Shown here: positions 1 to 14,079 of the stretch, piece by piece
Position numbering within the stretch: position 1 is the stretch's first letter
How the letters are laid out: the number at the start of each line of letters is the position of its first letter
From: a virus
Taxonomy: Duplodnaviria > Heunggongvirae > Uroviricota > Caudoviricetes
IMG/VR virus record: IMGVR_UViG_2728369593_000019
Strand: one strand, 5' to 3'
DNA length: 14,079 bases
Notes under the pieces: generated by a model
What the model saw: only the letters and a program-made list of their open reading frames with translations
What the model was told of the DNA's origin: nothing
Database searches by the model: none
Translations under genes and position numbers: made by a program

Positions 1-342
1 ATGATGAAAAAAAGTATTCTGGCGTTTCTGTTACTCACCAGTTCTGCAGCTGCGCTGGCGGCACCGCAGGTGATTACCGTCAGCCGTTTTGAAGTGGGTA
101 AAGACAAATGGGCGTTTAATCGCGAAGAGGTGATGCTGACTTGCCGACCAGGTAATGCTTTGTATGTCATCAACCCAAGTACCCTCGTGCAGTATCCTTT
201 AAACGATATCGCACAAAAGGAAGTTGCCAGTGGGAAGACTAAAGCCCAACTCATTTCGGTGATTCAGATTGATGATCCTAACAATCCCGGCGAAAAAATG
301 AGTCTGGCACCGTTTATAGAGCGAGCTGAAAAACTCTGTTAA
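1..342 (+). CDS. yebY: Secreted/periplasmic protein with N-terminal signal peptide, DUF2511-like; resembles E. coli YebY. Host flank gene, not phage.
   Basis: Complete 113-aa ORF from ATG at 1 to stop at 340-342. N-terminus [22 protein letters not shown] looks like a Sec signal peptide with an AxA cleavage site. Followed by an intrinsic terminator. The YebY name is from memory of sequence and length, not a search. Confidence 0.6.
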
Positions 343-371
343 TTACCTAAAATAGCCTTTTGATTTCCAAT

Positions 372-412
372 AAAAAACCGCCTCAGTTCTTTCACCAGAA
401 CGGGCGGTTTTT
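372..412 (+). terminator. Rho-independent terminator of the yebY-like gene
   Basis: A-run, then GC-rich imperfect stem ACCGCC...GGCGGT (377-389 with 398-408), then TTTTT at 408-412, about 30 nt after the stop codon. Confidence 0.7.
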
Positions 413-570
413 AACATTTAAGCTGATGACCCCCACGCTTTTTATTGACCATTTTGCACGCAAACTGGAAAACCTGGCGTCGTCATCTATTCTTAAAGAG
501 CAAGGCAACTAAGCCTGCATTAATGCCAACTTTTAGCGCACGGCTCTCTCCCAAGAGCCATTTCCCTGGA

Positions 571-602
571 CCGAATACAGGAATCGTATTCGGTCTTTTT
601 TT
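571..602 (+). terminator. Second hairpin plus T-tract between host gene and integrase; may be part of the attL region
   Basis: Stem CCGAATAC (571-578) pairs with GTATTCGG (586-593) around a 7-nt loop, followed by a T-run at 594-602. Its 3' half plus T-run recurs at 670-686. Confidence 0.4.
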
Positions 603-636
603 AATTGTATTTAAAATCAATCAGTTGCAAACGTCT

Positions 637-656
637 CCCCGAAATTCCCCGAAATT
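637..656. repeat. Perfect tandem 10-mer CCCCGAAATT x2, with a third degenerate copy (CGAATTT) to 667; candidate integrase arm-type or accessory-protein binding sites
   Basis: Direct reading: CCCCGAAATT at 637-646 and 647-656, about 80 bp beyond the 3' end of the integrase gene. Confidence 0.5.
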
Positions 657-733
657 TACTCGAATTTCTGTATTCCGGTCTTTTTTGGTTATATCACAAC
701 CAAAATACATTTAACAATCCATTTACGTTAAAA

Positions 734-1810
734 TCAGAGCAATAAGTACGTTTTTTCTCTCTCATCAAGATACATTTTTGTTGTCTTCTCCGATGTGTGG
801 CCAAGTAGACGCTGAGCAAATTCTTCTCCACATGTTTCTTTGTACAATCGTCCAGCCAGACTTCTGATCTCGTGAAAAGTTGGTGGGTTTTCACTGAACT
901 GGATACCTGTTAATTTTCTGGCTGCGACAAATTTTTTTGTCAGGCCATCCGGGTGAATGCTGCCGTCAGGGCTGTTTTTTCTAATTCCGGCACTGATTAG
1001 AAAATCTCCCCGGCTTACCAGGCGGCACCGTTCAACTACTGTACCAAGACGTAGACCAGCGACAGGAAGGCTGAGTGACAGGGGGATAGCAATCATCATT
1101 CCTGTCTTAATTTGCCTGATGTGGAGACGATCATCATAAATCTCACTGAACCGCATATTCGTTATGTCTTCGCGACGTTGTCCTGTTACAAGGGCTAAGT
1201 CCATAGCTAATGGGAACCATGCCGGAAGTTGATCTGCTGCCTCCCTGATGCAGTTGTATGTCTTTAGTTTCAGTCGTTCTCTTGTAACTACTATTTTCGG
1301 TGCTCTTGTTGGCGTTACTGGATTTTGAGATATACGTCCTCCAACAATGGCCTCGCGAAACATATCAGACAACACAGAACGCATTGATCCTGCCATTGTG
1401 TTTTTCCCTCCTTCAATCCACAAATCAAGAAATTCGGCAATATGGCGAGTGGTTATTTCTGTCAGTAAAATCCCTCCTAATTTTTCTTTTATTGTCTCCA
1501 GTTGATTTACCCGAGTTTTATAAGTATTTCTGGACACTTTTCTCCTTATAAGAATTGTTTTGTAACGTTCAATCCAGTCTGCCATAGTAAATGAGTCGAA
1601 CCCTTTAAGTTTTTCAATTAAGGCAGCAGGAGAGTAGTTTTTGTATATATAATGATTTGCTTCAATTGCCTGCGCTACTGCATCTCTTCTTGAAATTTTA
1701 CCTAGTGTAAATTCTTCTTTCGTCAGAGGGTTGCGCCAGTAATATGCTTTGTCTCTCCTTCGATATGTTAAGTTTCTAGGCAAATTGGGATCGTATTTTT
1801 TCCGCTGCAT
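734..1810 (-). CDS. int: Tyrosine site-specific integrase, lambda Int family
   Basis: 358-aa ORF. N-terminal arm-binding-like region ([25 protein letters not shown]) and C-terminal catalytic region ([16 protein letters not shown]..., [28 protein letters not shown]) are colinear with lambda Int as I remember it. A GGAG ribosome-binding site lies about 12 nt upstream of the ATG at 1810. Confidence 0.9.
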
Positions 1811-2063
1811 TTTTTAACTTCTCCAGTAACGGACTGTCTCTCCCTTGTCGCCCATTGGGCTGATGGTGTGTTATATCGGTATCAACCTTATTCGGGTTGA
1901 TATAGAAAGCCTCCGGAACTACCCTGTAACTCCTCCCGTGTAGTTCAGGTGCAGGATAAATGTTTCCATTCCTTGCCCACCGTCTCAGCGTTGATATTGA
2001 TGGTGGGTTATCCGGATATCTGAGTTTTCCCCACGTTTTGAGCGTCACAAGATTCATTGCCAT
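1776..2063 (-). CDS. xis: Excisionase (Xis-like)
   Basis: 95-aa ORF directly upstream of int, overlapping it by 35 nt as lambda xis/int do. Motif TLKTWGKL...STLRRWARNGNIYPAPELHGRSY parallels lambda Xis TLQEWNARQ...ETVRRWVRECRIFPPP. An AAGAGGT ribosome-binding site precedes the ATG at 2063. Confidence 0.75.
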   Translation of the reverse strand: MAMNLVTLKTWGKLRYPDNPPSISTLRRWARNGNIYPAPELHGRSYRVVPEAFYINPNKVDTDITHHQPNGRQGRDSPLLEKLKNAAEKIRSQFA

Positions 2064-2163
2064 ACCTCTTACGATATGACCGCCAGTAAATATACAGAAT
2101 ACTGGCGGGTGTGGTTGATTTTTAATAATCAGCTATGAAGTTCTAATTTGGATACAATGCAAT

Positions 2164-2352
2164 TCACGAGGACTGATGTTTCTCGCAATTAAAATTTATC
2201 AGTTTTACTTTCTGCTCTCTGGAAACGCCTGCTTCTTTTTTCCCTGAGAGCATTTTTTCGCATTCTGATTTCGTTAATTTAGATTTTGAATATCTTGTCC
2301 AGTCAGTAGGAGTGCCGCCTTCCTTTTCAATAGTGGCAGTGATTTTATACAT
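2164..2352 (-). CDS. Small hypothetical prophage protein (62 aa), in the position of Rac ydaC between xis and lar
   Basis: The ORF track gives 2164..2424, but an internal ATG at 2352 has a GGAGG ribosome-binding site 5 nt upstream and sits 4 nt after the stop of the upstream Lar-like gene. Lys/Glu-rich; no family recognised. Confidence 0.45.
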   Translation of the reverse strand: MYKITATIEKEGGTPTDWTRYSKSKLTKSECEKMLSGKKEAGVSREQKVKLINFNCEKHQSS

Positions 2353-2581
2353 GAACACCTCCATTATTATTTCCTGTGGTTCGTTTATTCCATCTTTCGA
2401 GCGCTTCTTTTTCACTTCCACCATAGCCAGTTCGAGATTCGCATCCGTTGCATTTTGCCCGGTAATATCCTGAAATGACTCTCACCGTTACTGATGGACA
2501 ACCACAAAAAGGGCATGGTTTAACTTTTGTGTATCGCACTGTTTTTTCTCCTGTGGGCTTTGTGGCTGCGCTCATTTCCAT
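2345..2581 (-). CDS. Lar/RalR-family restriction-alleviation protein (zinc-ribbon-like)
   Basis: 78-aa ORF with PCPFCGCPS...CNGCESRTG...ALERWNKRT, the Cys-pair pattern I associate with Lar (Rac RalR). Located just upstream of exo. Start overlaps the 3' end of exo by 10 nt. Confidence 0.65.
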
Positions 2582-3252
2582 TGCTCCCCAAATACAAAAC
2601 CAATTTCAGCCAGTGCCTCGTCCATTTTTTCGATGAACTCCGGCACCATCTCGTCAAAACTCGCCATGTACTTTTCATCCCGATTAACCACGACATAATG
2701 CAGGCCTTCACGCTTCATGCGTGGGTCATAGTTGGCAAAATACCAGGCATCTTTTCGCGTCACCCACATGCTGTACTGCACCTGGGCCATGTAAGCCGAC
2801 TTTATGGCCTCGAAACCACCGAGCCGGAACTTCATGAAATCCCGGGAGGTAAACGGGCATTTCAGCTCAAGGCCGTTGCCGTCACTGCATAAACCATCGG
2901 GAGAGCAGGCGGTGCGCATACTTTCGTCGCGATAGATGATCGGGGATTCAGTAACATTCACGCCGGAAGTGAACTCAAACAGGGCTCTGGCGTCGTTCTC
3001 GTACTGTTTTCCCCAGGCCAGCGCCTTAGCGTTAACTTCCGGAGCCACACCGGTGCAAACCTCGGCAAGCAGGGTGTGGAAGTAGGACATTTTCATGTCA
3101 GGCCATTTCTTTCCGGAGCGGGGTTTTGCTATCACGTTGTGAACTTCTGAAGCTGTGATGACGCCGAGCCGTAATTTGTGCCACGCATCATCCCCCTGCA
3201 CGATAGCTCTCACGTCGATCCCGGTACGCTGCAGGATAATGTCCGATGTCAT
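2572..3252 (-). CDS. exo: Lambda-type 5'-3' exonuclease (Red alpha)
   Basis: 226 aa, same length as lambda Exo. Sequence [65 protein letters not shown]... matches lambda Exo nearly residue for residue from memory. Start overlaps the bet stop. Confidence 0.95.
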
Positions 3253-4034
3253 ATTGCCACCTTCTGCTCTGCGGCTTTCTGTTTCAGGAATCCAAGAGCT
3301 TTCACTGCTTCGACCTGTTTCAGTTCTGACAATGCACGAATGTCGCGGCGAAATATCTGGGAACAGAGCGGCAATAAGTCGTCATCCCATGTTTTATCCA
3401 GGGCGATCAGCAGAGTGTTAATCTCCTGCATGGTTTCATCGTTAACCGGAGTGATGTCGCGTTCCGGCTGATGTTCTGCAGTGCATGCGGTATTTTCGAC
3501 AATGCGCTCGGCTTCATCCTTGTCATAGATACCAGCAAATCCGAAGGCCAGACGGGCACACTGAATCATGGCTTTATGCCGTAACATCCGTTTGGGATGC
3601 GACTGCCACGGTCCGATGATTTCTTTGCCTTCTCGGGTTTTGAATGGTTCGCGGCGGCACTCATCCATCCACTCGGTAACGCAGATCGGATGATTACGGT
3701 CCTTGCGGTAAATCCGGCATGTACATGATTCATTGTCCTGCTCAAAGTCCATGCCATCAAACTGCTGGTTTTCATTTATGATGCGGGACCAGCCATCAAC
3801 GCCCACCACCGGAACAATGCCGTTCTGCTTATCAGGGAAGGCGTAAATCTCTTTCGTCCACGGATTAAGTCCGTACTGGTTGGCGACGATCAGCAGCGCG
3901 ATGAATTGCGCATCGCTGGCATTACCTTTAAATGCCGTCTGGCGAAGAGTGGCGATCAGTTCCTGCGGGTCGACAGAATCCATGCCGACGCGTTCAGCCA
4001 GCTTCCCGGCCAGTGTTGCAAGTGCTGTACTCAT
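3249..4034 (-). CDS. bet: Lambda-type single-strand annealing protein Beta (Red beta)
   Basis: 261 aa, same length as lambda Bet. [27 protein letters not shown]...[16 protein letters not shown] matches lambda Bet from memory with a few substitutions. Confidence 0.95.
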
Positions 4035-4039
4035 TCGTT

Positions 4040-4339
4040 TTATACCTCTGAATCAATATCAACCTGGTGACGAGCAATGGTTTCAACCATGTACCGGATG
4101 TGCTCAGCCACGCGTTCCTGAAATTCAACATCGTCATCAAATGCGCGACTGATTGCCTGTTTGCTGGCACCGTGGCGTTGCAAATGGTCGATGCAGAGCG
4201 ATTCAAACAGGTGCTGGGGCAGACCTTTTTCCAGATCGTCCGCCAGTTCCGTTTCTTTTTCTTCGCGAACGATCTTCTGGTAGTGGCGTGACCATGCCAA
4301 CTCTTCAATGCGATCAAAAATTGGGCATGTGCTCATCAT
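4040..4339 (-). CDS. gam: Gam, RecBCD inhibitor (short GamS-like form)
   Basis: 99 aa. ...[45 protein letters not shown]...[32 protein letters not shown] matches the C-terminal ~98 aa of lambda Gam from memory. Lies directly upstream of bet. Confidence 0.9.
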
Positions 4340-4622
4340 CCGTTACCCCAAAATTTTCAAGTTTGTTTGCGATCATCATTGCAATATCCGGAATTAATGG
4401 CGCTGAGGCTATACCTGCAGGATTCGCACATAAACCGTAAACCGCCGCAATCACCACTTGTCTTTTCCAGTCGAGTTTTTCTAATGATGAAGCTGCTGCT
4501 TCGCCAGTTTCATCACTGCAATCGCGATGCGGATCGCTGCCAGCATTTTCATTGTGCTGATGTTCAGCACCTTCCATTTCCTCCGGATCTTTTTCCTGAG
4601 CTTCATCCAGATTTTCTTTCAT
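4314..4622 (-). CDS. Hypothetical protein (102 aa), acidic N-terminus and hydrophobic middle segment; sits where lambda has kil/cIII
   Basis: ATG at 4622. 3' end overlaps the gam start by 26 nt and 5' end overlaps the upstream gene by 20 nt, suggesting a coupled operon. N-terminal third is Asp/Glu-rich; middle segment [30 protein letters not shown] is hydrophobic. No family recognised. Confidence 0.5.
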
Positions 4623-5139
4623 TAAAGGTTTCCTGATACGTTGTGTCGCCCATCACCGCGCCACAATCAGGGCAGTTGCCCCCACCGCTCTGACCGCAGG
4701 CGGCACAGACTTTTTCCGGTTCCTGTTGTGCTACTGGTTCAGGTTGTTTCGTTTCTGGCTCGTTTTGTTGCGTATTTGGGCTGTTTTGTTCCGCTTTCTG
4801 GTCGTTCTGTTCCGTTTCTTGCTGGTTCTGGTTCACAGAATCGCGGGTTTCAATCCCCTTCACCCATTTCGGATCATTCGGATCGCTAATCCCTTCAACA
4901 AATTCACCACGTGATGCAGCAAGCAACTTATCGGCGTCAGGCTGGCTGATATTAGCTGCCTGCATAATTTTGCTTACTTCGTCAGCGGTGACTTTAACTT
5001 GGTGAGCAGAACTTACCTGCGGCTGAGCATCCAGCGGCTGCGTGTCCTGATGATGTTCAGTTGCATCCGGTTCCACTGTTTCAGCCGTTGCCTGTTCATC
5101 TGCCATTGCGCAAGATGGTTGCGGTTTTTTCTTCATCAT
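4603..5139 (-). CDS. Hypothetical acidic low-complexity protein with C-terminal CxxC...CxxC zinc-ribbon-like motif (up to 178 aa)
   Basis: ORF on the early-operon strand. Gln/Glu/Asn/Pro-rich repetitive segment, then C-terminal [17 protein letters not shown]. Start is uncertain: ATG at 5139 overlaps the upstream 409-aa gene, ATG at 5106 does not; neither has a strong ribosome-binding site. Confidence 0.5.
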
Positions 5140-6325
5140 CCTGTTTTTCTTCTTCTGTTACCCGCTGCGGCATCGGGGCAGAGGAGCGACCGCAGGCAAT
5201 ATCTACGATTTCCGGATCAGGGTTGGCATGATCGGTTTCAGTCAGTACTTTGTTCAGATATTCAGTGACGTGTGCGGGGATAACCTCGATCCCAATTGGT
5301 GCTTCTTTTACGGACGCAACCACGATGGCGCGGGAATAATCCAGCCCGCCAGGCATGGCGATGAATTTGTCGCGGAAAACAGAAAAGGGCGGTTTATTTT
5401 CAGCGATAATTTCCTCGACACGTTTAGCGTGTGCCGGATGAAGGTTATAAATGTCCACGTCCATTGAACGGGCCAGTACGCCAGTGGCTACATCGCGTGC
5501 CAGTGACGTCAGATCGTGGACGAAACCTTCGCCGCGATCGGTGAGGTTCCCGCCGCCAGCATTAGCACCGGAAGCCGTGCGAGTGATGCGTGAAACACGA
5601 TTTCCTTTCATCCACTCTTTTGTCAGCAGACCGCGATCGGTGTAGTCTGCGTCCAGGTATGCTTCGAAAAAAGCAGTCATCAGCCCCAGACTTGAATTGC
5701 CTGGATTAGGGAAAACTTTGTCAGTATCACGAACCAGTCTGTGAAGATCGCGAATCTCCAGCGGGTCGAGCAGGCTGGTTTTGTGGGAAACAGCCAGGGC
5801 AGTAACAGCTGGTAGTTCTTCAGCCCGTGCAATATGTAATGTCTGGAGTTCGTCGCGTGAAACGTGCGTTACCGGTTTTTCGCTGCCGTGTTGAGCAAGC
5901 CAGCGAATGGGCAGCTCTTGGCCAGAAATCGGGAGTAGCATATTCTCCTCAATCTCAGTCATGTCTTCGCCATTAACATTGGTATTGTCAGTGCTGGCTG
6001 GTTTGTCCTGCGCAGAGGATGAGGGCGCGATAAATACCATTGTGATGCCATCTTCCCCGCCTTTTTCGTAACGGTTGCAGAATTCCGTATCAAATACGCC
6101 TTCTGGTGGAAGGTCATCAACAACGGGCAAATTGACGCGAACAGGTTTTTTAAAGTCATCTTCATCGTAGCCAGCATCGTCAATCGCAACAGCACCACGG
6201 GAGATGGCAATGGATAATTTTTTCGCTTCAGCCCAGTAGAAACCGCCTTTAATACCGAGACGTTTTCTTACTTTGTCATTTTTTGCTTCGTAATACAGTG
6301 GGTAAACTTGTTTATCGGTGCTCAT
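5096..6325 (-). CDS. Large hypothetical early-operon cargo protein (409 aa); function unknown
   Basis: Long ORF with ATG at 6325 and a GAGGT ribosome-binding site about 13 nt upstream. Lies between the RacC-like gene and the acidic protein gene. Acidic C-terminal tail ([10 protein letters not shown]) and Gly-rich segment ([21 protein letters not shown]). I see no Walker A, HNH or CxxC motif and cannot assign a family. Confidence 0.75.
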
Positions 6326-6396
6326 TGTTTTTTAACCTCAACTCAGATTAAAATTACTGCGAGTGATGAATAAATGTCCCAGGTTCTTCACTCAGG

Positions 6397-6425
6397 CCTG
6401 CACAGTGTGCAGGCTTTCTTTTTTT
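6397..6425 (+). terminator. Plus-strand-oriented intrinsic-terminator-like hairpin plus T-tract, between two minus-strand genes
   Basis: Perfect palindrome CCTGCACA-G-TGTGCAGG at 6397-6413, followed by CTTTCTTTTTTT at 6414-6425. The T-tract is on the plus strand only. Overlaps the stop codon of the RacC-like gene. Confidence 0.4.
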
Positions 6426-6700
6426 CAGATTTCACCTTTTAATTTCATTGCAATCAGAGTTGCCAGAAATTCGGCTTTTTTTTCTGCGGGCAGATTCTTT
6501 CCTATGTGCACCAGACACATTTTTTTAACACCATCGTTAAGTGTTTTAACGTTGCCTGATGGACCGTCGATATCAACCACAGTGAATGGGGTTTCTTTAT
6601 TTTCTGTCTTAATCACGCAGCCAATACGCTTTCCTTCCAGGCTGACTTCGTGAACAATGTCATCAGTAGTAACAACAGTGGCTTCATAACTGGTAATCAT
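6425..6700 (-). CDS. Small early protein (91 aa), RacC-like by position and length
   Basis: The ORF track gives 6425..6748, but the internal ATG at 6700 has an AAGGAG ribosome-binding site just upstream, giving MITSYEATVV..., 91 aa. Position and length agree with Rac racC; the sequence identity is not verified. Confidence 0.55.
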   Translation of the reverse strand: MITSYEATVVTTDDIVHEVSLEGKRIGCVIKTENKETPFTVVDIDGPSGNVKTLNDGVKKMCLVHIGKNLPAEKKAEFLATLIAMKLKGEI

Positions 6701-6947
6701 GTTTTTCTCCTTAATTAAGGTTGAGCGAATCCCTGCCATTGCTGGCATAAATTCAGTTTCGGATAGTCAGTTAATTAAAGTTCGTGTGCCATCTGGTCTT
6801 TTTCGGCACAGATTTCACTACAATATTTTCTCAGTTCCGTCTGTTGATAAAACCCCACGCATGAAATGAAGCAGTCTTGCAATAACTTTGCTTTCTTCTA
6901 ACGTCTTTATTGCTAAAGGTGATAAGCACATTTTATTTTCTTAGTCA

Positions 6948-7169
6948 TTACCATGACTCCGCCTTTACAGGTAAACCATCACGACCGAGGAAGACTTTAA
7001 TCATGCAGTCAGAAATGCATGTTTTTGTAGTCAGGCTACGAATATAAAGTTTTCGCTTTTTAATATTGTTTGCCGAGGCGATATATGTCCGACCTTCATG
7101 AAGAACATAATCGCCAGGGGTCACACACTGACGTGGTATTTCATCAGTTCCGAAGTGATGAGCAATCAT
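6948..7169 (-). CDS. Small protein (73 aa), candidate Kil-family cell-division inhibitor (KilR-like), by position and length
   Basis: ATG at 7169 with a GGAGAT ribosome-binding site 4 nt upstream gives [14 protein letters not shown]..., 73 aa. It lies immediately downstream, on the same strand, of the DicF-like RNA, where Qin carries dicB and Rac carries kilR. Not similar to my memory of DicB. Confidence 0.55.
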
Positions 7170-7334
7170 AATTATCTCCATTTTTACAAATGAATTTTGT
7201 CGATGCGGTGCCTGGTGCCTCCAGGTGACGTTAACCAGTTAACAATTAACGCCGGATAATCCACCCATAACACTGATGATTTTAACTGTGCCGCGTGCGC
7301 TTAGCCGCATTCACCGCATCACAAAATTCACTTT

Positions 7335-7393
7335 AAAAAGGGGCGGCAGGGCAGCCACGGAGTAGAACTGATGCCGCTAAAGACTACACACAG
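7335..7393 (-). ncRNA. dicF: DicF-like small regulatory RNA (prophage sRNA that targets ftsZ mRNA in E. coli K-12)
   Basis: Minus strand reads ...TTTAGCGGCATCAGTTCTACTCCGTGGCTGCCCTGCCGCCCCTTTTT. This aligns with E. coli DicF as I recall it (TTTGGCGGTATCAGTTTTACTCCGTGACTGCTCTGCCGCCCTTTTT), including the 3' GC-rich terminator stem (GCGGCA with TGCCGC) and U-tail. The 5' end is approximate. Confidence 0.7.
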
Positions 7394-7569
7394 CAATGTC
7401 GTTATTTACAACCGGAGGCGCACTCCCACCATTTAAATTTAACAGACAAGACCGACTCTTTATGAATACCGGAAATGCGCCTTCGTGTTGTGCCCGGTTT
7501 TATTTCACCACCTCCGGGCTTTGGTGGTATCTTTACTGAAGTTCTCACACAACCAGTAAGGAAATGAAT

Positions 7570-7860
7570 ATGCCAACGTATCTCGCCAGAGTAGAACTAT
7601 ATAATGCTGAGCCAGAGGATTACGAAGGGCTTCATAAATATATGCTCTCACTAGGATTCAGGAGAACGATCCCCCATGGAGATGGTTCGTATAATCAACT
7701 CCCGGACGGAACTTATGTTTCCGAAAAGGGCGGTGATATTTATCAAATTCGCAGCCAGATATCTGACTATGCAGACCGACTATCCAGGTATCGCGCGTCT
7801 GTTTTTGTTTGCGAATTCAGTCAATGCGCATGGTATTTATACCCCGCCAAGACCCGGTGA
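7570..7860 (+). CDS. Lone plus-strand gene (96 aa), uncharacterised, convergent with the repressor-proximal early operon
   Basis: ORF track gives 7564..7860. The second ATG at 7570 has an AAGGA ribosome-binding site 7 nt upstream; the first ATG at 7564 is only 1 nt from it. Protein MPTYLARVELYNAEPEDYEGLHKYMLSLGFRRTI...: no signal peptide or transmembrane segment seen. Preceded by about 180 nt of non-coding sequence. Its 3' end overlaps the 3' end of the YdaG-like gene by 24 nt. Confidence 0.55.
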   Translation: MPTYLARVELYNAEPEDYEGLHKYMLSLGFRRTIPHGDGSYNQLPDGTYVSEKGGDIYQIRSQISDYADRLSRYRASVFVCEFSQCAWYLYPAKTR

Positions 7861-8040
7861 ATATCCTGCACGGCCTTCTGCTTTGTAGAAGGCTTCTTCG
7901 CTATCATAATCGCCAGATTCCAGTGCTTCTTTAGCCAGCCAGATGCGTGCCCCAGTGCCTGCATTTGGCTCCAGTTGCTGGAGGCGTTTTGCATCTTCCA
8001 GGAGTAGAGCGATAACGTGTTTTAATTCTGTCTCGTTCAT
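7837..8040 (-). CDS. Small protein (67 aa), YdaG/YdfB-like by position
   Basis: The track ORF starts at a GTG (8049). The first ATG at 8040 gives MNETELKHVIALLLEDAKRLQQLE... and overlaps the stop of the upstream YdaF-like gene. Second gene after the repressor on the leftward strand, as in Rac and Qin. Confidence 0.5.
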   Translation of the reverse strand: MNETELKHVIALLLEDAKRLQQLEPNAGTGARIWLAKEALESGDYDSEEAFYKAEGRAGYSPGLGGV

Positions 8041-8041
8041 T

Positions 8042-8197
8042 TTACTCACCTGAATGTCTTCCCAACCAACGACGTGCGCCAGCTTCGGTTTTAAACGTTT
8101 TGCTTTTGGTATACGTCATGGCGGTGAATGTGCCGTCCTGATTGGGAAACACGCCACATACCAGAGATTCGTTGTTGCCAAGATCGATAGTATCCAT
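8042..8197 (-). CDS. Small protein (51 aa), YdaF/YdfA-like (DUF1391-like)
   Basis: Internal ATG at 8197 with a GAGGT ribosome-binding site 7 nt upstream gives MDTIDLGNNESLVCGVFPNQDGTFTAMTYTKSKTFKTEAGARRWLGRHSGE, 51 aa. That is the length I recall for Rac YdaF and Qin YdfA, and it is the first gene leftward of the repressor. Confidence 0.6.
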   Translation of the reverse strand: MDTIDLGNNESLVCGVFPNQDGTFTAMTYTKSKTFKTEAGARRWLGRHSGE

Positions 8198-8381
8198 GTT
8201 GACCTCATTTCCCCTTAACGCCGGGTGGCGGAACGTTTTATCTACTGCGCTTTGTATCAATCAACAACTGCCGTCATGTTCGTATGCCTCAGGCTGGCTA
8301 CTTAGCCCTGTTCAGTGGCTGGATAACTCGAGGTATTGTCCTGCCGTTCTCTGGTGGGGCGTTGTTTGGATATGGCAAATG

Positions 8382-8420
8382 CTCACATATCGTGAGTGTT
8401 TTGTCAACTCAATATGTGAG
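8382..8420. promoter_or_regulatory. Candidate left operator pair: two TCAC-N5-GTGA-type inverted repeats in front of the leftward early genes
   Basis: CTCAC-ATATC-GTGAG at 8382-8396 is a perfect inverted repeat. CTCA-ATATG-TGAG at 8408-8420 is a near copy. Same half-site as the three sites between repressor and cro-like gene. A TTGACA hexamer on the minus strand lies between them. Confidence 0.45.
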
Positions 8421-8448
8421 CAATGTTGCTTTTGGATTTTTGATGGAC

Positions 8449-8482
8449 AAAAAAAGCCCTCGCTAATAGCGAGAGCTTTTTG
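8449..8482. terminator. Bidirectional rho-independent terminator downstream of the repressor gene
   Basis: A-run at 8449-8455, stem GCCCTCGC-TAATA-GCGAGAGC (7 of 8 bp paired), T-run at 8477-8481. Sits 26 nt beyond the repressor stop, so the minus-strand reading (U-tract from the A-run) ends the repressor transcript. Confidence 0.6.
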
Positions 8483-8507
8483 ATTGGAATCGAGGGAGAT
8501 TAAAGGC

Positions 8508-8897
8508 TTAGGAGGATTTTTTCTGTTGCCTGCTTCTTAGATATTTTTCCACATACTCATCAAGCTCTTGAAGACGGATTTCGAACAGATCAATCATGCG
8601 TGCTTGTTCCGATCCTGGGAGCTGATTAAACAGTTCTAGCATTTTTTTCTGGTTATCATTTAACCACGAGTAAGTGTTTTCCTGTTCACCGAACATTAAT
8701 TCTGCGGGGGAAATGCCTAGTACCTGGCCGAGGATGATCGCATCCTCAGCCCCCACACTCCTGGTGCCAGCTTCGTAGTTAGCAATACGAGAAGAACCTG
8801 ACCAACCACATAGTTTTGCCAGGTTTCCCATACTTAATCCTCGATTTAGGCGAGTGGCTTTTAGTCGCTCGCCTATTTGTTCTGCAATGGTTTTCAT
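8508..8897 (-). CDS. Prophage repressor, XRE-family helix-turn-helix, DicA/RacR type (no LexA-like S24 peptidase domain)
   Basis: ATG at 8897 with a GGAG ribosome-binding site gives about 129 aa: MKTIAEQIGERLKATRLNRGLSMGNLAKLCGWSGSSRIANYEAGTRSVGAEDAIILGQVLGISPAEL... (helix-turn-helix). C-terminal LELFNQLPGSEQARMIDLFEIRLQEL resembles DicA (LELFNALPESEQ...) as I recall it. Divergent from the cro-like gene. The track ORF extends to 9002 with no ribosome-binding site. Confidence 0.85.
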   Translation of the reverse strand: MKTIAEQIGERLKATRLNRGLSMGNLAKLCGWSGSSRIANYEAGTRSVGAEDAIILGQVLGISPAELMFGEQENTYSWLNDNQKKMLELFNQLPGSEQARMIDLFEIRLQELDEYVEKYLRSRQQKKSS

Positions 8898-8910
8898 AGC
8901 TCCGATTTTA

Positions 8911-8978
8911 TCACGATGTGTGAAATTAGCGGTACTCACGTATCTGTAGTTGATCTTGCTCACGAAATGTGAATAATA
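8911..8978. promoter_or_regulatory. Candidate right operator/promoter region: three TCAC-N5-GTGA-type sites at 25-bp spacing overlapping a rightward sigma70-like promoter
   Basis: TCAC-GATGT-GTGA at 8911-8923, TCAC-GTATC-TGTA at 8936-8948 (imperfect), TCAC-GAAAT-GTGA at 8961-8973. TTGATC at 8950-8955, 17-bp spacer, ATAATA at 8973-8978, oriented towards the cro-like gene. The third operator overlaps the spacer and -10. Confidence 0.55.
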
Positions 8979-8991
8979 GAAACAGGAGGTA

Positions 8992-9237
8992 ATGATGAAC
9001 AAAATTTCAACATATCGAAAACAGCTTGGGCTGTCTCAAAGACAACTTGCTGTTCAGTTAGGGTGGATACAAAGCCGACTGGCAAATTACGAAGCAAATT
9101 TTCGTACCCCTGGGCTAGAGGAGTGCAGAAAAATTGTTTCCACCCTTAATCGGCTTGGTGCTCATTGTGGACTTGACGATGTATTCCCCCCAGACGGTAA
9201 GCATAGCGAAAACAGCATAGGAGCGGTTGATTCATGA
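8992..9237 (+). CDS. Cro-like / YdaS-like helix-turn-helix regulator
   Basis: 81-aa ORF divergent from the repressor. KQLGLSQRQLAVQLGWIQSRLANYE is a helix-turn-helix. AGGAGG ribosome-binding site at 8984-8989; ATGs at 8992 and 8995, the second better spaced. Stop overlaps the next ATG (ATGA at 9234-9237). Confidence 0.75.
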   Translation: MMNKISTYRKQLGLSQRQLAVQLGWIQSRLANYEANFRTPGLEECRKIVSTLNRLGAHCGLDDVFPPDGKHSENSIGAVDS

Positions 9238-9656
9238 AAATCAGGCATGAGCACATCGAATCAGTGTTGTTAGCCCTGGCAGCCGAAAAAGGGCAGGCGT
9301 GGGTCGCTAACGCAATTACTGAAGAATATCTGCGCCAGGGGGGCGGCGAATTGCCCCTGGTACCAGGCAAGGACTGGAACAATCAGCAGAATATCTATCA
9401 CCGTTGGTTGAAAGGTGAAACGAAAGCGCAAAGGGAAAAAATTCAGAAACTGATCCCTGCGGTTCTGGCAATTCTTCCGCGCGAGCTGCGTCACCGACTC
9501 TGCATCTTCGATACCCTGGAACGCCGTGCATTACTGGCGGCGCAGGAAGCGTTGAGTACGGCAATTGATGCGCATGATGATGCAGTCCAGGCTGTTTACC
9601 GGAAAGCACATTTCAGCGGCGGAGGATCGCCCGGCGATTCTGTCGTAGTGCATTGA
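9234..9656 (+). CDS. Hypothetical 140-aa protein translationally coupled to the cro-like gene, in the YdaT/cII position
   Basis: AGGAG ribosome-binding site 10 nt upstream of the ATG at 9234. The cro-like plus 140-aa arrangement matches Rac ydaS-ydaT; the sequence identity to YdaT is not verified. Confidence 0.65.
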   Translation: MKIRHEHIESVLLALAAEKGQAWVANAITEEYLRQGGGELPLVPGKDWNNQQNIYHRWLKGETKAQREKIQKLIPAVLAILPRELRHRLCIFDTLERRALLAAQEALSTAIDAHDDAVQAVYRKAHFSGGGSPGDSVVVH

Positions 9657-9700
9657 TTGAAATTAATCGTGCCGGACTGTTTTGTTCGGTATCAGTTAAA

Positions 9701-10120
9701 TGTAACGCTGCGAGCGTTACAAGGTGAAAACAAATGGCTTCAAACTGGATAAAGCTCGAGGTTATTACGCCGGATAAGCCGGAAATATTCAGGCTTGCTG
9801 AGATTCTGAATATTGATCCAGATGCCGCATTAGGGAAGGTTATTCGCTTCTGGGCATGGGCGGATCAACAAATGATAGACGGTAACGCAGATTGTAACGC
9901 TCGCGGCGTTACAAAAAGTGCAATAGATCGCATTACTTTTATGGCTGGTTTTGCTGATGCGTTAATTCAGGTTGGATGGCTGGTCGAAAATGACGGTGGG
10001 CTTTCTCTACCTAACTTTGAACGTCATAACGGAAAAAGCTCTAAAAAACGGGCGGTTACAAACGAGCGAGTAACAAAAATACGCGAACTGAAACGAAAAG
10101 GTAACGCTGACAGCGTTACA
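9701..10120. repeat. Candidate replication-origin iterons: repeated palindromes GTAACGC-N5-GCGTTAC(A) and half-sites in and just upstream of the initiator gene
   Basis: TGTAACGCTGCGAGCGTTACA at 9701-9721, TGTAACGCTCGCGGCGTTACA at 9893-9913 (extra half-site GGTAACGC at 9881-9888), half-sites GGTTACA and GAGTAACA at 10053-10076, GTAACGCTGACAGCGTTACA at 10101-10120. A GAA-repeat acidic linker follows at 10141-10160. Confidence 0.45.
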
Positions 10121-10522
10121 CAAACGGATCAAAAAGCGTTACCAGAGGAAGAGGAAGAGGAAGATATAAATACTGATCTCCCCCTAAATCCCCCTCGGCA
10201 AAAACGAGCGTCTAAAAAGTTCGAGCCGGAGGCTATTGAGCTGCCCGATTGGTTGCCGGAAACACTCTGGCATGAGTGGGTCCGGTTCAGACAGGCATTG
10301 CGAAAACCGATTCGAACGGAGCAGGGCGCTAACGGGGCGATACGGGAACTGGAAAAATTCCGTCAGCAGGGGTTTACACCTGAGCAGGTGATTCGACACA
10401 GCATCGCCAATGAATACCAGGGCCTGTTCGCGCCGAAAGGTGTTCGGCCTGAGACGTTGCTCCGACAGGTTAACACCGTCTCGTTGCCGGACAGTGCGAT
10501 CCCGCCAGGCTTCAGGGGGTAA
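9734..10522 (+). CDS. Phage replication initiation protein (lambda O-like role; YdaU/DUF1376-like)
   Basis: 262-aa ORF immediately upstream of the DnaC-like gene. Carries the iteron-like repeats in its 5' half and an EEEEEED acidic linker between N- and C-terminal parts. Ribosome-binding site AAGGTGA 7 nt upstream of the ATG. Confidence 0.7.
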   Translation: MASNWIKLEVITPDKPEIFRLAEILNIDPDAALGKVIRFWAWADQQMIDGNADCNARGVTKSAIDRITFMAGFADALIQVGWLVENDGGLSLPNFERHNGKSSKKRAVTNERVTKIRELKRKGNADSVTQTDQKALPEEEEEEDINTDLPLNPPRQKRASKKFEPEAIELPDWLPETLWHEWVRFRQALRKPIRTEQGANGAIRELEKFRQQGFTPEQVIRHSIANEYQGLFAPKGVRPETLLRQVNTVSLPDSAIPPGFRG

Positions 10523-10528
10523 CAGACC

Positions 10529-11275
10529 ATGAAAAATATTGCGACAGGAGGCGTTCTGGAGCGTATCCGCAGACTGACCCCACCACATGTAACCGCCCCA
10601 TTCAGAACGGTTGCGGAGTGGCGCGAGTGGCAACTTGCTGAAGGCCAGAAACGTTGCGAGGAGATCAACCGCCTGAATCGTCAGTTGCGGGTGGAAAAAA
10701 TTCTGAATCGCTCTGGCATCCAGCCGTTGCACCGTAAATGCTCGTTTGCGAATTACCAGGTGCAGAACGACGGCCAGCGATACGCGTTAAGCCAGGCGAA
10801 ATCCATCGCCGATGAACTGATGACCGGGTGTACAAATTTTGCGTTCAGCGGAAAACCTGGTACCGGGAAGAATCACTTAGCGGCAGCTATCGGGAATCGC
10901 CTGCTGAAAGACGGTCAGACAGTGATTGTGGTTACCGTGGCTGATGTTATGAGCGCCCTGCACGCCAGCTATGACGACGGGCAGTCAGGCGAAAAATTTT
11001 TGCGGGAGCTGTGCGAAGTGGATCTGCTGGTTCTTGATGAAATTGGCATTCAGCGCGAGACGAAAAACGAGCAGGTGGTGCTGCACCAGATTGTTGATCG
11101 CCGGACAGCGTCGATGCGCAGCGTGGGGATGCTGACAAACCTGAACTATGAGGCCATGAAAACATTGCTCGGCGAGAGGATTATGGATCGCATGACCATG
11201 AACGGCGGGCGATGGGTGAATTTTAACTGGGAGAGCTGGCGTCCGAATGTCGTCCAGCCAGGAATTGCGAAGTGA
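10529..11275 (+). CDS. DnaC-like helicase loader (IstB-like AAA+ ATPase)
   Basis: 248 aa. Walker [16 protein letters not shown], Walker [10 protein letters not shown], sensor-like RRTASMRS. Follows the initiator gene with a 6-nt gap. Confidence 0.9.
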
Positions 11276-11297
11276 TTTTTACCGGGAGGAAATTTTA

Positions 11298-12059
11298 ATG
11301 GAAACCGTTTTTGATGCACTGAAAGCAATGGGAAAAGCCACGTCGGTAGAACTGGCTGCGCGACTTGATATCAGTCGTGAAGAAGTGCTGAACGAGCTGT
11401 GGGAACTGAAAAAGGCTGGATTCGTTGATAAAAGCGTATACACCTGGCGTGTGGCCGATAACAACGTTCAGCAGGAACATCCAGTGCCGGAAGAACAGCC
11501 GGAAGAAATCGCCACGGCAACAGTGACGAAAATCTCAGAGTGCGATTTAACCGCGACGATTGAACAACGCGGACCACAAACGGCGGATGAACTGGCTACG
11601 CTGTTCGGTACAACATCCCGCAAAGTGGCTTCAACGCTGGCAATGGCAATCAGCAAAGGTCGTCTGATTCGCGTAAATCAGGGCGGTAAATTTCGTTACT
11701 GCATACCGGGCGATAATTTACCAGCAGAGCCGAAAGCTGCATCGGTAGCGGAAACTGATGGTAAAGCCTTTCCTCAGCCTGCATGTGTTGCGTTACCAGT
11801 ACAGGAGGCTGCAACACAGGAAGATATTAAAACAGAAACTGTGGCGGACATTGTGCAGTCGCTGCCATCGTTCACCGAAACGCGAGCGGATGACCTGATT
11901 TTACCATCGCTGCATATGGCAAACCGCGAACTGCGTCGGGCGAAAAGTCATGTCCAGAAGTGGGCGCGAGTCTGCGCCGCGCTGCGGGAGCTGAACAAGC
12001 ACCGGGATATTGTTCGACAGATTACTGATTCTTCCCGCCGTGTTGTATCGGAAAAGTGA
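11298..12059 (+). CDS. Hypothetical protein (253 aa), possible N-terminal winged-helix DNA-binding domain
   Basis: ATG at 11298 with a strong GGGAGGA ribosome-binding site 8 nt upstream. The track's alternative ATG at 11247 has no ribosome-binding site and overlaps the DnaC-like gene. N-terminal segment [30 protein letters not shown] looks helix-turn-helix-like; central part is acidic. Confidence 0.65.
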
Positions 12060-12074
12060 TTGCCGGAGGCACTT

Positions 12075-12497
12075 ATGGCAAAAGTATTTACACAAGAAGA
12101 GCGGGAAAAAATTAAAGGGCAGGTTGTTGAGCTAGTACGCCGGAGTGGGCGCGAGACGTTACGGCAACTGGAAGCCAAGACAGGTGCGACAAGATATCTG
12201 ATGAGCGTTCTCGCCAGAGAGCTTGTTGCCAGTGGCGATGTATACAACTCTGGTTACGGGTTATTTCCGTCTGAACAGGCCCGTAAGGACTGGCAAAACG
12301 CCCGCAAAAAACTATCCAGGGCAAAGGTGAAAAAAACGGTTGTGGTTGATCCTGACCTTATCTGGTCATTACCAGACGGAGAAATACGCCGCTACGACAG
12401 GCGTCTGAACATAATCTGTCGCGAGTGCCGGAAGAGCGAAGCTATGCAGCGTGTACTGGCTTTCTATCAGGGTAATTTTCAGGAGGCGGTACTGTGA
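12075..12497 (+). CDS. Hypothetical protein (140 aa), basic
   Basis: The track ORF starts at a TTG (12060). ATG at 12075 has a GGAGG ribosome-binding site at 12065-12069. No family recognised. Confidence 0.6.
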   Translation: MAKVFTQEEREKIKGQVVELVRRSGRETLRQLEAKTGATRYLMSVLARELVASGDVYNSGYGLFPSEQARKDWQNARKKLSRAKVKKTVVVDPDLIWSLPDGEIRRYDRRLNIICRECRKSEAMQRVLAFYQGNFQEAVL

Positions 12498-12554
12498 GTG
12501 AAATTAGCTATCAGGCTTCAATTGCCGCTGGCATTCGCATCAAAGGAGAGGAGC

Positions 12555-12911
12555 ATGGAAATAAAACCAGAGGATGAGTTAAGCAATATCGTTTTATTTC
12601 CGGTAAAAGAGGATGACCCACGTAATCAGGTTAATTTTCTTTATGAGCCATCGGAAAGACCATACTGCCATCACGCTTCTGTCCGGGTTGACGAAAAAGA
12701 GCGTCAGGTCCGCTGTAAAATCTGCGGTGCAGTTGTGGAGCCGTTTGACTGGATGCTCTCTGTGGCGAAAAGAGAAACCAGACTGGCAGATGATGTAAGG
12801 CTATTGCGCCAGGAGGAGCGTGAAAGACGTAAAAATATAGAAAAGCTGATTAAGATTGAGCGCAACGCGAAAGCGCGGATACGCAGAGTGACAAAATCAA
12901 GAACTGAATAA
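12555..12911 (+). CDS. Hypothetical protein (118 aa) with possible zinc-binding motif and basic coiled-coil-like C-terminus
   Basis: ATG at 12555 preceded by AAAGGAGAGGAGC. An alternative GTG at 12498 overlaps the previous stop and has AGGAGG 11 nt upstream. Motif CHH...C-KICG, then an Arg/Lys/Glu-rich tail. Confidence 0.55.
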   Translation: MEIKPEDELSNIVLFPVKEDDPRNQVNFLYEPSERPYCHHASVRVDEKERQVRCKICGAVVEPFDWMLSVAKRETRLADDVRLLRQEERERRKNIEKLIKIERNAKARIRRVTKSRTE

Positions 12912-13008
12912 TTAAATTTAGCACTGTAAATAAAATTTAATCCTTAACCGGAGGGATTTCTGCACCCTCAGAACATCAGGAGGCCGCCTGAAAGGGCGGT
13001 AATGATAA

Positions 13009-13455
13009 ATGATTGAATTAACAAAAGAGCAATTAATCGAAGAGGCTAAATTAAAAATCGCGATTGCGAAATGTCACCCCAATTCAGGGATGGCACGGAT
13101 AGAGGGTGAGTTATTCAAAATTGCACTGGCATCGCTGGAAGCAGAACCGATGGCATGGCGATATCGCTACGTGAAAAAAGGCATTACGGACTCACAGGGG
13201 GAGCCGTGGGTTGGTGACTGGAAATATGTACCGACAAAAGAGGATTGCAACGACAGACCGAACTATGAAATTCAGGCGTTATTCACTGCCCCACCTGTGC
13301 CACTGACACCAGAAGGATTGATTAAAGCAGTGCGTTTCTATGAGCAGGTAAAGCGTGAGAATCCGCCAGTCGAAACCGGAGCATGGAAAGACGCTGTTGA
13401 CTGGGTGCTCAAAGAGGCTTGTCAGGTTGTAAACATTCGCATCAAAGGAGAGTGA
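13009..13455 (+). CDS. Hypothetical protein (148 aa)
   Basis: ATG at 13009. Preceded by two hairpins (GAGGG...CCCTC at 12942-12962; CCGCC-TGAAAG-GGCGG at 12984-13000). No family recognised. Confidence 0.6.
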   Translation: MIELTKEQLIEEAKLKIAIAKCHPNSGMARIEGELFKIALASLEAEPMAWRYRYVKKGITDSQGEPWVGDWKYVPTKEDCNDRPNYEIQALFTAPPVPLTPEGLIKAVRFYEQVKRENPPVETGAWKDAVDWVLKEACQVVNIRIKGE

Positions 13456-13459
13456 TGAT

Positions 13460-13975
13460 ATGGCGTTAACACACCGCGAACTCTGTCAGATTGCGTACAA
13501 GTTCCTTAAGCGCAACGGGTTCAAGGTTTGCTTTCATGACCGCTTTGTTGCTGTAACCAGTACCGGAGAACAGCCAGATGCTATGGGATTCAGAAATTCA
13601 GCATCATGCCTGATAGAGGCGAAGTGTTCTCGTGCTGACTTGTTGGCAGATAGAAAAAAGCGTTTCCGTAAAAATCCGTCTCTTGGAATGGGCGACTGGC
13701 GATTCTTTATTAGTGAGCCGGGAATTATTTCAGTTGAGGATTTACCACCTGGCTGGGGATTACTTCACGTTGTTAACGGAAGAGTACGGAAAGTACATGG
13801 ATGGCCCAGGGGTAATTGCTGTTGGGGTAATCCTGACGATAAGCCATTTACTGGAAATAAGCAGGTTGAATGCGATTACATGTTATCTGCATTAAGGCGC
13901 ATGGAGTTGAGAGGGCACCTTAATGAAATATATGACGGTGTAATTGTTAATAAGAAAGAAGGAAACGCGGCATGA
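13460..13975 (+). CDS. Hypothetical protein (171 aa), possible PD-(D/E)xK-type nuclease-like fold
   Basis: Ribosome-binding site AAAGGAGAG 9 nt upstream of the ATG. N-terminal half has the spacing D(PDAMGF)...E-A-K (CLIEAKCSRADL), reminiscent of restriction-endonuclease-like or Holliday-junction-resolvase-like motifs. This is a motif-level inference only. Confidence 0.55.
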   Translation: MALTHRELCQIAYKFLKRNGFKVCFHDRFVAVTSTGEQPDAMGFRNSASCLIEAKCSRADLLADRKKRFRKNPSLGMGDWRFFISEPGIISVEDLPPGWGLLHVVNGRVRKVHGWPRGNCCWGNPDDKPFTGNKQVECDYMLSALRRMELRGHLNEIYDGVIVNKKEGNAA

Positions 13976-14079
13976 TCGCTATTACCAAAGAGCGACTGCT
14001 GACAATCAAGCAGTGGCGCGAAACATACGGACCTGGCAGCAACGTTGTACTGCCAGCAGAAGAAGCGGAAGAACTGGCA
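13972..14079 (+). CDS. 5' part of a further gene, truncated by the window edge
   Basis: ATG at 13972 overlaps the preceding stop (ATGA). AAGGAA ribosome-binding site about 11 nt upstream. Open through the window end (MIAITKERLLTIKQWRETYGPGSNVVLPAEEAEELA...). Confidence 0.4.
   Translation, partial: MIAITKERLLTIKQWRETYGPGSNVVLPAEEAEELA

Follow-up and report, generated by a model that had tools for sequence, protein, structure and literature searches.

A lone gene antisense to the early-left operon of a Rac-like prophage encodes a member of a phage protein family with predicted kinship to the antitoxin GhoS

The plus-strand gene at 7570..7860 of the window, the 14,079-nt stretch of tailed-phage DNA that was analyzed (IMG/VR record IMGVR_UViG_2728369593_000019), encodes a protein of 96 aa, followed by a TGA stop, that belongs to an already known, uncharacterized phage family, phrog_8894 (YmfI-like); the gene itself is unannotated in RefSeq E. 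coli genomes. Profile matches and a predicted fold identify this family as a large phage-borne branch of the GhoS/DUF2622 superfamily, distantly related to GhoS. Our working interpretation, plausible rather than probable, is that the gene is an autonomous antisense moron with probable expression in the lysogen and that its product is an orphan GhoS/Cas2-fold protein that may act on RNA.

The open reading frame list gives a plus-strand frame at 7564..7860 that counts 98 aa from its first ATG. The conserved start is the second ATG, at 7570, which yields the 96-aa protein; the ATG at 7564 was ruled out as the conserved start, because its counterpart in the homologue from MAG locus L017 is out of frame. 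A Shine-Dalgarno sequence, AAGGA (7558..7562, plus strand), ends 7 nt before the ATG at 7570, and CAAGGAAATGAA is kept in Salmonella and in L017. Nei-Gojobori estimates of dN/dS for the 96-aa frame are 0.32 against Salmonella and 0.13–0.15 against L017, and synonymous sites are saturated against the Citrobacter homologue. The sequence-only reading that preceded this work had proposed a gene here, expecting a conserved frame and a product outside the housekeeping and structural phage families. Ratios of 0.13–0.32 against the Salmonella and metagenome homologues denote purifying selection and thus indicate a real gene, and the 96-aa protein matched no housekeeping or structural phage family. Among 5426 complete E. 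coli genomes, 19 carry the gene and none of the 19 has it in its RefSeq annotation, which leaves each carrier without an entry for a gene that is conserved and under purifying selection. The unannotated carriers include O55:H7 and O121 strains.

It could be supposed that the frame is non-functional, a chance or decaying frame antisense to the early-left transcript: PGAP calls it in 0 of the 19 complete genomes, and frameshifted and IS-disrupted copies are known. We find this scarcely credible, given the low dN/dS and saturated synonymous sites, the conservation of both start codon and Shine-Dalgarno sequence, a profile that retrieves 2255 homologous clusters of the same length, a confidently predicted fold, and the fact that no minus-strand ORF covers the region. 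At the level of sequence comparison, these conservation data effectively refute it.

The gene is isolated on its strand. As had been claimed, every protein gene from int (734–1810) to the repressor (8508–9002) lies on the minus strand; the RalA sRNA (2168–2346) is the sole other plus-strand feature of that stretch. On its upstream side the gene is adjoined, in divergent orientation, by the DicF sRNA gene with its terminator (7341..7392, minus strand; Rfam RF00039, 53.8 bits with a gathering score of 48; terminator-like site at 7358–7343), and the early-left transcript of DicF must run antisense through the gene. From DicF to the ATG at 7570 there are 177 nt, in agreement with the earlier figure of about 180 nt of upstream sequence of its own, and the 3′ overlap with the convergent ORF (7837..8049, minus strand) is exactly the 24 bp stated. 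The gene converges with its downstream neighbor in every context examined, namely, in E. coli, three Salmonella prophages, a MAG, Citrobacter, Klebsiella, e14 and its Salmonella relative, and in P. syringae prophages, phage Cruim01, Burkholderia, Ralstonia, and locus L056. The recurrence of homologues at this slot in other lambdoid prophages, which had been suggested as a check, was found: they are lone antisense genes in e14, in prophages of Pseudomonas syringae, in phage Cruim01, and in the three Salmonella prophages. The Salmonella, Klebsiella, Citrobacter, Pseudomonas, and Burkholderia relatives share this solitary placement antisense to a phage operon; the Citrobacter and Klebsiella copies are flanked by Q and holin, and that of Burkholderia by RusA and terminase. 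Overlaps of 4–63 bp with the 3′ end of the convergent gene recur in E. coli, Salmonella, e14, and Pseudomonas.

In Rac of E. coli K-12, sieB lies on the plus strand between kilR/kilS and ydaF. The proposed equivalence of the two positions holds at the nucleotide level, as the DNA before Rac K-12 sieB is an almost base-for-base match to the leader of the window gene (7393..7522), which separates DicF from the cargo gene. The near-identity extends as far as an inverted repeat, ACCACC...GGTGGT (7507..7528), and gives way to divergent sequence just beyond; the repeat overlaps the candidate promoter described below and forms the left recombination junction of the slot. Closely similar leader DNA stands before a different 59-aa ORF in a further strain, and ymfI of e14 is preceded by the 3′ part of it. 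Because a similar leader stands before sieB, the 59-aa ORF, ymfI, and the 96-aa gene, these are best viewed as swappable cargo of a single slot. With Salmonella the shared segment is smaller: blastn homology (89%) to three Salmonella loci with otherwise different flanks is confined to 7536..7885, a minimal cassette composed of the Shine-Dalgarno sequence, the ORF, and 25 nt of 3′ flank. A search for a compositional anomaly of the cassette found none. The distribution of the gene is of the presence/absence type expected of a moron, since the flanks of this gene, present in 19 of the 5426 E. coli genomes, match in 4623, and in other strains the same slot is filled by sieB or the 59-aa ORF. The cargo-exchange slot of Rac-like prophages is thereby delimited to within a few bases, which provides a handle for finding further lysogen-expressed genes. 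The arms of the leader repeat have changed yet still pair in Salmonella, L017, and Citrobacter. Its folding energy is not significant (z −0.77), and at a z of about −0.8 it was rejected as an RNA element and is here assigned to the promoter and the recombination junction.

The sieB genes of Rac, lambda, and P22, which function in superinfection exclusion, occupy the same slot in the same orientation as the window gene, and that of Rac K-12 also has its upstream DNA in common with it. sieB is reportedly the classic lysogen-expressed gene antisense to the early-left (PL) operon. The products are different: SieB is a membrane protein of 162 aa, whereas the window protein is 96 aa long, soluble, and without sequence or fold kinship to it. 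Rac SieB matches phrog_6399 (5e-70) and the window protein phrog_8894 only, and a hydropathy scan flags no hydrophobic window in the ORF, which bears out the earlier description of the protein as not SieB-like and devoid of a membrane segment.

The leader contains a predicted promoter (7504..7533, plus strand) composed of TTCACC (7504–7509), an 18-nt spacer, and the extended −10 element TGgTATCTT (7525–7533). An extended −10-like motif, TGnTAnnnT, is found 41–49 nt before the ATG in 10 of 11 enterobacterial loci, including those of the sequence-divergent Citrobacter type. By consensus the candidate is weak (8/12 plus TG), and a simple consensus scan does not pick it up. The promoter-like TTAACA-N16-TATGAA that the sequence-only reading had named as a weak, unconvincing candidate is indeed present at 7439–7466; it has been lost before this gene both in strain E9 and in Salmonella, was rejected on that ground, and is probably not the relevant promoter. 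A search of the leader revealed no LexA box, although a potential SOS box is attributed to ymfI in the literature. At the other end of the gene, a stem-loop with a 10-bp stem (7872..7894, plus strand; dG −22 kcal/mol, z −4.06) begins 12 nt past the stop codon and is followed by UCUUCGCU. It lies inside the convergent ORF and is terminator-like for the plus-strand transcript. A Salmonella hairpin at the same place has different arms (z −4.10) and is followed by UUUCUC. The window hairpin is without a clean U-tract and is not called by a strict terminator scan.

The sequence-only reading could assign the protein to no family, a verdict contradicted by phrog_8894, by kinship to YmfI, and, through transitive profile matches and the predicted fold, by the GhoS/DUF2622 superfamily. 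Residues 3–96 match positions 1–93 of the 94-position phrog_8894 profile (E 3.8e-38). Relatives from five other genera match the same PHROG, and full-length matches to it are given by YmfI (8.6e-40) and by the Pseudomonas, Klebsiella, Burkholderia, and Ralstonia relatives. BLASTP aligns the window protein with YmfI at 26% identity over 93 aa (E 1e-9), and the family profile collects 2255 clusters at E ≤ 1e-3, nearly all of them stand-alone proteins of 92–100 aa; kinase and integrase fusion proteins among the matches look like read-through gene calls and were discarded. Against the NCBIfam YmfI model, NF051477, residues 5–92 score 52.8 bits (E 4.2e-14), short of the 140-bit cutoff, which places the window protein in a different clade from the YmfI equivalog. 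Members of its clade have 95–96 aa, a PHGDGS loop, and His at position 22, whereas YmfI (e14, E. coli K-12 b1143) has 113 aa, a C-terminal extension, and Glu at position 22. The PHGDGS loop/β-hairpin (residues 35–40) is the most conserved element in the enterobacterial clade. The setting of ymfI in e14 closely resembles that of the window gene: it is a lone plus-strand gene two genes from the repressor, its 3′ end overlaps the convergent ymfJ (the window convergent ORF has the YmfJ N-terminus), a DicF-like element lies upstream, and the same leader hairpin and CTGGAGTTCTCACACA motif are present. A literature search revealed no functional study of YmfI or phrog_8894. Sequence searches of Pfam, PADLOC, and the PDB with the single protein or a shallow profile gave nothing useful, and in PADLOC-DB v2 the 96-aa protein and its four neighbors matched 0 families at E ≤ 0.1.

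The link to GhoS came from the predicted structure and from deeper profiles. In the model used here, built from 42 sequences, the protein is predicted to be a small, soluble β-α-β-β-α-β domain with a ferredoxin/Cas2-like fold, and the nearest solved structure is GhoS (PDB 2LLZ). This model supersedes an AF2 model from 6 sequences (pLDDT 76.9), which yielded only nonspecific ferredoxin-fold matches and placed GhoS 15th. Foldseek against the viral structures of BFVD returned nothing below E 1e-3. At the sequence level, 16 of 42 family members match Pfam PF11080 (GhoS, formerly DUF2622) at E ≤ 1, all in one register, and three relatives exceed its gathering score of 21 bits (P0130, 28.8; P0139, 24.8; P0129, 22.2). 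The window protein itself has no Pfam match, PF11080 included, at E ≤ 0.1 or at E ≤ 1, and is about 13% identical to GhoS. hhalign against GhoS gives E values of 1e-3 to 2e-3 in the same register as the Pfam matches; with a six-sequence profile against GhoS alone it was uninformative. Some phrog_8894 members are already named GhoS or DUF2622 by NCBI. These predicted relationships tie the only characterized type V antitoxin to more than 2000 clusters of phage proteins.

GhoS residue R28, reported as a key catalytic residue (PMC4010927), aligns with family position H22, which is His in 30/42 members, Glu in 11/42, and Arg in 1/42. This position adjoins an invariant Met in an L-(R/H)-x-x-M motif that is common to GhoS. 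The family has no invariant polar residue: position 22 is Glu in the YmfI clade, and at E9 other members have Arg or Thr, a pattern that argues against one shared catalytic site. The conserved basic and aromatic positions are R7, H22, R/K32, and Y49. Many phage morons are small protein inhibitors, and the product may be a non-enzymatic binding protein on a ferredoxin-like scaffold with no role for RNA, for example, one that inhibits or modulates a host or phage protein, or else an ACT-like domain for a small ligand. The lack of any invariant catalytic-type residue would accord with this, as would the PHGDGS loop at 35–40, which is typical of an interaction surface; moreover, the ferredoxin-like fold is promiscuous, and ACT and metal-binding domains score nearly equal to GhoS. 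Nonetheless, the structural alignment with GhoS spans 89 residues versus 65–76 for the others, the sequence links are specific to PF11080 and do not extend to the ACT or HMA families, and R7, H22, R/K32, and Y49 are compatible with nucleic acid binding. We consider a pure binding protein rather unlikely. As to the other namesakes of the fold, neither the Cas2 nor the VapD Pfam family matches the window protein in sequence, and its gene is without CRISPR context. An Asp at the end of β1 is conserved in Cas2; the corresponding position is Glu, Arg, or Thr in phrog_8894.

GhoS (YjdK) is the type V antitoxin endoribonuclease of the GhoT/GhoS pair, whereas the window gene is a lone, antisense prophage gene that is not part of an operon. 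To our knowledge, the RNase activity of GhoS rests on the work of a single laboratory. GhoT/GhoS proper occurs only on the chromosomes of E. coli and Shigella; phrog_8894, by contrast, is phage-borne across the Proteobacteria. A phmmer search with GhoT of all six-frame ORFs at 10 loci returned no match below E 0.08 and none beside the gene, no small hydrophobic partner ORF was found near the gene, and the neighbors in all contexts are convergent phage genes. As the family loci examined lack a GhoT partner, the ancestral phage job of the fold can be tested with the 96-aa protein. An orphan antitoxin in the manner of type V could nevertheless act against a toxin whose gene lies elsewhere by cutting its mRNA; the target would be the kilR/DicF early-left transcript of the prophage itself or the message of a host GhoT/OrtT-type toxin, and the protein would thus shield the lysogen from leaky toxin or disarm a toxin-based host defense. 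GhoS, the closest characterized relative, is such an antitoxin and is itself non-toxic (PMC4010927); Kil or KilR is encoded one or two genes away in E. coli, Salmonella, and the MAG, DicF adjoins the gene in E. coli, and in e14 a DicF/STnc100-like remnant stands just before ymfI. We judge this decidedly unlikely, however, because a GhoT-like ORF is found at 0/10 loci, the kil association is not general (Q-holin in Citrobacter and Klebsiella, RusA-terminase in Burkholderia), and the family spans Pseudomonas, Ralstonia, and Burkholderia, well outside the E. coli/Shigella range of GhoT/GhoS. In addition, the GhoT paralogue OrtT is not neutralized by GhoS (PMC4344625), and frequent disruption would be unexpected for a protective antitoxin.

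The disruptions and the convergent neighbor bring a second function into consideration. The convergent ORF (7837..8049, minus strand) is matched full length by phrog_30817 and is, by blastp, a chimera: residues 1–43, counted from the ATG at 8040, are homologous to e14 YmfJ (81% over 42 aa), and over its last 24 residues it is similar (54% identity) to the C-terminal end of the 82-aa Salmonella partner, a segment that includes the antisense of the cassette 3′ end. PGAP lists 7915–8040 as a pseudogene missing its C-terminus. The 96-aa gene might thus be the harmful or abortive effector of a convergent two-gene toxin/immunity or self-immunity module, in which a small partner, co-transcribed with the lytic operon, would neutralize the GhoS-like protein; in the window, replacement of that partner by the YmfJ chimera would have left a costly solo effector. 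Consistent with such a module, the partners in Salmonella (82 aa), Citrobacter (73 aa), and Klebsiella (69 aa) show end-to-end homology (E 6e-6 to 3e-13), gene and partner have diverged in parallel (58/79/57% versus 36/47/32% identity), and the 3′ overlaps of 4–63 bp recur in E. coli, Salmonella, e14, and Pseudomonas. The gene is broken by nonsense mutation, IS2, an IS630-like element, or deletion in 23 IMG/VR loci, and 2 further loci have insertions between leader and ORF, while the neighbors of broken copies are intact (DUF1391 in 20/20, KilR in 7/7). Two substitutions suffice to turn GhoS into a toxin (PMC4010927). On the other side, the partners are without family annotation, no similarity is detected across the partner clades (YmfJ, the phrog_9419/26625 group, and the Pseudomonas 59-aa protein), and no such partner stands beside the Burkholderia and Ralstonia relatives. 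Partner N-terminal domains are found in longer phage proteins too, so the overlap could be an insertion scar in an older gene. The broken IMG/VR loci do not represent independent lineages, and decay is to be expected in cryptic prophages in any case; 18 intact, near-identical copies persist in complete genomes without an intact partner. On balance, the two-gene module strikes us as rather improbable. The Salmonella partner lies in the early-left slot and the Citrobacter and Klebsiella partners in the Q-holin slot. A tblastn search with the convergent partner proteins found no match in the phage collection, and a partner acting as an acidic inhibitor by charge complementarity was rejected, the GhoS-like proteins being mildly acidic themselves.

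If the gene is a self-contained, lysogen-expressed moron, as we tentatively favor, the functional unit would comprise the short leader with its extended −10-type promoter, the Shine-Dalgarno sequence, the 96-aa ORF, and the post-stop stem-loop, set against the repressor-controlled early-left operon (DUF1391, ymfJ-like, DicF, kilR). Its own promoter would drive production of the protein in the lysogen independently of the early-left promoter, and the protein would act in trans on RNA, either as a GhoS-like sequence-selective endoribonuclease or as an RNA binder. The lysogen would benefit, with transcripts of superinfecting phages or leaky toxic early transcripts as possible targets. Once the prophage is induced, early-left transcription converging through the 24-bp overlap would work against expression. 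The sequence-only reading had likewise proposed such silencing, along with a possible lysogen-state role in defense, exclusion, or toxicity. Indirect expression data come from two e14 datasets, in which ymfI responds only weakly to SOS induction, by about fourfold (log2 1.8–2), and its neighbors ymfJ, ymfL, and ymfM rise 16–28-fold (log2 4–4.8). Since the gene is rare (19/5426) and often disrupted, any benefit would be conditional. An exclusion or abortive effector of this kind would be a very small, single-gene addition to the prophage defense repertoire.

A broader proposal, which we regard as quite unlikely, is that GhoS is a domesticated offshoot of a phage orphan family whose members are single-gene, RNA-targeting exclusion or abortive effectors, some with a convergent partner expressed in lytic growth. 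Such a partner would let the phage escape its own effector, and temperate phages of many Proteobacteria would carry these proteins as lone antisense morons. Were this so, the family would constitute a new and widespread class of prophage-encoded immunity, and type V toxin–antitoxin systems would have to be reinterpreted.

The window carries a Rac-like lambdoid prophage inserted beside yebY and the RyeA/SdsR sRNA pair, and in the immunity region it shares 99.9% identity with E. coli O55:H7 DEC5A. Every neighboring protein gene from int through the repressor lies on the minus strand. The sequence-only reading had described a lone plus-strand gene with minus-strand neighbors, a 24-bp overlap and DicF at its side, and this layout agrees with both the ORF listing and the DicF match (7341–7392, minus strand; 53.8 bits against a gathering score of 48). 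The plus-strand ORF, in the position where Rac of K-12 carries sieB, is listed from its first ATG (7564..7860); the start codon that is conserved is the second ATG (7570), preceded by AAGGA (7558–7562) and giving a protein of 96 residues. In L017, a homologue from a metagenome, the first of the two ATGs is out of frame. The convergent minus-strand ORF (7837..8049) accounts for the 24-bp overlap.

This ORF is a real gene that annotation has overlooked. Nei-Gojobori dN/dS values are 0.32 against Salmonella and 0.13–0.15 against the more distant metagenome-assembled (MAG) copy; against Citrobacter, synonymous sites are saturated and the protein is still 57% identical. With such ratios, a non-functional ORF is very improbable. 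The ORF is present in 19 of 5426 complete E. coli genomes, at ≥99% identity in each, while its flanks match 4623. In none of the 19 does RefSeq/PGAP carry a feature under window positions 7564–7860, and PGAP labels the overlapping convergent ORF a pseudogene without its C-terminus.

Searches of Pfam and PADLOC with the window protein itself gave no match. It matches phrog_8894 over its full length (E 3.8e-38), a family that also takes in e14 YmfI (26% identity, BLASTP E 1e-9) and relatives from Pseudomonas, Klebsiella, Burkholderia and Ralstonia; the NCBIfam model ‘YmfI family phage protein’ scores 52.8 bits, under its 140-bit cutoff. A 42-member family profile matched 2255 clusters (50% identity) at E ≤ 1e-3 and 1121 at E ≤ 1e-10, nearly all of them stand-alone proteins of 92–100 aa, and NCBI names some members ‘DUF2622’ or ‘GhoS’. 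The GhoS family model, PF11080, matches 16 of the 42 members at E ≤ 1 in a single alignment register, and three profile-linked relatives exceed its Pfam threshold. Alignment to GhoS by hhalign is weak (E 1e-3 to 2e-3, probability 14–23%) and keeps the same register. From these comparisons, we conclude that the window protein is a distant GhoS/DUF2622 superfamily member, in a phage-borne YmfI-like branch. GhoS proper occurs only in E. coli and Shigella. The gene is an unannotated addition to a catalogued but uncharacterized family and not a new kind of system. In two longer matches (P0254, 580 aa; P0192, 499 aa) the family match follows a Ser/Thr kinase or an integrase within one fusion protein; the kinase fusion is probably a read-through gene call, as the family domain has its own Met start after a low-complexity linker. 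One Salmonella copy (L013) likewise has a Ser/Thr kinase gene nearby.

The key catalytic residue reported for GhoS, R28 (PMC4010927), aligns with His22 of the family, a His in 30 of 42 members that adjoins an invariant Met. Searching every six-frame ORF of ten loci for GhoT gave no match; type V systems are defined genetically by this toxin partner, and since it is absent, the window gene is not filed as a GhoS antitoxin. The best-supported reading, which we favor tentatively, is a self-contained antisense moron occupying the sieB slot, whose product would be an orphan GhoS/Cas2-fold protein, probably made in the lysogen and acting on RNA; after induction, convergent early-left transcription would oppose the gene. 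Its identity, family, slot and architecture are established; its expression, target RNA and role are inferred. As alternatives, a non-enzymatic binding protein is unlikely, and an orphan antitoxin directed at kilR or a host toxin is more doubtful still.

Antisense placement is a family trait. In all contexts examined the gene converges with the neighbor downstream of it, and it is usually the sole gene on its strand. It sits in the early-left operon in E. coli, three Salmonella prophages with differing repressors, a MAG, e14 and its Salmonella relative, P. syringae prophages and phage Cruim01 (with a 24-bp overlap, as in the window), in the Q-holin slot in Citrobacter and Klebsiella, between RusA and terminase in Burkholderia, and at the prophage end in Ralstonia. 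The gene is likewise convergent at a locus whose protein exceeds the Pfam threshold (L056). SOS induction raises e14 ymfI only ∼fourfold in two published datasets, whereas ymfJ, ymfL and ymfM rise 16–28-fold, which is compatible with separate regulation. The MAG prophage holds a second antisense plus-strand gene (L017 4239–4782; 97 aa, phrog_31519) with its own convergent overlapping ORF, directly adjoining the GhoS-like unit in tandem; Cys pairs in its protein suggest a zinc ribbon.

Only 7536–7885, the minimal cassette, is common to the window and the Salmonella prophages. A candidate extended −10-like motif, TGGTATCTT, lies at 7525–7533 (plus strand), with TTCACC 18 nt upstream, and TGnTAnnnT recurs 41–49 nt ahead of the start codon in 10 of 11 enterobacterial loci, among them the Citrobacter type, whose sequence is divergent. 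Past the stop codon is a stem-loop with a 10-bp stem (7872–7894, plus strand; z −4.06); Salmonella has a hairpin in the equivalent place with other arms (z −4.10), followed by UUUCUC. A simple consensus scan called neither the motif nor the stem-loop, which we infer to be signals of an autonomous unit. The promoter proposed earlier (TTAACA-N16-TATGAA, 7439–7466) is not kept in strain E9 or Salmonella. Two direct repeats of TTCCACAG(A/T)C occur upstream of the gene in the enterobacterial MAG copy (L017 4920–4985) and Pseudomonas phage Cruim01 (L002 3925–3990), and the E. coli leader holds the related CTCACACAACCAG; these may represent a conserved operator or 5′-UTR motif.

The convergent ORF of the window is chimeric: residues 1–43 are 81% identical to YmfJ, and the last 24 resemble the C-terminal end of the Salmonella partner, which includes sequence antisense to the 3′ end of the cassette. 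Only the partner's tail is kept in the window. Elsewhere the partners are small minus-strand genes (L011 5268–5516, L014 5285–5506, L054 4282–4491; phrog_9419/phrog_26625). Those of Salmonella (early-left slot) and of Citrobacter and Klebsiella (Q-holin slot) are homologous (blastp E 6e-6 to 3e-13), and their divergence tracks that of the GhoS-like gene, a pattern suggestive of a mobile convergent module of two genes in these lineages. That the GhoS-like protein is the effector of such a module, its partner degenerate in the window, draws on the same homology and is improbable beside the self-contained moron. Among 23 IMG/VR loci the GhoS-like ORF is found with a nonsense mutation, IS2, an IS630-like element or a deletion, and in two others an insertion separates leader from ORF. 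Several independent events that break the gene or detach it from its leader (L019, insert at window 7525; L022, 7550–7558; L036/L037, 7607–7611; L038, 7652; L027; L039) comprise IS2 twice, an IS630-like element, an insert of 2.1 kb, one nonsense mutation and one deletion; frameshifted protein variants also exist. Neighbors are intact across this set (DUF1391 20/20, KilR 7/7). Since the IMG/VR loci are non-independent lineages, disruption as a sign of cost is a lead only.

At the left end of the window (1–714), yebY is followed by the overlapping SraC/RyeA and SdsR/RyeB sRNAs, and because the integrase gene begins directly after them, the element is placed at the yebY-ryeAB site. A RalR/RalA type I toxin-antitoxin pair lies at 2168–2581, with RalA (214.5 bits, plus strand) antisense to the ralR/DUF1187 genes. 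The window encodes a YqaJ-type exonuclease and RecT (2572–4034) where DEC5A, with an identical immunity region, has RecE and RecT (L001 2919–7129), a mosaic exchange affecting the recombination module. An STnc100-like element between DicF and kilR (7162–7351, minus strand) scores 44.4 bits, slightly below its gathering cutoff of 47, and is possibly a conserved leader of kil; a weaker copy in e14 overlaps ymfH (L006 5193–5414).

Follow-up and report, generated by a model that had tools for sequence, protein, structure and literature searches.

DicF is among the bacterial sRNAs that have been known longest, and multiple, divergent dicF-like prophage sequences have reportedly been known since the work of Faubladier and Bouché in 1994. 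The 53-nt DicF of the Qin prophage (K-12 b1574, Rfam family RF00039) arises by intrinsic termination and RNase E cleavage of an operon transcript, a 72-nt form is generated by RNase III cleavage, and DicF binds Hfq (PMC5069750; PMC9438474). DicF uses its 3' region for pairing with the ribosome binding site of ftsZ and its 5' end for pairing with xylR; in the 5' mutant DicF3 the repression of ftsZ is kept, but the regulation of xylR and pykA and most of the toxicity are lost (PMC5069750). Multiple dicF copies are present in EHEC prophages, according to PMC5069750 and to a passage of PMC7873438 that cites Melson and Kendall 2019.

Here we analysed a stretch of 14,079 nt from a Caudoviricetes record (IMG/VR IMGVR_UViG_2728369593_000019), referred to as the window, in which an earlier note made from the letters alone had proposed a DicF-like sRNA on the minus strand. 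This family assignment was confirmed when the whole window was scanned against 4227 Rfam families at their gathering thresholds. The DicF model RF00039 (gathering score 48 bits) matched at 7341-7392 on the minus strand over its full length (model positions 1-52 of 52) with 53.8 bits and an E-value of 1.2e-9 (1.6e-10 for the same match in a 1.8-kb sub-search); K-12 dicF, used as a control, reached 76.7 bits with this model. Four matches in the window passed the gathering thresholds, the other three being RalA, SraC/RyeA and SdsR/RyeB. A C and five U follow directly after the DicF match, at 7340-7335, and the minus-strand sequence of 7392-7335 is UGUGUGUAGUCUUUAGCGGCAUCAGUUCUACUCCGUGGCUGCCCUGCCGCCCCUUUUU. 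The span of 7335-7393 proposed earlier is correct to within one base; the length of 58 nt assumes a 5' end equivalent to that of K-12 DicF. Folded alone, the 58-mer has an energy of -13.9 kcal/mol (z -1.1), which is not exceptional, and the case therefore stands on homology and not on thermodynamics. A chance resemblance, for which nothing speaks except the shortness of the element, is practically ruled out by the E-value of 1.2e-9 with the full model, by approximately 200 nt with 89% identity to Qin and by the operon synteny. Judged by its sequence, the element is a true DicF relative, which belongs to a well-known family and is no new kind of element. In the RefSeq copies of the locus, including that of the near-identical O55:H7 DEC5A, kilR and ydaE are annotated and no RNA is annotated at the element.

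The window element shares with Qin DicF the hairpin, the U-tail and the ACUCCG loop, and the pairwise alignment to K-12 DicF agrees in all points with the earlier description of a core and terminator kept with few substitutions behind a divergent 5' end. From K-12 nt 13 on, five substitutions were found in the hairpin (G16A, U21C, U29C, A39G and U44C), of which U29C changes the loop that pairs with ftsZ and G16A changes the closing pair, and there is one additional C ahead of the U-run. With the sole exception of G16A, these substitutions are in unpaired positions or improve pairing (U21C converts U.G to C-G). Approximately half of the positions differ in the first 12 nt, where also one base is missing, and according to our blastn analysis the homology to Qin begins only at DicF nt 13. 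Instead of the approximately 12-nt seed for xylR and, as judged from DicF3, for other toxicity-related targets, the window element has UGUGUGUAGUC. This is the Rac-type arm (see also Table 1), which is also present in K-12 Rac, in phage Rac-SA53 and in many IMG/VR prophages.

The G+C-rich hairpin, which is followed by a U-run and located ahead of the toxic kilR, is by its sequence an intrinsic terminator. The parts of the DicF terminator are present (6-bp lower stem, CAG/CUG upper stem and CCC-UUUUU), with an outermost A.C pair that weakens it, and a consensus scan also detected a terminator-like site at the hairpin. Across 40 distinct family sequences, 98.7% of the stem cells are paired. One compensatory change in the lower stem, from C-G to U-A, occurs in five sequences, and this double change was probably a single event. 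The stem pairing supports the hairpin, but it cannot tell an sRNA from a terminator. The outermost pair is unpaired in only two of the 40 sequences, one of these two cases being the A of the window and DEC5A, and the G16A exchange is, as far as these sequences indicate, private to the window lineage. The class B consensus (see below) with G at this position reaches 61.6 bits, compared to 53.8 bits in the window, and folds with -17.0 compared to -13.9 kcal/mol. Since G16A leaves three C between the stem and only five U, a weaker terminator is to be expected.

Table 1. Coordinates of the DicF-family element, its parts and the neighbouring features in the window.
Feature	Position	Strand	Basis
DicF-family element: 5' single-stranded arm, terminator hairpin, C+U5 tail	7335-7392	-	RF00039; alignment to K-12 DicF
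'Rac type' 5' arm UGUGUGUAGUCUUUA, in place of the K-12 DicF seed UUUCUGGUGACGUUUG	7378-7392	-	blastn; arm shared by relatives
Outermost stem position, A at 7378 vs G in nearly all relatives (TTTAGCGG vs TTTGGCGG), A.C mismatch	7377-7378	-	cmscan 'v' mark
Hairpin: lower stem GCGGCA/UGCCGC, upper stem CAG/CUG, loop with anti-Shine-Dalgarno ACUCCG (7358-7363)	7343-7377	-	Rfam structure line; MFE fold
Structured leader, 22-bp closing helix (7312-7333 with 7188-7210) around three internal hairpins	7188-7334	-	MFE; RNAalifold
kilR (FtsZ/division inhibitor), first gene downstream of the element	6948-7169	-	RefSeq DEC5A locus 99.8% identical; phrog_294, E 1.1e-37
98-aa gene between the upstream operon genes and the element	7564-7860	+	phrog_8894, full length, E 3.8e-38
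DUF1391 gene (ydfA/ydaF homologue), first of the leftward operon	8042-8197	-	PF07151, E 1e-28
HTH repressor gene, dicA/racR position	8508-9002	-	Pfam HTH_31 and HTH_3; annotation of near-identical locus
cro-like HTH gene, divergent from the repressor gene	8992-9237	+	Pfam HTH; annotation

The window is a Rac-like lambdoid prophage at the ryeA/ryeB (sdsR) locus. SraC/RyeA (462-606, minus strand, 180 bits) and SdsR/RyeB (503-602, plus strand, 118 bits) were both matched at full length approximately 130 nt from the end of the integrase gene (734-1810). The same ryeA/ryeB junction was found at another IMG/VR locus (L161), which harbours another DicF-like variant. From left to right, the minus strand contains the genes for integrase and excisionase, ralR with RalA, the genes for a YqaJ-type exonuclease, RecT, Gam and an Exonuc_VIII fragment, and kilR. 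To the right of kilR are the element, the 98-aa gene, a phrog_30817 gene, the DUF1391 gene and the HTH repressor gene, all on the minus strand except for the 98-aa gene. Beyond the repressor gene, the divergent cro-like gene and the ydaT-like and replication genes are located on the plus strand. RalA, which serves as sRNA antitoxin in the type I system RalR/RalA, was matched at full length at 2168-2346 on the plus strand (214.5 bits). In addition to the DicF-like element, the window thus contains two more sRNA loci of prophage or host. The best public matches are E. coli FDAARGOS_946 and O55:H7 DEC5A (99.8% over 1 kb).

Repressor gene, DUF1391 gene, element, leader and division inhibitor gene follow each other in the same order as Qin dicA-ydfA-ydfB-ydfC-dicF-dicB, and the element has the operon position of DicF, in a lambdoid early operon after a ydfA-type gene and before the gene of a division inhibitor. 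The downstream gene is dicB in Qin and kilR in the window, and ydfB/ydfC are replaced in the window by the phrog_30817 gene and the phrog_8894 gene on the opposite strand. The kilR gene is intact, is located approximately 170 nt downstream of the element and belongs to phrog_294, described as 'Kil protein for bacterial septation inhibition'. According to blastn, the window is similar to Qin at 8038-8238 (ydfA, 88.7% DNA identity) and at 7189-7381, in a block that begins at DicF nt 13 and stops shortly ahead of dicB (89.1%). The similarity to K-12 Rac (90%) extends from 7531 down to 6900 and thus includes kilR, the element and approximately 140 nt on the upstream side of the element. On these comparisons the element is a mosaic, which is Qin dicF-like from the hairpin base onward, and of Rac type in the approximately 12-nt arm and everything upstream.

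The 98-aa gene occupies the position of sieB in K-12 Rac, has no Pfam match and is absent from the RefSeq annotation of O55:H7 DEC5A; it could represent a moron or a superinfection-exclusion-type gene. Two minus-strand ORFs with GTG starts (7402-7548 and 7505-7651, 48 aa each) are likewise absent from the RefSeq annotation of the near-identical locus. Downstream of kilR, ydaE (approximately 6775-6948, minus strand) has three single-base insertions in approximately 130 nt when compared to DEC5A and a premature TAG after 13 codons, meaning either a pseudogene or sequencing errors. The recombination module (2572-6325, minus strand) is mosaic, with lambda-type Gam (4040-4339), RecT (3249-4034) and YqaJ exonuclease (2572-3252), and the 409-aa ORF beside them contains only the Exonuc_VIII (RecE) domain at a place where DEC5A, in other respects the closest genome, has a full 3.1-kb recE. 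Further, a strong hairpin between an A-run and a U-run (AAAAAGCUCUCGCUAUUAGCGAGGGCUUU) was found at 8453-8543 on the minus strand, which overlaps the 3' end of the repressor ORF and reaches just past it. It looks like a bidirectional terminator and was the source of spurious sub-threshold Rfam matches (Atu_C9 and Leu_leader).

Between the U-run and kilR, a multi-branched leader of 147 nt is predicted (MFE -61 kcal/mol, z -5.24), which ends approximately 19 nt before the start codon of kilR and is 89% identical to the dicF-dicB spacer of Qin. A single base separates its closing helix from the U-run. For 18 diverse prophage leaders, RNAalifold predicted 45 pairs, and compensatory changes were seen at 8 of these. 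A cut 19 nt past the 53-nt end, as in the 72-nt form of DicF, falls in the 5' strand of the helix, and this would fit an RNase III substrate. The modelled leader is thus a likely substrate of RNase III, and it is also possible that it regulates the translation of kilR or dicB. The leader resembles STnc100/PasD (RF02076), with which it has the UCACCUGGAGGCACCAGGCACC hairpin block in common and a near-threshold score (44.4 bits at 7162-7351). However, this is below the gathering score of 47, and the likeness concerns the leader and not the DicF-like element. Relatives of the leader scored 30.8-46.2 bits with the same model, the highest value being that of L083, and canonical STnc100 copies have been described elsewhere in phages, such as downstream of stx2 (PMC12370729). 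Leader equivalents were noted at L003 1436-1609 and L002 1615-1794.

Three pattern scans were performed. Two of them covered IMG/VR, with the DicF loop and the Rac arm as anchors, and the third covered the genome collection with the downstream leader as anchor. Among the matches listed there were at least approximately 240 real loci with at least 55 distinct element sequences. Two 5' arms occur among the matches listed, the Qin type UUUCUGGUGACGUUU and the Rac type UGUGUGUAGUC(C/U)U. The hairpin tops are the DicF type with ACUCCG, the K-12 Rac type UUUUUUUCUUGAAGUUCGG, UUUAAUUGCUGG, UUUUUCUUAGUCAUUU and two E. albertii forms. Common to the elements are the lower stem GGCGG/CCGCC, the U5 run and the leader starting with AAAGUGAAUUUUGUGAUGCGGUG, with dicB or kilR downstream. 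Class A combines the Qin arm and the DicF-type top with dicB downstream (kil in phage Evi, 76.4 bits), and class B, to which the window belongs, combines the Rac arm and the DicF-type top with kilR. In class C (61.1 bits; IMG/VR loci L005, L023, L084, L156 and L230) the Rac arm is a patch of approximately 20 nt in Qin-type flanks, followed by a DicF-type top on the compensatory stem GGUGG/CCACC and by dicB. K-12 Rac and Rac-SA53 represent a class with Rac arm, Rac-type top and kilR (39-41 bits). The apical sequence with ACUCCG is identical in all of class B and nearly identical in class C despite the other flanks. Most Rac-type relatives, K-12 Rac and Rac-SA53 included, have a wholly different loop without ACUCCG, suggesting that the part conserved in the whole family is the terminator with the leader and not the ftsZ-pairing loop. 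At L005 and at the S. flexneri locus L257, isrK and C4 antisense RNA matches were found a few hundred bases downstream.

The homologue in K-12 Rac (L002 1559-1614, at approximately 1418.4 kb in NC_000913-type coordinates) is located between sieB and kilR, is unannotated and scores 39.1 bits; a homologue of this form is also present in the active phage Rac-SA53 and scores 41.1 bits. Both share with the window the arm, the upstream flank, the lower stem, the U-run, the leader and kilR, with 90% DNA identity over 630 bp. However, in the K-12 Rac and Rac-SA53 copies the hairpin is perfect and longer, the loop is unrelated and lacks ACUCCG, and the score is below the gathering score, whereas the window has the DicF-type top.

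The window type is rare. Its 58-mer was found with at least 99% identity in 8 of 5426 complete E. coli genomes and with 95-99% identity in a further 77 (85 in all). Canonical DicF (at least 95% identity) is present in 3971 of these genomes, at up to 7 places per genome, and the wider 151-nt region has homologues in 4417 genomes. EHEC prophages (CP-933, Sp) resemble the lambdoid prophages studied here in harbouring several dicF copies per genome in different gene contexts. The EHEC copies were, however, chosen as being more than 99% identical to K-12 dicF, whereas the window type is a divergent subclass with a swapped arm. The region also occurs in the temperate phages Rac-SA53, Evi, mEp460_ev081 and Tritos (annotated as DicF there) and in PPompW/Stx2a phages. 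In the sequenced phage Evi, canonical DicF is directly upstream of a Kil gene, which suggests that the DicF-Kil pairing is recurrent. The leader-anchored 17-mer, which is too short an anchor for 596 Gb of contigs, gave at least 120 matches; the real loci among the matches listed belong to Escherichia (coli, albertii and ruysiae) and Shigella, and most of the matches listed were due to chance.

It had also been suggested that the divergent 5' end may matter for target pairing. Our predictions support this for xylR-type targets, but not for ftsZ. The K-12 arm forms 12 contiguous pairs with xylR +7..+20 (-16.7 kcal/mol, z -3.0), in agreement with the published site in the first ten codons. With the window arm this pairing is lost in silico (-7.1 kcal/mol, z +1.0), and the 5' seed of DicF is in this respect absent from the window element. 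The pairing of manX +33..+59 with the 3' strand of the stem is also weaker in the window (-28.2 kcal/mol, z -0.2) than in K-12 (-33.9 kcal/mol, z -2.7), the duplex being interrupted by A39G and U44C. In the loop, ACUCCG and the flanking GUU.U are retained, complementary to GGAG of ftsZ, and U29C adds one more mismatch in the K-12 register. Since this loop is retained, the divergent arm should leave the pairing with ftsZ unaffected. On sub-regions, RNAduplex energies for the pairing with ftsZ were -18.9 kcal/mol for the window, -14.3 kcal/mol for K-12 and -11.9 kcal/mol for K-12 Rac. The cofold ddG was -11.1 for K-12 and -8.2 for the window with a shuffle mean of approximately -10.5 to -11, and for no variant was it separated from shuffled sequences. 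Since the cofold ddG was no better than that of shuffles, a thermodynamic proof of ftsZ pairing was dropped; the energies do not discriminate, and the ftsZ claim therefore stands on the conserved nucleotides. The search for cis targets of the Rac-type arm inside the window gave a single match, the arm's own complement.

A consensus scan of the minus strand at 7393-8600 revealed no sigma-70-like promoter. An independent gene with its own promoter was therefore rejected, and the element was treated as operon-internal, like Qin dicF. Without an own promoter, its production would depend on a long transcript that crosses approximately 650 nt of antisense, untranslated RNA opposite the 98-aa gene. 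It was shown that kilR is silenced by Rho and NusG (PMC12482147), and by extension the antisense stretch of approximately 650 nt is probably terminated by Rho. These points count against a working sRNA at this locus, and so do the private G16A exchange, the disrupted ydaE and the family-wide conservation of terminator and leader in place of the ftsZ-pairing loop.

Taken together, the locus is probably best explained by a DicF-family element in the leftward operon, which would serve as a kilR-insulating terminator and, on derepression, as the source of an ftsZ-repressing sRNA. We infer expression, processing and repression of ftsZ for the window element from its relatives as follows. By homology with Qin, transcripts of the derepressed operon would be terminated at the hairpin and cleaved upstream by RNase E, giving an sRNA of approximately 55-60 nt that binds Hfq. 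In read-through transcripts, RNase III would cleave within the 22-bp helix after the U-run, resulting in a longer form, as in Qin. The retained loop GUUCUACUCCG would pair with the Shine-Dalgarno region of ftsZ and repress FtsZ synthesis. One operon would in this way attack division twice, at the RNA level by the sRNA and at the protein level by KilR. As predicted from the in-silico pairing, the swapped arm without xylR pairing and the weakened manX pairing would result in a regulon unlike that of K-12 DicF.

A different and rather unlikely explanation is that the element is purely an intrinsic terminator and insulator before kilR, with a likeness to DicF due to shared terminator ancestry and no consequential trans-acting RNA. 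It would account for the invariant stem, U-run and leader in the whole family, in which the tops are freely exchanged and at least five unrelated loops occur, and for K-12 Rac and Rac-SA53 copies without an anti-Shine-Dalgarno loop; the finding of no own promoter and the silencing of kilR at the level of transcription termination (PMC12482147) also point in this direction. However, the same terminator generates the functional 53-nt DicF in Qin (PMC9438474), so that the two roles are not alternatives. Further, given the free loop variation, this explanation leaves it unexplained that classes A, B and C, with their different arms and flanks, have all kept an intact DicF-type loop. That the element is a decaying, non-functional relic, a former DicF variant providing neither efficient termination nor a useful RNA, is very unlikely in our opinion, since the stem has retained six G-C-rich pairs, the U-run is in place, the Rfam threshold is exceeded even so, kilR itself is intact, and the sequence is kept with at least 99% identity in 8 complete genomes and as a subclass in 85. 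Decay would be consistent with G16A, which breaks the closing pair at a cost of approximately 8 bits and 3 kcal/mol in comparison to the class B consensus, and with the RecE N-terminal fragment beside the lambda-type Gam/RecT/YqaJ module. The disruption of ydaE beside kilR, with three single-base insertions and a premature stop, would also mean that this prophage copy is decaying.

Going beyond the probable combination of insulating terminator and ftsZ-repressing sRNA, one may speculate that the Rac-type arm UGUGUGUAGUC is a second functional seed, and that DicF-like elements are sRNAs of modular build, with recombination between prophages reshuffling their two seeds and several hairpin tops. 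We consider this an unlikely idea, which is suggested by the class C arm, a patch of approximately 20 nt with Qin-type sequence on both sides and dicB downstream. The conservation of the arm in the set anchored on the Rac arm was discarded as an argument, since the search pattern itself demanded TGTAGTC; unbiased for the arm are only the loop-anchored and the leader-anchored scans. If the idea were true, the window type would be an isoform that keeps the repression of ftsZ alongside KilR from the same operon, and other targets would have taken the place of the 5' regulon that in K-12 DicF is linked to metabolism and toxicity.

The practical point of these observations is annotation, and the current understanding of such sRNAs is unchanged. 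Two modest additions can be made, namely the modular reshuffling of arms and loops and the unannotated, sub-threshold homologue in K-12 Rac. The toxicity of DicF depends on its 5' region and not on the repression of ftsZ (PMC5069750), and a natural variant with the ftsZ-pairing loop and another arm is a ready allele for separating the functions of DicF. The location of the element ahead of kilR also suggests that a single operon enables Rac-like prophages to act against FtsZ in two ways. Last but not least, since the K-12 Rac homologue is under the Rfam threshold, the DicF family is larger and more mosaic than genome annotations suggest.

Follow-up and report, generated by a model that had tools for sequence, protein, structure and literature searches.

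A candidate lambda-like operator layout around a short DicA-related repressor in an Escherichia coli prophage immunity region

The locus described here lies within a 14,079-bp stretch of phage DNA, the whole of which was analysed and is referred to as the window, and is organized around a short repressor gene separated by ~100 bp from a divergent Cro-like gene, which is followed by a YdaT gene (Table 1). To the left of the repressor, beyond a terminator, a leftward promoter precedes an operon with the same gene order as the ydfA-dicF-dicB operon of the Qin prophage. DicF is one of four Rfam matches in the window, together with RalA, SraC/RyeA, and SdsR/RyeB, and no Rfam family was found within the immunity region, including the conserved PL leader, whose seven homologues are too alike in sequence for RNAalifold to yield covariation support. 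At the other end of the locus, an inverted repeat of the YdaT type occupies the PRE-region operator position; the YdaT site of CP-933P has been placed at the ydaS/ydaT junction (PMC9986795).

Table 1. Features of the immunity region and its neighbours (positions in the window).
Feature	Position	Strand	Description
Kil gene	6948-7181		Follows DicF in the PL-driven operon
DicF sRNA	7341-7392	-	Rfam
Start of PL-driven operon	7341..8200	-	DUF1391/YdfA-like gene, small ORFs, DicF sRNA
DUF1391/YdfA-like gene	8042-8200	-	Domain scan
PL-like leftward early promoter	8379..8407	-	-35 TTGACA (8407..8402), 17-nt spacer, -10 GAGCAT (8384..8379) after TG
OL1 candidate operator	8383..8395	none	Perfect palindrome TCACATATCGTGA (CTCAC-N5-GTGAG); within PL spacer, 2-nt overlap with -10
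OL2 candidate operator	8406..8420	none	Imperfect site AACTCAATATGTGAG; CTC replaces CAC, GTGAG half good; abuts PL -35
Intrinsic terminator of the repressor transcript	8449..8481	-	9-bp GC-rich stem, ATT loop, U7
Repressor, 129 aa	8508..8897	-	XRE/HTH_3 (residues 4-69), linker, C-terminal helical hairpin (81-128)
Candidate PRM	8905..8913	-	Extended -10 TGaTAAAAT; TG from right arm of the 8911 site
OR3-like candidate operator	8911..8923	none	Perfect palindrome TCACGATGTGTGA; 13 nt from repressor start codon, overlaps candidate PRM
OR2-like weak candidate operator	8936..8949	none	TCACGTATCTGTAG; left half perfect, right half degenerate (CAC-N6-GTA); ends just upstream of PR -35
PR	8950..8977	+	TTGATC (8950-8955)-N16-AATAAT (8972-8977); 9/12 consensus matches, sigma-70-like
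OR1-like candidate operator	8960..8972	none	Perfect palindrome TCACGAAATGTGA; within PR spacer, 1-nt overlap with -10
Cro-like (YdaS-like) HTH protein, 80 aa	8995..9237	+	Resembles the repressor family in its recognition region (GWIQSRLANYE)
YdaT-type inverted repeat	9227-9244		TTGATTCATGAAAATCAG; PRE-region operator position; one mismatch to the CP-933P repeat
YdaT (CII-analogue) gene	9234..9656	+	Pfam

An earlier note on this DNA had called the repressor DicA-type and devoid of a self-cleaving peptidase, and both parts of this description hold. The Pfam scan of the protein returned HTH domains only (HTH_31, 2e-9, and HTH_3, 5e-8, over residues 7-67) and no match to Peptidase_S24, while its AF2 model (pLDDT 90) comprises a five-helix N-terminal domain, matching the N-terminal domains of P22 c2, 434 and lambda CI, followed by helices 81-92 and 95-128. 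By sequence, the repressor is a distant homologue of K-12 DicA (BLASTP, 29% identity over 132 aa spanning both domains, E 6e-15), with which it shares the C-terminal motif LELFN.LP.SEQ. A direct homology to lambda CI, on the other hand, was dropped, as the BLASTP match was not significant (E 1.2); only the repressor subtype found in the DEC5A prophage could be aligned with the N-terminal domain of lambda CI (31% identity, E 2e-6), its GWTQSRIG facing GMGQSGVG. A PDB sequence search returned generic HTH matches only, and over its full length the AF2 model came closest to the structure of SinR of Bacillus subtilis (1b0n_A), which likewise combines an XRE HTH with a C-terminal helical hairpin, in SinR the docking surface for the small antagonist SinI; this is a weak match (TM 0.43/0.53, 19% identity) to a non-phage protein and serves as an analogy only.

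A window-wide motif search, as suggested in the earlier note, found three exact copies of TCAC-N5-GTGA, starting at 8383, 8911, and 8960, all of them in non-coding DNA and flanking the repressor gene on both sides. This compares with an expectation of 0.15, and a count of three was reached in 1 of 200 shuffles. A search tolerating one mismatch shows no enrichment across the window (8 matches against 5.2 expected); what carries the signal is the exact copies and where they lie. The claim of three 13-bp inverted repeats between the repressor and cro can be kept for the two outer sites but not for the middle one (TCACGTATCTGTA), the right arm of which reads TGTA, with CAC-N6-GTA as an alternative reading; nor is their spacing exactly 25 bp, since the TCAC starts (8911, 8936, and 8960) lie 25 and 24 bp apart. 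Likewise, of the two further copies claimed on the left, one is perfect, whereas the other (8407-8419, ACTCAATATGTGA) pairs a good half-site with a half carrying a single mismatch, CTC for CAC. Occupancy of this second left site and of the degenerate middle right site is assumed to depend on cooperativity.

The sites fit the geometry of the promoters. The three right sites overlap both PR and the candidate PRM, the left cluster covers the leftward early promoter, and the OR1-like and OL1 sites occupy the same position relative to the -35 and -10 elements at PR and PL. The rightward promoter had been read as TTGATC-N17-ATAATA; it does overlap the 8960 site, but ATAATA is one base off the best reading, N16-AATAAT, and the TTGAC and -10 elements are kept at the same place across the repressor family. 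A PL-like leftward early promoter, which had been expected at the left sites, was located on the minus strand as TTGACA-N17-GAGCAT, a sequence missed by a consensus scan because its -10 matches at 3/6 positions; its layout is kept in the short-type relatives, with TTGAC(A/T) abutting CAC-N5-GTG in DEC5A, pAEv1818, Chris1, L010, L012-L014, L016, and the Salmonella locus L035. The putative PRM was placed from a conserved pattern, GTG-n-TAnnn(T/A/G) followed after 6 to 9 nt by ATG, which recurs in lambda and in those family loci that have the -26 site (counted from the repressor start); with 7 nt between the end of its -10 and the ATG, this promoter would yield a repressor mRNA with little or no leader. 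The transcription starts predicted from these elements are at about 8984 for PR, 8372 for PL, and 8897 for PRM. The bidirectional terminator reported between the repressor and the left sites was also recovered, as a hairpin with flanking A and T runs that folds on both strands, at -19.4 kcal/mol (z = -6.65) on the minus strand and more weakly, at -16.1 kcal/mol and with T5, on the plus strand.

Our comparative analyses indicate that these sites travel with the DNA-binding domain of the repressor. The set of loci sharing the same HTH ('CGW..(S/P)R..NYE', n=15) includes the window, DEC5A, pAEv1818, Chris1, mEpX1, S107, L010-L017, and Salmonella L035, and CAC-N5-GTG sites occur within 150 nt upstream of the repressor in all 15, across several genera, whereas none of the 11 loci sharing the C-terminal domain alone carries such sites upstream. 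In the 14 same-HTH loci other than Salmonella L035, 30 upstream sites were counted in ~2.1 kb compared with 5 in the remaining ~40 kb. Relative to the repressor start, the sites occupy positions of about -26 (in 14 of the 15 loci, L017 being the exception) and about -73, and most short-type loci have one or two further sites 50-116 nt past the repressor stop. In phage pPE4, which encodes an identical repressor, three of the four exact sites in 47.5 kb are those of the window. Across six same-type sequences, no substitution affects a half-site base; the OL1 and OR3-like sites are invariant, and the OR1-like site varies at one central N5 base alone. For Salmonella L035, whose repressor is 84% identical, the half-sites are kept, including those of OL1, while the N5 centres and the surroundings have changed. 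The weaker sites follow their own pattern, the OR2-like site being imperfect in all family members examined and nearly identical in Salmonella L035, and the OL2 position holding a perfect site in DEC5A, Chris1, pAEv1818, L012-L014, and L016. It could be argued that the palindromes arose by chance or are remnants that regulate nothing, given that the relaxed motif is not enriched and that two of the five proposed sites are degenerate, but the excess of exact copies, their equivalent placement at PR and PL, and their conservation at the same positions in 15 loci, together with their absence upstream when the HTH differs, make this extremely improbable, and it was rejected on the exact-site statistics and the conservation across same-HTH loci. 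The lambda-style two-operator layout proposed in the earlier note is thus upheld by sites at fixed positions relative to PR, PRM, and PL, and the repeats very likely do serve as the sites bound by this short prophage repressor, which does not cleave itself.

The bases flanking the CAC cores also track the HTH subtype of the repressor, amounting to the co-variation expected of immunity specificity: GWSG(S/A)(S/P)R is paired with (C/T)TCAC..GTGA(A/G), GW(T/A)-QSR with AACAC..GTGTT, and GW(S/A)TASR with GACAC..GTGTC. This bears on the question of which protein reads the sites. The palindromes might be mainly operators of the Cro-like (YdaS-like) protein, with the short repressor binding elsewhere or to a subset only, and the close similarity of the Cro-like HTH to the recognition region of the repressor family would fit this, as would the finding that the Cro-like protein is 100% identical in DEC5A, where both the repressor (64% identical) and the operator subtype differ, and the report that, in CP-933P, the YdaS footprint falls in the intergenic region also footprinted by the repressor (PMC8630535). 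However, the flanking bases co-vary with the repressor HTH subtype and not with Cro, and the S24-type CI proteins of mEpX1 and S107, which have a homologous HTH, are associated with the same sites. Since the operators of lambda and CP-933P are common to both proteins, binding by Cro is in any case compatible with binding by the repressor, and an exclusive or predominant role for Cro appears improbable.

Taken together, we put at roughly 0.8 the probability that the segment from 8376 to 8994 constitutes the immunity cassette of a Rac/Qin/CP-933P-like lambdoid prophage of E. coli, with operators, Cro, and induction working as follows. The 129-aa repressor, an XRE-type HTH joined to a helical-hairpin oligomerisation domain, would bind (C/T/A)TCAC-N5-GTGA(A/G), presumably as a dimer. 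On the right, it would occupy OR1 (8960) in the PR spacer, the weak OR2 (8936) by the PR -35, and OR3 (8911) over PRM, and on the left, OL1 (8383) in the PL spacer and OL2 (8406-8420) by the -35 would serve to shut off the DUF1391/DicF/Kil operon. The Cro-like protein, with its closely related recognition helix, probably reads the same CAC-N5-GTG cores, which would create a bistable switch, and YdaT would act as the CII analogue. The most likely trigger would be an antirepressor protein whose gene lies outside the window, on this prophage or a different one, as in the GfoR/GfoA and DicA/Rem pairs, and spontaneous Cro-driven flipping may provide a second induction route. What has been shown here concerns the sites, with their statistics, their placement around promoter elements and their co-variation with the HTH, as well as domain content and homology; that the repressor binds, fills the weak sites cooperatively, and activates PRM, and what the inducer is and how it is regulated, we infer. 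Relatives with this architecture and with control by antirepressors have been described (PMC3121763, PMC10448788, PMC8630535, PMC3441716).

As it lacks an S24 peptidase domain, the repressor cannot be removed by RecA-stimulated autocleavage, and the earlier conclusion that induction must take another route agrees with the Gifsy GfoR/GfoA (PMC3121763) and Qin DicA/Rem (PMC10448788) systems. By analogy, the prophage in the window may be induced by an antirepressor. No antirepressor gene, Ant-type or otherwise, and no DinI gene was found in the window with Pfam and PHROGs across every sizeable ORF, and tblastn detected no homologue of Qin Rem in the window, pPE4, or the E9 prophage. The window has no exact match to the LexA box CTGT-N8-ACAG, its one-mismatch matches being GC-rich and at chance level, and the sole exact LexA-like box of pPE4 lies inside a tail-fibre gene. 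These results could also be read as pointing to correct operators with antirepressor-independent derepression, either by spontaneous or stress-driven (temperature, urea, or growth-phase) loss of binding followed by Cro takeover or through a host protease. In Qin, dicBp becomes derepressed in ~1% of cells with no need for RecA or Rem, and it is induced by urea or heat (PMC10448788), so the main route may be one other than an antirepressor; binding by DicA is better at 25 C than at 37 C (PMC3441716), and the states of the CP-933P switch are bistable and heritable and have no relation to SOS (PMC8630535). On the other hand, the pPE4 record contains three Ant-type candidates (AntA at 38401-38889, KilA-N/ORF11CD3 at 19473-20006, and ORF6N at 15830-16411) alongside the identical repressor, antirepressors have been shown to act on the Gifsy and Qin relatives (PMC3121763, PMC10448788), and the hairpin of SinR, the best full-length structural match, is the target of a small antagonist. 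We therefore consider derepression without an antirepressor possible but the less probable course, and favour an antirepressor as the trigger.

The comparison with DEC5A also suggests how such cassettes are exchanged. Divergence from this prophage runs from ~8376 to 8994, coinciding with the region singled out in the earlier note, and is largely unalignable beyond ~8790; the boundary falls at the cro ATG, and the Cro-like protein does not change with the operators. If the exchanged cassette stops there, one identical Cro would serve both the CTCAC..GTGAG and AACAC..GTGTT subtypes. A tentative broader reading, which we advance as a speculation less likely to be right than wrong, is that one HTH/operator design is combined with interchangeable C-terminal modules (S24 or hairpin) and that the repressor alone sets immunity specificity. 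The S24 autocleavage module of mEpX1 and S107 would then have its counterpart in the helical hairpin of the window repressor, presumably the part that senses an antirepressor. If true, Cro would read the shared core alone and the repressors the flanks, unlike in lambda, 434, and P22, where the rule is that cro moves along with cI and the operators. Such loci would offer natural pairs for studying the evolution of SOS-cleavable and antirepressor-dependent repressors on one DNA-binding design. The present map, with five sites and three promoters, covers a rare E. coli prophage immunity type, found in 10 E. coli genomes among 5,426 complete genomes and in phage pPE4, and defines operator subtypes for the wider short-repressor family across Enterobacterales, which may aid annotation and the prediction of superinfection immunity.

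Among known systems, lambda provides a close geometric parallel; because a MAFFT alignment to lambda OR was uninformative, the two were compared by coordinates. The centre spacings in lambda OR are 23 and 24 bp, nearly superimposable on the right operators of the window; in either system the three right operators are spaced 23-25 bp centre to centre, OR1 lies within the PR spacer and overlaps the -10, and OR3 overlaps PRM (a candidate here), in which the -10 follows the operator GTG and the repressor ATG comes 6-7 nt past the hexamer. In lambda, 6 nt separate the PRM hexamer TAGATT from the ATG, and the near-leaderless repressor mRNA predicted here would resemble that of lambda cI. The operator core is also common to lambda OR2 (AACAC-N5-GTGTT) and OL1 (TCAC-N5-GTGG). 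Unlike lambda CI with its S24 peptidase, the window repressor ends in a helical hairpin of 50 aa; the left side shows only two operators instead of OL1-3, and no N/nut system was identified at this locus.

The dicA-dicC/dicBp region of Qin is similar in having a short HTH repressor with a LELFN.LP.SEQ C-terminal domain, a divergent Cro-like gene, and, directly downstream of the repressor gene, a second repressed promoter with an operator in its spacer that drives ydfA (DUF1391), dicF, and a cell-division inhibitor; PL has the same geometry as dicBp and is its equivalent. DicA has no Ala-Gly site for cleavage, and its repression is lifted by the antirepressor Rem (PMC10448788). The Qin operator Oc, on the other hand, is TTGTTAG-N6-CTAACAA (PMC3441716) and not TCAC-N5-GTGA, the window has in addition a terminator and a ~170-nt leader, and its Cro-like protein is of the YdaS type, not DicC. 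The PaaR2/YdaS/YdaT module of CP-933P, from E. coli O157:H7, shares a short CI analogue (PaaR2 being likened by description), YdaS and YdaT as Cro and CII analogues, several operators overlapping PR and PRM, and a PL with OL sites, and its operator sites have been footprinted experimentally (PMC8630535). It differs in its 18-bp operator repeats with half-site GTTTAGTAA and in the paaA2-parE2 toxin-antitoxin pair of the repressor operon, which is absent from the window.

GfoR, GtgR, and GfhR of the Salmonella prophages Gifsy-1, -2, and -3 are, by description, similarly small, non-cleavable lambdoid repressors; induction occurs when the antirepressors GfoA, GftA, and GfhA bind the repressor and release it from its operator, and DicA and RacR are listed in the same group, with homologues in most E. 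coli genomes (PMC3121763). Unlike the Gifsy antirepressor genes, which are LexA-controlled, neither a LexA box nor an antirepressor gene was found in the window. The CI proteins of mEpX1, VT1-Sakai, and Salmonella S107 have an N-terminal HTH 56-58% identical to that of the window repressor and TCAC/ACAC-N5-GTGA/GTGT operators in the same three positions, but they are 212-215 aa long with a LexA-family S24 peptidase C-terminal domain (Pfam) and are therefore presumably cleavable, and their PL is not directly downstream of cI; a literature search for published operators of VT1/H-19B-type CI gave no description of this operator. The idea of a non-cleavable repressor relieved by an antirepressor is already published for Gifsy, Qin DicA/Rem, and CP-933P, and current understanding is unchanged, as short non-cleavable repressors with a lambda-like two-operator layout are documented for the same three systems, of which well-described switch this locus is an ordinary new example.

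Exact copies of the inverted repeat TCAC-N5-GTGA occur three times in the 14-kb window (8383, 8911, and 8960) versus 0.15 expected, a count reached in 1 of 200 shuffles, and all three lie in non-coding DNA flanking the repressor gene on both sides; copies with one mismatch are not enriched window-wide (8 versus 5.2 expected). The earlier note described three 13-bp repeats at exact 25-bp spacing to the right of the repressor, of which those at 8911 and 8960 are perfect but the one at 8936 (TCACGTATCTGTA) is degenerate, with a good left half and a right arm reading TGTA, or GTA with a 6-nt spacer, and the steps between TCAC starts measure 25 and 24 bp. Of the two copies placed to the left, 8383 is exact, whereas 8407 (ACTCAATATGTGA) has CTC instead of the expected CAC. 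An additional CAC-N5-GTG match within the repressor coding sequence (CACTCCTGGTG) is probably a chance match because its center is GC-rich and T/A flanks are absent.

Features of the immunity region and its surroundings in the window
Feature	Position	Strand	Remarks
SraC/RyeA and SdsR/RyeB	462-606		host sRNAs
YdaT-type repeat	2115-2132
DUF1187 and Lar-type ORFs	2164-2581
RalA antitoxin sRNA	2168-2346	plus	214 bits
Kil gene	6948-7181		PL operon
DicF sRNA	7341-7392	minus	Rfam RF00039, 53.8 bits; PL operon
PL leader	8205-8375	minus	~170 nt, PL to first gene
PL -10 GAGCAT	8384..8379	minus	TG before -10
OL1	8383 (start)		exact
OL2	8406-8420		degenerate
PL -35 TTGACA	8407..8402	minus	17-nt spacer
Repressor, 129 aa	8508-8897	minus	between the two arms
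CAC-N5-GTG match	8756-8766		in coding sequence
OR3-like	8911 (start)		exact
OR2-like	8936 (start)		degenerate
OR1-like	8960 (start)		exact
Cro-like gene	8995-9237		2720-2962 in DEC5A locus
YdaT-type repeat	9227-9244
YdaT-type repeat	9653-9670

For comparison, homologous loci were drawn from phage records, one genome per species, and one Salmonella assembly. Fifteen encode repressors with the same HTH (CGW..(S/P)R..NYE), comprising the window, the Escherichia coli DEC5A prophage, Aeromonas phage pAEv1818, Citrobacter phage Chris1, mEpX1, Salmonella phage S107, the Salmonella locus (L035), and prophages of Kosakonia, Pectobacterium, Enterobacter, Citrobacter, Dryocola, Raoultella, and a Sphingomonas-labelled contig. 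CAC-N5-GTG palindromes are present upstream of the repressor in all 15, with sites ~26 and ~73 nt from its start and, between them, a consistently imperfect site adjoining a TTGAC -35; most loci of the short type (no S24 peptidase domain) carry one or two more sites 50-116 nt beyond the repressor stop, adjoining another TTGAC. Across 14 of these loci, 30 sites fall in ~2.1 kb of upstream DNA versus 5 in ~40 kb elsewhere, and upstream sites are absent from all 11 loci sharing only the C-terminal domain (different HTH, ARIAGVTPQAVNGWF). Among the same-HTH loci, the two bases outside CAC vary according to how the recognition helix begins: GWSG(S/A)(S/P)R is paired with (C/T)TCAC..GTGA(A/G), GW(T/A)-QSR with AACAC..GTGTT, GW(S/A)TASR with GACAC..GTGTC, and GWAAPSR with ATCAC..GTGA(T/A). 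The Salmonella repressor is 84% identical to that of the window, with an identical HTH, and its locus keeps every good half-site, whereas the N5 centers and surrounding DNA differ; among six same-type sequences (97-99% identical), half-site bases carry no substitution, which in so small a sample lends weak support. Taken together, the sites and their positions, the negative control, the flank co-variation, and these footprints make a strong, though indirect, case that this HTH reads the palindromes as its operators.

The predicted operators stand in the same geometry at the candidate rightward (PR) and leftward (PL) early promoters, with a perfect site inside the spacer and in contact with the -10 (8960 and 8383, respectively), and a weak site beside the -35 (8936 and 8406-8420). 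The rightward promoter reported to overlap the repeats is real, although its best register is TTGATC-N16-AATAAT; PL, located by eye, was missed by the consensus scan because its -10 matches at only three of six positions. The 8911 site is 13 nt from the repressor ATG, and, in the repressor direction, its right arm yields GTGaTAAAAT, an extended -10 ending 7 nt before the ATG and a candidate for the repressor promoter (PRM). The proposed bidirectional terminator, located after the repressor stop and before the left sites, is strong in the direction of repressor transcription (-19.4 kcal/mol, z -6.65, then U7) but weaker on the opposite strand (-16.1 kcal/mol).

The window and the DEC5A prophage are identical up to ~8375 and again 98% identical from the cro ATG at 8995, but in between they differ in operators and terminator and share ~85% DNA identity over the 3' two-thirds of the repressor gene, and from ~8790 onward OR and the part of the gene encoding the HTH mostly cannot be aligned; the exchanged unit thus coincides with the interval flagged in the earlier note. 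The repressors are 64% identical, whereas the Cro-like proteins are 100% identical, and the operator flanks are CTCAC..GTGAG in the window versus AACAC..GTGTT in DEC5A. Classical imm regions include cro; here, the mosaic junction at the cro ATG places it outside the exchanged cassette, which is unusual. The recognition region of the Cro family (GWxQSRLxNYE) closely resembles that of the repressor, and the Cro-like protein may plausibly read the shared CAC-N5-GTG core. The cassette is rare (10 of 5,426 complete E. coli genomes) and also occurs, with an identical repressor, in the phage record pPE4.

The repressor has only HTH domains in Pfam and is 29% identical to K-12 DicA across both domains (BLASTP, E 6e-15), which bears out its description as a DicA-type protein without a self-cleaving peptidase. 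Its AlphaFold model (pLDDT 90) consists of a five-helix HTH, which superposes on the N-terminal domains of P22 c2, 434, and lambda CI, a flexible linker, and a C-terminal helical hairpin; the best full-length structural match, SinR in the SinR/SinI complex, is weak (TM 0.43/0.53). Over its first 74 residues, the repressor is 58% identical to the HTH in S24-type CI from mEpX1 and VT1-Sakai (56-58% when S107 is included), and these three loci use the same operators in the layout of the window. The C-terminal 50 residues (the hairpin) resemble other short repressors, including ones with an unrelated HTH. Sharing of the HTH with S24-type CI and of the hairpin with unrelated-HTH repressors is evidently the product of domain shuffling among cleavable and non-cleavable types.

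The window covers the left half of a lambdoid prophage of E. coli, whose insertion site adjoins yebY and the SraC/RyeA-SdsR/RyeB sRNA locus at the prophage-chromosome junction. The leftward arm encodes int, xis, DUF1187, and a Lar-type protein, together with the RalA sRNA; a YqaJ-type exonuclease, Gam, a RecT-family recombinase (Bet), and a protein containing an exonuclease VIII (RecE-type) domain; and Kil, the DicF sRNA, and a DUF1391/YdfA-like gene. The rightward arm carries the Cro-like HTH protein, YdaT, an O-like initiator, and a DnaC-like loader. With DicF and Kil in the PL operon, the left operon that the repressor would shut off is a dicBF-like cell-division-inhibitor operon. RalA lies opposite the DUF1187 and Lar-type ORFs, and ralR is annotated at the equivalent place in the related E9 prophage. 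The PL leader is 100% identical in DEC5A, which has the other operator subtype, and its conservation is ~76-80% among phages and prophages from other genera, including cases where another gene follows; it has no Rfam match, and RNAalifold on seven sequences gave no covariation support. Inverted repeats of the TTGATT-N6-AATCAA type, the published CP-933P YdaT binding site, are enriched in the window (7 matches with up to two mismatches versus 1.25 expected); one copy, with a single mismatch, is at the cro-stop/ydaT-start junction (the position of a PRE analogue), and another, just upstream of xis, could be a PI analogue.

Since the S24 domain is absent, RecA-stimulated autocleavage is not available to this repressor, as had been anticipated. 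Gifsy repressors are likewise uncleaved and are freed from DNA by LexA-controlled antirepressors, and DicA and RacR have been named in the same group (PMC3121763). An antirepressor route would be the most likely one here by analogy, and pPE4 encodes, outside the immunity region, proteins with AntA, KilA-N/ORF11CD3, and ORF6N domains. No LexA box is obvious at any of these genes, and no LexA box, Rem homologue, or Ant-type or DinI-type gene was found in the window. A Cro-driven or stress-driven flip of the switch is a serious alternative; in Qin, DicA is relieved by Rem, and dicBp also switches on spontaneously without RecA or Rem (PMC10448788). The pPE4 record (PP818812.1, 'Actinobacillus phage vB_Apl-pPE4') is attributed to Actinobacillus pleuropneumoniae, a host that looks doubtful; over its immunity region it matches E. 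coli prophage DNA at 97% identity, and it carries the typical E. coli lambdoid genes RecE, RecT, KilR, and Hok.

By membership, the locus belongs to the DicA/Gifsy/CP-933P class of short non-cleavable repressors, whose biology with such switches is already established; the specific operator of the window was not found described in the literature searched. The left operon of the window (DUF1391, DicF, Kil) and its second promoter, lying straight after the repressor gene, mirror Qin dicA-dicBp, but the Qin operator, TTGTTAG-N6-CTAACAA (PMC3441716), differs from TCAC-N5-GTGA, as do the GTTTAGTAA repeats of CP-933P, where PaaR2, YdaS, and YdaT make up a bistable lambda-like switch, mapped by footprinting, that includes OR and OL (PMC8630535). 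The lambda-style reading of the earlier note is correct except for how many of the sites are perfect, their spacing, and the promoter register. The locus would work like the lambda switch and shares its operator core and PRM design: lambda OR2 is TAACACCGTGCGTGTTG, i.e. AACAC-N5-GTGTT, OL1 (TATCACCGCCAGTGGTA) has the same core, and operator centers are 23 and 24 bp apart in lambda versus 25 and 24 bp in the window. The lambda PRM transcript is leaderless, and OR3 GGTGA leads into TAGATT, with the cI ATG 6 nt further on, the same arrangement as at 8911 and the PRM candidate.

Follow-up and report, generated by a model that had tools for sequence, protein, structure and literature searches.

Palindromic half-sites and a polypurine tract inside the initiator gene of a Rac-like E. 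coli prophage: a candidate lambda-style replication origin

Described systems closest to the locus

The closest described counterpart of the locus is ori-lambda, whose iterons span positions +349 to +433 of gene O. The window, a stretch of 14,079 nucleotides, is part of a Rac-like lambdoid prophage of E. coli and shares with lambda a two-gene module in which the initiator is followed by its helicase loader. In both systems dyad-symmetric sites lie inside the linker-coding part of the initiator gene, and a purine-only, AT-richer run on the sense strand comes directly after them (18 nt in lambda, AAAAGAAAAAAGAAAAGA). In both, too, N-terminal domain and origin form an exchangeable specificity cassette, whereas the C-terminal domain stays with the loader. 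The differences concern the elements themselves. Lambda has four 18-bp iterons about 20-24 bp apart, whereas the sites here are 7-nt half-sites in forward-dyad-reverse order at a spacing of 11-12 bp. Unlike lambda, this family has extra conserved palindromes about 200 bp upstream, in the region coding for the DNA-binding domain, and in Enterobacterales a further palindrome precedes the initiator gene. An (AGAGA)n or (AGAGGA)n polypurine repeat stands where lambda has an A-rich stretch of 40 bp, the loader is DnaC-like rather than P-like, and the N-domain of the initiator has no detectable sequence homology to lambda O.

Iteron plasmids of the RepA/Pi/TrfA class provide a second comparison. Their winged-helix initiators bind repeats spaced about one helical turn apart beside an unwinding element, and inverted half-repeats near the rep gene serve autorepression. 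These autorepression repeats are a possible analogy for the most upstream palindrome of the window (palindrome A, below). Plasmid iterons measure 17-22 bp, in contrast to the 7-nt half-sites here, which lie within the initiator coding sequence and in a phage or prophage context with a dedicated helicase loader. Neither a DnaA box nor classical AT-rich 13-mers are seen at the candidate origin, and GATC (the Dam site) shows no overall enrichment across the window.

The nearest relatives among known phages are proteins named primosomal protein I or DnaT-like: epsilon15 gp42, Xanthomonas phage CP2 ORF40, PAN70 gp54 and their counterpart in TL-2011b. They share the N-terminal domain family of the window initiator (34-65% identity) and a matching site architecture; in epsilon15, arrays of GTCCGC/GCGGAC end in GCGGACC-AGAGAAGAGAAGAGAAGAGAAGA. 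Their C-terminal domains differ, being of the PF17948 type. None of these four records annotates an origin at this place, and the epsilon15 record lists no sites other than those bound by repressor and IHF, which lie downstream of the gene.

The Rac prophage of K-12, which has a genetically defined origin, oriJ, is of the same prophage type as the window and has the same gene order (repressor, cro-like/ydaS, ydaT, initiator, ydaV, ydaW). K-12 YdaU is 81% identical to the window initiator over the C-terminal 124 aa (aa 139-262), the only part that BLASTP and hhalign align, whereas the N-terminal 138 aa are unrelated. The K-12 N-terminus is a DUF1376 domain; the window protein has no match to PF07120 (DUF1376), and hhalign, with a shallow profile (Neff 2.7), gives no homology between its N-domain and DUF1376. 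At the DNA level, megablast to K-12-type Rac begins only at window position 10161, and pairwise alignments lose homology at the stop codon of ydaT (about 9654) and regain it within the purine tract or past it. These alignments indicate that a cassette at 9655-10150 (+ strand) has been exchanged as a whole against its K-12 Rac counterpart; it comprises the spacer with palindrome A, the N-domain coding sequence with palindrome B, the array around palindrome C and the tract. K-12 ydaU has repeats of its own in the linker-coding part, followed by an AT-rich stretch, but they are TGTTCAAACA, at the place equivalent to the array of the window.

Genes, palindromes and polypurine tract of the window

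The initiator gene (9734-10522, + strand, ATG at 9734) encodes 262 aa and is followed directly, in the early operon, by its partner gene ydaV (10529-11275, + strand), which is the order of lambda-type modules. The ydaV product is a DnaC-like helicase loader by its matches to Pfam (PF01695 IstB_IS21, E = 1.5e-19), NCBIfam (PRK12377, E = 1e-153; DnaC equivalog, E = 9e-91) and PHROG (phrog_50, DnaC-like helicase loader). The initiator consists of an N-terminal domain (about aa 1-115), predicted by modelling to be a winged helix, a linker (aa 116-150) and a YdaU-type C-terminal domain (aa 139-262). Pfam Phage_rep_O has no match to it, even at E up to 10, and hhalign of the N-domain against lambda O returns a probability of 0.15% with a shallow profile (Neff 2.7). 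The sole O-type match is the 'O-like' phrog_678, over aa 77-236. The C-terminus of DnaT matches the initiator over 19 residues (E = 0.007, 16 bits against a cut-off of 201), and relatives with the same N-domain carry the DnaT-like C-terminal domain PF17948. The N-module of the initiator is present in 679 of 5,426 complete E. coli genomes, about 1 in 8.

Three perfect palindromes GTAACGC-N5-GCGTTAC lie at 9702-9720 (A), 9894-9912 (B) and 10101-10119 (C), as the initial annotation had proposed, together with additional half-sites. Dinucleotide shuffles predict 0.04 such palindromes, and none of 200 shuffles reached three. For the 7-mer GTAACGC the window has 12 occurrences where 1.25 are expected, and eight of them fall in 9702-10142, including half-sites at 9882-9888 (+ strand) and 10136-10142 (- strand). 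Palindromes B and C correspond to initiator codons 54-60 and 123-129 and are read in the identical frame. Two degenerate half-sites (10054-10060 and 10071-10077) and an 11-nt inverted repeat (10050/10588) are not conserved in relatives and are not counted as parts.

Palindrome A (GTAACGC-TGCGA-GCGTTAC) is non-coding. It occupies the spacer between ydaT and the initiator gene, 14-32 nt 5' of the ATG and directly before the Shine-Dalgarno sequence AAGGTGA; the upstream placement given by the initial annotation thus stands, with the start at 32 nt and not 33 nt before the ATG. A full palindrome is found at -32 to -44 in 6 of 9 Enterobacterales loci, and outside Enterobacterales no full site occurs there. 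Palindrome B (GTAACGC-TCGCG-GCGTTAC) encodes C-N-A-R-G-V-T (aa 54-60), in a loop within the N-terminal domain that has low confidence in the structure model. The forward half-site GTAACGC at 9882-9888 lies 12 bp 5' of palindrome B and arose by a 12-bp tandem duplication of four codons ('NADC') that several Enterobacterales loci have. Palindrome C (GTAACGC-TGACA-GCGTTAC) encodes G-N-A-D-S-V-T in the inter-domain linker and is the dyad centre of the core half-site array. The terminal reverse half-site GCGTTAC (10136-10142, - strand) encodes A-L-P and stops 1 nt before the polypurine tract.

The 56 haplotypes of close E. coli relatives separate arms from spacers. Variation affects 10 of 15 spacer positions and 3 of 42 arm positions; for palindrome A the counts are 4 of 5 and 1 of 14, and no arm position of palindrome B is polymorphic (0 of 14). 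The duplicated half-site is not conserved, since position 9886 differs in 44 of the 56 haplotypes.

The tract itself, AGAGGAAGAGGAAGAGGAAGA (10144-10164, + strand), is 21 nt long, encodes EEEEEE and is followed by a short AT-rich run, TATAAATACTGAT; it is the GAA-repeat acidic linker of the initial annotation. The region 10020-10180 has an A-rich strand bias and a GC content of 37-47%, which makes it modestly AT-rich but not a classical DUE. Tract and AT-rich run together are proposed as an unwinding or helicase-loading element. The originally drawn span of 9701-10120 contains the palindromes, but the putative functional unit does not stop at 10120 and reaches at least as far as 10164.

The full sites are 192 and 207 bp apart, in agreement with the roughly 200-bp spacing that had been called unusual against the tight cluster of lambda. 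Relatives nonetheless have a tight, lambda-like core at +340 to +410 of the gene, in which half-sites follow one another every 11-12 bp. A degenerate form of this core survives in the window at 10101-10142, with three good half-sites against 4-7 in relatives, and palindromes A and B are extra, dispersed sites.

Conservation and concerted change of the sites

A comparison of 71 loci from many phyla places the same elements at the same positions. GTAAC-N9-GTTAC occurs at +136 to +160 and at +337 to +391 of the gene in Enterobacterales, Pseudomonas, Burkholderiales, Planctomycetota, Verrucomicrobiota, Acidobacteriota and Ignavibacteria, although the initiator proteins are only 35-55% identical. 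The site at +136 to +160, equivalent to palindrome B, is present in about 35 of the 71 loci, and 33 of 55 aligned genes have it as a perfect 7-N5-7 palindrome when variant arms are counted. An N5 palindrome at +337 to +392, equivalent to palindrome C, is found in 39 of 40 analysed loci. Around it the order is constant: forward half-sites upstream, the dyad, then reverse half-sites downstream, at a spacing of 11-12 bp. The arrays of relatives cover +337 to +430 of the gene, that of the window +368 to +409, and the half-site is nearly missing from the 6-kb flanks of the loci.

In these loci the half-site array adjoins a near-universal AGAGAAGAGAAG tract. A purine run of at least 12 nt stands at the tract position in 46 of 55 loci, mostly AGAGAAGAGAAGAG, and 27 of 34 loci have their final reverse half-site ending 1-2 nt short of the tract. 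The distance from palindrome B to the array ranges from 189 to 231 bp with no common helical phase. A looping role for palindrome B is therefore speculative, and the distances lend no support to a fixed loop geometry.

The conserved peptide G-N-A-x-S-V-T might happen to be encoded by a palindrome, in which case the DNA pattern would be a by-product of protein repeats or codon constraint. Both intragenic palindromes indeed lie in the same frame and encode N-A-x-x-V-T, a motif conserved in the protein alignment. This explanation is contradicted by synonymous codon positions (GGT, GTT, TTA, AGA) that are frozen against genomic GC bias, with p-values of 1e-7 to 1e-38 that are indicative only because the homologues lack phylogenetic independence. 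Among loci with a GC content of 55% or more, GGT encodes Gly50 of site B in 28 of 34 cases, compared with 33 of 144 for the remaining conserved Gly columns (p = 2e-10), and GTT encodes Val59 in 27 of 35, compared with 37 of 134 (p = 1e-7). Of 23 GC-rich loci, 21 have TTA as the Leu codon of the terminal half-site, compared with 2 of 92 for the remaining conserved Leu columns (p = 1e-18). Within the tract of GC-rich loci, 68 of 77 Arg codons are AGR, compared with 38 of 312 in the rest of these genes (p = 4e-38). Palindrome A is non-coding in any case, the terminal half-site is read in a different frame (A-L-P), and the loop encoded by palindrome B has low model confidence and accommodates an insertion of 4 aa. 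A by-product of protein constraint is thus hardly credible. The frozen third positions, the non-coding palindrome A and spacers that vary while arms do not all indicate strong nucleotide-level selection on the sites, acting on the DNA and not on the protein.

The spacers are equally free across phyla, where the arms of the GTAAC clade are invariant. Between sub-families of the N-domain the site sequence shifts, and within each locus all sites change together, at equivalent positions. The sub-family arms are GTCACGC/GCGTGAC, GTTGCGC/GCGCAAC, CTAACGC/GCGTTAG, ACGTCCGG/CCGGACGT and, in epsilon15, GTCCGC/GCGGAC. The terminal half-site follows the palindrome arms in the variant sub-families (GCGTGACC, GCGCAACC and GCGTTAGCT; GCGGACC in epsilon15). 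Such concerted change suggests that all sites of a locus are read by one factor that co-evolves with the locus, and the only constant gene among the loci is the one that houses the sites and encodes the N-domain. As a source of specificity-determining residues, helix 61-92 gives no clean rule when the GTAAC and GTCAC sub-families are compared; locus L116 combines GTCAC arms with a GTAAC-type helix.

That factor might instead be another DNA-binding protein (a host factor, CI/Cro, YdaT or YdaW), linked to the initiator merely by position, and several HTH proteins (a repressor, a cro-like protein, YdaT and YdaW) are indeed encoded close by. The sites, however, are kept in at least six phyla with differing upstream genes and differing partner genes, which in distant loci encode a DnaC-like protein, a lambda-P-like protein or DnaB, always a loader or helicase. 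The N-domain alone is constant, and the site sequence tracks its sub-family. YdaT recognises a different motif, TTGATT-N6-AATCAA (PMC9986795), and a host factor of identical specificity in E. coli and Planctomycetes but altered in epsilon15 is implausible. We regard binding by such a protein as very improbable.

Co-change of both arms also preserves their pairing, as expected if the palindromes acted as nucleic-acid hairpins, either mRNA stem-loops that affect stability or translation or a single-stranded DNA signal for primosome assembly or priming, and not as duplex protein sites. Each palindrome of the window folds into a stem of 8-10 bp (-10.9 to -15.3 kcal/mol, z = -2.6 to -4.3), the spacer that would form the loop varies freely, and the DnaT-like C-terminal domains tie the family to primosome biology. 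A stable fold is, however, trivially expected of any palindrome, and 77 of the 157 half-sites lie outside any palindrome, with no partner at palindrome spacing. Hairpins leave the direct repeats 11-12 bp apart unexplained, the arm sequence of the GTAAC clade is invariant across phyla with no compensatory drift, and Rfam has no match in 9400-10700 at E up to 1. A hairpin function is accordingly quite improbable.

A proposed origin and its operation

Conservation of the palindromes at the DNA level, from prophages of E. coli to Planctomycetes, makes them most likely the binding sites of a lambda-style origin. The palindromes, half-sites and polypurine tract probably form an origin inside the initiator gene that is bound by the N-domain of the initiator itself, a member of a large, uncharacterised initiator family. 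The suggestion of the initial annotation that a lambda-like origin lies within the gene gains support from the DNA-level selection, the concerted change, the phased array with its tract, the lambda-like position and the cassette exchange. In the searchable literature, outside which most subscription papers fall, no experiment on binding or origin activity and no description of these sites were found.

The initial annotation had also named autoregulatory operators as an alternative. On this explanation the initiator or another regulator would bind the palindromes and so hold down the initiator-loader operon at the level of transcription or translation, with the origin located elsewhere. Dyad-symmetric 19-bp sites are typical of operators, the full sites are scattered at intervals of about 200 bp, and palindrome A, between ydaT and the initiator gene, touches the Shine-Dalgarno sequence. 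Published primers 'framing oriJ' of K-12 Rac also map inside ydaV, not ydaU (PMC3945230 supplement). No repeat arrays are found within ydaV, though, and a nucleotide-level definition of oriJ was not found; NC_000913 has no rep_origin feature. The nucleotide position of oriJ was dropped as an anchor for the analogy, being uninformative. A simple consensus scan of 8400-10700, which weak promoters may escape, detects a single sigma-70-like site, at 8950-8977, and no promoter-like site near any palindrome. The upstream site is absent outside Enterobacterales, while the intragenic sites and the array with its tract are kept across phyla, and phased half-site arrays joined to a conserved polypurine tract are not operator features. 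Operators alone are therefore unlikely. As an auxiliary site, palindrome A is possibly autoregulatory, and autoregulation by this site alone is compatible with an origin in the gene; the array and tract are what operators leave unexplained.

For the origin inside the initiator gene, the following sequence of events is proposed. After derepression, an early rightward transcript from the promoter-like site at 8950-8977 would run through the cro-like gene, ydaT, the initiator gene and ydaV. Initiator dimers would bind the 19-bp palindromes, and further subunits would occupy the flanking half-sites, one helical turn apart, in the core at 10101-10142. The resulting complex may destabilise the adjoining purine-rich, AT-richer stretch (10144-10176), and the C-terminal YdaU/DnaT-like domain would recruit a complex of YdaV (DnaC-like) and DnaB, so loading the host helicase. 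Palindrome A (9702), some 400 bp upstream, and palindrome B (9894), some 200 bp upstream, would be auxiliary, or possibly autoregulatory, and may raise the local initiator concentration or loop the DNA. Palindrome A may in addition throttle read-through or translation of the initiator.

A broader reading extends this arrangement to the whole, very large family, which at 50% identity comprises about 6,700 clusters from at least six phyla, and is put forward tentatively, as rather doubtful. The entire origin would lie inside the sequence coding for the DNA-binding domain and linker and would dictate the 'conserved' peptides G-N-A-x-S-V-T, A-L-P and R-E-E-K-R-R-E. A universal (AGAGA)n polypurine tract, and not an AT-rich DUE, would be what is opened or what receives the helicase. 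The tract could possibly be recognised as single-stranded DNA by the DnaT-like C-terminal domains, or form a non-B structure.

Confirmation would provide a sequence-level origin for a replication module found in about one in eight complete E. coli genomes and in the known phages epsilon15, Xanthomonas CP2, PAN70 and TL-2011b. A simple, transferable rule would follow as well, by which origins could be predicted across phyla for thousands of phages and prophages: an array of half-sites with AGAGAAGAGAAG after it, within the initiator gene. The locus would be a clean natural case of an overlapping DNA signal that drives the amino-acid conservation of a coding sequence, and the altered half-site sub-families are a ready series for the study of co-change in initiator-origin specificity. 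The conserved polypurine tract raises the question of how origins open without a classical AT-rich element. Some RefSeq records call the protein 'phage replication initiator YdaU family protein'.

Palindromic sites in the initiator gene of a Rac-like prophage

The window is a Rac-like lambdoid prophage of E. coli; positions 9600-10600 are 100% identical to strain C25, where the element is integrated beside yebY. A CI/RacR-like repressor gene on the minus strand (8508-9002) is followed by genes for a cro-like HTH protein (8992-9237), a YdaT/CII-like protein (9234-9656), the 262-aa initiator (9734-10522), the DnaC-like YdaV (10529-11275) and the DUF1627 protein YdaW (11247-12059). Over its whole length the initiator matches phrog_2509, 'replication initiation protein' (E = 8e-90); a Pfam domain search with it gave no match. 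Its family, a predicted winged-helix one, is very widespread, not detectably homologous to lambda O and so far uncharacterised.

Three perfect GTAACGC-N5-GCGTTAC palindromes, A (9702-9720), B (9894-9912) and C (10101-10119), compare with 0.04 expected from shuffles, and 0 of 200 shuffles held three or more. The 7-mer occurs 12 times in the window against 1.25 expected, 8 of these within 9702-10142. Palindrome A is in non-coding DNA, its end 14 nt upstream of the ATG; B and C share a reading frame (xGT AAC GCx ... xGC GTT ACx). The frame differs at a further reverse half-site, 10136-10142, translated as GCG TTA CCA (A-L-P), and one base separates this half-site from a 21-nt polypurine tract, AGAGGAAGAGGAAGAGGAAGA (10144-10164). 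The initial annotation described the palindromes, half-sites and tract accurately, and its element extends about 45 nt beyond the end it gave, 10120.

Several minor features lie nearby. On the minus strand, palindrome C (10119-10101) followed by CTTTTCGTTT scores as intrinsic-terminator-like, antisense to the initiator gene. An 11-nt perfect inverted repeat, GGGCGGTTACA at 10050-10060 in the initiator gene and TGTAACCGCCC at 10588-10598 in ydaV, 527 nt apart, includes a degenerate half-site; it is probably due to chance, since the first copy is not kept in relatives. Just past the tract, the C-run motif CCCCCTAAATCCCCC (P-L-N-P-P, 10180-10196) is shared with K-12 Rac (L001 3019-3036), and distant loci (L085, L089, L101, L124, PAN70) have paired C-runs resembling it after the tract; it may merely be a proline-rich linker.

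Conservation and selection on DNA

The N-domain (about residues 1-115), used as sole query, retrieved 77 relatives in a word-indexed search and 6,689 cluster representatives in an exhaustive one (E <= 1e-3). It is nearly always N-terminal, in proteins of 230-320 aa whose C-termini vary (DnaT-like PF17948, for example). A scan of one genome per species gave 71 loci spanning Enterobacterales, Pseudomonas, Burkholderiales, Xanthomonadales-like taxa, Planctomycetota, Verrucomicrobiota (including Akkermansia), Acidobacteriota and Ignavibacteria. In about 45 of the 71, GTAAC-N9-GTTAC keeps its place within the gene (+136 to +160 and +337 to +391), and hardly any copies of the hexamer half-site occur in the other ~6 kb of each locus. 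Arm sequence is the same from E. coli through to Stieleria and Akkermansia despite proteins only 40-55% identical, and the five central bases vary freely. A Verrucomicrobiota sub-family, 'MRRPWIKIE' (L121, L123, L125-L127, L132, L136, L139, L141), has one GTAACG half-site, 57-69 nt ahead of the gene, and a longer common motif, AACGCTCCAA, found both upstream and within the linker region. It lacks the polypurine tract, and its version of the element may be organised differently.

In a codon alignment of 55 genes, where third positions are typically 35-60% conserved, those of palindrome B reach 81% (GGT), 95% (AAC), 75% (GCT), 89% (xGC) and 78% (GTT). Codon choice was compared with other conserved columns in the 37 loci of at least 55% GC; the p-values are indicative, as the sequences are related. 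Gly50 is GGT in 28/34 against 33/144 (p = 1.7e-10), Val59 is GTT in 27/35 against 37/134 (p = 1.3e-7), the leucine of A-L-P is TTA in 21/23 against 2/92 (p = 1e-18), and arginine in the tract is AGA/AGG in 68/77 against 38/312 (p = 4e-38). The rest of these genes, in contrast, has clearly randomised synonymous positions. In a set of 56 haplotypes from closely related E. coli, polymorphism affects 3 of the 42 arm positions of the three palindromes and 10 of the 15 spacer positions.

These patterns indicate that selection acts on the DNA at the sites and tract. The peptide motifs G-N-A-x-[S/G/C]-V-T, A-L-P and E-K-R-R-E are best read as consequences of DNA constraints, because synonymous positions are constrained and the haplotypes spare arms relative to spacers. 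That the repeats are instead a coding artefact is contradicted by both the synonymous-site tests and the non-coding copy, palindrome A. Palindrome B encodes a loop (aa 49-60) that has low confidence in a moderate-quality structural model and accommodates a 4-aa insertion.

The spacers (9709-9713, 9901-9905, 10108-10112) are polymorphism hot spots, against about 17% of positions over the 600-nt region, exceeding what simple lack of constraint predicts. A GATCG (Asp-Arg, GAT CGN) at 9926-9930, 14-20 nt downstream of palindrome B, is widely conserved at the aligned position across many loci, its Asp codon being GAT in 69% of genes, GC-rich genomes included; many loci have an extra reverse half-site (GTTAC, Leu = TTA) between palindrome B and GATCG. 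Five GATC sites fall within 9815-10178, and the window as a whole is not enriched for GATC.

Exchange and covariation of sites with the N-domain

Relative to K-12 Rac YdaU the initiator is a mosaic: the alignment covers its last 124 aa only (81% identity), and the 138 aa before them are unrelated, also by hhalign. DNA homology to K-12 ends at the ydaT stop (~9654) and restarts in or after the purine tract (~10150-10165). Palindrome A, the N-domain and, in it, palindrome B, the array that surrounds palindrome C and the tract are therefore precisely what the exchanged block contains; this is the classic signature of a specificity cassette made up of an origin and an origin-binding domain. K-12 ydaU (L001 2646-2963) has different repeats, TGTTCAAACA, direct and inverted, then an AT-rich stretch at the equivalent position, together a candidate oriJ sequence. 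The K-12 repeat family, (G)ATGTTCAAACA, has direct copies at 2857, 2890, 2923 and 2935 and an inverted copy at 2953; the AT-rich stretch after it (2977-3020) is placed as the window's array is. Primers described as 'framing oriJ' (PMC3945230) amplify L001 3626-3780, within K-12 ydaV rather than ydaU, and no repeat array was seen in that gene.

In loci without GTAAC the corresponding positions are occupied by other arms: GTCACGC/GCGTGAC (L116, L119, L134, L143, L146), GTTGCGC/GCGCAAC (L117), CTAACGC/GCGTTAG (L133), ACGTCCGG/CCGGACGT (L153) and, in eight copies, GTCCGC/GCGGAC in phage epsilon15 (L156). The final half-site before the tract is altered too (GCGTGACC-, GCGCAACC-, GCGGACC-AGAGAAGAG...), and the tract is unchanged. 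All sites of a locus thus appear to share one specificity that differs between sub-families. In the epsilon15 replication gene the half-sites form two clusters (+55 to +115 and +333 to +400), the second ending GCGGACC-AGAGAAGAGAAGAGAAGAGAAGA; the phage record annotates no origin at them.

Occupation of the sites by a different DNA-binding protein is hard to reconcile with neighbour genes that vary between loci while the arms follow the sub-family, and YdaT, the CII equivalent, has a different known operator, TTGATT-N6-AATCAA (PMC9986795). We consider it very probable that the sites are bound by the initiator itself. Hairpins in RNA or single-stranded DNA would fit palindromes that fold well, as any palindrome must, and whose pairing is preserved through arm changes; however, half of all half-sites are direct repeats without a pairing partner, the arm sequence itself, beyond its pairing, is fixed across phyla, and an Rfam search gave no match.

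A lambda-like layout and a proposed mechanism

In the core, the half-sites within +300 to +470 of 40 loci run from forward copies through one N5 palindrome to reverse copies, commonly as FFRR, FRR or FFFRR. Neighbouring half-sites are 11-12 bp apart in 67 of 72 same-orientation spacings, and 77 of 157 lie outside any palindrome. In 27 of 34 loci, the last reverse half-site stops 1-2 nt short of the purine tract, and a purine run of at least 12 nt, usually AGAGAAGAGAAGAG, occupies the tract position in 46 of 55. In the window this core is thinned out: forward 10101, reverse 10113, then a gap and reverse 10136. It is followed by the Enterobacterial hexamer form of the tract, here only moderately AT-rich. 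The four iterons annotated in lambda O span +349 to +433, and behind them comes ...AAAAGAAAAAAGAAAAGA..., a sense-strand purine run of 18 nt. The two regions are alike in gene position, dyad-containing repeats, purine run, a loader gene next and N-domain/origin modularity, although lambda O and the initiator have no detectable protein homology. The partner gene is DnaC/IstB-like in L105, L107 and L129, lambda-P-like in L096 and L143 (weakly in L134), a DnaB-type helicase in L110 and L133, and DnaC then DnaB in PAN70.

Conservation, DNA-level selection, covariation and this layout support the initial proposal of an origin within the initiator gene, and the element is probably such a lambda-style origin. 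What sets the element apart is an array of 7-nt half-sites in forward-dyad-reverse order, further palindromes dispersed in the region coding for the DNA-binding domain, and a near-universal polypurine repeat. The other possibility first raised, that the palindromes serve solely as operators, leaves the array and tract unexplained, as well as their conservation where site A is missing. Beyond sequence architecture, conservation and covariation, we infer the whole mechanism of the putative origin. Initiator dimers and further subunits would fill the array, one helical turn apart; the purine-rich, AT-richer stretch beside it would open; and the C-terminal domain would bring in YdaV-DnaB, with palindromes A and B as auxiliary sites. 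Palindrome A, found only in Enterobacterales (6 of 9 loci), may additionally damp initiator expression because it touches the ribosome-binding site; no promoter-like site was found near it.

Matches to the YdaT operator with at most two mismatches number 7 in the window against 1.25 expected (motif from PMC9986795). They include 9227-9244 at the cro-like/ydaT junction, 9653-9670 overlapping the ydaT stop, some 45 nt upstream of palindrome A, and 2115-2132 just upstream of xis/int, three positions reminiscent of lambda pRE, po/oop and pI.
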